NCBI GenBank assembly: GCA_965224085.1 | Contig: CBDCYI010000011.1 | Location: forward strand, 448,001-512,000 | Origin: Candidatus Marinacidobacterales bacterium | Lineage (GTDB): Bacteria > Acidobacteriota > Vicinamibacteria > Marinacidobacterales > SMYC01 | Length of the DNA stretch: 64,000 nucleotides | Reading direction: 5' to 3' | Part shown: in pieces, positions 1 through 64,000 of the stretch | Position numbering within the stretch: position 1 is the first letter of the stretch | Layout of the letters: each line of letters starts with the position of its first letter | Position numbers and translations under genes: made by a program | The notes under the pieces: model-generated | Told to the model about the DNA's origin: nothing | The model's database searches: none | What the model saw: the letters and a program-made list of their open reading frames with translations, nothing else

Positions 1-843
1 CACCGAAAATCGACCATCGGCCATGTCGATTTAGCCTTCGGAAGTGAGAAGAGCGACCGCGAGAAGCGTGCGATCGCGCGCGGCGCCTACCGTCATTTCG
101 GCTCGATGCTCTTCGAGCTCATCTCGCTTGGGCAACCTTCTCGGGAGCAAATGGAGCGGCTCGTCGAGCTCGAAGGCGTCGAGAGGTTCGAGCGCGCCCA
201 GGCGTCGGGCAAAGGTGTCATCCTCACGACGGGCCACTTCGGTAATTGGGAGATGCATGGCATCGCGCATGGTTTCAAGCTCGGCCGGATTAACGTTTTG
301 GCGCGTGTCCAGAGCAATCGCTTTCTCAACCAATGGCTCGAGAACGTGCGCGGGATATCGGGGAACACGGTCGTCTACAAAGAGGGAGCGCTCAGCGAAT
401 TGCGGCGGCTTCTGAGAGAAGGTGAGACGATAGCGCTCGTCATCGATCAAAACGTGCGTTCCGAAGATGCGGTATTCATCGATTTTTTCGGTCGCCAAGC
501 AGCCACTACTCCGGTGCCGGCATGGTTCGCTTTGAAGACAGGGGCCGCGCTCGTGCCGGCGTTTTGCTACCCGCTTCCCGATGGCCGCTACCGCGCGGTG
601 TATGAGGAGCCGATCGACTGCGAGCCTTATCGGAAAACGGATCGCGATATGGCGATTCTGAAGATCACGCAAGAGCTGGCGAACGTGCAGGAGACTTACA
701 TCCGCGCGCACCCCGAATGTTGGATGTGGATGCACCACCGCTTTAGAACTCGCCCTCCCCAGGAAGCGAGACTTCTAGATGCGCCTGATGCGACCGCCTC
801 GCCTGACGCGATGGACGAGACGGTGGCGGCCGAGCCCCGATGA
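1..843 (+). CDS. Lipid A lauroyl/myristoyl acyltransferase (LpxL/HtrB family), 5' truncated by window edge
   Basis: Frame open from base 1; GHFGNWE, DQ and FFG motifs, C-terminal PECWMWMHHRF; overlaps next gene (ATGA). Confidence 0.85.
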   Translation, partial: HRKSTIGHVDLAFGSEKSDREKRAIARGAYRHFGSMLFELISLGQPSREQMERLVELEGVERFERAQASGKGVILTTGHFGNWEMHGIAHGFKLGRINVLARVQSNRFLNQWLENVRGISGNTVVYKEGALSELRRLLREGETIALVIDQNVRSEDAVFIDFFGRQAATTPVPAWFALKTGAALVPAFCYPLPDGRYRAVYEEPIDCEPYRKTDRDMAILKITQELANVQETYIRAHPECWMWMHHRFRTRPPQEARLLDAPDATASPDAMDETVAAEPR

Positions 844-1865
844 AAGTCGATTCGATACTCATCTTTGCGCCGAGCTGGATTGGCGATTCCGTCATGTCTC
901 TCGGCGCGATGCGCGCCGTGCGCAAAGCCCATCCGAATGCACGGCTCGTGGTGCTCACCCGTCCTTGGGTGCAAGAGCTCTACGCGGGCTGCGCCGTCGT
1001 CGATGAGACCATCCTCTATGATCCGCGCGGAGCCGATCGCGGCGTTTCCGGCTTTTTCCGTGCCGCGCGCCGCGTGCGTCTCGAGGGTTTCGACGTCTCG
1101 ATCTTGTTCCCGAACGCGTTCCGCGCGGCGTTTCTGATGTATGCAGCCGGTGTTCCAGAGCGCTGGGGCTACGCGACCGAGAGCCGAGCTGTGTTTCTGA
1201 CGAAACGCGTGCCGCCCGCGCCCCGACCGTTCGGACGCCATCAGGCTCATTTTTATCTCGACTTGCTCGGCGGTCTCGGGCTCCATCTTGCCGAGCCCGA
1301 CTTGAGCCTCCAAGCTACTGAGCCGATGCGTCGCGCGGGCAGAGCGCTTCTCGAACGAGAAGGGTTCAAAGGCGGGCCGCTCGTCGGCGTGCATCCCGGA
1401 GCCACGAATGGCCGGGCGAAGGTGTGGCACGCTTCGCGTTACGCGGAAGTGGCGTCGAAGCTCGCCGAGACGCGGGACGGCCAAGTCGCCGTTCTCGGCG
1501 GTGCCACGGAGGGCATTTTGGCGGAAGAAGTTCAAGCCGGGATTCCCAAGGAACGGGTTCTGATGCTGCAAGGAAAGACGTCGCTCGGCGAGCTCATGGG
1601 TGTTCTTTCGGAGTTCTCCGTCTTTCTCACGAATGATTCCGGTCCGATGCACTTGGCGGCGGCCCTCGGTGTTCCTACCGTTGCCGTCTTCGGCCCGACC
1701 GATGTCCGCGAGACGGGACCGTACAGCTCCGTCGCGCGCGTCGTGCGTGAGCCGGTCGATTGCAGCCCGTGCTTCTACCGCGACTGCCCGATAGACCATC
1801 GCTGCATGGAGCGGGTGACGCCCGAGCGCGTCTTTGATGAAGCGCTCGCGCTGGTGTCGTCATGA
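840..1865 (+). CDS. waaF: LPS heptosyltransferase II (GT9)
   Basis: PSWIGD, HPGA..AKVW, TNDSGPMHLAAALGVPTVAVFGPT motifs; LPS operon context. Confidence 0.9.
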   Translation: MKVDSILIFAPSWIGDSVMSLGAMRAVRKAHPNARLVVLTRPWVQELYAGCAVVDETILYDPRGADRGVSGFFRAARRVRLEGFDVSILFPNAFRAAFLMYAAGVPERWGYATESRAVFLTKRVPPAPRPFGRHQAHFYLDLLGGLGLHLAEPDLSLQATEPMRRAGRALLEREGFKGGPLVGVHPGATNGRAKVWHASRYAEVASKLAETRDGQVAVLGGATEGILAEEVQAGIPKERVLMLQGKTSLGELMGVLSEFSVFLTNDSGPMHLAAALGVPTVAVFGPTDVRETGPYSSVARVVREPVDCSPCFYRDCPIDHRCMERVTPERVFDEALALVSS

Positions 1866-2422
1866 GCGGGAAGCCGGCCATCTTTCTCGATCGCGATGGA
1901 ACACTCAACGAGTCGCGGGGCCACGTCAATCATCGCGACCGTTTCCGCCCTTACTCCTTTGCTGTGGACACGGTTCGGCTTATCCGGGACGAGGGTTACC
2001 TCGCCGTGCTCGTGACCAACCAGTCGGGCGTCGGGCGCGGGTTCTACCCAGCAGAACTCGTCGAAGAGATCCATGGCCGGTTTCAAGCGACCTTGAGGGA
2101 GGCGGGTACGGGGTTCGATCGGATTTATTACTGTCCGCACAAACCGGGTGATGGCTGCGCCTGCCGCAAACCCGAACCCGGAATGTTGCTTCAGGCACAG
2201 GACGAGCTCGATATCGACTTGTCGCAATCATGGATGGTTGGGGACACGATCACCGATATGCAGGCGGGATGGACCGCCGGCACCCGTAGCGCGTTAGTCA
2301 AGACCGGTTTCGGCAAAGGAAGTCTCGAATATGAAGGCGCTGGTTGGGAGCGCCAGCCGGACCTCGTCGGTGAGGACGTCTATCGCGCGGTCTGTCACAT
2401 TTTCTGGGGGAGCGTCGAGTGA
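1862..2422 (+). CDS. gmhB: D-glycero-D-manno-heptose 1,7-bisphosphate phosphatase (HAD IIIA)
   Basis: FLDRDGTL, TNQSGVGRG, CPH..CACRKPEPGM, MVGD motifs. Confidence 0.9.
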   Translation: MSGKPAIFLDRDGTLNESRGHVNHRDRFRPYSFAVDTVRLIRDEGYLAVLVTNQSGVGRGFYPAELVEEIHGRFQATLREAGTGFDRIYYCPHKPGDGCACRKPEPGMLLQAQDELDIDLSQSWMVGDTITDMQAGWTAGTRSALVKTGFGKGSLEYEGAGWERQPDLVGEDVYRAVCHIFWGSVE

Positions 2423-2484
2423 GAGACGTCCCGCCAAGAGCTCGCCGACGCCGTGCGTGCGGGTGAGAGCTGAGACGCGTCGAG

Positions 2485-2964
2485 ATGGGTCGCGTCGTGA
2501 ATTTGGACGAGGCCACGGCGGCCACCGCCGCGGCGAAAGACGCGAAAAAGCGTGTCGTGCTCGCGAACGGCCACTTCGATTTGATACATGTCGGACATGT
2601 TCGCTACCTAGAGGGCGCGCACGCGGAGGGTGATTTTCTCGTCGTGGGTGTCAACGGAGATTCTGCGACGCGGCGTCTCAAAGGCGAGGGGCGTCCCATC
2701 CTACAGGCGTTCGAGCGCGCCGAGCTAGTGGCGGCACTCGAAGTTGTGGATTTGGTGGTCGTGTTCGACGAAGACAATGTGGCGACGCTTCTCGATCGGC
2801 TACGGCCGGAGGTGCACTGCATAGGCACGGACTACACACAAGACTCGGTGCCCGAGCGCGACATCATGATAGGGCTCGGAGGCGAGACCCGCATCGTGGG
2901 CGGCCCAAAAGACCACTCAACGCGAGATCTGATTGACGGGATTCTGGAGCGCTTCTCGGGGTGA
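2485..2964 (+). CDS. Heptose-1-phosphate adenylyltransferase (RfaE domain II-like)
   Basis: NGHFDLIHVGHVRYL (HxGH), KGEGRP, GTDY, HSTR motifs. Confidence 0.85.
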   Translation: MGRVVNLDEATAATAAAKDAKKRVVLANGHFDLIHVGHVRYLEGAHAEGDFLVVGVNGDSATRRLKGEGRPILQAFERAELVAALEVVDLVVVFDEDNVATLLDRLRPEVHCIGTDYTQDSVPERDIMIGLGGETRIVGGPKDHSTRDLIDGILERFSG

Positions 2965-2980
2965 AAACGCGGGTAGTAGG

Positions 2981-4240
2981 TTAGACGCTTTCGTCGTGGC
3001 GTTGTAGGGCTAAGAGCATGAGTTGGGTGGTAGAGCGGTAGTCTTGTCCGTTGTAGCGCACGCCGGTTGAGACGAAGCGGAAGCGGCCCCACTTTACAGG
3101 TATGAGGTGGAGGGCGGCGGCTTCGTCGGTGAGGTTGCCGGCGAAGCTTCCGCAAATGCGGCCTTCGTGCATGTGGATCTCGCCGTGGCGGTCGCCGTCG
3201 ATGTGGAGAACTCCCGTTGCTTGGTTGGCCTCTAGCATTTGCAGGATGTCGGTATTCTTGAAGACGCCGAAGTTGCCGCCGAGCTCGCCGGGCTCGCCGG
3301 AAGGGTTTTGACCTTCCAGTAGCTGTTTGGCGCGGCGGACGAGCTCTTCCGGCTGGAAGGGGCGGCGCAGACAGACGTCGGCGATGCCGTCAGCCGGGTC
3401 TAGTTGCGGTTTGTCGGAAGCGTCGGCGAGAAGGACGATTGGGGTGGCGACGAGCGCGGGCGCGGCGCGGATTTTGCGCACGAGCTCCAAGCCGGAGAGG
3501 GCACCATCGAGCTTCATCTCGCAGATAATCAGTTGCGGCGGAACGAGGCGCGCGTAGGCGAGTGCCTCTTCCATGATCTTTGCGGCGACAACGTCGATTT
3601 CAGACTCTTCTAGACGGCGCCGCAGTGATTGGCGCGCGTCGTTGTTCGGTGCGACGAGGAGTACGCAGGGTTGGAGCTCGTGCTCGACCTCCACCTCGAC
3701 CTTGCCATTTACGTTACCATTTACCTTGCTACTTATTGTGCCATTTATCTTGCCATTGGGTTCGCCATTTATCTTGTTGCCCAGGAGAATGAACCCCAGA
3801 TCTGGATCGGGCTCCGTCGTCAACGCCGGGTGAACCGAGTCTGGCTGCGGCGCTTCCTCGAGCGCGGCCGCCTCGATGAGGCTATCTCCACTGAGCCGCC
3901 GCACTAATTTGCGCGCGAAAGCGGAGAGGTCGGTAAAGCAGATGCCTTGAGCGCTTCCGATGCTCGCGTCGGCAGGCTCGAGCACGTCGTCCCTTCGCCA
4001 TACGACGTGTCCCCGGGTCTTGAAGAGCCATAGGCCGCCACTTCTCAGGTCGACGGTAATGGTGTCGTCTTCCGTGAGGCCTTGCCGTGTGAAGACTCGA
4101 GCCCCCGTCTCTGACAAGTCGGTGATCATCCCGTCGATGGCGACCGCGTGGCCATCGAACATGCTAATCCGAACGGGGTCAGCCGGAGTGAAGCGAGGAA
4201 AGCGTCTCCACTCCTCATGTGTCGGGACGGTTATGGCCAC
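2981..4240 (-). CDS. PilZ - receiver-like - DUF4388 signalling protein
   Basis: RRFPRF and DLSETGA PilZ motifs; REC-like fold lacking the canonical Asp; C-terminal DILQMLE..TGVL DUF4388-like domain. Confidence 0.7.
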   Translation of the reverse strand: MAITVPTHEEWRRFPRFTPADPVRISMFDGHAVAIDGMITDLSETGARVFTRQGLTEDDTITVDLRSGGLWLFKTRGHVVWRRDDVLEPADASIGSAQGICFTDLSAFARKLVRRLSGDSLIEAAALEEAPQPDSVHPALTTEPDPDLGFILLGNKINGEPNGKINGTISSKVNGNVNGKVEVEVEHELQPCVLLVAPNNDARQSLRRRLEESEIDVVAAKIMEEALAYARLVPPQLIICEMKLDGALSGLELVRKIRAAPALVATPIVLLADASDKPQLDPADGIADVCLRRPFQPEELVRRAKQLLEGQNPSGEPGELGGNFGVFKNTDILQMLEANQATGVLHIDGDRHGEIHMHEGRICGSFAGNLTDEAAALHLIPVKWGRFRFVSTGVRYNGQDYRSTTQLMLLALQRHDESV

Positions 4241-4409
4241 GGCGCTGTCTATTTCTCGCGAGTCAGATACAAGTGCTAATCGACGAGATCAAGCTCCACA
4301 TTTCCACGAGATCCACGCGGCCCTCGGACGAGGGTTGGGGGGCCTTTTTTAAAAGCCATTATTATGAAAATGTAAAACTATTCTTGCAAAAATCTAGGAT
4401 TGGGCGTGA

Positions 4410-4990
4410 TCAGATGTGATCTCGTGCTTCGGAGCTGGAAAGAAGCGAGGCGGCGCCTTTGTCGAAAGGTACGTCTTTCTCTAGAAGCAACGAGGCGGAG
4501 CGTACGCTGTACCGGGCGCCGTCCGGAGACGCCGCTGGCTCTTCGAAATCCGGCAGCTCGGGCTCGAGCTCGGGCGGCCCCATGTAGACCCAAACCACGC
4601 CTCCGGAGATGCGATTAGGGTAGGACCGTGTTTTGACTTTGCTTGAACGCGCTCTCCGTCGGCTGGGCTGGCATGTCGACGCACTGTCCGCTCGCATCGA
4701 ACTTCCAGCCGTGATAGACGCAGCGGAGGCCGTGCTCTTCGTTACGGCCGAAATAGAGGTGTGCGCGCCGGTGTGGGCAATGCGCGTCGAGGATCCAATG
4801 TCTCCGTTGGTGTCACGAAAGGCCACGAGGTCTTCGCCTAGAAGACGCAGCTTGACCGGATCGCCGTCCGTCCCGGCGATTTCTTTCTCGAGCAGCGCCG
4901 GAAGCCAGAAGCGGCGTAGCAAACAGCCCATCGGCGTCTCCGGGCCGATCCGGGTGAGCAGCTCGTTCTCTTCGGGTTTCAGCAAAGTCC
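4410..4990 (-). pseudogene. Rieske non-heme iron oxygenase alpha subunit (phthalate dioxygenase-like), frameshifted and internally deleted
   Basis: ENELLTRIGPETPMG..RRFWLP..LLGEDLVAFRDTNG N-terminus; VWVYMGP..PELP joined directly to C-terminal VRSAS; overlapping frames. Confidence 0.7.
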
Positions 4991-5004
4991 ACGCTACCCA
5001 TCGA

Positions 5005-5549
5005 TCTTGAGGTCGAGAAACTTCCGATACGAGGTCGACGCCGTCCGAGAGGTCGAATTGTTTGTAAGCATTCGCGACCATCATGTTCGGGTCGCCCGAG
5101 TGCAGCCGCTCATAGAGCTGCTGGCGGCTTCCATAGGCATCTCCGGTGAGCTCCCAGGCAAGCTTGCACAGCTTGTAGCGGTCCTTGGGCGACGCCTTCT
5201 TACCCCGGAGGTAGACATCGAGATGCTTCCGGATCTCGGGCGCGTCCCAGTTCTTCTGCGTTCGGGAGGAAAATGAGCGAGCTCGTGCCGATGTGCTCGA
5301 CGAGCTCCCGTTCTCCTGCTCGAAAGTCATCACGTCGCGGGTCTCCGGCGCGTGCTGCATGTCGTAGATGCGCGCGAGGCTCTGAGCCATTTCGCGGAAC
5401 TCGGGATGCGTCGTCACGTCCGCGATGCGCTCGCCCCGGTACCAGATTTCGCGGTGGTCTCGGAGGCTTTCGAGATAGCGGGCCCCTATGAGCGCTCCTT
5501 CGGCTCGTGTGCGGTCGATGCGGGGGATAGAAGTCGCGGTGTCTGTCAC
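5005..5549 (-). pseudogene. 4-hydroxyphenylacetate 3-hydroxylase (HpaB-family) remnant with central deletion
   Basis: GARYLESLRDHREIWYRGERIADVTTHP N-terminus joined to C-terminal KLAWELTGDAYGSRQQLYERLHSGDP. Confidence 0.7.
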
Positions 5550-5649
5550 TGAATGCTCGGACTAAAGAAAGTTTGTCGGCCAGATGATGGTGCGCCACAT
5601 GTGGGCGACGGGGCTCCCCTCGAAACCGAGGCCTTCTCTCGGCTGCTTG

Positions 5650-6300
5650 AAGTGTCGGCCGACCAGGTTGCGAAAGCCATGGCGTTGCCCGTACCTGCTT
5701 GTGAACGGTAGCACGGCACGTAGTCGACCAAGTTCATCTGAAGGTTCGTTTCCGCGAGCGCGCCGATTCCAGCGATCCAGTTTTTCGTTTCCGAAGTCCC
5801 CGAGCGGAAAAAGTGCGCCGGGATTCTGTCGAGGCGCGCCGAATCCTTGGACTTCATCGCAGAAAGCACATTGTCGTCGAAAGTTTCGTCGATAACAAAG
5901 TGGCTTAGACCGCCAGACATGATGACGCCGACGCGGAGGTCTTTCTTCCACGCGTCGATAGCACGCGCGATCGATTGGCCGATCGCGAAACAGCGCGACA
6001 CCGAGGGCTGATTGGGTGGAAAAAAAGTGTTCAGAACCACCGGAACCGCGGGAATGGGCACGTCGTTCATGATGCGCCGGTAGAGAAATCCGTAGGCGTG
6101 GGGCAGGCCGCGACGGCCTTTGGGGCCTTCGGGAAGCGTCTTCATGGCCGCGATGTCGAACCCGTCAGCCACGAGAGACGCGATGAGATGTTCCCCGAGC
6201 TCGGGAACGCAGGGATAGCTCACCGTCTCCTCCGGTACGTTGGCCCAATAGGCGAGTGCTAATCCCGGCTTGAGCCCGGCGAGACCGGCTTCGTCAAGTG
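5650..6300 (-). pseudogene. LigB-like extradiol dioxygenase, 5' part missing
   Basis: PHAYGF, NTFFPPNQP, SGGLSHFVIDE, SGTSETKNW motifs; fused to the SBP fragment upstream. Confidence 0.7.
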
Positions 6301-6525
6301 CCACTGGCAGGCGGAGCTCACATCGCAGGCGCGTCCTTGGCCCTCGAAAGTTTGATAGGCGCCGCTTCGCTGCTCGGGCGGAAGCTCTTCCGCTGTCTTG
6401 ATCGCGGCAACGCCTTTTTTGACGTCGTGGAACTCGTAGTCGAGCCCTTCATCTTTGAAGTAGCCCTTTTCTTCGGCGACCCATTCTTGCAGCCTCATGT
6501 GCGGTGCGATGACGAACTTCCCCAT
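6300..6525 (-). pseudogene. ABC substrate-binding protein N-terminal fragment
   Basis: PHMRLQEWVAEEKGYFKDEGLDYEF (NMT1/SsuA-like) truncated at ACQW. Confidence 0.55.
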
Positions 6526-6555
6526 TTTGCCCTTCGTAATTTTGCACGTTTCGGC

Positions 6556-7218
6556 TCAACAAAACGCCTTCGCGTGCTGTTTCTGTTTCCTGACTCGGAT
6601 ACCACCGAGATGCTTGGTCATTGCGTCTCGGGCGCCGGCGCCGTCGCGCGCTTCGATGCGCGCGAAGATCTCGCGATGCGTCTTGTCCACGCGCGCAGCG
6701 ACTTCCGGTGTGGCGCGTTTGTTCTCGCTGGGCCACACGACGTAGCGCATCGCGCGGAGAAGTGCGTTGAGCGCGCGGTTGTGTGACGCATCGGCGACGG
6801 CGAGGTGGAAACCGAGGCTCGCCTCGGTGAAGGCAGCAGGATCGTGCGCGACGTTTCTCGCGTTTTCGAGAGCGCCCGCTAGCCGCTCGAGATCCTCCTA
6901 GGTCCGGTGCACTGCGGCGAGCTGAAATTGCACCGCAAGGGCATCGGCGAAGTAGTCGAGATTGCTTTTTGCGATGCGGGCGCCACCGCCAGCTCCTTGC
7001 CGGATCTCGACGAGGCCCATGGCGGACAAGCTTCTAAGGGCGTCGCGCACCGTGATGCGGCTGACGCCGAACCTTTTCGCGAGCTCGTTCTCCGAGCCGA
7101 GAAAGCTTCCTGGCGCGAGGCGGCCGTCAAAGACCGCGTTCCGAATCTCGGTGACGATCTGACTCGAGAGCGTTGCTCCCCGCGTCAATGGCAACTTGGT
7201 GATAAAGGTAGCGGCCAA
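6556..7218 (-). pseudogene. FadR/GntR transcriptional regulator, frameshifted near 6900
   Basis: SENELAKRFGVSRITVRDAL HTH; FCD-like FHLAVADASHN and REIF..DAMTKHL in a different frame. Confidence 0.75.
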
Positions 7219-7295
7219 AGGGACCCTCCACTCAATCGTATTAACGATATGACATTTAAGAAAAGGATGTCAAATGCTGTGCTCGACTTTGGGTG

Positions 7296-7311
7296 TGAAT
7301 ATATTCATAAT
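7296..7311 (+). promoter_or_regulatory. Palindromic operator TGAATATATTCA overlapping the -10 of the vapBC operon
   Basis: Perfect 12-bp palindrome 7296-7307 overlapping CATAAT just before ATG 7320. Confidence 0.5.
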
Positions 7312-7319
7312 ATAGTCGT

Positions 7320-7574
7320 ATGCCGACAACGGTGCACCTCCCGGGAGACCTGCTCGAGTCGGTCGACCGGCGTGCAAAGGAGTTGAGGATGAGTCGCAAC
7401 CGTTTCATCGTTCGCGCTCTGGAAAGGGCGATCTACGAAGAAACAGAATGGTCTGAGCCATTCATGAACGAGCTCACCGCCGCGGCACGTGACATCGAAG
7501 GCCACCGTGATGTGGATGAGATGCGAGTAGCTATTTCATCGGCTAGGCGCTCCAAGGCCCCGCCCAAGCTGTGA
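7320..7574 (+). CDS. vapB: RHH/CopG antitoxin
   Basis: MPTTVHLP..LLESVDRRA..SRNRFIVRAL; overlaps the PIN gene. Confidence 0.75.
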   Translation: MPTTVHLPGDLLESVDRRAKELRMSRNRFIVRALERAIYEETEWSEPFMNELTAAARDIEGHRDVDEMRVAISSARRSKAPPKL

Positions 7575-7987
7575 AATACATACTCGATACGAACACAGTG
7601 TCCTTTGTAATGAAGGGAGATGCGGATGTGGCGCGCACGCTGCTTTCGCACAAAAGAACAGATGTGTATCTGCCGCAGCCTGTTTTAGCCGAGATCGAGT
7701 ACGGTCTCTCGCGTCTGCCGCGTTCTGCCCGCAAGCGCCGGTTGCGTGAGCGCTTCGACAGCATCTGTCGGGAGTTCCAGCGGCTGGGGTGGACGGACGA
7801 GGTCAGCCGCTCGTTCGGCGCGGCGAAAGCAGACCTCGAAAAACGCGGTGTCCAGATCGAGGATTTTGATGTCGCGGTCGCCGCGCATGCTCTTGCAGTC
7901 GATGCGACGCTCGTAACCGATAATGTGGCCCACCTGCGACGCGTCAGGAATCTCAGGCTCGAAAACTGGCGGCCCGAATCGTCTTAG
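7571..7987 (+). CDS. vapC: PIN-domain toxin
   Basis: ILDTN, EIEYG, DFDVAVAAHA, LVTDN acidic motifs. Confidence 0.9.
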   Translation: MKYILDTNTVSFVMKGDADVARTLLSHKRTDVYLPQPVLAEIEYGLSRLPRSARKRRLRERFDSICREFQRLGWTDEVSRSFGAAKADLEKRGVQIEDFDVAVAAHALAVDATLVTDNVAHLRRVRNLRLENWRPESS

Positions 7988-8164
7988 GTTGTTGCGCCGA
8001 CGCGGCATTCCCGTTGGGGCGATGCGTCGGGTATTCGAGACCGAGCTGCTGCACATAGCTGTGGAATCGGCTGGCGTCGGAGTAGAACGGCTTCATTGTC
8101 ACGACACCCGCGGCAACCCGTCTGAGCGCGACGACGTGGGGCGGTGGGTTGAGGCTTTATCTGC

Positions 8165-10419
8165 TCAGTTGACGTTGTTCGAAACGAGGGAGTCCGCCGT
8201 CTGCGGGAGGTAACAGGATCCGTGGCTCTTGGTGTCGAAGCGGATTTGGATCGATTGACCCCAATTCATGTTGTTGTCCTGCACCTGGAAGTGAAGATGA
8301 GGACCGCTCGAGCGGCCGGTATTGTCCGCTTCCGCGATCGGCTGGCCGCGGATCACGATGTTCCCCACATTCACGAACACGGAGTTTGTCTTGATGTGGA
8401 AATACCAGCCGGTCGTACCGTCCTGATGCGCGATCCGGACCGCGTTCCCCCAATTTTCCAGGGCGCCGGGGGGAAACTCTTGATTCGTAGCCGACGGCGG
8501 TTCGCTGCGATTAAAGTTCGTTGTTTGTAAATCCGTCAGCCACTGGACCATGCCGCCGCGCGCAGCGTGGATCGGGACCCCGTCGTTGAGCCCGAAATCG
8601 AAGGCGAACTCCTGGGCCGTGCCGGCTGCGTGCGAATCGTTGGGGCCGCTGCTGTTGCCTTGACCGACGGGCTCGGTGTGGCCGTCCTCCCACGGCAGTC
8701 GATAGTAGCTGTTCGGGCCCGGGTCGCAAATATCAGCGAGATCGCGATCGATGAAAGGCACCGTCGCGCTGTACCAGAAGGGCCATCCGTTGCGCGTACC
8801 TGTAACACGCGGCCACCGCAGCCCTGAGCGTCGGTCCGTGCCCACGTTCGCGAGCCCGAACAGGTCGAGATCGAGGAAATCGTCAGCGAAAATCGCAAAT
8901 GCGGGGTTACTGGCGTTGATTTTCTCGACCACTTTCACCCCCGAGCTGGAATAGCCCTCTGCGTCGAAACCGACGGGATGGCCGCCGATGGACGAATGGA
9001 CGGTGAACGCATGGACGACCGCGATGTCGAAATCGTTCGGTCGGATGGGTCCAGATTGAACAACGTATTGATGTACTGATAATCGGCGTACCCACCTCGC
9101 TGCCGGACCGTCACCGCGTGCTCCGTCGTCCTGAGCGTCTTGAACGTCGAAAAGCAGCGTCCCCGCCGCCCTTTTTTCGACGAGCCGATGCACTTCTGAC
9201 GCTGCTCGATGACCCGCAGGGTGCCGTCCGTCGATTCGATGTTGCCGAACGGCAGCGCCGTCACTGGAAGCGACATGGGGTTGTCCGACGGAGTGAGATC
9301 GTAAGCGAACGGGGTGAAGTTGAACGCACCCTTGGCTTTGAACTCGAGTCGCAAGCTATAGCGGAACGTATGAAACTTCCCCGTCGGTTTCGACTGTTTC
9401 GGACAGGCACCGGTAATCAAGGCGGCGAGGCGCATCGGTGCCTCCAATTGCAGCACCGCGACTCCATCTTCGAATTCAGTGTAGCCGTTAGTATCGTGGA
9501 GGACGTAGTTGTTGCCGACGGCAAGGGGCGGATTGAAGGGCTGAAACGGAGCGATGAGAAGCTCAATGCATTGCGGCAAGAAGACGGGAAAGTCGGTTTC
9601 GCGAAACGGTAGGCCGTCCGTACCGTGAGGGTTGAGGGACTTCGCGATCCCGGTCGAATCGGCGAGCATCGTTCCTTCGCCGCGCACATGTGCCCCCTCA
9701 CCCAACGTGCCGACCCCGGCGGGTGTGACGAGCACAACGGCGCTCCTGAGCTCCACGATGCGAGCGGCATCGTCGGTGCGTGCGAGGATCCCGTTCCACA
9801 CCGACTCATGCTCCACTTGATCGCACACCTGGTTGGCGACGTCGTGCGCCGTGCGGGTCTCGAGGACAGCTTTTCCCACCAAGCTCGCGCGATACCCCAG
9901 CTCGTGGAACGCGACCTCTTTGAAATCCGAATCGAGAGGGTCGGTCGGCAAGATCTGTCGCTGGAGGGCTGCGCGCGTCATGAAAAGGAGTTCGTGCGTG
10001 TCGCGCGACAGCTCCTCGAGAGTGTTGCGCACAGCCCCGGTAGTTTCAGCCATCTCGCACGGTTCGCCTCTGGCGAGCTGGACGAGTCCGACATCGAACT
10101 GCGCCTTTGCTTGTACGATGCGGCGGCGCATCACCTCGGACTCTCTGTCGTAGTCGTCGGACACACCTTCGAGCACGATACCTCGAGCAGCGGCGTCCAT
10201 CGCCGTTGTGACCGGCTCGCCGAATAGCTCCGGTCGCGCGATGAGCTCTATCACGGCGCAGCCGTGGGTGATCGCTTCCGCGCGGGCAGGGGTAGAAACG
10301 CACTTGTCGCTGTCGTCGGGAATACCATCGCCGTCGGTGTCAGCGCGGTCGTCGCGCTCGACTCCTCGAGCTCCAAGAAGTAACAAAGCGAACGTTGCCC
10401 AAAGCAATCTCCGTTTCAT
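8165..10419 (-). pseudogene. Large secreted M23 metallopeptidase, split by one frameshift near 9045
   Basis: Signal peptide, DTDGDGIPD Ca-binding repeat; C-terminal H..AFDF, YFH, NTGRSSGPHLHFQV. Confidence 0.7.
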
Positions 10420-10508
10420 GGTCCCCCCTTTTGGATCTTTCTAACGGACTTTGAACTATAGCGCAACCGTGCAGTCTTGCTTCGTGACGGAGCTAACTGC
10501 CGCGCTCT

Positions 10509-10995
10509 TCAAAGTCGGAAAAGTAGAAGGACCAACATGGCGGATACAACACTCGCAACGGCTGTCCTGGTCACGTTCCATCGGTTCCAACGCGGTTCGA
10601 AGTCTTTACGAGCTGCGTTTAGCCCGTCGTCATCTATCGAGTCAACGTCCAGAGTCTGCATTTTGTTGTTCATTGGTATGTTAATCATGACGGTCGGCAA
10701 TTGAACGCCGACAAAGTAGGCGAGTGTGGCGAAGATGATGAGCCCCATCCATTTGCCCGATGCCGAGCGCGGCCGAAATCAGCAAAGCCACAAACGACCC
10801 GACCCAGACGATCACAAGAATGGGCGGCGGCGCACCCTGGAAAACGCCATCGATTACCTGAAACGTCCGGATAACCTCTCGGTTATTCAAGCTTGCGATG
10901 CCCGGCATTACCGCCACGGCAAAGGCAAACAAGAGGCCTGCGACGATCGAACACAAGAATGTAGCCAAGATCAACGCAATGTGAAATATTCTCAT
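10509..10995 (-). pseudogene. DUF1772 (anthrone oxygenase-like) membrane protein, frameshifted
   Basis: AGLLFAFAVAVMPG, FQVIDG; second frame NIPMNN..FEPRWNRWNVTRT. Confidence 0.75.
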
Positions 10996-11183
10996 GATTC
11001 GTCGAATCCCTTCAGAGCGCGTACTTATGGACTCACACATTGTCCGCCGGCGACTCGAACATGCACTCCGCAGTCGATCGGCTTCTACTCCGGACGGCGC
11101 GCGACTTGCTCGCAAGTTGGTTGTTTTGATGACGCCTCCCGGGCGTCAAGAAACTCGAGCTCGAGAACTGGCGGCCCTGACGG

Positions 11184-12220
11184 CTACGGTGTTGGGCCGA
11201 CGCGGCACTCTCCGTTGCGGCGAAGGGTTGGGTATTCGACGCCCAGCTGCTTCATGTAGGTGTCGTATCGGCTCGCGTCGTAGTAGAACGCCTTCATCGC
11301 TTCACGATACTCGTTCATGTCTCTTGGTTTCTCTCGATCGCCGGCTCGTCGTCGGGACGGATGAAAGGCTCGTACTTTACGTCCGTGACCTGCACGTTCC
11401 GAAAATAGTCCCACGCCTCTTCCACGAGCTCGGGCCTGAGCAAGAAGTCCAACACCGTCATCGCATGCACTTTGGCTCCGGCCGTAGCGCCCTTGTGGGC
11501 GATGGGTGTGGCCATGGCGATGGCGTTCGACCAGTTGTGGCCGGGAAGGCCGGGGATGGTGGACGGGAACGACAACGTCGCCGTAGGGACATTCCACGAA
11601 ATGTCGCCGATATCGTCCGCATAACCGGCGCGACGCTGATCTTCGGTCAGTGCCGGTCGAAGCTCTGCGAGCTCGGTAGCGAGCCCGACTTCGCGGCCAG
11701 ACACCTCTTTCTGCACGGCATGCGCCAAGGTTTGATCGTCCTCGCTCCATTCGGGAAGACCGACCTCAGTGATGTTTCCGTAGATCGTCTCCGCGACCGT
11801 CTTGTTGAAGTGGCCGGGCCAGGCAGAGCCGATGATACGGATTCTCGCGAGTTCCGTTCCCGTCATCATCGCGGCCCCGCGCGCGATCTCTTCGCCGATC
11901 GAGAAGAGATCGCGAATTTGATCGGCGTTGCGCTCGCGGAAGTAGAACCAAATCGAAGCGGTCGGGGGGACGACGTTCGGTTGGTCGCCGCCATCGACGA
12001 TGACCGAATGCGAGCGCTGCTGTAGCCTCAAGTGCTCACGACGAAAGTTCCACCCGACCTCTATCAACGCCGCTGCATCAGCAGCGCTTCGTCCGCGCCA
12101 CGGCGCGCCGCGCGCGTGGGCGCTTCGCCCCTCGAACATGAACAATGCCGATATCAACCCGGTCCCGGGCGTGATGCCCCAACTCGTCGAGAGGTTCGAG
12201 CCCACATGAGAATAGAGCAC
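11184..12220 (-). pseudogene. M20/AbgB-like amidohydrolase, 5' truncated and frameshifted near the C-terminus
   Basis: SAHA..PWRGRSA.DA, GGDQPNVVP, DDIGDISW, PGHNW motifs. Confidence 0.75.
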
Positions 12221-12351
12221 GATATCCAAGGAGTGCTTCGTGGCTTTAGAACAGCAGCAAGGGAAGGATTCTCTTCTCGTCCTGGTCACTGAAAAAAGCG
12301 GCGGTCGCATCCGCATCGGCAGCCACGTGCTGACCCGGTTGGGCAGCGTCC

Positions 12352-12387
12352 AAAATAGAAAAAGGCCACCCGCTCTCGCGGGCGGCC
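12352..12387 (-). terminator. Rho-independent terminator of hsp20
   Basis: Minus strand GGCCGCCCGC-GAGA-GCGGGTGGCC followed by TTTTTCTATTTT. Confidence 0.8.
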
Positions 12388-12403
12388 CCCTCCGGCGACG
12401 ACG

Positions 12404-12841
12404 TTAGGCGACTTTGACGTCGATTTGACGCGGCTTCGCTTCTTCGGCCTTGGGCAGGGACAGCGTGAGAACACCGTCCTTGTACTCGGCACCGATCTTG
12501 GTGACGTCGACCGAGCTCGCGAGGCTGAAGGACCGGCTGAAGGAACCGTAGGAACGCTCCGTTCGGTAGTAGCCCTCTTCCTTGGCTTCTTCCTTGCGCT
12601 CTTTCTTGCCCCGGATGGTCAAAACATTGTTCTCGACGTGCACGTCGATGTCCTCTTTCTTGATTCCGGGAAGCTCGGCGTGGATGACCACCTCAGCGCC
12701 CTTGTCGAAGATGTCGACAGCGGGGTTCCAGGCGCCGAGATAGTCGACGTTGGACTCGCGGGGCAGATCGAAGAAGCGGTTGAAACGATTGGTGAGAGCG
12801 GTGAAATCTTTCAAAAATGGGTCACGGGCGACTAGATTCAT
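12404..12841 (-). CDS. Small heat-shock protein Hsp20
   Basis: PAVDI, AELPG, ERSYGSFSRSF, YKDGVL; RBS AGGAGG before ATG 12841. Confidence 0.95.
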   Translation of the reverse strand: MNLVARDPFLKDFTALTNRFNRFFDLPRESNVDYLGAWNPAVDIFDKGAEVVIHAELPGIKKEDIDVHVENNVLTIRGKKERKEEAKEEGYYRTERSYGSFSRSFSLASSVDVTKIGAEYKDGVLTLSLPKAEEAKPRQIDVKVA

Positions 12842-12901
12842 TGGAAATCCTCCTCTTTTTGACTTTCGAAACTTTGGGACGACTTTTTGTGGCACGCCAG
12901 T

Positions 12902-12930
12902 AATATACCAAGTGTACACAGAGATGTCAA
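12902..12930 (-). promoter_or_regulatory. sigma70-type promoter of hsp20
   Basis: TTGACA-17 nt-TATATT on the minus strand in AT-rich intergenic DNA. Confidence 0.75.
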
Positions 12931-13026
12931 CTAATATGCGTTTAGAAATATAATATTACTCATTTATATATGATTGTATTAACATCATATCAGTGACACC
13001 TACCGCATGGTAAACTGTCCGCTGTT

Positions 13027-13563
13027 TTGGTAAGTACTGAAAGACTGGCGCGATGGCGGGTTCCTCTGAGCTGGCTTTGTGGCCTTAGTGCGCTCTATTT
13101 CGCGATCCCGACGCCTCGTCTCTATGCGTTCGGGGTGGGCTTGGCCCTAGCCGGGGAGCTCATTCGTATGTGGGCGGCGGGCCACCTCGAGAAGAACCAA
13201 CGGGTGGCGTCGGGTGGGCCGTACCGATGGACCCGTAACCCACTCTATCTAGGTAGTTTGCTGGTAGGCACCGGTTTCGCTCTGGCCACCGGACGCGTGG
13301 TTCTTCTGGTTGCCGTGGCGGTTCTCTATATCGCCGTCTACGTTCCGGTCATGAGGCGCGAAGAGGCGCATTTGGGGCAGGTATTTCCTGGCGATTATGC
13401 GGCGTTCGCCGACCGCGTCCCGCTGTTTTGGCCTCGAATTCCAAAGGGAGATGATCGGGCGTTAAGCGGATTTTCCGTAGAAAGACTACGGCGCAATCGG
13501 GAGCATTGGACCATACTGGGATGGCTGCTCGTAACAGGGTTTCTTGCGTGGCGGTTGTGGTAG
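13027..13563 (+). CDS. Isoprenylcysteine carboxyl methyltransferase family protein
   Basis: GPYRWTRNPLYLGS, REEAHL...F. Confidence 0.85.
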   Translation: MVSTERLARWRVPLSWLCGLSALYFAIPTPRLYAFGVGLALAGELIRMWAAGHLEKNQRVASGGPYRWTRNPLYLGSLLVGTGFALATGRVVLLVAVAVLYIAVYVPVMRREEAHLGQVFPGDYAAFADRVPLFWPRIPKGDDRALSGFSVERLRRNREHWTILGWLLVTGFLAWRLW

Positions 13564-13567
13564 TGGC

Positions 13568-13879
13568 TTACCTTTCGGCCATCGGGACGAAGCCTGCGGG
13601 GATGACCTTCATGCGCTTGCCCATTTGTTCGTCGTAGTATCGGCGATAGAGAATGTCCCACTCTTCGCTGCCTTCGGGGATATCGCGCGCCTGGCTTTCG
13701 ATCTTGTACCGGACAGCCTGGTCGATGACCTCGTCGTCCTTGAGCTCTTCCTGGATGACGCGCGCCACCTCGAGCCGGATGTCGCTATCTTCTTCAAATA
13801 ACTCGACTTCGGGCTCGCTCCGAAGGTAGTTCATCACCAGATTAGCGAGATGATTGACTTTGGCGTTCGAGAGTCGCAT
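13568..13879 (-). CDS. DUF507 family protein
   Basis: MRLS..KVNHLA, IPEGSEEWDILYRRYY. Confidence 0.8.
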   Translation of the reverse strand: MRLSNAKVNHLANLVMNYLRSEPEVELFEEDSDIRLEVARVIQEELKDDEVIDQAVRYKIESQARDIPEGSEEWDILYRRYYDEQMGKRMKVIPAGFVPMAER

Positions 13880-13882
13880 GGG

Positions 13883-14161
13883 CTAAAGGATGATCTTCCT
13901 TTCGCGAGCCAACTTTTTCTTGATCATCTTGAACATCTCGCGATATTCGACGTTCGTACGGCGCATCTCCTCGGCGTGCTGTGTGAGGATTTCGCGCACC
14001 TCGTCGTTCAGCCGATCCTCCACTAGAAGCTCCTCTGTCATGATCCCAATCAGCGACTCCATCATGTGGGCTGGATAGTCGCACTCGATCAATTTCCTGT
14101 CCTGGAGCTCCCGAGTGATACGGTAAGCGATGAACTCAACTTGATTCTTGGTTAACCTCAT
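13883..14161 (-). CDS. DUF507 family protein
   Basis: EDRLNDEVREIL, YREMFKMIKKKLARERKIIL. Confidence 0.8.
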   Translation of the reverse strand: MRLTKNQVEFIAYRITRELQDRKLIECDYPAHMMESLIGIMTEELLVEDRLNDEVREILTQHAEEMRRTNVEYREMFKMIKKKLARERKIIL

Positions 14162-14322
14162 GTCCGAACAAAAAAGTCTATCACACGGCTCGACGTAACC
14201 TCAAGAAGAACTGGAGGTTTTAGTCCGCTAATAAACCCGCCGCCTCTTGACGCTCTATCAAATGCGGGATGGAATGATCGAGGGGTGGGAGTTCATCCTT
14301 CTGGATGACCCTTCAGGATCCG

Positions 14323-14351
14323 TTGACAGCCAAAGTTGACGTCGCTATACT
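14323..14351 (+). promoter_or_regulatory. sigma70 promoter of tRNA-Asp
   Basis: TTGACA-17 nt-TATACT about 50 nt upstream of the tRNA. Confidence 0.75.
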
Positions 14352-14399
14352 CAACTGTTTTCGCGGGCCGGTCAGGCTGGCCCGTTCCCACGACCTAGC

Positions 14400-14476
<77 letters not shown>

Positions 14477-14514
14477 TAATTCCAACGACTTGCGGCGATA
14501 GACGTGTGCCCGCG

Positions 14515-15968
14515 TTATCCTGGGGCGTCCAGAGCGTTTCGCGGATCGATGCGATCCACCGGAAAGGCGAGCGTGAACGTCGTGCCCTCACCGACGGTGC
14601 TCTCCACCGATAGGTGCCCTCCGTGTCGCTCCACAATGCGGTAGGCGGTGGGAAGGCCCAGTCCCATCCCCACCCGTCCGCGCTTCTCGTTGAAGCGGAA
14701 CTCGAAGAGCTCGTCCAGGACATGGGGCGTCATGCCCGGCCCGGTATCGAAAACCGCCACTCGGACCCACTGGTCCTCGCGCGCCGTTTCGAGGGACAAG
14801 CGGCCCTGGCCGTTCATCGCCTCGAGCGCGTTGACGATGAGCGTCATGAAGACCTGATTGAGCTCCAGGGGGCGGCACTCGATATCGGGTACCTCCGAGA
14901 ACTCCTTCACGATCTCGACGCCTCCGTATTTGTCCCGGTCGATGAGAGCAAGCGTGGCTTCGAGTCCCTCGCGGACGTCCGAGCGCTGAAGCTCCGCCTC
15001 GTCGAGCCGCGCGAAGCCCTTCAGGGAACTCACGACTTGTTTCATGCGGTCGAGACCGTCCCGGGCGGCCGCCGCGCTCGCTTTGGTCGCGGCCAGGCTT
15101 CGTGCCACCTTCGCATCGCCCTTCGCGAGCGGCGCGAGCCTTCGCACCACGGCGTCGGAGGTTTCCAGTCCGCTTTGGACCACACCGAGAGGGGTATTCA
15201 ACTCGTGGGCGACGCCGGCCACCAGTCCGCTCATCGCGTTGAGCTTTCCCTTGAGAAGCATCTCGGCCTGCCGCTCCTTGATTTCCACGTTTTTGACCTC
15301 GAGCTCCACGGCATCGTAAATAGTCCGGCGAGCCCTGCTCGCCATGAGCGCGAGGAACGCTCCGACCATGGCCAGTACGATGAGGCGCACCACGGTGACG
15401 CCCGGGTTGAAGTGGAAGTGGTCCATGTACTGGGGCTCGCCGCGGTCGCTGGGTGGGACAGGACGAAACCCACGAGGGCCAAATGTAGGAGCATGAACCC
15501 ACCCGCAGACAGGATCGGGTAGAGCGGCCTGAGCGCAAGGGTGCTGATGACGACGAGTGGGACACACAGCGTGAAGAGCTCGTTATTCACCAGAAACGTG
15601 GGCGAACCGTCGGACGTGTCGCGGTCTACGTACCAGATTACGGCAACCAGGCTCATCAGGACGAGATCCAGCGCCACCGCGCCGAGACCGGCAAGCTCGA
15701 GCCGCTGATGATTTCGCGCAAGCTGCACGAGGTAAGAGAGTGCAGCAGCAGCAGCCGCCGTAATCGCGAGGCTGGCGTAGGCCTCGAAATCCGTCTCCGC
15801 GGCCACGCCGGGAGCGACGAGGTCGAGCAGATGAAGGGCCGACAACAAGAAGAAGATCCCGACGAAAATCAGCCGGGCTACGAGAGACCAGAAAAGGCCG
15901 CGCGCATCGCGGGCGCGGACGAGCTCCTCGGCGGTGGTCGCGCGTGGCGGAGGAGAGCTTCGTTTCAC
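14515..15968 (-). pseudogene. Membrane sensor histidine kinase, frameshifted near 15450-15560
   Basis: AGVAHELNTPL H-box, LNQVFMTLIVNA, DTGPGM, GMGLGL; TM region in another frame. Confidence 0.8.
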
Positions 15969-16092
15969 GTCACTCTTGCCGAATGCGACGCGTGTAGGCG
16001 GGAGCGTCCGGCCCTGTCGGTGTCACCTATCTTATCTGAGTATGCCTCAGCGAGTAACAAGATCGGAGTTCTTCCGGTCGGTCGGCGGGATT

Positions 16093-16118
16093 TTGTCCGT
16101 GTTTTGTCCGAGATGTAC
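16093..16118. repeat. 26-bp direct repeat, copy 1 (TTGTCCGTGTTTTGTCCGAGATGTAC)
   Basis: Identical to 18560-18585. Confidence 0.85.
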
Positions 16119-16173
16119 GGGTCAGCGTTGAAAAATTATTGATCCGGCCGACTAGAAAACCGCTCGGTCCCGG

Positions 16174-17550
16174 TTGGCGGGTGGTATTGTGGGCCACTAT
16201 CGTGCACGGACAGCAAGATGTTCGGCACCGTTTGAAGATGACCCGCAACATTTCATTGCTTCGAAGCATCCCGAGTGCGGACGATTCCCGGGCCCAATCG
16301 GTGGTGTGATGGGTGCGCAAGCGGAGTCGGCGCTCCGGCTCTCGGGCACGGTCGGGGCAAACAAGGTCATGGAGTCCGAGTTGCTCCGCCTCGTGAAGCG
16401 ATCGCCGTTTCACGTGCGGTTGCCTAAGCCGGCGCGCCAGGGCTCGACAGCGCTGCGCTACCCATTCGACCCCGCGGTTGCCTGGGTCGCAGCCTGCTAT
16501 CACCGCAGTTCATCGCGGATAGGTTGGGATCTGGTCTCGTCGCCTGCGGTCCGGCTCGAGCCGCTGGTTGCCGACTTGGTCCCGCTGCTGGCCACGGATT
16601 CCCGCCTGCCGCGCGGTCGTTCGGTCACGTTCACGGTGGAGGTAAAGGGAGCCGAGGACTTCGAAGCCGGACCGCTGCAACTGCGTGGCGCCGTCAAGAG
16701 CGCCTTCGAGCAGGCGATGCAGAAGCGAGGTGGCCGGGCGGTGGTCCAACGCCTGGCCGCGGATTGGGAAATGCTCGTGCGCCGGGTCGGACCCGAGAAC
16801 GACCGTCGTACTCTCGTCATCCTAGATCTCGGTCGTGGGCCACGACAGTTGCGTGGGCAGCGCGTCGCCCAGGGCCCGGCGCCCATGCGCGAGACGCTGG
16901 CTGCCCAACTCGTCTTGCTGGCGAACTGGATGCCCCACGTCGAGCCACTGGTCGACCCGACCGCCGGCAGCGGCACCATCGCGGTGGAGGCCGCGCTGCT
17001 GGCCCGTGGCTTTGCCGTTCGCAAGCCGGCGGAGCTTCCGGCGCTGCGATCGCCCGTGTTTGCCGGCCTTCCGCGGGAGGCGCCTCCGCTATATCCGGAT
17101 ACGCGTCCGTACATCCTTGCTTCGGACGTCGATGAGGAATGCATCGCCTGGATGATCGGAAACCTACGCGCTTCGGGCCTTACCGGACGAGATCTAGAAC
17201 ACTCCGTCGTTGTGCGGTCCATGAATGCGACCGACCTCACACCGAAACGGTTCGCGGATATCCTGCCCGACGCGCCGCGCGAGCGCGGTCTCTTCGCCTT
17301 CAACCCGCCCTACGGGCGCCGGATGCAGGGAGAGGATGGCGACGTGCTGAGACTCTATCGCGACCTCGGCCGCACGCTTAAACGCTTCGACGGTTGGCGA
17401 GCCGCCGTGATCGTTGCAAACGAGGGATTCAAGGCGGCCTTCAACGCCCGGCCTTCCATGGTCAAACCGACCTCTGCCGCCGGACTACGCGCGCAGTTCC
17501 TGGTGTTCGACCTGGGAAGGCGACAAGCCGGTAAGAGACGCGTGTTCTAG
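16174..17550 (+). CDS. THUMP/RlmL-like class I SAM RNA methyltransferase (start uncertain)
   Basis: APMRETLAA, LVDPTAGSGTIAVEAA, FNPPYG motifs. Confidence 0.75.
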   Translation: MAGGIVGHYRARTARCSAPFEDDPQHFIASKHPECGRFPGPIGGVMGAQAESALRLSGTVGANKVMESELLRLVKRSPFHVRLPKPARQGSTALRYPFDPAVAWVAACYHRSSSRIGWDLVSSPAVRLEPLVADLVPLLATDSRLPRGRSVTFTVEVKGAEDFEAGPLQLRGAVKSAFEQAMQKRGGRAVVQRLAADWEMLVRRVGPENDRRTLVILDLGRGPRQLRGQRVAQGPAPMRETLAAQLVLLANWMPHVEPLVDPTAGSGTIAVEAALLARGFAVRKPAELPALRSPVFAGLPREAPPLYPDTRPYILASDVDEECIAWMIGNLRASGLTGRDLEHSVVVRSMNATDLTPKRFADILPDAPRERGLFAFNPPYGRRMQGEDGDVLRLYRDLGRTLKRFDGWRAAVIVANEGFKAAFNARPSMVKPTSAAGLRAQFLVFDLGRRQAGKRRVF

Positions 17551-17654
17551 TTCTTCGGCCCTTAGAGCTGTCTCAGCTATCGGAAAGAGCTATGCACCGA
17601 TTGCCAAGGATGCTTTGCAGCTCGTCGCCTTCGTCACTGAGACCGCTCTCATTA

Positions 17655-17980
17655 TTGTTGGCGCCTGTGATCTGCTTGATCTCGGCTAGTGCCGCCGTGT
17701 GATCCCAGTGCGCCTGCATCGTAAGCAGAATCTTGACGTCTTCAAGTTTGAAGCCCACCGCTTCGATATTTTCCCGAATCAGTGGGGTGGAATCTTCCAA
17801 CCCGGTGTTGATGAGGATGTGCCCTTCGTCGGTAGTGATAAGAAAGAAGCCCTGGCCGTAGGTGCCGACGGCATACAAGTTGCTGATCACACGATGGCCG
17901 GGAAAGGGTCGCGTCCACTCCTCATTTTGCGCACTTAATTGGGCAGCGGTAAGTATGAACCCTAATCGCAAATAAACGTC
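17655..17980 (-). pseudogene. Subclass B3 metallo-beta-lactamase N-terminal fragment
   Basis: EEWTRPFPGHRVISNLYAVGT..LITTDEGHILINTG..LLTMQAHWDH..LAEIKQITGA, then homology stops. Confidence 0.75.
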
Positions 17981-18399
17981 ACCGTGTCTGAGGTCTTTGG
18001 CCCCGTGAATAGCACCTTTTCCAGGTTCTGCATACACCGTGCAGAATCACCTATCGTGGCGGCGAGCGGGTGCCCCAGCATGAGCTTCTTGCCTGCGCCC
18101 AGTGCGGCTGTTTCGCGTTTTCGTGCTTCGAAGATTTTGCGATTAGGGTGAAAAGACAGCTGACGATTGCCAGCCGAGATAGAATTCGCTTCATGATGGC
18201 GCCGATTCTCTTTGTTTTTTGCTGATACGGGTTTGGAAGCATAGGACTAATCGATGGAGAAGTAGCCGCTCACGACGGCGAGCCCTGGGCGACGCCGCCG
18301 ACGACCCGCCCGACCCGACCGCGTTCGGCTTGGCGTTTGTGGGCGGCACCCAAGTCGGCGATCTTGTGACGCGAGTCGATAGGCAGGACTCTGATGGTA

Positions 18400-18507
18400 C
18401 GTCGCGTAGCTTGGTGACCGACCGGTACTCTTCTTCGCCATGCCACCTGCGCCGATGGGAGCCAGGATCTCGCAAGGGCCGTGCTTGCGTCCTGCTTCCA
18501 GAGACAT
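18400..18507 (-). pseudogene. Ser/Thr kinase N-terminal stub
   Basis: MSLEAGRKHGPCEILAPIGAGGM. Confidence 0.65.
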
Positions 18508-18559
18508 CCATCGTGATTGTAGGGGCAGGGGAGCGGGCCTTCAAGGAGCGCGCTGGCGA

Positions 18560-18585
18560 TTGTCCGTGTTTTGTCCGAGATGTAC
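18560..18585. repeat. 26-bp direct repeat, copy 2
   Basis: Identical to 16093-16118. Confidence 0.85.
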
Positions 18586-18653
18586 TTCGCAGCAGCGCGA
18601 GAAGTGAGATCGAGACCTTGAAGGCGATCGCGAGTAGTATGTGAACGACGATT

Positions 18654-19312
18654 ATGGTAGCAACGCGTCTAACAGAAAGATTAGGCATTCGCCATCCCAT
18701 CATCCAAGCGCCCATGGCCATCGCTGCCGGTGGCAAGCTCGCCGCCGCTGTCTCTGGAGCGGGTGGACTAGGGTTGATCGGGGGCGGTTACGGGAACGAA
18801 CATTGGCTATCGGAGCAGTTTGACGCTGCAGCGCATCAACCTGTTGGTTGTGGACTGATTGCATGGTCACTGCAAGAGCAGTCCCACTTGTTGGACGCTG
18901 TCTTGGCACGCGCGCCGACGGCTCTATTTCTATCCTTTGGCGATCCGGAACCGTTTGCGGCGGATATCAAGGCGGCGAACGTCCCGCTGATTTGCCAGGT
19001 CCAAACTCGACGCGACGCCGTCCACGCCATAAACATCGGCGCGGACATTGTGGTTGCTCAAGGAGCAGAGGCCGGTGGCCATGGCGAGAAGCGGGCTACC
19101 GTCACGCTCGTGCCGGAGGTCGCAGATCTTATCGCACGCGACTCGCCAACACGCTTCTTTGTGCCGCGGGTGGGATAGGAGACGGTCGCGGCCTTGCTGC
19201 TGCTCTGATGCTCGGTGCTGACGGCGTTGTCATCGGGTCTCGATTCTGGGCCTCGACCGAAGCGCTCGTTCATGATGGAACGCGGCATCGGGCAATCGGA
19301 AGGAGGTCGTGA
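18654..19312 (+). pseudogene. Nitronate monooxygenase, frameshifted and 3' truncated
   Basis: HPIIQAPM, QGAEAGGH; second frame AAGGIGDGRGLAAALMLGADGV. Confidence 0.8.
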
Positions 19313-19831
19313 ATGATCGAGCGACTGTTGGTCCTGTTGACGTTGGGCGTTGGTCTCATCCAGCCACCGCTGGCTGGCAGAGAGTTGTCTGAAGACGAGG
19401 TACGCATGAAAGAGCAGTTGATCTCCTTGAGCCAGGGAGAGGCTTCTGTGGCGGATCTCCGCATTGAGCTGATGGACGGCAGCATGGTAGCGCATCGAAG
19501 CTATCTCATTGCCGATGGGAAGATCGTCAAGCGGGAATGGGATTCGCCTGGCTCACCAGAGCAGCATGACGAGTGGACCGTGACAGAGGATGAGGTTCGC
19601 GCGCTCCTTCGAGACCTGGTTGAAAAGCAGTACTGGACGTTCGAGGGAACGCGGTTCATTCCTGACAACACCGTGTTCCTGTTCCGTTTTTATTACAAGA
19701 ATCTAGAGCATGTCGATTATCGTTGTGATGTCGATGAGTACGAACCGTCTTCGCAACGCTCCGCGATCCGGTCGGCCTTTTTGACCTTCGTCTCACGTTC
19801 TTCGCCACCAGAGCAACCGGGTATGCGTTGA
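19313..19831 (+). CDS. Hypothetical secreted protein
   Basis: RBS AGGAGG, N-terminal signal peptide. Confidence 0.55.
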   Translation: MIERLLVLLTLGVGLIQPPLAGRELSEDEVRMKEQLISLSQGEASVADLRIELMDGSMVAHRSYLIADGKIVKREWDSPGSPEQHDEWTVTEDEVRALLRDLVEKQYWTFEGTRFIPDNTVFLFRFYYKNLEHVDYRCDVDEYEPSSQRSAIRSAFLTFVSRSSPPEQPGMR

Positions 19832-19862
19832 TCCGTAGCGGAGACAACCCGCCACGCCGCGC

Positions 19863-20189
19863 TCAAACGGCTCGCGGGGCGAGCTTACCGAGCTCCGCCT
19901 GCAGAAACGCTTTGACGCCCTCGCCGCCGGTGAAGTACAGCCAGGCGTTCGCTTCGCCTTCGACAACCAACGAGAACGCGAGGAACGGACAACAACGACG
20001 CTCGAAAGCGATGAACTCCGCGGCCATTCGGATCGTTTGCGCTTCGGGCAGAAGCTTCAACGCGTAACCGGAATCTAGCTCTCGAGTCTCTTGAATGGCA
20101 GCGACTAGCTCCGAGCGCAAAGTTTGATACTGTTCTCGCTCCTTCGGGCTGAATGCGTTCAAGTTGCAGGCGATCGGTACCGAGCTCAT
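19863..20189 (-). CDS. Conserved hypothetical protein (PIACxL / ERRCCPF, metal-related)
   Basis: PIACNL and FERRCCPFLAF motifs. Confidence 0.7.
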   Translation of the reverse strand: MSSVPIACNLNAFSPKEREQYQTLRSELVAAIQETRELDSGYALKLLPEAQTIRMAAEFIAFERRCCPFLAFSLVVEGEANAWLYFTGGEGVKAFLQAELGKLAPRAV

Positions 20190-21100
20190 TTAGGATGCCT
20201 CGGTGAGCGCGAGGGTATCGTTCGATGCGCGGTAGGCGGCGAGAGCGAGGCCGCCCAACCCGAACACGACGGAAGCGACGAGCACGACGTTTCCAAGAAA
20301 GGGCATCCGCGTGAGAAGAATCAACAAAGTCAGCCCGAGCATGAGCTGAAAGAAGCCGTGATGCTCCACCCACGGAATCCGACTTCCCAGCCGCTCTCCG
20401 ACAAAGAGCGCTGTAGCGACGATACCGAGGACGAGTGCGACGCCGTAGAGGGGAAAGCCAGCGAGCGCCAACCACCATCCGCCGATGAGGACTCCGATCA
20501 TCAGAAGAATAGCGACGGTAACGGGTATCACCACGCTCAGTAACGCTCCCAGGCCGACGCTGGACCAGGGCGCGGCCCTCATCGCGTCTGCCGTAAGCCC
20601 TCGAAAGCGCGGAAGAAATGTTACGAAGAGAAGACCCAGGCCGATCGTCGGCACGAGATCTCGGAGCAAGGCGACGAGAAAGCCGCCGGCATCGGCGGAA
20701 GGCTCGGCGTCGTCGTAGCTCAGCTCACCACCAATCGAGCTGCCGTCACCGATCGTGAGCTCGCGCACGCTCGCGTTTACATCACCCTCTACGCGACCCT
20801 GAAGAGTGGCCGAGAGGGCGACCAAAAGCACATCACGGCCGACCCGAGATTCGGGTCCGAGACGAACGGTGGCGCCGGCACCCAGCAAGTCGTCACCCAC
20901 ATCGCCCGTCAGAACGATCTCCGAGCCACAGCGCCGGATGCTGCCGTGGACGGCACCTGACACGATCGTCCGGCCGCCGCCCCCCATCAGATCGCCGGAC
21001 ACGACGCCCGAGACCGTGACATTCCGGCCGAAGGCGAAGACATCTCCAAGGACGGTTCCTGCGATCTCGATGTTCTCGCCCACGACATAAAGGTCGTTGA
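20190..21100 (-). pseudogene. Polymer-forming (bactofilin-like repeat) membrane protein, 5' truncated
   Basis: GxVxGD beta-helix repeats followed by several TM helices. Confidence 0.6.
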
Positions 21101-21595
21101 ACTAAGCCGCTCGCGCGGCGGCGGGACCTGCAAGCTCTCCCGAACTGGTGAGCCAAACTGGGGGCATTTTGCCTGCGCCTTTTTCGCCGCAGCCCATCGC
21201 CCTTCCAGGGAATCACGGCGCGCAGGTCGTGTCAAGGTTTCGCGCGCTTCGCGCGCCGGCTGCGCCGCCCTGGACACAACCTACGCGCCGTGATGCGAGT
21301 CACTATGGGCGATGGGCGGACGGGTGCCTCCGGCAGGGGCTCCGGACTCCGGGTTTTGCACGGCAAGCCAGCCGCGGTGAACTCACTCTCCTCTAACCCG
21401 TTTCCCTTGTTTTTCCGGGCCACGGGAGCCAGAAGGGATTAAGGAGGACGGCTTCGCCGTCGTCTTCATTCGTTCGATCTTCGCTCCGGACAACGAGTCC
21501 TGCGTTTCTCGGAACCGCTCTCTCACACATGGCATCATCCCTGTCCCCCGCGGGCGGCGATGGTCGTCGTCTGCTAAATCACTGGAGGAATAATC

Positions 21596-22456
21596 ATGGG
21601 ATGCCTTAGCGAAAAAATGCTTGCCGACATGAAACTGAAGGGGTTCGCACGCTCCACGCAGGAGGAGTATCTGCTGCGAGCGCGCCATTTCGCGGCACAT
21701 TACATGCGCTCACCCGCCGAGATGGGCGAGCCGGAGACCCGCGATTATCTGATTCATCTCGTTAACGAGAAGAAGGCCTCTCCGGCCAGCCACCACATGT
21801 ACGTCGCCTCTCTCAAGTTTCTCTACGCAACCACACTCAACCGCCCGGAGGAGGTGGCGAAGATTCCTTGGCCCAAGAAACCTCGCACGTTACCCGATAT
21901 CTTGAGCGGCGAGGAGGTCGATTGTTTGCTTCACTCCGTTAACTCCGTCAAACACCGCGCGATTCTCATGAGCGCCTACGGCGCCGGGCTGCGCGTTTCC
22001 GAGGTGTGCTGTCTGAAGCACTCCGACATCGACTCCAAACGCATGCTCTTGCACATTCGTCACGCCAAGAACTCCAAGGCCCGCTATGTCACGCTCAGCG
22101 AACGTTTGTTGAGCTTCCTGCGCTACTACTGGAAAACCACTCGCCCTCGCGGAGAGTACTTGTTTCCCGGCCGTAATCCTGGTGCCCACATCTCAGACGA
22201 TGGCGTTCGCTGGGCTCTTCGTAAGGCCGTGGCTGAGGCGGGGCTCACCAAACGTATCACTCCTCATTCGCTGCGCCACGGTTTTGCCACACATATGCTC
22301 GAACTGGGTGAAGACATTCGTACCGTGCAGCAACTGCTCGGTCATGCCTCCATCCAGACCACGGCCCGTTACACAAAGGTAACAGCAAAGCACTTGGGGC
22401 GCATCAAGAGCCCTCTCGATTTGCTGGGAACGAAGAAGGGCAAAAAGCTCGGCTAG
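21596..22456 (+). CDS. Tyrosine recombinase (IS91-associated type)
   Basis: YGAGLRVSE, HSLRHGFATH, LLGHAS, TTARY catalytic motifs; RBS GGAGG. Confidence 0.92.
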   Translation: MGCLSEKMLADMKLKGFARSTQEEYLLRARHFAAHYMRSPAEMGEPETRDYLIHLVNEKKASPASHHMYVASLKFLYATTLNRPEEVAKIPWPKKPRTLPDILSGEEVDCLLHSVNSVKHRAILMSAYGAGLRVSEVCCLKHSDIDSKRMLLHIRHAKNSKARYVTLSERLLSFLRYYWKTTRPRGEYLFPGRNPGAHISDDGVRWALRKAVAEAGLTKRITPHSLRHGFATHMLELGEDIRTVQQLLGHASIQTTARYTKVTAKHLGRIKSPLDLLGTKKGKKLG

Positions 22457-22462
22457 CTCATC

Positions 22463-23173
22463 ATGCAGCCCCATGGGCTGTGTCCTTCCCGCGTCGAGTC
22501 ACCACCACGGCCACTGCTCGAGATCGCGGAAATCTTCCGCGAACATGGTCCACGCTTTCGCCAAACCCATGCGCTGACAGCCGAGCAGCGCAAGGTGATG
22601 TGGGCTATAGAGAACTGTCGCACGGCGGTGCTAGGTGGCCATCTCGACGTGTGTAACGCTTGCGGATACGCGGCGCCTTCGTTTAACTCGTGCCGCAATC
22701 GGCACTGTCCCAAGTGTCAGAGCCTAGCCCAGGCGAAGTGGATGGAGCAGCGAGCTCAGAGGATTCTTCCGACTCACTATTTCCACGTCGTTTTCACCCT
22801 CCCGCAGCAACTCAAGCCTCTCGCCCGAGACAATCCCAAGTTCATGTTCAACCTCCTGTTTCGCGCCGCCTCGCGAACTCTATTGGAGTTCGGCCAAAGC
22901 CGGCTCGAAGCTCAACTTGCCTTCACCGCCGTACTGCACACCTGGACCCGGAAGCTCCTGTTCCATCCACACCTGCATTGCATCGTCTCCGGGGGCGGGC
23001 TCAACCACCCTCAGCAGCTGTGGAACGCCGCAAACCCTCGCTTTCTGTTTCCCGTCAAGGCCATGTCGCGGCTTTTTCGCAGCAAGTTTCTCGATGCCCT
23101 TAGGCTCGCTTACGACCAAGATGAGCTTGAGTTGAGCGCAAACGCTTCCCACCTCAGAAACCCACCTCGCTAG
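22463..23173 (+). pseudogene. IS91-family HUH (Y2) transposase, 3' truncated
   Basis: CNACG..SCRNRHCPKC Zn-binding domain, HVVFTLP, HTW..HPHLH HUH; catalytic tyrosines absent. Confidence 0.88.
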
Positions 23174-23437
23174 CAGTCTACGGGCCGGGGATCTGGGAAT
23201 CAAATGAGAGGCAGGTTTCTCGGTTTCTGCTGAATGGGCTTCTGTCGTGACGCCTGGCAGTGAGCCTTGCCTGGCCCATGCGAGACGAGAACTCAAGCGT
23301 GACGACAACCGGATCATCTGCGTGAAGGACGGCATCGTCGCTCGGCGCGACTCGAGCGATCGAGCCAGTTGAAGACGCGGCGAAATCTAGATACTATGCT
23401 TGAAGGGCGCCGATATAGGACTCGTCCTATTTGAGCT

Positions 23438-23878
23438 ATGAGTACACACCTGGGTCCAGAAGCGAGCTACGGTCAGAGAAGTAGCGAGACCAATGCTCCG
23501 GCGGAAAGCGACGAGCGCTGGCTCCCGCGGCGTTGCACGCTCGACGGCTTTCGCGAGGAGGCCGACGGTAGTGACGGGATGGACTTGAGCGAGCTGGAGC
23601 CTCTCACGCGGTTGAAGGTGCAGACGCACAATACCCTTTACAAATTGACCATCCTCAGTCCCTGGGAGGCGAAAGTCATTGTTCAGGGTGGACAGTTTTT
23701 CGCCGAGCCCGCCGAAGCAAACCTCTGCGGATCCAGCTACGGCGGCTGTATGCTCAAGACACGCTGGATCGGGCTCGGGATGCGGATGGAGATTTACGGC
23801 AAACAAGGACCCATCGTGACCTCACCGGTCCGCTCCGTGCAGACCGAAGACGATTCGTCGCTCCCCGGTCCTTTCTAG
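23438..23878 (+). CDS. Hypothetical protein
   Basis: Plausible 146-aa ORF (GGQFFAEP, GSSYGG..IGLGMRMEI). Confidence 0.6.
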   Translation: MSTHLGPEASYGQRSSETNAPAESDERWLPRRCTLDGFREEADGSDGMDLSELEPLTRLKVQTHNTLYKLTILSPWEAKVIVQGGQFFAEPAEANLCGSSYGGCMLKTRWIGLGMRMEIYGKQGPIVTSPVRSVQTEDDSSLPGPF

Positions 23879-23879
23879 A

Positions 23880-24080
23880 TACCTTTCGGGCTTTCCATTG
23901 CCCTCTGGAAACGATCTTCGGTCGGTTCAGCGACGCTAGGACCTTCGCCTCGCGTTTGAATCGAGCGAGGCGCCCCGCGTCCTGGGCGAACTCATCACGC
24001 AGGACCTCGATCGCTACGTCCCGACCGAGCTTGGCATCCCGAGCGCGGTAGACTGCGCCCATCGCACCTTTGCCGATGGG
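23880..24080 (-). pseudogene. Ser/Thr kinase N-terminal stub
   Basis: IGKGAMGAVYRARDAKLGRDVAIEVL..RFKREAKVLASLN. Confidence 0.75.
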
Positions 24081-24093
24081 CTCGCGCCTGGGC

Positions 24094-25500
24094 CTAAGGC
24101 TGACTCGTCGGCGCCTCCATCGAGCTCTGCGAGTTCTCGATGAAGCTTTTGACATCCTCCTTGAACTTCCGAAGCATGTCGGGGTGGATGTACATCATGT
24201 GACCTGCTTCGTAGTAGCCCATGCCCACCCGTTCGCGATAGCTCGGCTCGTAGCCGAGGTGGTCGAAGGTCCGCTCCGTAGCGGCGAAGGGCGTTGCCAT
24301 GTCGTAGTAGCCGTTGGTGATGAACACGCGGAGATAAGGGTTGCGCGCCATCGTTCGGCGCAGCTCTTCCAGCAGGTTGAGATAGCGGTTTTGGAACTCG
24401 CCGTAGTCCCACGGCCGGACGTCGCCGCTCGTGAAGTACTGCTCGGCGCTCTCCCACCCGAGCTCGCGCCGCACATAGTTGTTGAAAACAGCCGTATAGG
24501 CTCCCTGGAGCGCAGTGTTCGACGGATCGAATTCCTGCCGCTCGCCCGCGGCGTCGCGATCGGTGGCGGTGAAGCGGCTGTCGAGGCGTCCTACCACCAG
24601 GCGTTGCTTCCGCAAGAGCTCTTTGCGGAAACGGGCCGGGCTGATACGTAAATTCGCTTGCTGGATGTACTCCGGTGACAATCCGGTATAGCGTGCCACC
24701 TTCCGGGCCATGTCGTCCCACTCCTGAGTCGTGAGCCGGTTCCCTTTGTTGAGCGCCACGAGATATTCGCCATAAGCAAAATCGCGAGCCTCGCGTACGG
24801 CTTTGTCGAAATCGGCCTGCAGGTCCGCCGGGAGCTTCTTGTGATACCAGGCCGTCACCGTGTAGGTCGGGAGAAATCCAGGAAATTGCAGATCGTTCGC
24901 GGCGCCGCCCCGAAGCGTGCTGAAGTCAATCACGGAAGAGACGAGGACGATCCCGTTGAGCTCGATGCCGTGGCGTGACTGGAGATGGGCGCCGACACCC
25001 GCCGAGCGGACGGTGCCGTAGCTCTCGCCGAGCAGGTATTTCGGCGATGACCAGCGTTCGAACTTCGTGATGTAGAGGCGGATGAACTCAGAGAACGCTT
25101 CGATGTCTTGACGGACTCCGTGGAACTGTTTGGGGTCTTCACCTTCGGCGGCGCGGCTGAAGCCGGTCGAGATCGCGTCGATCGCCACGATGTCCGTAGT
25201 GTCGAGAAGCGAGTGTTCGTTGTCGACGAGGCGGTAGGGAGGCGAGGGTTGGAAGCCTTCTGCTCCCATGTCGACGCGCTTCGGCCCGAGGACGCCCATG
25301 TGGAGCCAGATGGTGGCAGAGCCGGGACCGCCGTTATAGGCAAAGGTGATCGGCCGGGACGCCAGGTCCGTCGCGCGTGTAGGCGACGAAGAACATGTAC
25401 GCTTTCGGCTTGTCGTCCTCGTGGCGAAGCACGAGCCGGCCTGCCGTTGCCGTGTAGTTCACGTCGGCTCCGCCGATGCGAACGCTGTGAGATGAGCTCG
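24094..25500 (-). pseudogene. S10 serine carboxypeptidase, 5' end frameshifted/missing
   Basis: GESYG, GYYDMATP, YYEAGHMMY catalytic motifs; upstream YNGGPGS. Confidence 0.8.
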
Positions 25501-25644
25501 AGAGTTGATCCTAGGCGGGGGCTGTCGGGCTCGGCGGCTCTGGCGCGTCTTGTTGTGCCGCGACGAGTTGCGCGCCGAGTATGGATGTCGCGACGAGAAG
25601 CAACATTGTGTGGTACATCGACTACCTCCGGAAAAACTGGACCG

Positions 25645-26263
25645 TTACTCGGAGCGATAATACACCGGCTTGGTTGGGAGTGCTTCGATCTCGACGAGCC
25701 GCCCGCTCCGGATGACGTGGCGTAGCTTCCGTATGTTCGTGATGTCCTCGAGCGGGCTTGCATCGAGAACGGCCCGCCCCAGCCGACGATGTTGCCCGCC
25801 ACGGCCATGCGCGAGCCGACCTCGTCCCCGCGGGCGATTTTGTCGCGTACCGTGATGAGAGGAGGCAAGACACCGTAGCTGTCGCGCACCGTGGTGACCC
25901 CGACCTTGAGATGGAGCTGCGAGGCTTCGAGAACGACGTCTTCCTGGCGATCGTGATAGCGGACGAGCGTCTCGTAGCGCTCCGGCGTGTGGCCGCCATA
26001 AAGCGAGAGGTGGACATTGGTGTCGATGAATCCAGGTGTAACGAACTTGCCGCTCCCATCGATTGCGCGCGCGTCGGAGGGGCGGCGGTGTCGCTGCGAC
26101 CAACCGCGGCGATGCGTTCTCCATCGATGATGATCGTTCCGCTCGCGATTGGCGCACCGCCGTTACCGTCGACGATGGTGGCGCCGACGATAGCGAGACG
26201 TTCTTGCCCGTAGGCGGTCCACGTCAATAGAAGCGCCGTACCAATCCAACCCATCCGTTTCAT
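25645..26263 (-). pseudogene. Amidohydrolase remnant with internal deletion
   Basis: Signal peptide, GATIVDGNG, PGFIDTNVH, GVTTVRD, then C-terminal DASPLEDITN in shifting frames. Confidence 0.65.
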
Positions 26264-26547
26264 GGCGTTCTCCTCGACAGCATTTTGCAGTGCGATCATA
26301 AAGGGATCGTCTGGTGAAGAGCCAGGGAACATGCTAGCGTGGTATGGGAGTGAGCGAGGCTCCGTAGGATCCTGAAGTACACTATTGGCTGTTTGGCGCA
26401 TGCGCCCTACCTCATCGCTGACGAAGAATCCGGCTCGGCGGTTGTCGTGAACCATAAGCCGGAAAAAGAGTACCCCATATGAAATTTTTCGAGAGGATCG
26501 AGAACCACGGCTCGAGCAAGTGGGACTTCAAGGACTGATTCGCAGGC

Positions 26548-28233
26548 GTGCTGCAGAAAGATCTTCTTGCCGGGCTGACCGTAGCCTTCGTCGCTTTGCC
26601 GCAGTGCATGGCATACGCGCTGCTCGCTGGCGTGGCGCCCCAATACGGGCTCTATGCCTTCATGGTGGCATCGATCGTGGGCTCGCTCGCGGGCTCGTCG
26701 CGTCACCTACAAACGGGGCCCACGAACGCAAGCTCCATCGTCGCCGCAAGCGCTCTGGCCGTCTATGCGGGACGCGAAGACTTCATGACTCTCGTGTTTC
26801 TCCTGACGCTTCTCTCTGGCCTGTTCCAGCTCCTTTTAGGGCTTCTCAAACTGGGAAACCTTACCCAGCTCGTTTCCAGCTCGGTGTTCCTCGGCTTCAC
26901 CAGCGGCGCCGGCGTTCTCATCGTCGCCAACCAGATTCCTAATCTTCTGGGCCTCCCGGCGAAAGGGAGCGTCTCGGTGATTGGTCAGATCGGCTACGTG
27001 GCTTCGGGCATTGCGGACACGAACCCAACGGTCCTTGCTCTCGGTTTGGGGACGTTCGTGATGGCCCTATTTCTCACCAAGGTAAGCCCAAAGTCGCGCG
27101 CGGGCGCTCCGCTTTTTCCGGCCTACCTATTGGCGATACTCGGTGCGGCGGGCGCGGTGGCCTTTGCCGGATTGCACGAGACCGGCGTCCGGGTGGTCGG
27201 TACCATTCCGGCGTCACTTCCACCGCTGAGCATGCCGGCGTTCAGCTGGGATCTCATCCAGACCCTCGCGCCCGGCGCGATTGCTCTGTCGTTCATCGGC
27301 CTCGCCGAAGCTTTTGCGAGCGCGAAGTCTGTCGCGAGTTTTTCCGGCGATCGCATCGACACCAACCGGGAGTTCGTTGGGCAAGGCATGGCCAAGATCG
27401 TTGTGGCCTTTTTCAGTGGGATTCCGGTATCGGGCTCGCTGACTCGAACCGCTCTCATGTACCAGGCGGGCGCCACGAGCAAGAAGGCGCACGTGTTCTC
27501 GGGCGTCTTGCTCGCCGGGCTCGTCGTAGCACTTGGGCCTGTCACTCGATACATACCCGTGGCCTCACTGGCCGGGATTCTCCTGATCATCGCCGCGAAG
27601 ATGGTCCGCTGGGAACACGTCAAATTGGCCCTCACCGCAACACGCTCCGACGCTCTTGCCTTCCTCGCGACGTTCGCCGCGGCGCTTCTGCTGCCCCTCG
27701 CGGATGCCATCTATGTCGGCGTGGGCGTGTCCCTCGCACTGTTTGTCAGAAGAGCGCGGGTCCCCCGTGTCGTGGAGCTCGTGTACGACGAAAAGAAAGG
27801 GTTTCGTGAGGTGACGGACGCCGCCCAGCGGCCGTGCCCCGAAGTAGCGATCGTCCACGTCGAGGGTCCCTTGTTCTTTGGCGCTGCCGACTATCTCGAA
27901 AAGAAGTGCTTGAAGGTGGCTTCTCGTCCGGAAGTGCAGGCGGTGATTCTGCGGCTCAAGCGAACGGCCGCCCTCGATTCCACGACGCTACTGGCGCTAG
28001 ACAACGTGAGCGCGGCGATGAAGCGCCAGGACAAGCTCCTCATCATCTCGGGCGCGACTCCAGAAGTGGCGGAGCTCTTGCACCGCGTCCATCTGGTCGA
28101 GGTGCTTGGCCCCGAGAACGTTTTCGTCGCGCACGCAACCATCCTCGAATCCACGAAGCAGGCGCTCGACCACGCGCTCGACTACGTAAAAGAGAAGAAG
28201 AGCACCGCACCTAGACAGCCGACCGAACCATGA
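26548..28233 (+). CDS. SulP family anion transporter with STAS domain
   Basis: DLLAGLTVAFVALPQCMAYA, GLYA, TGPT, NREFVGQG, EGPLFFGAA. Confidence 0.92.
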   Translation: MLQKDLLAGLTVAFVALPQCMAYALLAGVAPQYGLYAFMVASIVGSLAGSSRHLQTGPTNASSIVAASALAVYAGREDFMTLVFLLTLLSGLFQLLLGLLKLGNLTQLVSSSVFLGFTSGAGVLIVANQIPNLLGLPAKGSVSVIGQIGYVASGIADTNPTVLALGLGTFVMALFLTKVSPKSRAGAPLFPAYLLAILGAAGAVAFAGLHETGVRVVGTIPASLPPLSMPAFSWDLIQTLAPGAIALSFIGLAEAFASAKSVASFSGDRIDTNREFVGQGMAKIVVAFFSGIPVSGSLTRTALMYQAGATSKKAHVFSGVLLAGLVVALGPVTRYIPVASLAGILLIIAAKMVRWEHVKLALTATRSDALAFLATFAAALLLPLADAIYVGVGVSLALFVRRARVPRVVELVYDEKKGFREVTDAAQRPCPEVAIVHVEGPLFFGAADYLEKKCLKVASRPEVQAVILRLKRTAALDSTTLLALDNVSAAMKRQDKLLIISGATPEVAELLHRVHLVEVLGPENVFVAHATILESTKQALDHALDYVKEKKSTAPRQPTEP

Positions 28234-28340
28234 GACGAGGAATACGAGAACATGGAGCAGCGACGAAATGTAGCTCTTCCGCCCCGTAATCTCAAGTCGG
28301 AGAAGCAGGGTCCATGACTGCGCTCAGGAAAAGCGCTCCC

Positions 28341-28898
28341 TTAGCCACCGGTCGTCACGGGCTCCCCGTGAATGCTGTCATAGCCGAGCTTGACGCGCCG
28401 CCTGGGACCCGTGAGCGAATCGTAGACGTCGCACTGGCTGTAGGGCTTCGAGTATAAGTGCAAGCTTGCCGCGTGCTCGCCGAACTCCACCGGGTTCTCG
28501 ACCGTGTGGATCTCGGCCGGCCCGTCCAAGAAACCAGTAGCGCCGTCCATCGGCTCGCCGACGCGTTCGAGCCTCAAGGGCTCCTCGGAGAGAATACTGT
28601 AATTCGAGAATCGCAGTTTTCCGCGCTCGACGCGTGCCCAACAGAGCTCTCCCTCATGGCCATGAATGGGGGCGCCTTGGCCCAAAGCCCAGCAAACGAT
28701 GAGGAGCTCGAAGTCGTCATCTTTGTGGATGAGATGTCTAGTATAGCGGTCTTCACAATAGGACACGTATGGATCGAGGGCGGCCTCGTCCAAGAGAGTT
28801 TGCGTTAAATAAGCATCGACTTCTTCTTTCGGGAAGTTGCGACCCGCGAAAGACTTCAGATCGTTCAATAACTCCTCGACGGCCACGTGACGCTGCAT
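28341..28898 (-). CDS. Cysteine dioxygenase family protein
   Basis: YTRHLI, CW..GQGAPIHGH, IHTVEN, SLHLYS. Confidence 0.85.
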   Translation of the reverse strand: MQRHVAVEELLNDLKSFAGRNFPKEEVDAYLTQTLLDEAALDPYVSYCEDRYTRHLIHKDDDFELLIVCWALGQGAPIHGHEGELCWARVERGKLRFSNYSILSEEPLRLERVGEPMDGATGFLDGPAEIHTVENPVEFGEHAASLHLYSKPYSQCDVYDSLTGPRRRVKLGYDSIHGEPVTTGG

Positions 28899-29455
28899 CT
28901 ACACTCCTATCTTTGTTGTCCAATCAAAAGAAATGGCGAAGCGGACATTTGGATCAAACGGCATTTGTGCGCGCATTGTCAAGGGCATAGGAGCAGTGCT
29001 ACTCGCACGATCATTGTGGAGTACGTAGAGCGAACGTTCGACAGGATCGTTCGCAGACTTCTATGAGCGGCCGGCTGGCCATGTGAGTGGCTGCCCGCCA
29101 TGCTTGGGCATGGAAAGAACCATTGTTCGCTGACCGTCTAGCGATTGACGTAAACACGATCGACCATCGCGCCGCCGACCAATTGAGGCTCGACGTCTGC
29201 AAGGAGGGCTTTGCGCGCCACGACGACTCCGGGGGAGCCTCGCATAGGTCTTATGTCCCGAGAATACGAGGAAGTCGAAGTCGCGCTCCCCGGGAGAATG
29301 GCCGCGCATTTGGATGGGCACGTGAGCTGTCATTCCCCCGCATTGGCCCGAAGGCCAGCCTTCCTGGTCAAATACGCTCACTTGAATCTTTACCAGGAGG
29401 ACCACGGGCGGTGAATGCTCGTTTTCGACTTCACGGGATGCTACAGTAACGATGT

Positions 29456-30045
29456 ATGTCAGCAACCACGCGGCAGGTTCACTATAGCTACGCGGAGTAT
29501 CTCACGCTCGAGATGCATGCCACCGTCCGGCATGAGTATCTCGACGGCGAAATCTACGCGATGGCAGGCGGTTCTCCGGATCATGCCGCCCTAGCCGCTG
29601 CTGTCATCGCCTTGTTGGCGCCACAGCTACCATCCGGCTGCCGGACCTACGATCCGGCTGCCGGGTGTTTACCTCGGACCTACGAGTGCGAATCGTCGAC
29701 AGTGGCTTGTCAACTTACCCAGACGCTGCCGTTGTCTGCGGCGCTACGGAGCGCGCATCGGATGACGGCCTGGCGGTTGTGAATCCCGTGCTTGTCGTCG
29801 AAGTAACGAGCCCTTCAACCGATGCGTATGACCGCGGTGACAAATTGCGCCCCTACAAGTTGCTCGCGAGCGTACGAGAGGTACTCATCGTCTCTCACGA
29901 AGAACCTCGATTGACTCTCCATCGCAAGGAAGGTGACGCGTGGACGACTCTCACGGCTGGTCCTGATGAGAAACTCGCACTCGCGAGGTTCTCGGGCGAG
30001 CTCGCGGTCGACGAGTTATATGGCGCTGGTTTGGAAGACTCCTAG
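29456..30045 (+). pseudogene. Uma2 family endonuclease, frameshifted by a 20-nt insertion
   Basis: RHEYLDGEIYAMAGGS; YPDAAVVC, VVEVTSPST..DRGDK in the second frame. Confidence 0.85.
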
Positions 30046-30246
30046 CCAGAGTTCCGGACTACAGGTGCCACGCTTTTGTCCCAGGTGGAGTTTTTTCGGT
30101 GCACACGCGTGCGGAGACCTCAAGTAGTACTTTAAGTTAACTTCGCCAGGGCGGAGTTCGTCGGGCTAGTTGCGCCGGTGGTGGTGCCCCGGGCGGAGTT
30201 CAGCCAGACAGCTGCCAGCTACGACGGTGCTAGACTCACCCGCGGA

Positions 30247-30726
30247 ATGCCTTTCGAAATTCTCGGAGCCACTCCGGACGACGGTCCCGACCTCATCGAG
30301 CTTTTGCCTCGCCTCGGAGCGTTTCCAAGACCCGCGCACCGATCCCGAGACGAGATCCATCAATCCGATGCGCGCGTTATCCAGAAATGGATCGACGGGG
30401 GCGAGCCCGACTGCGTGATCGTCATCGCGCGTGATGAGGGTGCCACGCGGGCGCTGCTCGGCTTCGCCCTTGCGCGCATGCAGCCGGATGCTATCAATGG
30501 AGAACCGAGCGCACATCTAGAAGCTCTGGCTGTCGCGGACGGTGCCGAAGGCAAGGGCGTCGGCTCAGCGCTAATCGAACGAGGCGAGCAAATCGCGATC
30601 AAAAAGGGAGCGAACACGATGACGCTGCATGTGTTCCCGACGAACCGACGCGCGATCACGCTCTATGAACGCAGGGGCTATTCCGCTGAGTGGATCCGCT
30701 ACATCAAACCGCTCCGCGGAGGGTAG
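30247..30726 (+). CDS. GNAT acetyltransferase
   Basis: AEGKGVGSAL, LHVFPTNRRAITLYERRGY. Confidence 0.8.
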   Translation: MPFEILGATPDDGPDLIELLPRLGAFPRPAHRSRDEIHQSDARVIQKWIDGGEPDCVIVIARDEGATRALLGFALARMQPDAINGEPSAHLEALAVADGAEGKGVGSALIERGEQIAIKKGANTMTLHVFPTNRRAITLYERRGYSAEWIRYIKPLRGG

Positions 30727-30839
30727 AGCTTCTGAATCCCGTGATTCGCAGAAAGCTAGGCTCTTTCTGGTTTTGACGTAGCTCGATAGACCGTCCTATT
30801 CTTTTTCCGGACGTACTTCGGTGATATCGTGGGGCTCCA

Positions 30840-31160
30840 ATGGCCCTCACCGCTGGTACGTGCCTAGGACCATACGAAATCCTCGCGCCTATCGGCGCTG
30901 GAGGAATGCACGAGCTCTACTAGGCGCAGGATACGCGTCTGAATCGCATCGTCGCGATCAAGGTCCTTCCCGAACACCTCGCCGAAAGTCCTGAAGCGAA
31001 AACATCATGCTCGTGGTACGGGTCACCACCGAGCCGAGCTTCGCTGCAGAGGCAGCGGTGGAGCTATTCGACGGACCTTGTCTCGACGCGCTTGGCCGCT
31101 ACTACGATGTCGCGCTCGACGGCAGGTTTTTGATGGTAAAGCCCGGTTGGCTGAGCGCTC
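30840..31160 (+). pseudogene. Ser/Thr kinase-TolB gene collapsed to N- and C-terminal stubs
   Basis: [43 protein letters not shown] joined to LF..YDVALDGRFLMVK. Confidence 0.7.
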
Positions 31161-31241
31161 GCCGAGGTCGCGCCAGAACGCGACGGACTTGCCCCAATTG
31201 TGGGTTTCGACGATGAGACCTTCGATACCATTACTGCTCAT
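31150..31241 (-). pseudogene. VOC/glyoxalase N-terminal fragment
   Basis: MSSNGIEGLIVETHNWGKSVAFWRDLG. Confidence 0.5.
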
Positions 31242-31407
31242 TTTCTGGCTCCTTCTCCTCGCCGTTTGATGGGTCGCCGAGGTATTCAAGCAAAGCCGCG
31301 ACCACACATGCGAAGAGCGATTGCTCAGTATCAACCGCGTGGTGTTTCAATCGACGGATCAGCGTGACCGGGAGGTAGACGTTGAACTGCTTGACCTCCG
31401 CGTCCAT
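31231..31407 (-). CDS. Small RHH/CopG regulator (58 aa; below the ORF-track cutoff)
   Basis: Manual translation MDAEVKQFNVYLPVTLIRRLKHHAVDTEQSLFACVVAALLEYL... Confidence 0.7.
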   Translation of the reverse strand: MDAEVKQFNVYLPVTLIRRLKHHAVDTEQSLFACVVAALLEYLGDPSNGEEKEPENEQ

Positions 31408-31431
31408 ACTATTATACTAGTATAATAGTAT
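31406..31431. promoter_or_regulatory. Perfect 26-bp palindrome ATACTATTATACTAGTATAATAGTAT
   Basis: Self-complementary, contains TATAAT on both strands, abuts the RHH start codon. Confidence 0.7.
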
Positions 31432-31534
31432 AATAGGAAAGAAACGCAACCTCTCGCGAGAAGGGCTTCTCATGGGGCGTTGGTGCCAGCTTCATCGCGG
31501 CAAGGCTCTTCGTGAAACGCACTTGGAGGCAAGA

Positions 31535-31912
31535 GTGGCAAACGTCAGGTACATGGTCAGCAACACCGAGTCGGCGGTAGCTTTCTATACCAACCACCTC
31601 GGTTTCGAGCTCAAGAAGAATTTCGGCCGTTTCGCTATGGTCACTCTAGGAGACTTGACCCTATGGCTCAGCGACCCCAAAACCTCGGCACGCAGACCGA
31701 TGTCCGACGGGCGCGAGCCTGAGCCGGGCGGTTGGAATCGCATCTTCGTCGAGGTCGATGACCTGGAGTCCACCGTCGAGAGACTTGGACGGGCCGGAGT
31801 TCACTTCCGCAACGAGATTGTCAGCGGCGTGGGTGGCAAGCAGGTCTTAATCGAAGACCAAGATGGTAACCCGATAGAGGTGTTCGAGGCTTCCCCGGAC
31901 CGTCCAACTTAG
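31535..31912 (+). CDS. VOC family protein
   Basis: VRYMV..AVAFYT, PGGWNRI, VSGVGGKQVLIEDQDGNPIE; RBS GGAGG. Confidence 0.85.
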   Translation: MANVRYMVSNTESAVAFYTNHLGFELKKNFGRFAMVTLGDLTLWLSDPKTSARRPMSDGREPEPGGWNRIFVEVDDLESTVERLGRAGVHFRNEIVSGVGGKQVLIEDQDGNPIEVFEASPDRPT

Positions 31913-32246
31913 ATACACGATACGCTGCTCTGCCGACGAGATGATCGTGTGTCTCGGCTACCCGGGCGAAAAGCAAGCGATTATGCGCTCGGCGAGCAAA
32001 GCGAAGGTGACGTAGCAGAGCCTCACCCACTGGGAGCGCTTCGAGGTTTGAACGGTTTTTTCAGTGGCCGCCTCCTCCGGGTGGCCTTTCCGCCGCGCCG
32101 CGTCACGAAGGTTTGAATCCGCCATAGCAGACTCGCCGCGTACCGACCCAGTTTCCGGGCGCCGCCGGTTGGGTTAGACTACGCCCCTCCGAGTCCGCTC
32201 GCGCCGGGTTGGGCCGGAACACGAAATTTTACGAAGGAGGTGAGGG

Positions 32247-32642
32247 TTGGGCAAGTACATGGGTTGGACTCGAATCTATCTCGTCGTCTTGACCGTACTG
32301 GTCGTACTGCGCTTCGTGTTGGAAGCGGCCGGAGTGGACAGCGGTGTAACGTCCGAGCTGAGCGTCACTCGGCTCTACCTCGTCCTCCCGGTTTTTCTAG
32401 GCATTCGCTTTGCAACCGAGAAGCTCGGCGGAATCAAGGAGATGGTCTTTGCGAACTTCACGTATTTTGCGTGGGGGACGGTGCTCGTGAACCTCGCAGC
32501 CGGTCTCGAAACGGTCTTCGATCTGGGTACACATTACATTTTCACGGGTCTCGTGGCGTTTCCCGTGGTTCTCGTTGTGGGTACGCTCATCCTGTCGATC
32601 GTTTGCTGGATTTCTACCTTAGTGAATCGCAAGCTCGCCTAG
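32247..32642 (+). CDS. Hypothetical membrane protein (4 TM)
   Basis: RBS AAGGAGG; hydrophobic helices. Confidence 0.6.
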   Translation: MGKYMGWTRIYLVVLTVLVVLRFVLEAAGVDSGVTSELSVTRLYLVLPVFLGIRFATEKLGGIKEMVFANFTYFAWGTVLVNLAAGLETVFDLGTHYIFTGLVAFPVVLVVGTLILSIVCWISTLVNRKLA

Positions 32643-32750
32643 ATTTCTGCGATGAAGGACAAATACTCTAAGGCGGGGGAGCGCGCTCGAGAGGGCAATG
32701 TCAAGTTTTGCTTCAAGGCCGATTCGATCCCGAGATAGGGTTGGACGGCG

Positions 32751-33200
32751 CTACCTCGAGCCCCACGATATTGCGGCGTGATTTACCAGCAGCTCACGGG
32801 ATATCGGAAACAGTGCGATGAGGCTTTGGCCGAGGGTAAGTGCTGTCCGGTCATCTGACCGTCGCCTGCTCCAGCGAGTCGGAGCCGCAGAAGAACGGAC
32901 TTTTGGAATTGACCCCGTACGCGGTACAGGTTGTATATTGGGATACGGAGGAGCTCCGGCCCCAAATGATGATCTCGATAATCTGCCCATTCGCGGTTGA
33001 CACCGCCACCTTTGAAAATAGTGACCTCTGTTTCGTAGAACGTGCCGAGCTTGTCGAGGTCCTTCGCATTCAGCGCCTCGTCATACGATGCCGAGAAGTC
33101 TGCGAATATCGTGGCGTCAGACCCATCCTGACCCGCGAGACCGAGCGTCCAGGCCGAAGTAAAAGAGCGCCACGGGCAGCCACAAAACTGAGACTCTGCT
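32751..33200 (-). pseudogene. NTF2/DUF4440-like protein remnant
   Basis: Manual reading YDEALNAKDLDKLGTFY..VTIFKGGGVNREWADYRDHHLGPEL, then frame breaks. Confidence 0.5.
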
Positions 33201-33251
33201 CGTTCTTATCATCAGCCTTGCCTCCAAATCACCCGAACGCACGACATCGAG

Positions 33252-33692
33252 CTAGTGCTCATGGCCGCCTGATGGATGCTCGTGCGTGATATTCCATTGC
33301 ACACCGCTCGAGTCAACGCCATCGACCACGCCTTCTCCGTTGTGCCAACCGAGGCCGCATCCAGGGCAGACCGCTTCGCCCTCTTGAATGTTATTGAAAC
33401 ACTCGCAGCTGCCCTCGTGCAGAGCACACCAACTGCAGGAAGGCTGCACGCAGCAGTTGTACTCGCCCTTTTCGTTGAGCTCCGTTTTCACCTCTTCGAG
33501 GGTCAACTTCAGCCCGTCGAGCCGTTCCGCCGTCGACAGCAGAACAGCTGGCGGTGGCGACTCAGCAGGCTCACTAACCGCCGGCTCTGGAGACTGAGAC
33601 TGAGACTGAGATTGAGACTGAGATTCACACGCCACAAAGGACGCCCCCAACACGGAAACGAATCCGACCAAGGCAAACTTGTTGATAATCAC
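33252..33692 (-). CDS. Cys-rich putative lipoprotein
   Basis: RBS GGAGG, GTG start, lipobox FVAC, (SQ)5 linker, CC..C..C..C.C..C..C cluster, His-rich end. Confidence 0.65.
   Translation of the reverse strand: MIINKFALVGFVSVLGASFVACESQSQSQSQSQSPEPAVSEPAESPPPAVLLSTAERLDGLKLTLEEVKTELNEKGEYNCCVQPSCSWCALHEGSCECFNNIQEGEAVCPGCGLGWHNGEGVVDGVDSSGVQWNITHEHPSGGHEH
33594..33623. repeat. Hexamer tandem repeat (YTGAGA)x5
   Basis: Encodes SQSQSQSQSQ. Confidence 0.8.
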
Positions 33693-33982
33693 ATTCCACC
33701 TCCCTTCAGGCTCTTCGGCCAAGGCGTACGAAAAGATCGGCCGAACCTCAGCTTTCGAGAGCGAATCCATACACGTCCCGGCGACCCGTTGTCAAATTCC
33801 CCACAGGCTCGCTCCCGCCAGGTACCGTCGCCATCCCGGCGTTGTGCACCGCCTACAGTTCAATATCTATATTTCGTTTAGGAACCATCTCGGTGACATC
33901 TGGGCATGGACGTCGGGACGCACGCGAGCGATTGACTTCGCCGCACGGGTGAGTCGAGTGCGAGCCCCGTTTCGCGCTCGCG

Positions 33983-34279
33983 TCAGTTCGAGCTCGCATT
34001 GTAGCGCAGCTCTTGGCCAACGGCTTTGGCGGGGTCGAAGCCCGGCTTCGGCCGGAACTTCTGCACGCGGCCGCTGAACACTTCGGCAACATACAGGGTG
34101 CCATCTTGGTCGACCGTCAGCGCGTGCGGGCCACCGAACTGGCCAGGGTAGCGTCCCGGGCCGCCCCATCCGTACAGGTAGTTCCCGTCAAGATCGTATT
34201 TGAGGATTCTGCGCGTTGCGCCATCCGACACCCATAAGCTCTGGTCTGCCGTGATCAAGTGGGAGTACGGCCGTGACAC
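33983..34279 (-). pseudogene. NHL-repeat protein C-terminal fragment
   Basis: GQFGGPHALTVDQDGTLYVAEVFSGRVQKF. Confidence 0.65.
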
Positions 34280-34399
34280 GACGGTGCCTAGAGCCTAATC
34301 CGTGGCTGGGCCCTCAGGGCCGGTCGAGAACATGTCGAGGAACTCGTCTTTCTCGTCGAAGATCTGGATACGTCCGTGCCGCGACCGCCGAGGTCGATC

Positions 34400-34887
34400 G
34401 GTATCCCTACGCATGGTTAGATATGGTGCGACCGGGGAACTGTCTCGTCGGACTAGAACCTGAACGGCAGAAAAACATGCACATCCGGCCCGTCATGTCC
34501 TTCAAGACTCGTGTTGTCTACGTCAAGACCCTGCAGGCGGGGGATGCCCTTTCCTATCATCGAACGTACCAGATCAACAAGGAAACTCGCATCGCGACGC
34601 TCCCGTGCGGCTACTCCGACGGCTATCCGCCCACGGTCACCAACATGGCGGACGTCCTCATCCGCGGCCGGCGTCATCGCGTCGTAGCGCCGATTACCGC
34701 GAATCACATGATGGTCGACGTCACCAGCTCTCCGGACGTTGCCATCGGCGATGAAGTCGTTTTGTGGGGACAACAGGGTGAGGAGAGGATTACCAAAGTG
34801 GAGCTGGAACTGCTTGCCCCGCGAGCGACCAACGCCTACCGGATGGCGACGCGCACGCGCACGTACTTGCCGAGGATACCGGTCTAG
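34400..34887 (+). pseudogene. Alanine racemase C-terminal fragment
   Basis: LDMVRPG, PVMSFKT, LPCGYSDGY, IGDEVVLWG. Confidence 0.7.
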
Positions 34888-35114
34888 TCGCAAGCGACAA
34901 AAGTCTCTTCCGGATGAGGTTTTGCTGGACCTCGCCCATCGCCACGACCGCGTACCGCGTCCGGACGGAGCTCGTCTCACCGAAGCGAAGCGGTGCGCCT
35001 CGAAAAACTTGTGCAGCGGAGGGAGGTTACGCCTCCAACGATCGTCTTAAATAGACGATGGCGGCGTTCAGGAGCTCGTTTCCCGTCACTCGTTCTCGTT
35101 TGCGCTCAAATGGC

Positions 35115-35137
35115 AATGCTGTATATAATACAGCATT
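35115..35137. promoter_or_regulatory. Operator inverted repeat overlapping the -10 of the mazEF-like operon
   Basis: AATGCTGTAT-ATA-ATACAGCATT containing TATAAT. Confidence 0.65.
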
Positions 35138-35153
35138 CAGGGAGCGCATCCAA

Positions 35154-35381
35154 ATGCCCGTGCGTTTAAACATTACGATGGATGCAGACTTGTACAAGCA
35201 ACTCAAGAGACGGCTTCCACCCAAGAAGATAAGCGCGTTCATCAACGATGCTGTTCGCGCACACCTTTATCCCGACACGCGAGCGCTCGACGCGGCGTAC
35301 AAAGCGGCAAGCGCCGAGCCCTGGCGGCGCCAATTTGCCGAGGAGTGGGAGATGACTGACGTCGAAGATTGGCCAGAGTGA
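35154..35381 (+). CDS. Antitoxin of PemK/MazF pair
   Basis: MPVRLNITMD RHH-like N-terminus, acidic C-terminus; overlaps toxin. Confidence 0.7.
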   Translation: MPVRLNITMDADLYKQLKRRLPPKKISAFINDAVRAHLYPDTRALDAAYKAASAEPWRRQFAEEWEMTDVEDWPE

Positions 35382-35716
35382 AGGCCGTACCGCGCCGCGG
35401 TGATGTGTACTGGGTGGCCCTTGACCCTACCCTAGGTACCGAAATTCAGAAGACGCGACCTGCTGTTGTGGTATCCAACGATTCGTGTAATGCGTACGGA
35501 TTCCGGGTGGTCGTATTGCCGGTGACAGGCAACGTTGACACAATCTACCCTGGCGAGGCCCTGGTCAAGATCCGCGGGAAACCCGCTCGCGCCCTCGGTG
35601 ACCAGGTCAGGTCCGTGGACAAGAAACGGCTCAGGACCCGCATCGGTAGACTAAACCAGACACAACTGCACGACATCGACAAGGCGTTGCGCATCACGCT
35701 GAGCCTCGCGCCGTAA
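35369..35716 (+). CDS. mazF: PemK/MazF toxin
   Basis: RRGDVYWVALDPTLGTEIQKTRPAVVVSND, DQVRSVDKKRL. Confidence 0.9.
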   Translation: MARVKAVPRRGDVYWVALDPTLGTEIQKTRPAVVVSNDSCNAYGFRVVVLPVTGNVDTIYPGEALVKIRGKPARALGDQVRSVDKKRLRTRIGRLNQTQLHDIDKALRITLSLAP

Positions 35717-35803
35717 CGATTGGCCGAGCGTTCTGTTGAGGGGGGTCGCTCGATTCGGTTGGAATGTCAAGTGACGTCAGTACTTTGCCTCCGAGCTGAC
35801 AAC

Positions 35804-35873
35804 TGGCACCGGGACAAGGAATCGAACCCTGCTGCTTGGGCTTTGGAGACCCTGCCGTCCCAGAACTCCCGGC
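35804..35873 (-). tRNA. tRNA-Trp(CCA), atypical short D-arm
   Basis: Acceptor GCCGGGA/TCCCGGT, loop CTCCAAA, T-arm CAGGG-TTCGATT-CCTTG, G73 + CCA; 70 nt. Confidence 0.7.
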
Positions 35874-35886
35874 ACGTAATATGTCA

Positions 35887-35956
35887 TGGAGGCCTCAGAC
35901 ACCGAACTACTCCCTGACGATTGGCTACGCCCGGGAGGATTCGAACCTCCATCGCG
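35887..35956 (-). pseudogene. Fused tRNA fragments (Arg-like 3' half; Pro-like 5' end joined to Cys-like 3' end)
   Basis: GGAGG-TTCGAAT-CCTCC-CGGGCGT..CCA (35922-35956); CAGGGAGTAGTTCGG joined to TGAGGCCTCCA. Confidence 0.5.
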
Positions 35957-35957
35957 C

Positions 35958-36034
35958 TGGTAGCTCCGGGGAGATTCGAACTCCCACTGGACGGAATCTC
36001 GGTCCGTTGCCTCTGCCAGTTGGGCTACGGAGCT
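35958..36034 (-). tRNA. tRNA-Leu(GAG) with short variable loop and C33
   Basis: AGCTCCG/CGGAGCT, A73, CCA; anticodon arm ACGGA-CCGAGAT-TCCGT; 5-nt variable region. Confidence 0.75.
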
Positions 36035-36044
36035 ACGTACTACT

Positions 36045-36120
36045 TGGAGCGACCGGCGGGAATCGAACCCGCACCCTAAGCTTGGAAGGCTCACATGCTG
36101 CCGTTGAACACCACGGTCGC
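36045..36120 (-). tRNA. tRNA-Gly(TCC)
   Basis: GCGACCG/CGGTCGC, U73, CCA; TGAGC-CTTCCAA-GCTTA; complete cloverleaf. Confidence 0.9.
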
Positions 36121-36182
36121 TCGATTTGGTGCTCCGGGTTATCGAGGTCTTTAATGAGAATGACGAGTTGGTAAAGGGGATG

Positions 36183-38075
36183 GTCGAGTAGCTCAGCCAT
36201 TCGGCTTTCGCCCTCACAGATCCGAGCGTGCGGCTTTCCCGCACTCGGCTCCTCCTGAAGGTATACCCGAAATCAGACAAGGCAAGGTAGTCGGGACGGA
36301 GTGAGGTGAGGGACTGGTAGGGGAAAGCGCTCCAACAACAAGTGAAAACGAGGCCAGGTCATTCGGCGCTGACTCCGCCGACGAAGGCTTCGAAACCACA
36401 ACCGTGTCACCTCCTCAGAAAAGGATTGGAGAGAGCGGATGTTGCTGGGAAGTCCGTAGTACGCGTAGTGACCGCGCAGCACCTGGCAAAGCCAGCGATG
36501 CTGGACGGCGACTGGAGCATGCATACGTTGCTTCGCGCGAAGCCGTAGCGACTTGAGTTTGGCTCGTAGCCGCTGGCTCTGCGTTTTGCGCTTCACGACG
36601 AAACGGCCATCGCGGGTTCTCCCACAATAATGAGTGAAACCCAGGAAAGCGAACGTCGCACACCGCCGAAGGCCCCGTTGCTCGCGTGACAAGGAAGGTA
36701 ATCTCCCGAACTCGAGCAAACGGGTCTTGTTCTCGTGGAGCGCAAGCCCGAATCGGGCTAGTCGCTCCTTGAGCGCTCTCATCATCCTGCTGGCATCGGT
36801 CCGATGCTGGAAGCCCATGACGAAGTCGTCAGCGTATCGCACGATGGAAATACGGCCTTGTGCTTCGAGCCGGCGCCATCGATGAACCCACAGATCTAGA
36901 ACGTAGTGCAGAAAGACGTTAGCCAAGAGCGGGCTCACACCTGCCCCTTGCGGTGTCCCTTCAGTTGTCTCGCTCCACTCTCCTTTCTCCAGTACGCCGG
37001 CTCGCAACCACTGACGGATGAGTCGAAGGATGCGTTTGTCGGCGACCCGGTGCGAAAGCATCCGCATCAACCACTCGTGGTCCACCGAGTCGAAGAACTT
37101 GCGGATGTCCGCGTCGAGAACCCAGTTCACGCGTTGCGTCATGAGCGCGGTGTGGAGCGCGTGCAACGCTTGGTGCGGGCTCCGTCCGGGCCGAAACCCG
37201 TACGAGAACCCGATGAAATCGACTTCGTAGACGGCGCTCAAAACCTCGGCTACCGCTCCTTGGACAATCTTGTCTTCCAGTGCGGGGATGCCAAGAGGGC
37301 GCTTTCCGCCATCCGACTTAGGAATGTACACGCGCCGCACCGGTAGTGGTCGGTAGCGACCGGCGTGTACCCGCGAGCAAAGATCCTTGATGTTGCTCAC
37401 GAAGTTCTTCTCGTAATCGGCGACAGTCTCTCCGTCGACACCAGCGCTTGCGCTGCGCTTCAACCGACGAAACGCTCGATAGAGCGCTTCGTGATCCACG
37501 TGATGCAGCAACGCAGTGAACCGAGCCTTTCTATCTCGCTTCGCTGCTTCGTTCACCCGCGTGAGATTTGGCGGTAAGGCGACCCGGCGCTGTGTCCGGA
37601 CCTTAGCCCTCTCCCGTGGGTTCCCTCCAGGCCGATCCCTTCCCTCCACCATCTCGTTGCCTTCGATAGCTTCCTCAGTACTATGAATCGGTCCGACTTC
37701 CGGCCTCAGCTCAGCACCGCGCTTCGGTTTTCCCTTGCGCGACGCCCCCATCGGTGACCATTCCGATGGACCCGGCCGGACCTCCTGGGTCCCGAAAGGA
37801 ACTCTTCGTACGTGATGTGGTCCACGACCCCGGCGGAGCGTAACCATCTCGCGATAGCGATGGCCCACATGCTGCCTTCATTGACGGGAATCAACTCGGC
37901 CTTCCGCGATATTCAGCATTTCGAGGCTACATTCACACACCCTGCACGACCCCTGTCTACGCTTCGGACCCCGCGTTGCCACGACGCCCGCAAGACTCGG
38001 TCCCGACCTGTCCGCTACGACTTTTGGTCGGATTGGACTTCCACCCATAGGCTCCTTTCAGTTAGCCCAGCGCAC
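36183..38075 (-). mobile_element. Full-length group II intron (1893 nt; RT resembles bacterial class E)
   Basis: 5' GTGCG at 38075; domain V GAGCCGAGTGCGGGAAAGCCGCACGCTCGGATC; 3' end CTACTCGAC; EBS1 UCCCGU at 37884-37889. Confidence 0.92.
36273..37652 (-). CDS. ltrA: Group II intron reverse transcriptase/maturase, no endonuclease domain (start uncertain)
   Basis: RPLGIP, SYGFRPGRS, DIRKFFD, GTPQG, RYADD, FLGF, X-domain LRGHYAYY. Confidence 0.92.
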   Translation of the reverse strand: MVEGRDRPGGNPRERAKVRTQRRVALPPNLTRVNEAAKRDRKARFTALLHHVDHEALYRAFRRLKRSASAGVDGETVADYEKNFVSNIKDLCSRVHAGRYRPLPVRRVYIPKSDGGKRPLGIPALEDKIVQGAVAEVLSAVYEVDFIGFSYGFRPGRSPHQALHALHTALMTQRVNWVLDADIRKFFDSVDHEWLMRMLSHRVADKRILRLIRQWLRAGVLEKGEWSETTEGTPQGAGVSPLLANVFLHYVLDLWVHRWRRLEAQGRISIVRYADDFVMGFQHRTDASRMMRALKERLARFGLALHENKTRLLEFGRLPSLSREQRGLRRCATFAFLGFTHYCGRTRDGRFVVKRKTQSQRLRAKLKSLRLRAKQRMHAPVAVQHRWLCQVLRGHYAYYGLPSNIRSLQSFSEEVTRLWFRSLRRRSQRRMTWPRFHLLLERFPLPVPHLTPSRLPCLV

Positions 38076-38174
38076 TCCCGCCGGATGTTGAATTTGGGGT
38101 AGCGGCGGCTCCTTGGCCGGCCTAAGAATAGGTCTGCCAAACAACCGTCTCCAGAGGGGGACAAGGAGCCACCA

Positions 38175-39521
38175 ATGCCTAGGAAATCAAAGAAGCCAGT
38201 AAGAAAGCAAACGCACTCGCCTACGGGCAAGGTAGTTGGCCAAGCCGGTCAGATACTGCTACCGATGATAGCTGGGATCGCGGCCACGAAGGCGGATCTG
38301 ACGGAATGGGTGTACGAGCAAGGACTGACAGCTCTGCACCTACTGCTCAGAGAGGACGCCGAGGAGGTCGCGGGGCTCAAGGGCAAGCACGAGAAGGAGC
38401 GAACTCATAACCACTGGGGGAGCACGAACGGAGAGCTGAGCTTCGGTGGTCGTCGCATCCAAGTGTCGCGACCTCGAGTGCGTTCGAAGTCTGGTGAGGA
38501 GGCGTCGCTTCCACACTTCGAAGCCTTCCGCGAAGAAGACCCGGCCGAGGTTTTGAGCGCCGTCTACGAAGTCGATTTCATCGGGTTCTCGTACGGGTTT
38601 CGGCCCGGACGGAGCCCGCACCAAGCGTTGCACGCGCTCCACACCGCGCTCATGACGCAACGCGTGAACTGGGTTCTCGACGCGGACATCCGCAAGTTCT
38701 TCGACTCGGTGGACCACGAGTGGTTGATGCGGATGCTTTCGCACCGGGTCGCCGACAAACGCATCCTTCGACTCATCCGTCAGTGGTTGCGAGCCGGCGT
38801 ACTGGAGAAAGGAGAGTGGAGCGAGACAACTGAAGGGACACCGCAAGGGGCAGGTGTGAGCCCGCTCTTGGCTAACGTCTTTCTGCACTACGTTCTAGAT
38901 CTGTGGGTTCATCGATGGCGCCGGCTCGAAGCACAAGGCCGTATTTCCATCGTGCGATACGCTGACGACTTCGTCATGGGCTTCCAGCATCGGACCGATG
39001 CCAGCAGGATGATGAGAGCGCTCAAGGAGCGACTAGCCCGATTCGGGCTTGCGCTCCACGAGAACAAGACCCGTTTGCTCGAGTTCGGGAGATTACCTTC
39101 CTTGTCACGCGAGCAACGGGGCCTTCGGCGGTGTGCGACGTTCGCTTTCCTGGGTTTCACTCATTATTGTGGGAGAACCCGCGATGGCCGTTTCGTCGTG
39201 AAGCGCAAAACGCAGAGCCAGCGGCTACGAGCCAAACTCAAGTCGCTACGGCTTCGCGCGAATCAACGTATGCATGCTCCAGTCGCCGTCCAGCATCGCT
39301 GGCTTTGCCAGGTGCTGCGCGGTCACTACGCGTACTACGGACTTCCCAGCAACATCCGCTCTCTCCAATCCTTTTCTGAGGAGGTGACACGGTTGTGGTT
39401 TCGAAGCCTTCGTCGGCGGAGTCAGCGCCGAATGACCTGGCCTCGTTTTCACTTGTTGTTGGAGCGCTTTCCCCTACCAGTCCCTCACCTCACTCCGTCC
39501 CGACTACCTTGCCTTGTCTGA
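38175..39521 (+). CDS. In-frame chimera: IS256 transposase N-terminus (about 123 aa) + intron RT from AEVLSAVYE to the end
   Basis: HWGST.GELSFGGRRIQVSRPRVRS..LP..FREEDP is IS256-like; sequence from 38544 is the reverse complement of 36177-37250 apart from one substitution seen. Confidence 0.75.
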   Translation: MPRKSKKPVRKQTHSPTGKVVGQAGQILLPMIAGIAATKADLTEWVYEQGLTALHLLLREDAEEVAGLKGKHEKERTHNHWGSTNGELSFGGRRIQVSRPRVRSKSGEEASLPHFEAFREEDPAEVLSAVYEVDFIGFSYGFRPGRSPHQALHALHTALMTQRVNWVLDADIRKFFDSVDHEWLMRMLSHRVADKRILRLIRQWLRAGVLEKGEWSETTEGTPQGAGVSPLLANVFLHYVLDLWVHRWRRLEAQGRISIVRYADDFVMGFQHRTDASRMMRALKERLARFGLALHENKTRLLEFGRLPSLSREQRGLRRCATFAFLGFTHYCGRTRDGRFVVKRKTQSQRLRAKLKSLRLRANQRMHAPVAVQHRWLCQVLRGHYAYYGLPSNIRSLQSFSEEVTRLWFRSLRRRSQRRMTWPRFHLLLERFPLPVPHLTPSRLPCLV

Positions 39522-39611
39522 TTTCGGGTATACCTTCAGGAGGAGCCGAGTGCGGGAAAGCCGCACGCTCGGATCTGTGAGGGCGAAAGCCGAATGGCTG
39601 AGCTACTCGAC
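38544..39611 (+). mobile_element. 5'-truncated second copy of the group II intron
   Basis: Inverted copy with domains V/VI ending CTACTCGAC at 39611; one visible difference (AAG Lys vs AAT Asn). Confidence 0.9.
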
Positions 39612-39739
39612 CATCCCCCCCCACCTTCCGCACCCGATCAATGCTATTCTCAATTTATCTTTCATCCGCGACTACAGTTGCTAGTGCTAGCCGCCCACAC
39701 TCAGGCTGCGATCCATCGCGGCGCCGTCGAACGCGCTTA

Positions 39740-40772
39740 CGGTGGGGCGAATCACGCGGGAAATCCCTTCAAGTGCCAGCGCCTGCTCGAAGACTCGGTC
39801 GAGAGATTCAGATGCTTTTTCACATCGAACTGCTCGGTCAGCTCGACGACGACGGACAAGTAGTGAGGGTGCAGATCGACTTTCTCGAGAAGACCCGCCT
39901 GTCCGAATAAAGGGTAGACGTTGACGGAATGCTCGATCGTATGGAACCCGTGGTCGGAGACGACGACGAACGTCGTTTTGTTCGCGATCCCTGCGTTCGC
40001 TCGCGCGGCGAATCAGTCCGACGTTGTAGTCCGCTGCGGTAAAGGCGGCCTTCGCGAGATAGTGATCCGGCCCATATTCGTGTTGATAGCGGTCCATCGC
40101 CGGCAAGCGGATCGCGAGCAACTGAGGTTTGTATTTCTCGATGACGTGAACTGCAGCCCGCGTCAAGATTCGATCCGACGTGACCTGTAGCGGAAGGTCG
40201 TCGTACCAATCAAAGAAGAGGTCGATGGGCACTTCGCTCTCGCGAAGCTCCTCGAGAAAGACGGGGTCCGCGGCACGGATGTCCGCTTTCATTTCCCCGG
40301 TGAGCACGAAGGGAATGCTGTGGCCCACGGCCGGATCATCTCGATTCTCCGGCCAGAAGAAGGAGGCGGTGCGGTACCCCTTGCGCTTCGCTGCGTCGAA
40401 AAGGGTGGGCACCTTCACAGACTCGGAGCGTGGTTTGTTCGTGATCTGAAAATACTCTCCGGTCACACGGTTGCGCATGCGGTCGTCGATGACTCCGTGA
40501 ACGCGCGGGGGAACTCCGGTCGGAATCGAAGTATGCGCGGGATGATGCGTGCTGGGAAAAACGGCGTGACTGCTCTTGGCCCACGCGCCGGCTCGCGCGA
40601 CCGCCCTCAGGTTGGGTAGCTCGAGCTCATCGTCTTCCAGGCGGGAGGCTGTGAATCCGTCCAGGGAAATCAAAACGACATACGCATCCTCGGAGGATTG
40701 CGGCGGCTCGGCTTCGCTAGGAATCGAGATGACAAAAGCCAAGGTGGCGAACACTGAAATTGGACGGCGCAT
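39740..40772 (-). pseudogene. Alkaline phosphatase/nucleotide pyrophosphatase family protein, frameshifted and truncated
   Basis: VLISLDG, VFPS.., FFWP, DRYQHEYGP; SDHGF in another frame. Confidence 0.75.
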
Positions 40773-40908
40773 GGCCCCTCCTCGTGCTGGCACGTTCGTA
40801 TCGCATGCGAGACGTGCGTGTCAAGGACTCGGGCGTGGCGCTTGTGTCCGCGCGTGCCCTGTGCGAGCGCGTTCATTCGTACCGCCTACTAGGATAGACT
40901 TCGCGCGT

Positions 40909-41459
40909 TATGAGAAACGCGATAGCTATCGTTTCAGGCGTCGTGCTGATCGCGAGCCTGCTCGTTGGATGCGAGAGCGGCGCCGTGACCAACAACGAGT
41001 CCTCACGTCTTTCCTTTGCGATTTCCTTTCCCGAAGAGCTCAGCCCGGAGGCTCTCGATGGCCGCGTGCTGCTGGTGATCTAGGACCGGCGTCATCGATA
41101 GGGAAGTGGCCGACTACATGCGCGAGAACTACGACCTGCGCTACATTCTCGAGCGAGACTGGGCGAGCTTGGGACCGAAGCTCGTCGGCAAGATCCACAT
41201 CTATGTCGGGGAGATGGACAACTCCTATCTCAACAACGCCGTCTACCTCATGGAAGAGTTTCTCGAGAACACGACGGATCCCTACTACGCGGGCGTGGTG
41301 GACTACGAGCCGCGCGCCGGCCATTGCTGGAACGGCGACCACACGAGACCGAACGGGCTTTCGCACCTCAGATACAACGTGATGTACATTCCGAGAATCC
41401 TGGAGCGCATCCGTGAGTCCGCGCCGCCGGGAGCGGATCTGACCAGCTGGCGGTACTAG
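40909..41459 (+). pseudogene. Secreted esterase-like protein collapsed to N- and C-terminal stubs
   Basis: Signal-like start, LDGRVLL; then YMRENYDL..LGPKLVGKIHIYVGEMD..YLNNAV. Confidence 0.55.
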
Positions 41460-41733
41460 CAGGCTCCTCGGATCTATTTCGTCGTCACTGGCCCGAGATA
41501 ACGGTCGAGCCAGTCCAAAGTCTCCCGGAGGATCTCGTTCCTCGGAAGGGGAAGTCCAGGATCTTGACCAGGCCGTCGTCGGTCACCATCACGTTGTCAG
41601 GCTCAGGTCGCGGTGGACGGAACCCGCAGCGTGGGCCTTGCTGAGCCCGTCGCAGATCTGGGTGGCCAGGGCGACCAGCTTCTCTGCTCCTCTTGTGCTA
41701 CGAGATCAATCGAGCAGTCGCGAGAGCCCGTGC

Positions 41734-44004
41734 CTACCGGCCGAGGTTGAATTGCTTCGTATATTTGACGATGAACTGGCGGCCCAACGGGCCTCTCTCG
41801 ATTCCCGTGCGCTCCAGACCACCTAGGTGCTCCAGGTCGTTGAATACGACGTAGAGCCCCGTTCCTGCAGTCGATAGCCAGCCGAAGCGAATGTTGGTGC
41901 CGAAGTCCTTTGTGTCGCTCACGTATTGGAGCGTGGCCTGGACGAAAACCCGCGGCGTGAATGAGTACGAGTTCTTGAGCGCTACAATCGAGGTGACGAA
42001 ATCGCCTTCTTTGAGGTTGACGTCGAAATAGCTGACACGCAGCGACGTAATGGACTTGTCGCGGTACCGATAGTTCACCGTGGTCTCGGTCCCGACCCGG
42101 CTTCCTGAATAGAACCCTCCCGCATCGATGGTGGTTTGAACCGATAGGGGAGCGCTCAGGTTCGTATTCGCTCTGAACTCCCAATCGACGTTGTCGTAGG
42201 TTCCGGGCGGGATCACGATCCCCTCGCGGATCTCGAAGAATTCTTTGAGCCCTTCGCCGGTGAAGTTCAAGCCGGGGAGCTGGAAGAACGCGCCGTTCGA
42301 GAACTCGAAATGGTTGTCGACGTGGACGACGTAGGTTTCGCTGAAGCCTTCGAGATCCCAGAATTGTCGCCAGGACATGTGGGGCCTCAGCTCTCTGAGC
42401 CAGCTCACGTCCGGAAAACGGTAGGCGCGCAGGACGCGTGCATTGATGTGGCGGTAATCTCGTCGGTTGACGAATCCAACTTCCGGGTTGAACTCGGCGC
42501 CGATCTCGCGATAGGTGGCGGACAGACGCCAGTCGCGCGCATCATATCGGGCACCCAAATTATAGCCATACTCTCCGCTATCGATACCAGGCGTCGTCGT
42601 CCCGGCCACCCAGCCGTTGAAGTTGACGGCCTCACCGATCCCGAGTCTGCCGTCAAAAGCGTAAGTTAAATTGTAGTCGTGCGTCTGGTCCGTATTGACG
42701 CGGGAGACAAAAATGCCGCCGAGGCGGGTGCGATTTTCGAACTCCTGGAAGAGCCGCACAACGCCGAAGTTGTTGGCCGGCTCGACCCGTACGTCCTCGC
42801 CGAGCCCGTCGTCAAAGAGATCCAGATGGCGTGCTTGAATGTTGAGAAACCCCACCTGCATACCGGCGATCTTTCCGGTGAGCCGCACGCCGGCGTCGAT
42901 CGGAACCTCTTCGCCGGAGGAAAGTCCGATCCGCCGGCTGAAGAAGAGCTCGGCCGAGCGGCCCGATCCCACGGAAAAAGTCCCGGCGTTCTCGAGGAAG
43001 AAAGCTCGTTTCTCCGGAAAGAACAAAGGGAAGCGAGTGAGGTTCACCTGTTGATCGTCGACTTCGACTTGCGCGAAGTCGGTATTGACGGTCAAGTCCA
43101 TGGTGAGACTTTGGTTCAGCCCGATCTTCGCCTCGCCTCCGATCGTGCCGTCCAACGCGGCCGACGTGTCGACGGCGTAGTCTCGGGATACGTCTCCGAG
43201 AACATATGGGGTAACCGTGAAAATCCTGTTGGCAGGCGCTTCGAAACCCGTAAGCGTTCCAGCGAGCGAGACTCGATACAAGTTGAAGTGCCGAGGGATC
43301 CCTGACCACACCGATTGCTCGTTCTGGTGTCGAATGTTGCGGGCGAAGTTCACGCCCCAGCTTTGCTCGCCGCCTTTCAGATAGCGAAGGGTCGAGAAGG
43401 GAATACGCAACTCGGCGTACCAGCCCTCATCGTCGATCGATGTGGCCACTTCCCAGGCGCCGTCCCAGTTGAGATTGAACCCACCGCCGGATCCGGCCTG
43501 CTGGCGACGACGGCCACCGCCGCCGCCCTGGCCATCTCGGGTCACTTGGCCGTCGTACTCGATGCCAACCGGAGTCGTGCCAAAAACGAATCCGTTCTGC
43601 CGGTCGAGATAAGTATCGAAAACGACGAGGAACGCGTCGGTATCGTCGAGCGGAGCATCGCGGCGGGTCTCTCCGACGACGATGGTGGACGGATCGTCGA
43701 CATACATCCACGCTCCGATGTAAAGCGCCTCCTCGTCATACACGAGCCGGATCTGGGTGCGCTCCGAGACCGGTTGCCCTTCCACGGGCTCACGCTGAAC
43801 GAAATTGCTCAGGATAGGCGCTCCGGCCCAGGCGTCGTCATCGAGACGTCCGTTGATGAGAGGCCCTTCGCGGACGAGGGCCGCGGAGCCTGCCGGAGCG
43901 CTCTGGCGTGGAGCACCTGCCGGATCCTGAGCTTGGGCGGCGGCTACGAAAAAGAACGCGGCGGCAAGGATTTCAATTTGGCGCAAGGGGACTCTCTGCA
44001 ACAT
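41734..44004 (-). CDS. DUF5916 / CBM9-like outer-membrane protein
   Basis: INGRLDDDAW, FDTYLDRQNG, ELRIPFSTLRY, NTDFAQVEVDDQQVNLTRFPLFFPEKRAFFLE. Confidence 0.85.
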   Translation of the reverse strand: MLQRVPLRQIEILAAAFFFVAAAQAQDPAGAPRQSAPAGSAALVREGPLINGRLDDDAWAGAPILSNFVQREPVEGQPVSERTQIRLVYDEEALYIGAWMYVDDPSTIVVGETRRDAPLDDTDAFLVVFDTYLDRQNGFVFGTTPVGIEYDGQVTRDGQGGGGGRRRQQAGSGGGFNLNWDGAWEVATSIDDEGWYAELRIPFSTLRYLKGGEQSWGVNFARNIRHQNEQSVWSGIPRHFNLYRVSLAGTLTGFEAPANRIFTVTPYVLGDVSRDYAVDTSAALDGTIGGEAKIGLNQSLTMDLTVNTDFAQVEVDDQQVNLTRFPLFFPEKRAFFLENAGTFSVGSGRSAELFFSRRIGLSSGEEVPIDAGVRLTGKIAGMQVGFLNIQARHLDLFDDGLGEDVRVEPANNFGVVRLFQEFENRTRLGGIFVSRVNTDQTHDYNLTYAFDGRLGIGEAVNFNGWVAGTTTPGIDSGEYGYNLGARYDARDWRLSATYREIGAEFNPEVGFVNRRDYRHINARVLRAYRFPDVSWLRELRPHMSWRQFWDLEGFSETYVVHVDNHFEFSNGAFFQLPGLNFTGEGLKEFFEIREGIVIPPGTYDNVDWEFRANTNLSAPLSVQTTIDAGGFYSGSRVGTETTVNYRYRDKSITSLRVSYFDVNLKEGDFVTSIVALKNSYSFTPRVFVQATLQYVSDTKDFGTNIRFGWLSTAGTGLYVVFNDLEHLGGLERTGIERGPLGRQFIVKYTKQFNLGR

Positions 44005-44168
44005 CGTCTTGGCGGACTACACAAGAGATCTATCGAACGACTAGCCGCCTCACGCCCACCAGTAGTCTATCACGGTTGCTGGCCCAACCGCACCGTACGA
44101 GTCGACGCGCCCGTGACCCTGAATGGCCCGTTCTATAGCGCGCAGTCCTTTTTATCCAGGCGGATCTT

Positions 44169-44343
44169 TTGCGTGACATCTACTACACGTTCAAGATCGT
44201 GATGCACGATCGACGGTCTATGCAATATGTCGGCGCAGCGATGTCTGGCATGAGCGAGGAGGCATTCAAACAAATCCTGTTGACGGGTGGCAAGAATCAG
44301 GAAGGAAATCCGCGTCGTGGCAAAAACGTCCTGGAGAGCAACG

Positions 44344-44351
<8 letters not shown>
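44169..44351 (+). pseudogene. ligA: Protocatechuate 4,5-dioxygenase alpha subunit C-terminal fragment
   Basis: IYYTFK..D..SM..AAMSGMSEE..LTGG..EGN; adjacent to the beta subunit. Confidence 0.55.
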
Positions 44352-45101
<750 letters not shown>

Positions 45102-45119
45102 TAATCTCGGCGGTGTTCT

Positions 45120-45854
45120 CGGTTTCCGCGGTTCTCTCCGGATGGATCCGAGATCGCTTTCAGCGACAACTACGACGGCAACACCGACGTCTACGTTGTC
45201 GCCACGACCGGCGGTGAGCCACGCCGGATCACGTATCACCCTCTCCCCGACCGTGTGCTCGACTGGACCCCGGGCGGGGCACGGCTGCTCTTCGCCTCAC
45301 GTCGCAAAAGTGGCTCACAGCGATTCAGTCAGCTCTACACTGTGGCTGCGGCTGGCGGGCTACCCGAGAAGCTCCCCGTTCCCTACGGGGAGTTTGGAGC
45401 GTTGTCCACCGACGGACGCTCGCTCGCCTTCACGCCTAAGAGCCGAGGCTTCCGCAATTGGAAGCGCTATCGCGGGGGTATGGCTCCGGAAATTTGGCTG
45501 ATCGATCTCGAAAGCCTCGACGCGCGCAACCTCACCAACAGCGACGCGAACGATGCCCAGCCGATGTGGCACGGCTCGACTCTGTACTACCTCTCCGACC
45601 GCGGCGCCGGCGAGCGCTCCAACATTTAGGCCCTGGACGTCGCGAGCAATGACACTGTTAATGATATGCGCCAGATCACGCAGTTCGCCGATTTCGATGT
45701 GACTTTCCCCGCTAGAGGGCCCAGCGATCTGGTTTGCCAGGCAGGGGGCCGACTCTACCGTATGCCGCTCGAGACGGAGACGCCCGAAGAAGTCGATGTC
45801 GACCTCGTGAACGTTGCCATTCCCACGAATGACCTCACGATTGTTCTCCCTTAA
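45120..45854 (+). pseudogene. Tricorn-like S41 protease N-terminal fragment
   Basis: RITYHP, WKRYRGGMAPEIW, YYLSDRG, RQITQF; internal stop. Confidence 0.7.
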
Positions 45855-45926
45855 TAATGTTGTTCACGACTCTCGAGTAACAGAGGTCTTGTATCATCTT
45901 TCGGTAGGCGGCACGAGCGAGCCGAA

Positions 45927-46169
45927 TTGGTTCCCGGCTACATGCCCATGGGAGAGACGGGGATGGCCGAGCATGCGAGCCATGCCGCACACATGAAATC
46001 TGTGCGCAATACGCTTCCGATGATGACCGGCGATGGACCCTTCGGTCCGATAGAAATGGGTAGCATGTTTACCGTCGTCAAGATCCGAGAGGGCATCACG
46101 TCTTACGAAGATCCCGGATGGTACGACCACCCGGAAGACACGGTAGCTTGGAAGCAGGCGCCGCCTTGA
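45927..46169 (+). pseudogene. Multicopper oxidase C-terminal fragment
   Basis: PGYMPMGETGM, NTLPMM.G.GPFGPIEMG.MFTVVKIRE, YEDPGWY. Confidence 0.7.
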
Positions 46170-46249
46170 TCCGCGCTACTTTTGATTAGGATGGACAAGG
46201 GCGGACGGGGACGAAACGTTTCCGCTGAAACGTTTGATACGAATGGCGC

Positions 46250-46686
46250 TCAGCGCTCTGTGCGCTCGACGTGTCCCCAATCGGAAACGATGGCCCAGCA
46301 CGCCTCTTTGACAGCATTGCCGAGGCTGCGAGTAGAGCCGCTCTCGATGGCGTCGCCGTCGGCGTTGAACACCGCGAATTTGTTGTCTTTCCGCAGGAAC
46401 TTGCCGCCCTCATGTTGGAGCACGAGGATGTAGTCGGCCCGCTCTTCTTTTCGCGTCACGATCAGTTTGGGACATCGGTCGTGGAGCGTCTTCACGATCT
46501 CGGCTGTCTGCGGCTTCGCTCCCCCGGTCACTGCGCCCACACCTTCGTCGAAAATATCGAATTCGCCCCCGACGGACCACGACTCGCTTTCGGGAACGAA
46601 CACGCGGGCGCGCCACTTATCTTTACGTTCGGCGCTCACTGCGCTCGCCACGAGGGTCGGCAGCGAGTAAGAAAACGGTCAGCATG
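46250..46686 (-). CDS. Hypothetical secreted protein
   Basis: Coherent ORF (PQTAEIVKT, STRSLGNAVKEAC); start region disrupted. Confidence 0.5.
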
Positions 46687-47022
46687 GTTAGTTTAGGCAT
46701 CGTTTGTTTCCTCCGCTGGCTACTTTGCAAAGGCCGTACCAGGCCCTTCGCGCTTCACCGCCGTCGAACCGTCCCGTTCGTCCTTTCCTGGGGACGAGGT
46801 CGCCCACGAATAAGGACGGACGCCGGGGTTCGCCGAGCTTCAAGCATCTCTCGAACGGGCGCGCCCAGGGCCATGCGAACCGCTCGAGCAGGTGAGATCG
46901 TGGGTGAAACAGTAGGTAAAACCGGGTAAAATTCGTCCACCGCAGAGCGGAAACCGGGAGAAGATGGCTGGTGTGCAAAGCCCGCGACGGTGTTACCCTT
47001 TGCACTCCAAGGAGGAGGAATC

Positions 47023-48411
47023 ATGGCGAACCACCAGACGCGCGTCTACGACGAGGTGTTGGAGATGCTCTCTGACGAAGAGAACCCCACGCCTCTGGTG
47101 CGGCTGAGGCGGGTCGTGCCCCTGGCGCAGGCCAAGGTCTACGCCAAGCTGGAGTGGTACAACCCATTCGGCTCCGTCAAGGACCGGATCGCGGCCAACA
47201 TGATCCGCGACGCCCGGGAGAAGGGGCTCCTGCGCGAAGGCCAGCAACTGGTCGAGCCGACCAGCGGGAACACGGGTATGGGTTTGGCGATGATGGCCAA
47301 CGCCCAGGGTTACCAACTGTCGACGCCCCTGTCCAAGTCCATACCGGCGGAGAAGCGAGTCATACTGCGCTTCTTCGGCTCGGCGGTCGAGGAGTTCGAA
47401 GACAGTCTCTGACCGGATCCACGGTCCCCGGAGGGGGCCATTGCGCGGGCCACGGAGTTGGCCGCTGGGCCCAAATTCCACATGCTCAACCAGTACGAGA
47501 ACGAGGCTAACGTCGAGGCCCACATCCACACGACCGGCCCCGAGATCTGGCGCCAAACGGAGGGCAGGATCACCCACTTCGTCGCCAGTCTGGGCACTTG
47601 CGGGACCATCACCGGCAACGGCGGCTTCCTGAAGGGCAAGAACCGGAACATCCAAGTCATCGGCGTGCACCCCGAGGAGGGCCACGACATCCCGGGAGTG
47701 CGCTCGATGCGTCAGCTGAAGCACACCAAGCTCTTCCGGCCGGACAAGTACGACACCCTCGTGGAGGTCAAAAACCGGGAGGCCTACGACATGTGCCTGC
47801 GTCTGGCCCGAGAGGAGAGCCTCATCGCCGGACCCAGCTCGGCCCTCGCTCTCGTCGGCGCCTTGAAGGTGATCGAGGACCAGCCGGACGCCGTGGTCGT
47901 CGTCATCTTCCCGGACAACGTTTTCAAGTACGCCTCCTCATTCGAGCGGCACTTCCCCGATGTCCGGGCTGCCCCCTCGGCCGACGCGCGCCCGGGCGAG
48001 CCCAGCCCGAAGGAGCAGATTCTAACTACGCTGGTGGAGAACTCGCGCAACCCCCACAACACATGGGAGGTGGGAGACTTGCGCGCGGCGCTCGAGGGTC
48101 GGGACGCGCGGCCCTTCCTCCTCGACGTGCGGTCAGCGGAGGTCTACGCGAAGCAGCACGTGGCAGGGGCGGTGAACATCCCCTTCGAGGAGTTGGGGGA
48201 GCGTCGGGACGAGCTGCCCGAGCAGCGTGAAAGCTCGATCGTCACGGTGTGCAACCGCGGCAACCTGTCGATCTCGGGGATGCTCTTTCTGCAGTCGCTC
48301 GGCTACCAGAACGTCCGGAGCCTTAACGGCGGGACGATCGCTTGGGCCGAGCAGGGGCTGCCGACCAACAGCAACAGTCAGCAGCCAGCCGTCTGCGATT
48401 CTAATGGTTAG
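47023..48411 (+). CDS. PLP-dependent cysteine synthase fused to rhodanese; in-frame TGA (codon 130) predicted selenocysteine
   Basis: RBS GGAGGAGG; NPFGSVKDR, EPTSGNTG, GTCGT, rhodanese CNRGNLS; both ORF-track halves share one frame across TGA 47410-47412. Confidence 0.8.
47423..47439 (+). promoter_or_regulatory. Putative bacterial SECIS hairpin
   Basis: GGTCCCC-GGA-GGGGGCC starting 10 nt after the in-frame TGA. Confidence 0.55.
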
Positions 48412-48461
48412 GATAGCGAGCCAGACCACCTCAACCCATTCAGGCCATTCAGGAGAAAGTC

Positions 48462-49337
48462 ATGTGTGATGAACGGACCGCAAAAGACGCCGAGGAATAC
48501 TTGCGCCGCAATGCAGTGACGCGCCGGGAGTTTGGTAAACGAGGCGCGGGCGCGGCGCTCGCCATGATGCTGCCGCCGGTCGCAAACGCGGTGGACGTTG
48601 TCGGGCAGGATGTCATGGTCGAAACACCGGACGGCATGGCCGACTGCTATTTCGTTCACCCTGCCAGTGGATCACACGCGGCGGTCATCGTCTGGCCTGA
48701 CATTGTCAGCATACGCCCGGCATTTCGCGCGATGGGTAAACGTCTGGCGGAGTCGGGATATTCGGTTCTGGTGGTCAATCCGTACTATCGAACGGTCAAG
48801 GGTGCTGTCGTCCCCGAGGGCAAGACGTTTCGCGATCCCGGGATTCGTGAATTGTTGATGCCGCATGCTCGGACATTGTCGCCGGAAACCTGTGTCCGTG
48901 ACGGGCGCGCCTTCGTCGAATATCTCGATAAGCAGCCATCCGTTGATACCAATCGCAAGATCGGGACGACAGGCTATTGCATGACTGGTTCTTACACGAT
49001 GCGGCTGGCTGCGGCGATTCCGGATCGCATTGGGGCTGGCGGATCCTTCCACGGCGGTGGCCTGGCGACGGACGAGGAAGACAGCCCGCATTTGCTCGCT
49101 TCGAAGATGAAAGCAGGTTTTTTGATCGCGATTGCTGCGAACGACGACGAACGCGATCCCGAAGCGAAAGTGCTTTTACGCGAAGCTTTTGACGCCAACG
49201 GCGTGTCAGCGGAGATCGAAGTCTACGAAGATACGCTTCACGGTTGGTGTCCGCCGGATTCAGCCGTTTACAACAAGGCACAGGCAGAGCGCGCGTGGAG
49301 CAGGTTGCTGGCTTTATTTGAGCGCGCGTTGTCGTAG
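48462..49337 (+). CDS. Dienelactone hydrolase family protein with Tat-like signal
   Basis: TRREF, GTTGYCM, SFHGG, HGWCPPDS. Confidence 0.88.
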   Translation: MCDERTAKDAEEYLRRNAVTRREFGKRGAGAALAMMLPPVANAVDVVGQDVMVETPDGMADCYFVHPASGSHAAVIVWPDIVSIRPAFRAMGKRLAESGYSVLVVNPYYRTVKGAVVPEGKTFRDPGIRELLMPHARTLSPETCVRDGRAFVEYLDKQPSVDTNRKIGTTGYCMTGSYTMRLAAAIPDRIGAGGSFHGGGLATDEEDSPHLLASKMKAGFLIAIAANDDERDPEAKVLLREAFDANGVSAEIEVYEDTLHGWCPPDSAVYNKAQAERAWSRLLALFERALS

Positions 49338-50059
49338 GGCTCTGACCACGCCGCGGAGCGCGAGCACCTTCTGTTACTTTGGGTAACACCTTGCCCGGGC
49401 GTATTTCCGATCACACGAGATGCACTCAAAGCTCGGCGAACGGGTTGCCGCAGGCGAACGAGTAGGGGTCGTAGTAGCGGACGTATCGAATCTCGCGGTT
49501 CTCGTGGGCGCCGTGATCGAACAAGTCGGTAAAGAGCAGGAAAGTGCTCGCCACGGAGCTCTCTAGCTTTTGAATCGATCCACCGGCAGGCGTTCGATAG
49601 AGAAGATCGGAGTGCCGGTAGATTGGCGCTGCATAGCCGAGCCACCGCAGCGCGACCTGGTCCTCCCGAAGCGCGCGTTTACATAGTCTCGAGCAAACAC
49701 AAGGAGCTCGTCCTCGGTGATGCGGATATAGGGAAGCTGTTTTCGAACGACGCCACGACCAGCTCCGTGGATGTGGTTCGGCGGTAGAGGAGGACTGCGA
49801 CGACAACCGCGAACGCAGAGATACACAGAATGACGAGGCTCCGACGGGAAAGCCGTCGATCCCCGTCGGTTGTGGAGGCAGCCTTCGACGTGTCGGAGCG
49901 CTTCATAGATGCCGCCCCACCCACAAAGAAATAGCCGACAAAGTCAATGTCGGGTTCGCCGGCGCTGTGGTCGGAAACGTACCGCTTCCGAGAACAACCA
50001 AGTTCCTACTGGAATGGTGCACGAGATGCCGGTCGATGATGCTCGACTCCGGGTCGTTT

Positions 50060-50263
50060 CCCATAGAAGTCATCACCGGTTACGAAGCCATATTTGATAT
50101 GAACATCTCCTGGAGGTTGGTCGAAATGCAAGAAACCAACGGGCGGAACGACCACCCGACCTTCGGAATAGAGAACGAAGCCGGTTTCGATCTCCCTGAT
50201 GAGTTGGGGAGAATCGATCATTCGCTTGATCTCGTCGAGTTTGAGTACTGTAGTCACCGGCAT
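50060..50263 (-). pseudogene. Ornithine cyclodeaminase family N-terminal fragment
   Basis: YSEGRVVVPPVG..PPGDVHIKYG. Confidence 0.65.
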
Positions 50264-50724
50264 GTCTCCTCGGCTGAAATGGCGGATTTATATGCGAATC
50301 GGAACCAGTCCGGGTGAAATAAAGTACAGGTAGCCCACGTCAGCGCACTTTGGTGGACAACTGGCTGTTTCGCCAGCGAAAACGGTGTCGTTCTCGAGCT
50401 CGAAGACCCACTCCTCTCCGAGCTCAGCATCGTCACTACCCGCCCCGGCATCTCTCTCTTGTTAGAATATTCGTGAGCCAGACGTCCGCTCATGGTCCAT
50501 GGCCAAACTTTTGACCAAAGAAATCGCCCTCGTTCCAGGTAGGACGTTGTTCTTCCATCGCGATGCGGTAGCCCACGCGCATCGCGGCACGTGAGAACCT
50601 CAATGTTGTCTCCCATTCGATCGGTTGAGACAGATCATCCGAAGGATGATGGTATTGAACGTTAAGAAATTCCTCCTGAACGGCGCGCCCGTCCCTCGGT
50701 GTTCAATGATTTGACTGAGCGATT

Positions 50725-51070
50725 CGGCTCGGACGCGACGTCGCGATCAAAGTCCTTCCTGAGGAGTTCGTGAAGGACGACGAACGATCCGCGAGATTCG
50801 AGCGGGAAGCCAAACTTCTCGCCGCGTCGACGAAGCACACAGCGTGCTCTAGCGTCTGGACGAGCTGGCCGAGACGCGATACGTCTCACCGATCCAGAGC
50901 GCGAACGTCTACGCGGGCCTCGGAGACTTGGACAGGTTCTTCGAGTGGATGGAGCGCGCGAACGAAGAGCGAGCGAGTTGCTGCTACGCGCGTGTTTTCG
51001 GTGGGGCGAGGATGTCGAACGAGACCCGCGATTCGCCGAGCTGCTGCGCCGCGTCGGACTCGAAGAATAG
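50725..51070 (+). pseudogene. Ser/Thr kinase collapsed to N- and C-terminal stubs
   Basis: RDVAIKVLPEEF..RFEREAKLLAA joined to YAGLGDLDRFFEWMERA..DPRFAELLRRVGL. Confidence 0.6.
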
Positions 51071-51158
51071 AGCCTGCTGTCCCCGCGGTCTTTCTGGGGT
51101 ACGGGGCCAAAGAGAGACTTGCCATCAAGCTATAATGATGGCGTGCTATAATAGTGGT

Positions 51159-51428
51159 ATGAATCAAATGACCACGACCGTTCGCCTTCCCGAGGATCTG
51201 TACGAAGCTTTGCGTAGACGTGCATTTGAAGAGCGGCGCCCAGTGGCCGAGCTCATCCGCGAGGCGCTGCGACGGTTTGTGGACCTGCCACGCGAACCCT
51301 CGCCCTTGCCAGAGCTCGAGTCAGACCCATTCTGGAAGGCGGTCGGTACTATCGATGGCGGGCCGAGTGACGAGTCGATCGAGCATGACCATTACCTGTA
51401 CGGTGCACCGAAGAAGGGCCGCCGGTGA
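51159..51428 (+). CDS. RHH antitoxin
   Basis: TTVRLPEDLYEALRRRA, AELIREAL, SIEHDHYLYG; upstream IR GCCATCA..TGATGGC (51121-51142). Confidence 0.8.
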   Translation: MNQMTTTVRLPEDLYEALRRRAFEERRPVAELIREALRRFVDLPREPSPLPELESDPFWKAVGTIDGGPSDESIEHDHYLYGAPKKGRR

Positions 51429-51823
51429 GAGTCTTCGTCGACACATCGGCTCTCGTCGCACTCGCTAACCCTTCGGACGGCATGCACGCTCCTGCAAAAA
51501 GCTGCTTGAGGGACCTGAACAAAGCTGACTTGATAACGAGCGACTATGTGCTCGACGAGATGTTGACTCGCTGGCTCACGACGGGCCGGGCGCGGCGCGG
51601 CTTCGAGTTTCTCGACGCCATCCTCGAGAGCCCGCGGTACACGCTTGCCTTCGTTGACCGCACGGTCTTCGACCTCGCGAGGCAGCGCGCCGAAGCTTAT
51701 CAAGAACACCGCCTATCGTTCACCGACTGCACCAACGTCGTCTTCGTTCAAGAGATGCGCCTCGACGGGATCTTCGCATTCGACGATGGCTTCTCGCGCG
51801 TCGGACAAAACGTCTTGCCTTAG
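51425..51823 (+). CDS. vapC: PIN-domain toxin
   Basis: VFVDTSA, VLDE, SFTDC, FAFDDGF. Confidence 0.9.
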   Translation: MRVFVDTSALVALANPSDGMHAPAKSCLRDLNKADLITSDYVLDEMLTRWLTTGRARRGFEFLDAILESPRYTLAFVDRTVFDLARQRAEAYQEHRLSFTDCTNVVFVQEMRLDGIFAFDDGFSRVGQNVLP

Positions 51824-51849
51824 AGTGGCTCTCCGAGCAGCGCAGGAAG

Positions 51850-52115
51850 GCGCAGGGCTGCCAGGAGCACAGCATCGTGAGCTCTGCACAAGCCAATCTT
51901 TCTACAAGAGTATGATCCGTCACTTTTTTCGAAGCCCGCGCTAGCGCTTTGCGTAGGAGATAGGTTTGCTGCCGTTGCGCGTGATTCAAGCGTCCCTCCA
52001 AGGTGTCTTGGTAATCACGGTTATACTCACGGCACTTCCGACGCCGGGCCTTCCCACTGCAAGCCTCGCCGCAGTAGCGTTGGCCGTGCTCGCACTTGCG
52101 GCAGACATAGAACAT
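51850..52115 (-). pseudogene. Cys-rich accessory ORF typical of some IS21-family elements, relic
   Basis: CRKCEHGQRYCGEAC..R..NRDYQ..GRLNHAQRQ; no istA/istB nearby. Confidence 0.45.
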
Positions 52116-52259
52116 TTCGCTACACCGATAGCCTCCACCGAGTTTCCTCTGACGGGGGCGAGTCGGAAATGCTGGACGGGCCCATGCGCGAAAAACGGGA
52201 GAAGAGCCTGAGGTTTCCTGATCCGCTTCCCGGTGGTAGGGCTGTGCTATTCACCATGG

Positions 52260-53450
52260 GCACCGCCGACATGGAAACGTGGGATGACGCGACGATCGCC
52301 GTACTCTCTCTCTCGAAAACGGCGAGATCCGCACGCTGATAGAAGGCGGGACGAACGCCCGCTACAGCTCAACGGGGCACATCGTCTACGCGCGAGGACA
52401 GCGCCTGCTTGCCGTGCCCTTCGATGCGAGCTCGCTCGACGTGACCGGCGCTCCGGTAGTCATTCTCGAGCCAGTAAGCACGCTGCCAACCGAGGGGCTC
52501 GCACAGTTTGCGTTATCTCCGGAAGGCACTCTTGTTTATGCGCCGGGGAACGCGTTGATGTCTACAGGCCGCGTCGTCCTAGTGAGCCGCCGGGGGGAGG
52601 CGGAGCCGCTCGTCGAGACGCCGAGGCCAATTGTGTGGGCGCGGATCGCCCCTGGAGCAGGGCAGTTGGCTATCGAGATAAGGGGAGCGAATCACAGCAT
52701 ATGGACCTACGACATGGCTCGCGGAGCGCTCACGCCGCTCATCTCCGGCTTCAACAACTTTCACCTCTTTGGTCCCCCGATCGTAACGGTTTGGCGTGGA
52801 GCTCTGACGCACGAGGCAAGCTCGATGTTTTTCTAATATCCGCGGATGGAAGCGGTGAGCGGCAACAGCTCACCCCGGTCGACGGCCCGGGGGCGCTCCT
52901 AGAATCATGGTTGCCGGACGGCCGCTTTCTTCTCTACTCGAGCAGAAAGACAGACGCGCCTATCGTGGTGTTGTCTCTCGGAGAGAACCGGACACCGCGC
53001 GTCTTCCTGGGTACGGCCGCCAATGAATCGAACCCGAGGTTCTCGCCGGACGGCGAATGGGTCGCCCACAATTCCGATGTGTCCGGCCGCTCAGAAGTCT
53101 ACCTGCGATCGTTTCGCGATCCCTATCTCAAGTACCAGGTCTCGACGGAGGGTGGCACCGATCCCGGTTAGAACCCGCGAGGCGGAGAGCTGTTTTACCG
53201 CGCCCGCGACAAAATGATGGTGGTCGATATCGGCCTGAACCGCACGCCCGAGTTAGGGCAGCCGCGGCTCCTTTTCGAAAAGCGCATGCGCTCATTGGGC
53301 CTATTCAACTATGACGTCATGCCGGACGGCAAGCGCTTCATCATGATCGACGACAGCGAAATGCTATCACTATCGCCCGTCCCGACAGAGCTCGTGTTCG
53401 TTCAGCGTGTTGCCGAAGAGCTGAAGCGGCTCGCTCCGACGTCGCTTTGA
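52260..53450 (+). pseudogene. TolB/PD40 C-terminal part of a Ser/Thr kinase, multiple frameshifts
   Basis: SPEGTLVY, PRFSPDGEWVA, QVSTEGG, YDVMPDGKRF, EELKRLAP. Confidence 0.7.
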
Positions 53451-53516
53451 TGGCGAGGAGATGCTGCTCGTGTTCGAGCAAGACCTCCTCAAGAAACCCG
53501 TCCTCTGTGCTTGGCT

Positions 53517-53990
53517 TTACTCTTTTGCTTCACGAAGCCAATATTCGCGGAAGGCCCGCAAACGCGGCAGTGATTCCCGGTCTTTCACTCGACCCGTCGC
53601 TGCCTTGCTTGCGATAATGTCGTCCAAATGACAAACGGGAAATCCCTCTACTTCGACATGACGTCGCCAAGCATCTTCGAATCGCTCGATACCGTCTGGG
53701 GCAAAAATCAGGTCCAAGTCAAAGGGGCCATTTTTCAGTTGCACAAAGTCCTTACCGCGTGAGACTTCCGCCGCTTGGTCCTCGCTTAGCAAGAATCCCA
53801 ATTCTCGCAGCGCCTCGACGACGGCCAAGCAGTTCTCAGGCGTACGTTCTACGAACAAGTCGGCATCCTGTGTTGTGTCTGGGAATCCCAACAGAATCGC
53901 GCCCGACTTACCAAGGAACAGATAGCGCACGCCTCGCCGCTGAAATATGTCCCGGATTTCCTCCGCCTGGCGATATTCAAACGCTGCCAT
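53517..53990 (-). CDS. Nucleotidyltransferase-like protein
   Basis: LGKSGAILLG..TTQDADL, DLIFAPDG, IIASKAATGRVKD. Confidence 0.7.
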   Translation of the reverse strand: MAAFEYRQAEEIRDIFQRRGVRYLFLGKSGAILLGFPDTTQDADLFVERTPENCLAVVEALRELGFLLSEDQAAEVSRGKDFVQLKNGPFDLDLIFAPDGIERFEDAWRRHVEVEGFPVCHLDDIIASKAATGRVKDRESLPRLRAFREYWLREAKE

Positions 53991-54222
53991 ATCCAAGCCA
54001 ATCGGGCAGGTTTTCTTCGCACCACCGTCGATACTCAGCAGTGGTGTCGAAAGCCCTAAAATCGGCGTCGTCCAGAACCGGCTTGTAAGTCTTGATGAAA
54101 GCGTATCGAAACCGCATTTTGAGAGGACGCCGGGCAGCAGCTTCGAACTCTTCGAGCCACTCGCGCGGAATGTCGGCAGCTTTGCGAGCGTTTTCGATGG
54201 GAGAAAGCTCCGGTTTGCTCAT
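53977..54222 (-). CDS. Small partner protein overlapping the nucleotidyltransferase gene
   Basis: 81 aa; KPVLDD..RAF...EYRRWCEENLPDWLGY. Confidence 0.6.
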   Translation of the reverse strand: MSKPELSPIENARKAADIPREWLEEFEAAARRPLKMRFRYAFIKTYKPVLDDADFRAFDTTAEYRRWCEENLPDWLGYGSV

Positions 54223-54261
54223 ACCTGTATTTTACCGCGAGCTGCAGCGATAGGCTCAATC

Positions 54262-54945
54262 TCATACGATGAAGCTCGTCTGGACACACGCCCGACGACT
54301 CAACGCGTCGAGTACTTTTTCGAGCATTCCGACCTGGGCGCCCAGCGCGCGACGTTTCTGAAGCGGCGTCAAGCCCTCTTTCCACGGGAAGGGCGGGACG
54401 TGATCCCGTGGCCAGGCGAACGCGACGACGTAGCCGTGGCTCGCTAGATACTCATTGAGAAGCGCCTGCTTCGTCGGAACGCTGTCTCGGTAACTCCACA
54501 ATACGAGCGGATGGCTCCCTTCGGCGCGATCGGCATCGCGCGCCGCCCACATCGGCGCCTCGATAACAGCGGTGAGCGTCGCCGTCTCAACGCCCGGCGG
54601 CGAGGTCATGTCGTCGCGCAACCATTCCCGAAGCTCCTCCGTGCTCGGCTCGGCATCCTCTTGCGCTCGGTAGTAGTCGCCTAAAACCATTGATGAAACA
54701 GTGCCGCCCCGGCCCGGGCTCGCCACCGGATACCAAAGATACAAATCGACCGCCGAAGGCAGGTCGGCTTCGCCGGTCGCGGCAAGCGGAAACAGCAAGG
54801 TCTCCGTTCGAAAGCCGACGCGGTGGGCGCCCATTTGCAGATGACCCGCGAGATTGACGTCGGGCTGAGACGCGACGGAGGCAGGCGCGCCGGGCCCGCA
54901 GGCGGCAGCCATGAGCGCTCCCCCAAAAAGTAGGTTCCAGTTCAA
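54262..54945 (-). pseudogene. Lipoprotein alpha/beta hydrolase fragment
   Basis: Lipobox AAAC, LWYP, HPLVLWS, EYLASHGYVV; ends before the catalytic Ser. Confidence 0.55.
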
Positions 54946-54987
54946 GGGCGTTCTGCTAGATCGCGTCGTACTCTATTAATATTGATA

Positions 54988-55221
54988 CTACTGACGCCTT
55001 GAGCGCTCGCCGGCGTCCATCGACTGGCCGGTGTGCAGGTGAGTGTCACCCCAGAATACTTCGGTCGGAAAATTGCGGCCGGCGTAAGGAGAGTAGCTGG
55101 TTCGGTCTGGAAACGCGTGCTCGAGGGCTTCCGGCGGCGGAACAGGATCCTGCGCCAACACAATAGCGGTAGAAAGGGCGACGGCGATGACTGCCCCCAT
55201 TCGAAAGCCGAATCTAGTCAC
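54988..55221 (-). pseudogene. DUF3604 protein N-terminal fragment
   Basis: YSPYAGRNFPTEVFWGDTHLHT..SMDAG. Confidence 0.7.
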
Positions 55222-55329
55222 GAATTCACCTCAACTTTTGTGCTGTTTAGGTTTGATCAAACAAACAGTGGCGATTCTGCCTGACAATACTGTATTCGAA
55301 CGGGCAATTCCAACTCTCCGTAGGGAGGA

Positions 55330-55540
55330 GGGACTCTGTCGTATCTCAAAGGCTGCGGTCGCCGTCGTGCCACGAGTTTGCGAGCTGGTCGAAGCGTTTC
55401 AACTGGGTCGCAAGAGAGTACTCGATACGGCGCTCGCGGCCACCATCGACGCGGCCGGTGTCACACGGATCGCAACCTTCAACTCGAGTGACTTCGCCGT
55501 GTTCGCTTTCTTGCAAGTCGAAGACCCGTCCACCGATTGA
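55330..55540 (+). pseudogene. PIN toxin C-terminal fragment
   Basis: LGRKRVLDTALAAT..GVTRIATFNSSDF. Confidence 0.6.
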
Positions 55541-55749
55541 GTCGCTGCCAGTGACTCGACACTTATCAAAACGGGTGAGTCTCCGCCAAGGTTGACGCGT
55601 CGCTGACCACTCGCTTTCGCGCGTAATTTTCGACAACATACCGTGGCTCAGGAGCTTGTGGGACTTAGGCTTCTTGGTACGGCTCTTGCCTTTCTGGGAA
55701 GCGGGAAAGACGAAAGGACCACTGATGGACATGTTCCTTCAAGCTTCAA

Positions 55750-56501
55750 AGTGATGGACCGCGATGTCACCGTCCTTCTCATCGGAGAGACCGGTACCGG
55801 CAAGGAAGCTTTTGCACGTGCGATCCACTTCAACGGCCTGCGGAAGCAAGGCCGGTTCGTGGCGGCCAATTGCGGCGCTCTCACCGAGACACTTCTCGAA
55901 AGCGAGCTCATCGGCCACAAGAAGGGATCGTTTACCGGAGCCATCGAGGACAAGGTGGGCTTGCTGGAAGCCGCGAATGGCGGAACCATCTTCCTCGACG
56001 AGGCGAGCGAAACGAGCCCTGGCTTGCAGGTGAAGCTCCTGCGCGCCCTGCAGGAGGGGGAGGTGACCCGGGTCGGCGAGCTCGAGCCTCGTAATCCTGG
56101 ACGAGTACGCGAAAGCGTTCCGTCAAGACTGCCCCGGCTTTACCGCGGCCTCGATGAAGGCGCTGGCCGCCTACGATTGGCCGGGCAATGTGAGCGAGCT
56201 CGCCAACGAGGTGCAGCGCGCCCTGGTGTTGGCCACCCCGGGTAAGCGGCTCGACCTGACCGAAGTCTCAGAAAATATCACCGGCACGCCGCCGGGGACG
56301 ACGGAGTGGAACAAGCACAGCGCCTTGCGCGACGCCATCGAAGCGGTGGAGCGAGAGCTCATCCAAAGAGCGCACGAGACGTTCCACGGAAACAAAACTC
56401 ACAAGTCGGAGCAGCTCGGAATCAGCCGCTGGACCCTGCTGCAGAAGATGCGCGCCTACGGCATCGACGCCGGAAACGGCGATTCTGCAATGAGTGGCTG
56501 A
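55750..56501 (+). pseudogene. sigma54-dependent enhancer-binding protein, internally deleted
   Basis: [27 protein letters not shown]; YDWPGN and HTH in another frame. Confidence 0.8.
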
Positions 56502-56520
56502 ATCTCTCGTTGTGTCGCGA

Positions 56521-56937
56521 TCATTGTGGCTCGACCACGAAGTGGCGGCGCCCACGGATGCGGTACATCGAGAAGTCTTGGCGATCCGTGGTGAAGACTC
56601 GGTTCGTAGCCAACTCCTCCGCAAGTACGACGAGCGTCGAGTCCGCGAAATCCATCGGGAGATCCTCGTATTTCTCGATGAGCTCTCGTGATCGCCGCAG
56701 CGAAGCGAGTGTCGATGGAACAAGGACAGCGCCGCCCGCAAGAAAAAAGTCGATACAGGTTTTTCGGCCGCTCGGGATGCGTCCCAGTAGATGGGTCGCT
56801 TCCGTCAACACGGCTTCACTCGCGACCACGGGTCCGGTCCAGCTATCAAAAAAACGAACGAAGTCCGAGTGTTGCTTTTGGCTCCTGTCGAGTAGAGACA
56901 CGAGCGCGCCAGTATCCAGGAGGAGCTCACCGGCCAT
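56521..56937 (-). CDS. vapC: PIN-domain toxin
   Basis: LLDTGAL, VLTEA, PMDFADSTLV, FTTDRQDF. Confidence 0.9.
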   Translation of the reverse strand: MAGELLLDTGALVSLLDRSQKQHSDFVRFFDSWTGPVVASEAVLTEATHLLGRIPSGRKTCIDFFLAGGAVLVPSTLASLRRSRELIEKYEDLPMDFADSTLVVLAEELATNRVFTTDRQDFSMYRIRGRRHFVVEPQ

Positions 56938-57181
56938 TCTTGAGTGACTCGAGAATGTAGCTGCGGTGTTGCTCGGCTAGATCGGGGACACCGGACTCTA
57001 GCGATCCGAGCAAGCCTCGGACACGATCGGCTGAACGTCGTCCCGAGCGGTTGGGCAACCTCAAGAACTCTTGAAGAGCCATCCGCACGATCTCGGATTG
57101 CTTCATGTTCATTTTTGCTGACGCTCTGTCCAAAGATTGCTTCAAGTCGACAGGAAGCCGAACCGTGACTTGTGAGGCCAT
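56927..57181 (-). CDS. RHH antitoxin
   Basis: TVRLP..L..SEIVRMAL, GSLESGVPDLA; TGCA-rich palindromes directly upstream. Confidence 0.8.
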   Translation of the reverse strand: MASQVTVRLPVDLKQSLDRASAKMNMKQSEIVRMALQEFLRLPNRSGRRSADRVRGLLGSLESGVPDLAEQHRSYILESLKNGR

Positions 57182-57381
57182 TGCAATGCATTATACTGCA
57201 CGTGCAATGCACTGAGCAAGTTCGATTCTCCCTAGCTCGCTCGATGCCAAATCAGGTGGCTGAAAAGCTTGGTCATCCTCGCTTCGAAAGCGAACGAGCG
57301 AAGAATAGTGCACTTTTCCGGTTGGATTCCATCGGGGCTCGGTGCTACGCTTTTTGTCGAGGAGGCTACGAGACAGAAACG

Positions 57382-59271
57382 ATGGGTTTGGCACCCAAGA
57401 CGCGACTTGGCGTTTTCGAAGTTGTTTCTCCTCTTGGTTCGGGAGGCATGGGGGAGGTGTACCTCGCACGCGACACGGAGCTCAAACGTGAAGTCGCCAT
57501 CAAAGCCCTTCCCGAAGAAGTTGCCGGTGATCCCGATAGAGTCGCGCGGTTCCAGCGTGAGGCGCGCGTACTCGCCTCGATGAACCATCCGAATATCGGA
57601 GCCATCTTCGGAATCGAGCGCCGCGACGAACGTCTCTTTCTCGTCCTCGAGCTCGTTCGGGGAGACACATTGGCCGAACGCTTCGACGCGGGAGCGCTAA
57701 CGCTCCGAGAGGTTCTAACAATCTTCAAGCAGATCGCGAACGCGCTCGAGGCCGCGCACGCGAAAGAAATCGTCCATCGGGATCTCAAACCGGATAACGT
57801 CAAGATCACACCCGAGGGGCTCGTCAAAGTGCTCGACTTCGGTCTTGCCAAGCCTTTTGTAGAAGAGCGGTCCGATGGTGGGTCCAAGACGAAAACGGCA
57901 CCCTCGCACGTGACGAATGCAGGACATGTTCTCGGGACACCTGCTTACATGAGCCCAGAGCAGACGCGAGGGGAAGCGCTCGACAAGCGCACGGACATTT
58001 GGTCGTTCGGATGCTGTTTGTACGAAGCGCTCACCGGCCGGCGTCCCTTCAAGGGGAACAGCATCTCCGAGACGCTGGCAGCTGTCCTGACAGAGCAGCC
58101 CGATTTCGGCGCGCTTCCAAGAGTCGTTCCGAGAAGTATCCGCCATCTGCTGCGTCGCTGCCTCGAAAAGGATGTGCAGCGACGACTCCACGATATCAGC
58201 GACGCCCGCCTCGAGGTCGACGCGATGCTCGAGCGTGACGATCTGAAGCCCGGTCGGATCGGGGAGCCGTCGCTTCTGATTCAGAAACTTCACCGCGATC
58301 CGCTGACGGGAGCTGCCTTCTGCGACGTTTCCGAAGACGGCACACTCGTATATGTGCCGCGCGCCGAGGATATGTCGGGCGAAGTCTCGGGTCAGCTGCT
58401 GCACGTCGACCGCGACGGGAGCTACCGCGTCGCCTTGCCGACTCCGAGAAGCTACCAGGTTCCTCGCGTCTCACCAACGGATCAGCGCCTGATGTTCACG
58501 CTCACGGTGGGCGAAAAGACAGATGTGTACATAACCGAGCTCGCGCGCGGCACGCTGGGCCGCGTTACGTTCGAAGGCAATAACGGCGCAGCGATATGGT
58601 CCCCAGATGGGCGAGCCGTTTTCAGCTCGGATCGCGACGGCGAGGCGTTGAATCTCTATTCGAAGGCGGTCGACGGATCGGAACCGGTGAAGCGACTCAC
58701 CGTCAGCGCCAGCCATCATTTTCCGAGCTCATGGTCTCCGGACGGGACGGTGCTGGCTTACACCGAATTGAATCTCGAGACTTCCCTCGATATCTGGCTC
58801 TTCTCGTCGGTGAGTCAACGCATGGAACCGTGGCTTCACACTGCGTTCAACGAGAGCGCAGCTGCTTTCTCGCCGAACGGCAAGTGGCTTGCCTATGTCT
58901 CGGACGAGACCGGCGAGGATGAGGTCTACGTCAGTGCCTTTCCCGGCCCCGGGGGCAAGACGACCATCTCGAGCGGCGGAGGACGCGAGCCCCAATGGAG
59001 CCCTGACGGCTCCGAGCTTTACTACCGGGAAAAGGAGTGGCTCATGGCGGTCAGCGTTGCGACGGTTCAGGATTTCGATGCCGGAGCGCCCCGACGGTTG
59101 TTCGAGGCACCCTTCGATGAGGCCGGAGCGCCCTACGCCAACTACGATGTTGCTCGCGAGAGCGACGGCTTCATCATGGTCCGAAGTGACGAAGAACGCT
59201 CCGCGTCACGCCTCGTCGTCGTGCTCAACTGGTTCAAGGAGCTGAGGCGCTTGGCGCCGACCGAACCCTGA
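57382..59271 (+). CDS. Ser/Thr protein kinase with TolB/PD40 repeats (middle appears shortened)
   Basis: LGSGGMGEVY, VAIK, HRDLKP, DFG, GTPAYMSPEQ; WSPDG repeats; NWFKELRRLAP; no TM segment visible between the domains. Confidence 0.88.
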   Translation: MGLAPKTRLGVFEVVSPLGSGGMGEVYLARDTELKREVAIKALPEEVAGDPDRVARFQREARVLASMNHPNIGAIFGIERRDERLFLVLELVRGDTLAERFDAGALTLREVLTIFKQIANALEAAHAKEIVHRDLKPDNVKITPEGLVKVLDFGLAKPFVEERSDGGSKTKTAPSHVTNAGHVLGTPAYMSPEQTRGEALDKRTDIWSFGCCLYEALTGRRPFKGNSISETLAAVLTEQPDFGALPRVVPRSIRHLLRRCLEKDVQRRLHDISDARLEVDAMLERDDLKPGRIGEPSLLIQKLHRDPLTGAAFCDVSEDGTLVYVPRAEDMSGEVSGQLLHVDRDGSYRVALPTPRSYQVPRVSPTDQRLMFTLTVGEKTDVYITELARGTLGRVTFEGNNGAAIWSPDGRAVFSSDRDGEALNLYSKAVDGSEPVKRLTVSASHHFPSSWSPDGTVLAYTELNLETSLDIWLFSSVSQRMEPWLHTAFNESAAAFSPNGKWLAYVSDETGEDEVYVSAFPGPGGKTTISSGGGREPQWSPDGSELYYREKEWLMAVSVATVQDFDAGAPRRLFEAPFDEAGAPYANYDVARESDGFIMVRSDEERSASRLVVVLNWFKELRRLAPTEP

Positions 59272-59281
59272 CAAAGCTCTC

Positions 59282-60760
59282 TCAGCGGATGTTCTCTCGA
59301 CGTCGGACTCTCTCGAACATGACCTCGAGCTCTTCTTGATCGATGTATCCGTCGTCGTTTCTGTCCATCCGCTCGAAGCGTTGTCGGATGCGTTCGGGAA
59401 GCTCGTCTCGGCTGAGGCGACCGTCGCCATCTTCGTCGCGCTCCAGGAACCGCTGCATGCGCATTCCGCTCGCCATCCCTTCGAGCTCATCCTCGTCGAT
59501 GAATCCGTCGCCGTTCGCATCGAGCCTCCCGAAAATCCTCCCCATCCGCTCGGGGACCTCATCCCGGCTGATGCGGCCGTCCCCGTTCACGTCCAGGTCA
59601 CGAAGTCGCCCTGCCATGCCGCCCCCGCCCCGTCCCGGAAAGGTTCCCGTGCGTCTTCCGCCGTCCGGGTCTCGTTCCAGAGAAATCCGGAATTGCTGAG
59701 TGACGGGAACGCAAAAGGTCTCGGCATCGTCGCAAGCAAAGTAGCGAATCGTCGCTTGGAGCGGAGTCTCCGATTGCCAAGCGTCGACGTCGATAAGAAA
59801 TTCACGTGGATCGCTGTCTGCTTCGACGTCGACTTTGGGACCGGTGCCGGAAAGGGGTGATGCCGCTCCTTTTGGAAGCTTCAGCTCGAAATGCAATGGA
59901 TCGACGAGGTTGTTCCAGTGCACGCCGTAGATCGGATCGAGCCGGAAACCGAGATAGAGTTTTCCAGCCCCCCGGCGCAGAAGATCTCGATCGGCTTCAG
60001 CGCGCAACTTCACATAGAACGGGACTTTGTCCTCGGTCGAGACCGGTTCCACCACGAGGGGCTGCATTCCCCGGGGGAGCTCGATCGACGGCACAACTCC
60101 CTTCGCCGCCTGCTCCCGCGGCGGGGGAATTTCCAGATCCAGGTCAGCGATCCGAGTCGGATTCTCGACCGGTCCCACCAGCCTGTCCAAGTCCTCGCGT
60201 AGTCCTTCTGGGTCGCTCCACATGCGTTTGTTCGCAAGCCTTCCGTCCGGATCGATGATGAACTCGGCGTTCGAGGCATCCCCCAATGCGTGCTTGAGGT
60301 CGTTCGACATCGTGTCGCTAATCCACGGGATCCGGGACCCCAGCGTTCGTTTCGCCTCTTGAACCTGCATGAGGCGCTCTTCGAGTGTATAGGGCGTCAC
60401 GTAGCCATGGAGCCCGGGATGGGCGAGGGCTTTGTAGATGTAGTAGAACTTCACGCCCTTCGGTGCGTAGTCTTCGTAAACCGTCTCCAGACCGGGGACG
60501 TTTCTCTCGAACGGAGGTCACGTGAGGCAGCCGAAGACGAGAACCGAATAACTTCCCTTCAAGCTCGCGAGCTCGAGCGCGCCGCCGTCCTCGTCGTAGG
60601 CCGAGAGTGCGGGCATGGGATCGCCGATGGCGGGAGGCGCCGCCTCGAACCGCTCTCTTCTCGACTGCATGAAGTCATTTTCGAGAGCGGCGGGCTGAGC
60701 GAAAGCGAGCGTTGAGGCTCCCAAATAGAGGGCCACAATGAAACCGTTTGAGCGAAGCAT
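59282..60760 (-). CDS. Secreted deiodinase-like/redoxin selenoprotein (CLTU) with C-terminal EF-hands
   Basis: 80-aa ORF ending FGCLT-TGA continues in frame (PPF..VYEDY..FYYIYKALAHP) into the 390-aa ORF; several DxNGDG EF-hands; RBS GGAGG. Confidence 0.85.
60478..60503 (-). promoter_or_regulatory. Putative bacterial SECIS hairpin
   Basis: AAAC-GTC-C-CC-GGTCT-GG-A-GAC-G-GTTT starting 14 nt after the UGA; GGUCU loop as in E. coli fdhF SECIS. Confidence 0.7.
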
Positions 60761-61093
60761 GTGCCAACCTCCTTGCTATGCGCTTGATAGGGATCGTAGC
60801 GCGTTGAGAAGTCTGAGTCATTAGGCTTTCGAAAAATAGTGTAAGAAATGTAAAGGCTCAGACGCGTCGAAACTGTCGCTCAATGGGTCACTTCCGTCCA
60901 TCGGGGGAGCGTGCAAGCCGACGTCCCCGCGCGGTTGTTACTTTCCGTAGCACCCTCTGTGGAAAACATGTGAAAATCTTGTCTCGCGTGGGACAAGAAC
61001 AAGTGCCACCCTTTTGTTTGTGGGGAGTGGGGGAGGCAGGGCTCGGCCAGGAACTCGAGGCTTGCAGGCCGCCGTTCAGAAGGCGCCTTTCCC

Positions 61094-61120
61094 TGTCTAT
61101 ATGGGGGGTTCCCGTACGTC
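61094..61120 (+). promoter_or_regulatory. ECF-type promoter TGTC-N19-CGTC
   Basis: Upstream of the DGPF/YciI gene; same motif and spacing at 61566-61592. Confidence 0.55.
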
Positions 61121-61157
61121 CTGAAGATGGGTAGGTTTGAGAGAGAGGAGGCAACAA

Positions 61158-61544
61158 ATGGCCCTTTATCTGCTGTTGTTTCGGGGCGGGGACCCACAAG
61201 AAGCCGGGCTCGCGCCGGATCAGATGTCGGCCTATATGGATCGCTGGGATGCGTGGTCCGACGGCCTCAAAGAAACGGGCCGCTGGCAAGCGGGCCAACC
61301 GCTCGAAAACGAAGGACGCGTCGTGGAGTCGAACGGGGTCGTCTCGGACGGCCCGTTCGCGGAGACCAAGGAGCTGATCGGCGGGTTCGTTATGGTCGAC
61401 GTCGAAGGCATGGAAGAAGCGGTCGACGCAGCCAAGGACTGTCCCCTGGGTGAAGTCGGAGGCCGCGTCGAGATCCGGCCGGTGAGCGTCGGCGGGCGCT
61501 GTTCGGTCGATTGGATGAGCCGCAACGCGCACCTCACAAATTGA
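61158..61544 (+). CDS. YciI/DGPF family protein
   Basis: DGPFAETKELIGGF, VEIRP; RBS GAGGAGG. Confidence 0.88.
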   Translation: MALYLLLFRGGDPQEAGLAPDQMSAYMDRWDAWSDGLKETGRWQAGQPLENEGRVVESNGVVSDGPFAETKELIGGFVMVDVEGMEEAVDAAKDCPLGEVGGRVEIRPVSVGGRCSVDWMSRNAHLTN

Positions 61545-61565
61545 GCCAGCGGGAATTTGCACGCT

Positions 61566-61592
61566 TGTCCAAAGTGCCGCCCGCCGTTCGTC
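61566..61592 (+). promoter_or_regulatory. ECF-type promoter TGTC-N19-CGTC
   Basis: Second copy, upstream of the VOC gene. Confidence 0.55.
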
Positions 61593-61615
61593 CTAATATC
61601 AAAGGAGTCAAGAAA

Positions 61616-61975
61616 ATGTCCAATGCGTTCGTACATGTCGAGCTTCATACTGGAGACGCCGGCGGGGCCAAGAAATTCTACGGCGAGCTTTTCTCGTGGA
61701 AGATGGAAGACGTTCCGATGGGTGATTTCGATTACACCATGGTCCAAGTCGGAGAGGGAACGGGTGGCGGCATCCTTCAAAAATCCGCGGCCGACGCGCC
61801 CTCGCACTGGCTGTCCTACATCCAAGTCGACGACGTGAAGAGCTCTACGGCGAAGGCCGAAGGGCTTGGCGGCCAAGTCGTCCAGGGCGTTACGGAAGTT
61901 CCCGATATGGGCTCTTTCAGTGTCATCGCGGATCCCGACGGCGCTCGGTTCGGCCTCTGGCAACCGAAGTCCTAG
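61616..61975 (+). CDS. VOC family protein
   Basis: FVHVEL, AKKFYGELF, WLSYIQVDDV, IADPDGARFGLW. Confidence 0.88.
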   Translation: MSNAFVHVELHTGDAGGAKKFYGELFSWKMEDVPMGDFDYTMVQVGEGTGGGILQKSAADAPSHWLSYIQVDDVKSSTAKAEGLGGQVVQGVTEVPDMGSFSVIADPDGARFGLWQPKS

Positions 61976-62011
61976 CGGTCAAAGACGCATCGTCACGATA
62001 CACTCTCGACG

Positions 62012-62725
62012 ATGTGTCGAGCCGCTGTCGTCTTCAGCCTGACTTGGACGCTTGCTGCGTGCGGCGGTATCACCCTCCAGGACATCGTCACGCCGCGACC
62101 CGTCCCGGAGGAAGCCTGTCTCGTCGTCGGCTTTCTCGGCGGGCGGGACCACTGGGACGATGCTGATAAGGGTGTACGCACGCTCGCCCTCAAACTCAGG
62201 AACCCCGAACGCCGCGTCTTCGCCGAGACGTTCGAGAATCAGCGCCGGGATGTTGCGGAGAGCTTCGTCGTTGCCGCATCACCGGCGCGGCTCGTCATCT
62301 ACGGACAGAGCTTCGGCGGTGCGGCTGTGCTCAAATTCGCGCGCACGCTCGAGGCGCACGGAGTTCCGATTCTTCTGACCATCCAGATCGATAGCGTTGG
62401 AAGAGGTGACGCGGCGGTCCCGCGCAACGTGGCCTACGCGGCCAACCTCTACCAAAACGACGGCTGGTTCATCCGCGGCGAGCAACCGATCCGCGCCGTG
62501 GATCCCGAAGCGACCACGATCCTGGGTAACTGGCGCTACCGCTACAACGAGGCGCCAGGTTCCGAGATTTCGCTCGAAGGTGTGCCTTTTTGGAAGCGCC
62601 AGTTTCGCATTCCTCACGCGAGGATGGATCGCGACGCCTCTGTTTGGTCCACGGTAGAGAGGCTCATCCGCGCCGCTTGCGGCCGCGAGAACCTGCGACG
62701 CCTTGCGGAGGCGCTGGGCTCATGA
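62012..62725 (+). CDS. Lipoprotein, alpha/beta hydrolase-like
   Basis: Lipobox LAAC, GQSFG nucleophile elbow. Confidence 0.6.
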   Translation: MCRAAVVFSLTWTLAACGGITLQDIVTPRPVPEEACLVVGFLGGRDHWDDADKGVRTLALKLRNPERRVFAETFENQRRDVAESFVVAASPARLVIYGQSFGGAAVLKFARTLEAHGVPILLTIQIDSVGRGDAAVPRNVAYAANLYQNDGWFIRGEQPIRAVDPEATTILGNWRYRYNEAPGSEISLEGVPFWKRQFRIPHARMDRDASVWSTVERLIRAACGRENLRRLAEALGS

Positions 62726-63399
62726 GGCGCGTGTGGCTTTGGTGGAGCAGCGGGAAAGACAGCGCGTTCACGCTCCACGTGCTGCGCCAGCGAGACGATG
62801 TCGAGGTCACGGCGCTCGTCACGACGGTGAACGAGCACTTCGATCGGGTCGCCATGCATGCCGTCCGCCGCGAGCTCCTCGAAGACCAGGCGCGTGCAGC
62901 CGGGCTCGAGCTCCGCGTCGTCTCCATCCCGCATCCTTGCTCGAACGCGGAGTACGAGGCCGCTTTCCACCGCTCGGTGGACGATGCGATGCGCGAAGGT
63001 GTCGAGCTCATGGCGTTCGGAGATATTTTTCTGGAAGACGTGCGGAGCTACCGAGAAAACTTGTTTCGCATAACGGATATCGAGCCTCTTTTTCCGCTTT
63101 GGGGCCGCGATACCCGCGCCTTGTCGCGCGAGATGATTGCGTCTGGTCTACGTGCGAAGGTAACGTGTCTCGATCCCAAAGTCCTTCCAAGAGAGCTTGT
63201 GGGGCGCGAGCTCGATGCATCGTTTCTAGCGGAGCTTCCGCGTGGCGTCGACCCGTGCGGTGAGAGAGGCGAGTTTCACACGTTCGCGTGGGCCGGGCCG
63301 TGTTTCTCGGACCCGGTGGCCTGCACCGTTGGCGAGATCGTCGAGCGTGACGGCTTCGTCTTCGCGGACCTTTTGCGGCGCCTCGACGCCCGGCGATAA
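62722..63399 (+). CDS. PP-loop ATPase (diphthine-ammonia ligase/MJ0570-like)
   Basis: WSSGKDS, FGDIFLEDVR, FPLWG, DPCGERGEFHT. Confidence 0.88.
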   Translation: MRRVWLWWSSGKDSAFTLHVLRQRDDVEVTALVTTVNEHFDRVAMHAVRRELLEDQARAAGLELRVVSIPHPCSNAEYEAAFHRSVDDAMREGVELMAFGDIFLEDVRSYRENLFRITDIEPLFPLWGRDTRALSREMIASGLRAKVTCLDPKVLPRELVGRELDASFLAELPRGVDPCGERGEFHTFAWAGPCFSDPVACTVGEIVERDGFVFADLLRRLDARR

Positions 63400-63407
63400 A
63401 CTGCATC

Positions 63408-64000
63408 GTGCGTATTTGCTCGCTCCTTCCTTCCGGCACCGAAATCGTCGCCGCGCTCGGTCTCGTCGACACGCTCGTGGGCGTCACCTACGAATGCGAT
63501 TTCCCTCCGGCGGTTAAGGAGAAGCCTATCGTCGTGAACACGCGGCTTCCGGCAGCGGCCGACCCCGGCGAGATCGACAAGCTCGTGCGCGAGTATCTCT
63601 CGCGAGGCGAGAGTCTCTACAAAGTCGAGAGCGACGTGCTTCGCAAAGGCGAGCCGGACTTGGTTGTGACACAGGAGCTTTGCAATGTGTGTGCGGCGAC
63701 ACCGGGTGATCTCGCGTCGGCGCTTCGTGGGCTCGCAGTGCAGCCTCGCGTGCTCTCGCTACACCCGCATCGCATCGAAGAAGTGTGGAACGACATCCTC
63801 GCGGTGGGGGAGGCGACCGAGCGCCAGGACGCGGCCAGTGAGGTCGTCGACGGGCTTTGCGCCAGGATCGAAGCCGTCGGAGCGTTGGTCTCCAAAGCGG
63901 GCGCGCACCCGCGCGTTGTTTGTCTCGAGTGGACCGACCCGCCCATGGTGGCGGGCCATTGGGTGCCCGAAATGGTGGCACTTGCCGGCGGCGTCGATGT
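63408..64000 (+). CDS. Cobalamin/iron ABC substrate-binding protein (BtuF-like), runs off window
   Basis: Manual translation MRICSLLPSGTEIVAALG..GVTYECDFP..TQELCNVCA..LEWTDP..GHWVPEMV. Confidence 0.8.
   Translation, partial: MRICSLLPSGTEIVAALGLVDTLVGVTYECDFPPAVKEKPIVVNTRLPAAADPGEIDKLVREYLSRGESLYKVESDVLRKGEPDLVVTQELCNVCAATPGDLASALRGLAVQPRVLSLHPHRIEEVWNDILAVGEATERQDAASEVVDGLCARIEAVGALVSKAGAHPRVVCLEWTDPPMVAGHWVPEMVALAGGVD

Follow-up and report, generated by a model that had tools for sequence, protein, structure and literature searches.

An endonuclease-less, class E-like group II intron very probably homes into the terminal inverted repeat (TIR) of a 1460-bp insertion sequence (IS) of the IS256 family. 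Its target would read TTCAACA-N5-CGGGA/CATCCCC (insertion point at the slash), where EBS1 pairs with the final five or six bases of the inner TIR and the intron enters at a distance of exactly 7 bp from the tip of the IS. The inversion of the repeat gives every IS two such sites, and the introns in both point outward. The locus described here lies in a 64,000-nucleotide stretch of a contig from a Candidatus Marinacidobacterales bacterium (the window), and its features are collected in Table 1.

A group II intron splits the end of an IS256-family element

On its sense strand, the full-length intron begins with GTGCGCTGGG and ends with CTACTCGAC (GTGCG...CGAC, which fits the GUGYG start), and the Rfam model RF02005 (D1-D4 type 6) matches it at 37818-38041 on the minus strand (140.9 bits; gathering score 49). 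Empty sites of the form CGGGA/CATCCCC, which are found at two ends in this genome and in 12 intron-free copies in relatives, fix the intron boundaries exactly. The encoded reverse transcriptase (RT) matches PF00078 in Pfam (E 6e-39) and TIGR04416 (365.4 bits, cut-off 300). A first-pass annotation of this DNA had placed a full intron at 38075 to 36183, splitting an IS256-type TIR, and the Rfam matches, the RT profiles and the empty sites all bear this out.

Searches of the intron-encoded protein (IEP) returned no HNH, DNA-binding or endonuclease family: PF00078 was the only Pfam match, and the NCBIfam matches were reverse-transcriptase families, of which TIGR04416 alone exceeded its cut-off. 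The protein shares 67-70% identity with rhizobial IEPs, among them a disrupted copy on pRmeGR4b (69.7% over residues 2-415). We label the intron class E-like because these rhizobial relatives are the ones that PMC5894124, in its passages on them, calls class E; the label is thus a provisional one drawn from protein similarity.

IS256-family elements carry a single Mutator-type DDE transposase, measure about 1.3-1.5 kb with TIRs and generate 8-9 bp target duplications (ISfinder). The host IS has a Mutator-type transposase, its stated length, TIRs of about 40 nt and 8-bp duplications, the window locus excepted, which shows none (TTGGTAAA on the left, CCCCACCT on the right). Its 431-aa transposase reading frame is intact in four of four full IS copies. 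The inner part of the left repeat (IRL) begins at 38076 with TCCCGCCGGATGTTGAA, and the 123-aa transposase stub in the window gives no Pfam match by itself. Its full-length counterpart, encoded at another place in the genome, is of the Mutator/IS256 type by its match to PF00872 (E 4.5e-42), which upholds the earlier call of an IS256-type transposase about 100 bp from the intron (ATG at 38175).

Intron-free copies of the IS in relatives, 91-97% identical, define its termini: 11 of 12 have GGGGATG on the left and 11 of 12 CATCCCC on the right. Perfect 8-bp target duplications flank seven of the 12, and one further copy has a duplication with a single mismatch. The sequence reconstructed in the first pass is thus a true IS terminus, with one correction. 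The tip had been given as GGGATG, with the site 6 bp from it; the positions of the 8-bp duplications make it 7 nt (GGGGATG/CATCCCC).

Table 1. Features of the intron-bearing IS locus, with positions in the window.
Feature	Position	Strand	Evidence
tRNA-Leu(GAG) (35958-36034) and tRNA-Gly(UCC) (36045-36120), left flank	35958..36120	-	ARAGORN; Rfam RF00005
IS left-end tip GGGGATG, 7 nt; 3' exon of the full intron (CATCCCC on minus strand)	36176..36182	+	Same tip beside 8-bp duplications in relatives' intron-free copies
Full group II intron, 1893 nt, class E-like, without endonuclease domain	36183..38075	-	RF02005 and RF00029; empty-site comparison
Domains V/VI of the full intron	36183..36253	-	RF00029, 53.2 bits (gathering score 40)
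Intron-encoded RT/maturase, 459 aa, in domain IV, YADD motif	36273..37652 (including stop)	-	ATG at 37652; PF00078, TIGR04416
Empty target site for the inner intron (outer-intron positions 396/397), 27 nt upstream of the RT ATG	37679..37680	-	Six occupied copies elsewhere
EBS1 UCCCGU, domain I hairpin loop	37884..37889 (intron positions 187-192)	-	GUUG/CAAU stem; compensatory changes
IS256-family IS remnant: inner IRL from 38076, transposase ATG at 38175, first 123 codons	38076..38543	+	Full-length copies match it at 100% over their positions 8-475
Fusion reading frame, in frame, 448 aa: transposase residues 1-123 and C-terminal part of RT	38175..39521	+	Pfam
Non-homologous junction, IS position 475 to intron position 826	38543..38544	.	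Arm and genome comparison
5'-truncated inverted intron copy (intron positions 826-1893)	38544..39611	+	RF00029 at 39541-39611(+), 53.2 bits (against 40)
IS tip CATCCCC, 7 nt, after the truncated intron; flanks diverge beyond	39612..39618	+	Sequence and genome comparison
Phosphodiesterase-family gene, right flank	39687..40793	-	PF01663, E 2.4e-34

The same site is used throughout the genome

A genome-wide tabulation of intron copies agrees with the reading made from the window. Every one of the 11 BLAST matches that reach intron position 1 is preceded by TTCAACA[T/G]C[C/G]G[G/A/C]CGGGA, and all 12 that reach position 1893 run into CATCCCC and then into unrelated sequence (11 distinct flanks). 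Among the 14 ends in the genome that carry the TIR motif, 11 hold an intron, one holds a 4-nt stub and two are empty. As the first-pass annotation had proposed, there are two sites per IS with the introns facing outward: 5' exons of both the IRL and the right-repeat (IRR) type are used, and three further IS copies are doubly occupied, with exactly 1446 bp between their introns. In two of these three, 8-bp target duplications are still present beyond the tips (CTCACGGA and CCCGGCAG). Mosaics of IRL and IRR sequence occur only in the doubly occupied copies, an observation consistent with recombination between inverted introns.

Some 20 near-identical intron pieces are present in the genome, and the full intron in the window is 100% identical to three more full copies elsewhere. 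Since the copies are 99.8-100% identical, the intron probably arrived in this genome recently. The introns also appear younger than the IS copies that they occupy, because the body of one copy (C4:256434) has accumulated 10 private differences and both of its flanking introns are still 100% identical to the others.

Six copies of the intron are themselves interrupted, each by a 2033-nt inner intron exactly at outer position 396/397. The inner intron starts with GTGTG, scores 41.3 bits on RF00029 (gathering score 40) at its 3' end and encodes a protein that scores 392.9 bits on TIGR04416; no Rfam D1-D4 model reaches its gathering score on it. Nested group II introns (twintrons) are known in cyanobacteria and archaea. 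There, as here, the inner intron lies within domain IV of its host, upstream of the host's reading frame; unlike those cases, the nested pair described here sits in the end of an IS, giving three layers of mobile elements.

Related introns occupy the ends of diverged elements

An 18-mer scan of metagenomes returned 59 contigs, which are non-independent samples and whose last exon bases, GGGA, were set by the search pattern itself. Downstream of the 18-mer, 40 of them show a recognisable domain I hairpin, and TC[A/C]A[C/G] stands at -16 to -12 in 37 of these 40 (background 0.0044 per position). A Mutator-type transposase lies within 300 nt upstream in 20 of the 59 (9 on the IRR side, 11 on the IRL side). 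Where the 3' exon was read (n = 24), its first base is always C, and CC occupies +6 and +7 in 21; contigs with a common 5' exon part from one another after 7 nt. The 7-nt offset of these related introns recurs in IS256-type elements with transposases just 27-57% identical to that of the IS described here, and TIR homing at this fixed offset appears conserved throughout a widespread lineage of introns.

The EBS1 loop UCCCGU pairs with GCGGGA, the final six bases of the 5' exon, as had been claimed from the GUUG/CAAU hairpin at 37884-37889. Compensatory changes preserve the pairing in L073 and L162 (UCCCAU with AUGGGA) and in L183 (UCCCUU, with A at -5); L174 is an exception. A candidate EBS2, GCUG at intron positions 159-162, makes four of four pairs with exon positions -12 to -9 in 9 of 31 distinct intron/exon pairs; in a shuffling test of the pairing, 353 of 5000 shuffles attain the observed value.

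Among the 40 verified introns from metagenomes, two (L156 and L189) have exons without the TIR motif. Of the 28 contigs that extend 1500 nt or more upstream, six have the motif and no transposase; in Pfam, their longest upstream reading frames belong to unrelated families (L166, L169 and L194) or to no family (L153, L157 and L163), so targets may include solo ends or miniature elements. The two rhizobial intron copies inspected (H8 and H1) have no annotated transposase adjoining them, and the 3' exons of relatives from Bradyrhizobium and other proteobacteria in the genome collection begin with CACGA or CGGCA, not with the IS256-type tip.

Could the intron instead have entered one IS end a single time and then spread as the IS transposed? 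Every intron copy in the genome lies in this IS, and two loci have target duplications outside the intron-bearing composite, as a transposing composite would give. Occupancy nevertheless differs from locus to locus (twintron/twintron, twintron/simple, simple/twintron, twintron/empty and simple/truncated), two ends are empty, and the relatives that carry the IS carry it intron-free. Nor would a shared ride explain the uniform introns around the diverged IS body at C4:256434 or the recurrence of the 7-nt offset in IS256-type elements with such dissimilar transposases, and it requires a transposase able to act on a TIR split by 1.9-3.9 kb. We therefore consider this scenario highly improbable as the general account, and repeated homing remains our preferred one; some copies may still have been carried by a transposing IS.

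A truncated intron copy at the right end

A second, inverted intron copy had been described in the window, ending at 39611. Its 3' end and the tip that follows are as described; the copy is not whole, as it comprises only intron positions 826-1893 and is fused to transposase codon 123. The resulting in-frame 448-aa reading frame is probably an accident of deletion. Likewise, the inverted arms reported in the first pass are present with their one-base difference, and each measures 1075 nt rather than 1074 (36176-37250 and 38544-39618). The exactly one mismatch, 36531 versus 39263, makes the truncated copy differ from the left one by a Lys to Asn change in the RT. Both tips bear introns, as claimed; the locus lacks a target duplication, which implies that its history is not that of a simple single IS, so the two ends may stem from two IS copies and not from one remnant.

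The absence of a duplication could also suggest that the truncated copy and the 38543/38544 junction arose by misassembly, or from a chimeric long read across intron repeats, given the many near-identical intron pieces in the genome and the tendency of assemblers to err at long inverted repeats. No public read contig that we examined bridges the junction. However, the junction is non-homologous, whereas repeat-driven misjoins fall inside shared sequence and not at its edge; the 1293 nt between the arms are not palindromic, unlike a fold-back; and the right arm differs from the left by one base. In addition, the flanking tRNA cluster and phosphodiesterase gene adjoin each other in two relatives (G001 and G003), which makes the assembled path across the locus collinear with both of them. 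An artefact is consequently unlikely, and the first-pass argument against a fold-back chimera holds.

The truncated copy might be a direct product of abortive retrohoming, in which cDNA synthesis halted at position 826 and its end became linked to resected IS DNA. Loss of the 5' part with an intact 3' end and 3' exon is the polarity expected of target-primed reverse transcription, three more pieces with an intact 3' end (two distinct, one duplicated) begin at positions 649 and 780, and bacterial intron copies are mostly truncated according to reviews (PMC4424553). Yet the partner fragments of the 649- and 780-start pieces end at 653 and 785, a pattern that resembles interruption by other ISs followed by rearrangement, and the loss of 978 bp of IS beside the site demands an extra resection step. 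A single deletion between two intron-bearing ends would account at once for the junction, the absent target duplication and the shortness of the intergenic spacer, and we regard abortive retrohoming as a possible but less probable origin of this copy.

Discussion

We envision that the intron, on arriving in this genome, filled most ends of an already resident IS, probably by retrohoming through replication forks. At the window locus, the IS would have stood between the tRNA cluster and the phosphodiesterase gene, and its IRL would have gained a complete intron; another IS end farther right, in the same IS or a neighboring copy, would have gained one as well. Transposase codon 123 would then have been fused to intron position 826, either by a single illegitimate deletion or by abortive retrohoming with 5' truncation, leaving the pair of inverted arms. 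Both the route and the order of these events are proposed from sequence comparison.

Because the cleaved tip comes to lie 1.9-3.9 kb from the rest of the TIR, insertion would be expected to immobilize the IS. Splicing could not neutralize such an insertion because the damage hits a DNA site and not an mRNA, and introns that do irreversible harm of this kind may limit the spread of IS256-family elements. Extending the argument to the lineage, we somewhat favor the view that class E-like introns in several phyla are specialists of IS256 TIRs, always inserting 7 bp from the tip, and act as hyperparasites that retire IS copies at the DNA level by parting the transposase's cleavage and binding sites, while being themselves parasitized by a second intron.

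IS256-family elements drive genome rearrangement in many bacteria. If our view is true, they have been engaged in a long-standing, three-layer arms race of mobile elements that places a natural brake on their expansion. Identical inverted introns of 1.1 to 3.9 kb also create substrates for recombination. For annotation, an intron 7 bp from the tip explains why IS256-type ends can seem to be missing beside 'ltrA' genes.

To our knowledge, RmInt2 in ISRm17 is the only case of inverted-repeat homing described so far. RmInt2, from Sinorhizobium meliloti GR4, homes experimentally into the ISRm17 inverted repeats, so TIR homing is already known as a strategy (PMC4615759). The two systems are alike in offering two oppositely oriented sites per IS and in having copies that are all identical and recently acquired; in the sections on RmInt2, its authors report that mismatches in EBS2/IBS2 are tolerated and point out that, whichever way the IS lies, the lagging-strand template always contains one of the sites (PMC4615759, PMC5894124). 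They probably differ in intron class, as RmInt2 belongs to class D (IIB3) and the nearest named relatives of the present, apparently class E-like, intron are called E, not D, where PMC5894124 names them. They differ also in host, ISRm17 being placed in the ISNCY/ISDol1 group (PMC10194956) and the present IS being of the IS256/Mutator type. Here, moreover, the insertion lies at a fixed 7-bp offset common to related introns in many diverged IS256-type elements, and a second intron is nested in the first.

RmInt1 in ISRm2011-2 (IS630 family) likewise shows a multicopy IS serving as the natural homing site of an endonuclease-less intron, and its insertion blocks the spread of that IS; its site lies within ISRm2011-2, is not described as an inverted repeat in the part of the source that treats it, and allows one orientation per IS copy (PMC5894124). 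Rhizobial class E introns share the lack of an endonuclease and an IIB-like ribozyme (PMC3552965, PMC5894124). Group IIC introns, which insert at attC sites and terminators, resemble the present intron in lacking an endonuclease and in choosing a repeated, inverted-repeat-like DNA motif rather than a gene, but they are described as recognizing a stem-loop and having a short IBS1 (PMC4424553), whereas the present intron has a sequence-defined site, an IIB-like domain I (RF02005) and, as its motif, a transposon end. Overall, homing into inverted repeats is very probably not confined to one rhizobial intron, as another IS family and, apparently, another class of intron show it too.

An intron inside an IS256 terminal repeat

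A complete group II intron separates the tip of an IS256-family insertion sequence (IS) from the inner part of its terminal inverted repeat, an observation of the first-pass annotation that Rfam, PF00078 and TIGR04416 confirm (table below). We refer to this 1893-nt element as the outer intron. Its reverse transcriptase (RT)/maturase has 459 aa (PF00078; TIGR04416, 365 bits against a cut-off of 300), and the profile matches include no endonuclease domain. The exon-binding sequence EBS1 and its pairing partner had been read correctly, whereas the distance from the site to the tip is 7 bp rather than the 6 bp proposed (GGGGATG or CATCCCC). The inverted second copy does run into the same tip, as had been noted, and is limited to intron positions 826-1893; the two inverted arms do differ at a single base (36531 vs 39263), and each measures 1075 nt, not 1074 bp. 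The IS portion inside the window is only 468 bp, and at the junction 38543/38544 IS position 475 is fused to intron position 826 without homology.

Features of the window locus and a nested intron copy (window coordinates unless a contig is named)
Feature	Position	Strand	Basis or remark
Complete group II intron (outer)	38075 to 36183	-	Rfam and RT profile matches
D1-D4 ribozyme, type 6	37818-38041	-	Rfam, 140.9 bits vs gathering score 49
Domains V/VI	36183-36253	-	Rfam, 53.2 bits vs gathering score 40
EBS1 UCCCGU, hairpin loop	37884-37889		Pairs with GCGGGA
5' exon, inner inverted-repeat part, TCCCGCCGGATGTTGAA (plus-strand reading)	from 38076	+	Sequence
3' exon GGGGATG	36176-36182		IS tip
Transposase gene, downstream of inner inverted repeat	start 38175	+	Sequence
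Inverted partial intron copy, intron positions 826-1893	38544-39611		CATCCCC directly after
Inner intron, nested copy	L031:2008-4040 (retrieved locus) = G000:C11:1215607-1217639 (window's own genome)	-	Nested copy

Two side observations concern the same stretch. The junction is in frame and yields a 448-aa open reading frame (38175-39521, plus strand) in which transposase residues 1-123 precede the last two thirds of the RT; the fusion is probably an accident, and a Pfam search with the 123-aa transposase stub gave nothing relevant. Positions 35800-35957, left of both called tRNAs, hold more T-arm-like motifs, GGAATCGAACC and GGATTCGAACC (repeat family D1), at which ARAGORN calls no tRNA gene; tRNA fragments or tRNAs of unusual form may explain them.

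The IS and its occupied ends

In the window's own genome, full-length IS copies measure 1460 bp including both 7-nt tips, with inverted repeats of about 40 nt and a 431-aa Mutator-type transposase (PF00872, E 4.5e-42) whose reading frame is unbroken in all four. Among 60 related genomes searched, the IS is present at full length and 91-97% identity in G001, G002, G003, G010, G012, G016, G021, G023, G025 and G033. The 12 copies tallied there, from 14 loci with L048 and L054 set aside, start GGGGATG/TCCCG in 11 cases and end CGGGA/CATCCCC in 11; 7 have perfect 8-bp target duplications and 1 more has a duplication with a single mismatch. The sequence reconstructed at the first pass is therefore a real IS256-family terminus.

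BLAST finds 21 pieces of the outer intron in this genome. Every piece that retains intron position 1 (11/11) is preceded by TTCAACA[T/G]C[C/G]G[G/A/C]CGGGA, and every piece that retains the last position (12/12) runs into CATCCCC, beyond which the DNA is unrelated; the 12 have 11 distinct flanks, one pair being a duplication. Counted from the side of the IS, 11 of 14 ends hold an intron, 2 hold none and 1 is left with just the first 4 intron nt. The proposal that each IS offers two sites and receives introns pointing outward is realized in three copies, at C11:1214110-1223407, C4:252508-259772 and C5:2148291-2155231, where exactly 1446 bp lie between the introns; 8-bp duplications outside the tips are retained at two of these three. 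Taken together, the earlier observation is confirmed and its interpretation is supported, with the corrections noted.

Two candidate exceptions were rejected. The full copy at C11:193429 looked ectopic, with just 17 nt of IS sequence seemingly next to it, but it sits in an IS end shortened by the insertion of a different repeated element (G000:C11:195339-195587, ~10 copies), whose boundary lies 17 nt away from the intron 5' splice site and which has removed the remainder of the IS there. The second GGGACATCCCC site, at C5:1934553, adjoins short repeat families and is not itself an IS256 end. These families, of ~197 bp (G000:C5:1934386-1934585 and ~35 other places) and ~63 bp, have dozens of copies each and resemble REP-like sequences or miniature mobile elements. 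Two pairs of intron fragments in the same genome overlap by a few nucleotides, C5:683802-684454 and C4:1823517-1824760 by 5 nt (649-653), C4:891077-891465 and C5:1938342-1939455 by 6 nt (780-785); each overlap looks like the target duplication of another IS that split an intron, the halves being separated later by rearrangement.

Probable repeated homing and the nested intron

Intron-bearing ends could have arisen by repeated insertion into resident IS copies or by the spread of an IS that already carried its introns. The outer-intron copies are mutually 99.8-100% identical (a comparison that leaves out the partial C9 copy); the body of the IS copy at C4:256434 differs from the rest at 10 private positions, although the introns on either side of it are identical to the others; and IS-bearing relatives are without the outer intron, except for a 534-nt remnant in G002 that is also followed by CATCCCC. 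This near-identity, the diverged IS copy, the unbroken transposases, the intron-poor relatives and the variable occupancy of ends together make it likelier that the intron homed recently and repeatedly into IS ends already in place than that an intron-carrying IS spread. Loci of the unpublished genome G027 (L005, L018, L027) also came up in the comparison and underlie none of these conclusions. The G002 remnant (L002:1501-2034, G002:C1:852315-852848) is 5'-truncated and comes from another species of the same genus; its identity rounds to 100%, with at least one base different near the 3' end.

Three bases, at exon positions -6, -8 and -10, distinguish the left from the right repeat (IRL and IRR). 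Mosaics of the two types are confined to the three IS copies with an intron at each end (IS ends C11:1218052, C11:1219465, C4:256450 and C5:2151613), whose bodies are otherwise almost identical. No such mosaic was found where only one end of an IS is occupied, at empty ends, or among the IS copies of relatives that have no intron. The pattern suggests gene conversion between identical inverted introns that may have extended into the adjacent repeat.

Another group II intron, 2033 nt long and beginning with GTGTG, sits in domain IV of the outer intron (position 396/397) in 6 copies, its insertion point preceding the outer RT start codon by 27 nt. Its 3' end matches RF00029 (41.3 bits) and it encodes its own RT/maturase (TIGR04416, 393 bits). 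One additional copy lies at an unrelated site, C9:853583, and all 7 are 100% identical; the window's two outer copies are uninterrupted, with the empty inner site at 37679/37680.

History of the window locus

The tRNA-Leu/tRNA-Gly pair on the left flank and the phosphodiesterase-family gene on the right are adjacent in G001 (~0.7 kb) and G003 (~1.9 kb), so the composite lies inside one intergenic region and marks no large rearrangement. There is no target duplication at the locus (left TTGGTAAA, right CCCCACCT), and reconstruction of the empty site from G001 was unsuccessful because the intergenic region is unconserved.

Two histories fit this arrangement. In one, a single deletion took out DNA between two IS ends that both held introns; an origin of these ends in two adjacent IS copies would also explain why the duplication is missing and the spacer short. 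In the other, abortive retrohoming left a 5'-truncated product. A fold-back artefact, already doubted at the first pass, is unlikely for three reasons: the 1293 nt between the arms are non-palindromic, the junction 38543/38544 falls outside the shared sequence, and one substitution separates the right arm from the left. We also searched public runs with window positions 38380-38720 and compared Logan contigs from four of them (X1-X4) with 37950-38850. No X1-X4 contig spans the junction, in a data type that drops rare paths and in runs not necessarily from the sequenced strain, and contigs reaching it from either side run on as ordinary IS or ordinary intron; the missing bridging contig thus speaks neither for nor against the junction. 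In the same comparison, X1, X2 and X3 have contigs in which an IRR-type IS end leads into the intron 5' end, and X2 and X4 have intron-free GGGGATG/TCCCG ends.

Target recognition across the intron lineage

Relatives of the intron-encoded protein (IEP), at 48-77% identity, occur in many phyla, and the flanks of three of the closer ones, all in metagenome-assembled genomes, carry 5' exons of the same kind: Binatia (77% IEP identity, TTTCAACTACCAATGGGA), Armatimonadetes (70%, TTTCAACTACGGATGGGA) and Gemmatimonadota (65%, TTCAACAGCGGGCGGGA). In the Armatimonadetes intron, EBS1 is changed to UCCCAU, fitting its AUGGGA exon. The 68%-identical introns of G003, G010 and G012 have a different target, GAGTATTTTGACC..ACG/GG, and say nothing about targeting of terminal repeats. 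One of them, at L016:755-4766 (G003), has the same Rfam D1-D4 type and is repeated head to tail every 2006 nt without an intervening exon, with more fragments nearby at 881-nt spacing; RmInt2 reportedly also occurs in head-to-tail copies.

A metagenome scan with an 18-mer (GGGA plus the first 14 intron bases, which fixes the last four exon bases) returned 59 contigs that are not independent of one another. The domain I hairpin is recognizable after the 18-mer in 40; it is absent in 10, which may be chance matches or intron stubs. TC[A/C]A[C/G] stands at -16 to -12 in 37 of the 40 (background 0.0044 per position), 2 being without it and 1 having too short an exon. A Mutator-type transposase lies within 300 nt upstream in 20 of the 59, pointing toward the intron in 9 and away in 11; of the 28 contigs that extend 1500 nt or more upstream, 15 have one. 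Six contigs with the motif have no upstream transposase (the longest upstream reading frame falls into unrelated Pfam families in 3 and into none in 3) and may be solo ends or miniature elements. All 24 3' exons read begin with C and 21 have CC at +6/+7, and contigs with a common 5' exon diverge after exactly 7 nt. The contigs thus give a consistent picture of an intron lineage inserted into diverse IS256-type ends at a distance of 7 nt from the tip.

At the level of sequence, these comparisons show a defined site with C at +1, EBS1-IBS1 pairing that is kept up by compensatory changes, and insertion into either repeat. For EBS2, a first candidate, GGGUGU at intron 134-139, would pair with exon -13 to -8, but occupied IRR-type targets break this pairing; a second, GCUG (159-162), is not significant. 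By analogy with its family, the ribonucleoprotein would reverse-splice into the repeat, and cDNA synthesis would be primed at replication forks because the IEP has no endonuclease; passages of PMC4615759 describe fork-primed retrohoming as demonstrated for RmInt1 and RmInt2. The IS would be disabled, because 1.9-3.9 kb of DNA splits the tip from the rest of the repeat, beyond repair by splicing.

Comparison with known systems

Homing into IS elements is classic, as for RmInt1 in ISRm2011-2. In the open-access literature, our search for introns homing into IS256 elements or terminal repeats returned RmInt2/ISRm17 only, and no IS256-end case. RmInt2 homes into the inverted repeats of ISRm17, and the argument that each IS offers two sites, one always on the lagging template, was made for that pair in PMC4615759 and PMC5894124. 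The intron described here is class E-like, its IEP being 67-70% identical to those of rhizobial introns, including the disrupted pRmeGR4b copy, which a passage of PMC5894124 assigns to class E. Its target is an IS256/Mutator element, whereas ISRm17 is placed in ISNCY/ISDol1 in a section of PMC10194956. The present system differs further from RmInt2/ISRm17 in that the offset from the tip appears to be conserved lineage-wide and a second intron is nested inside the first.
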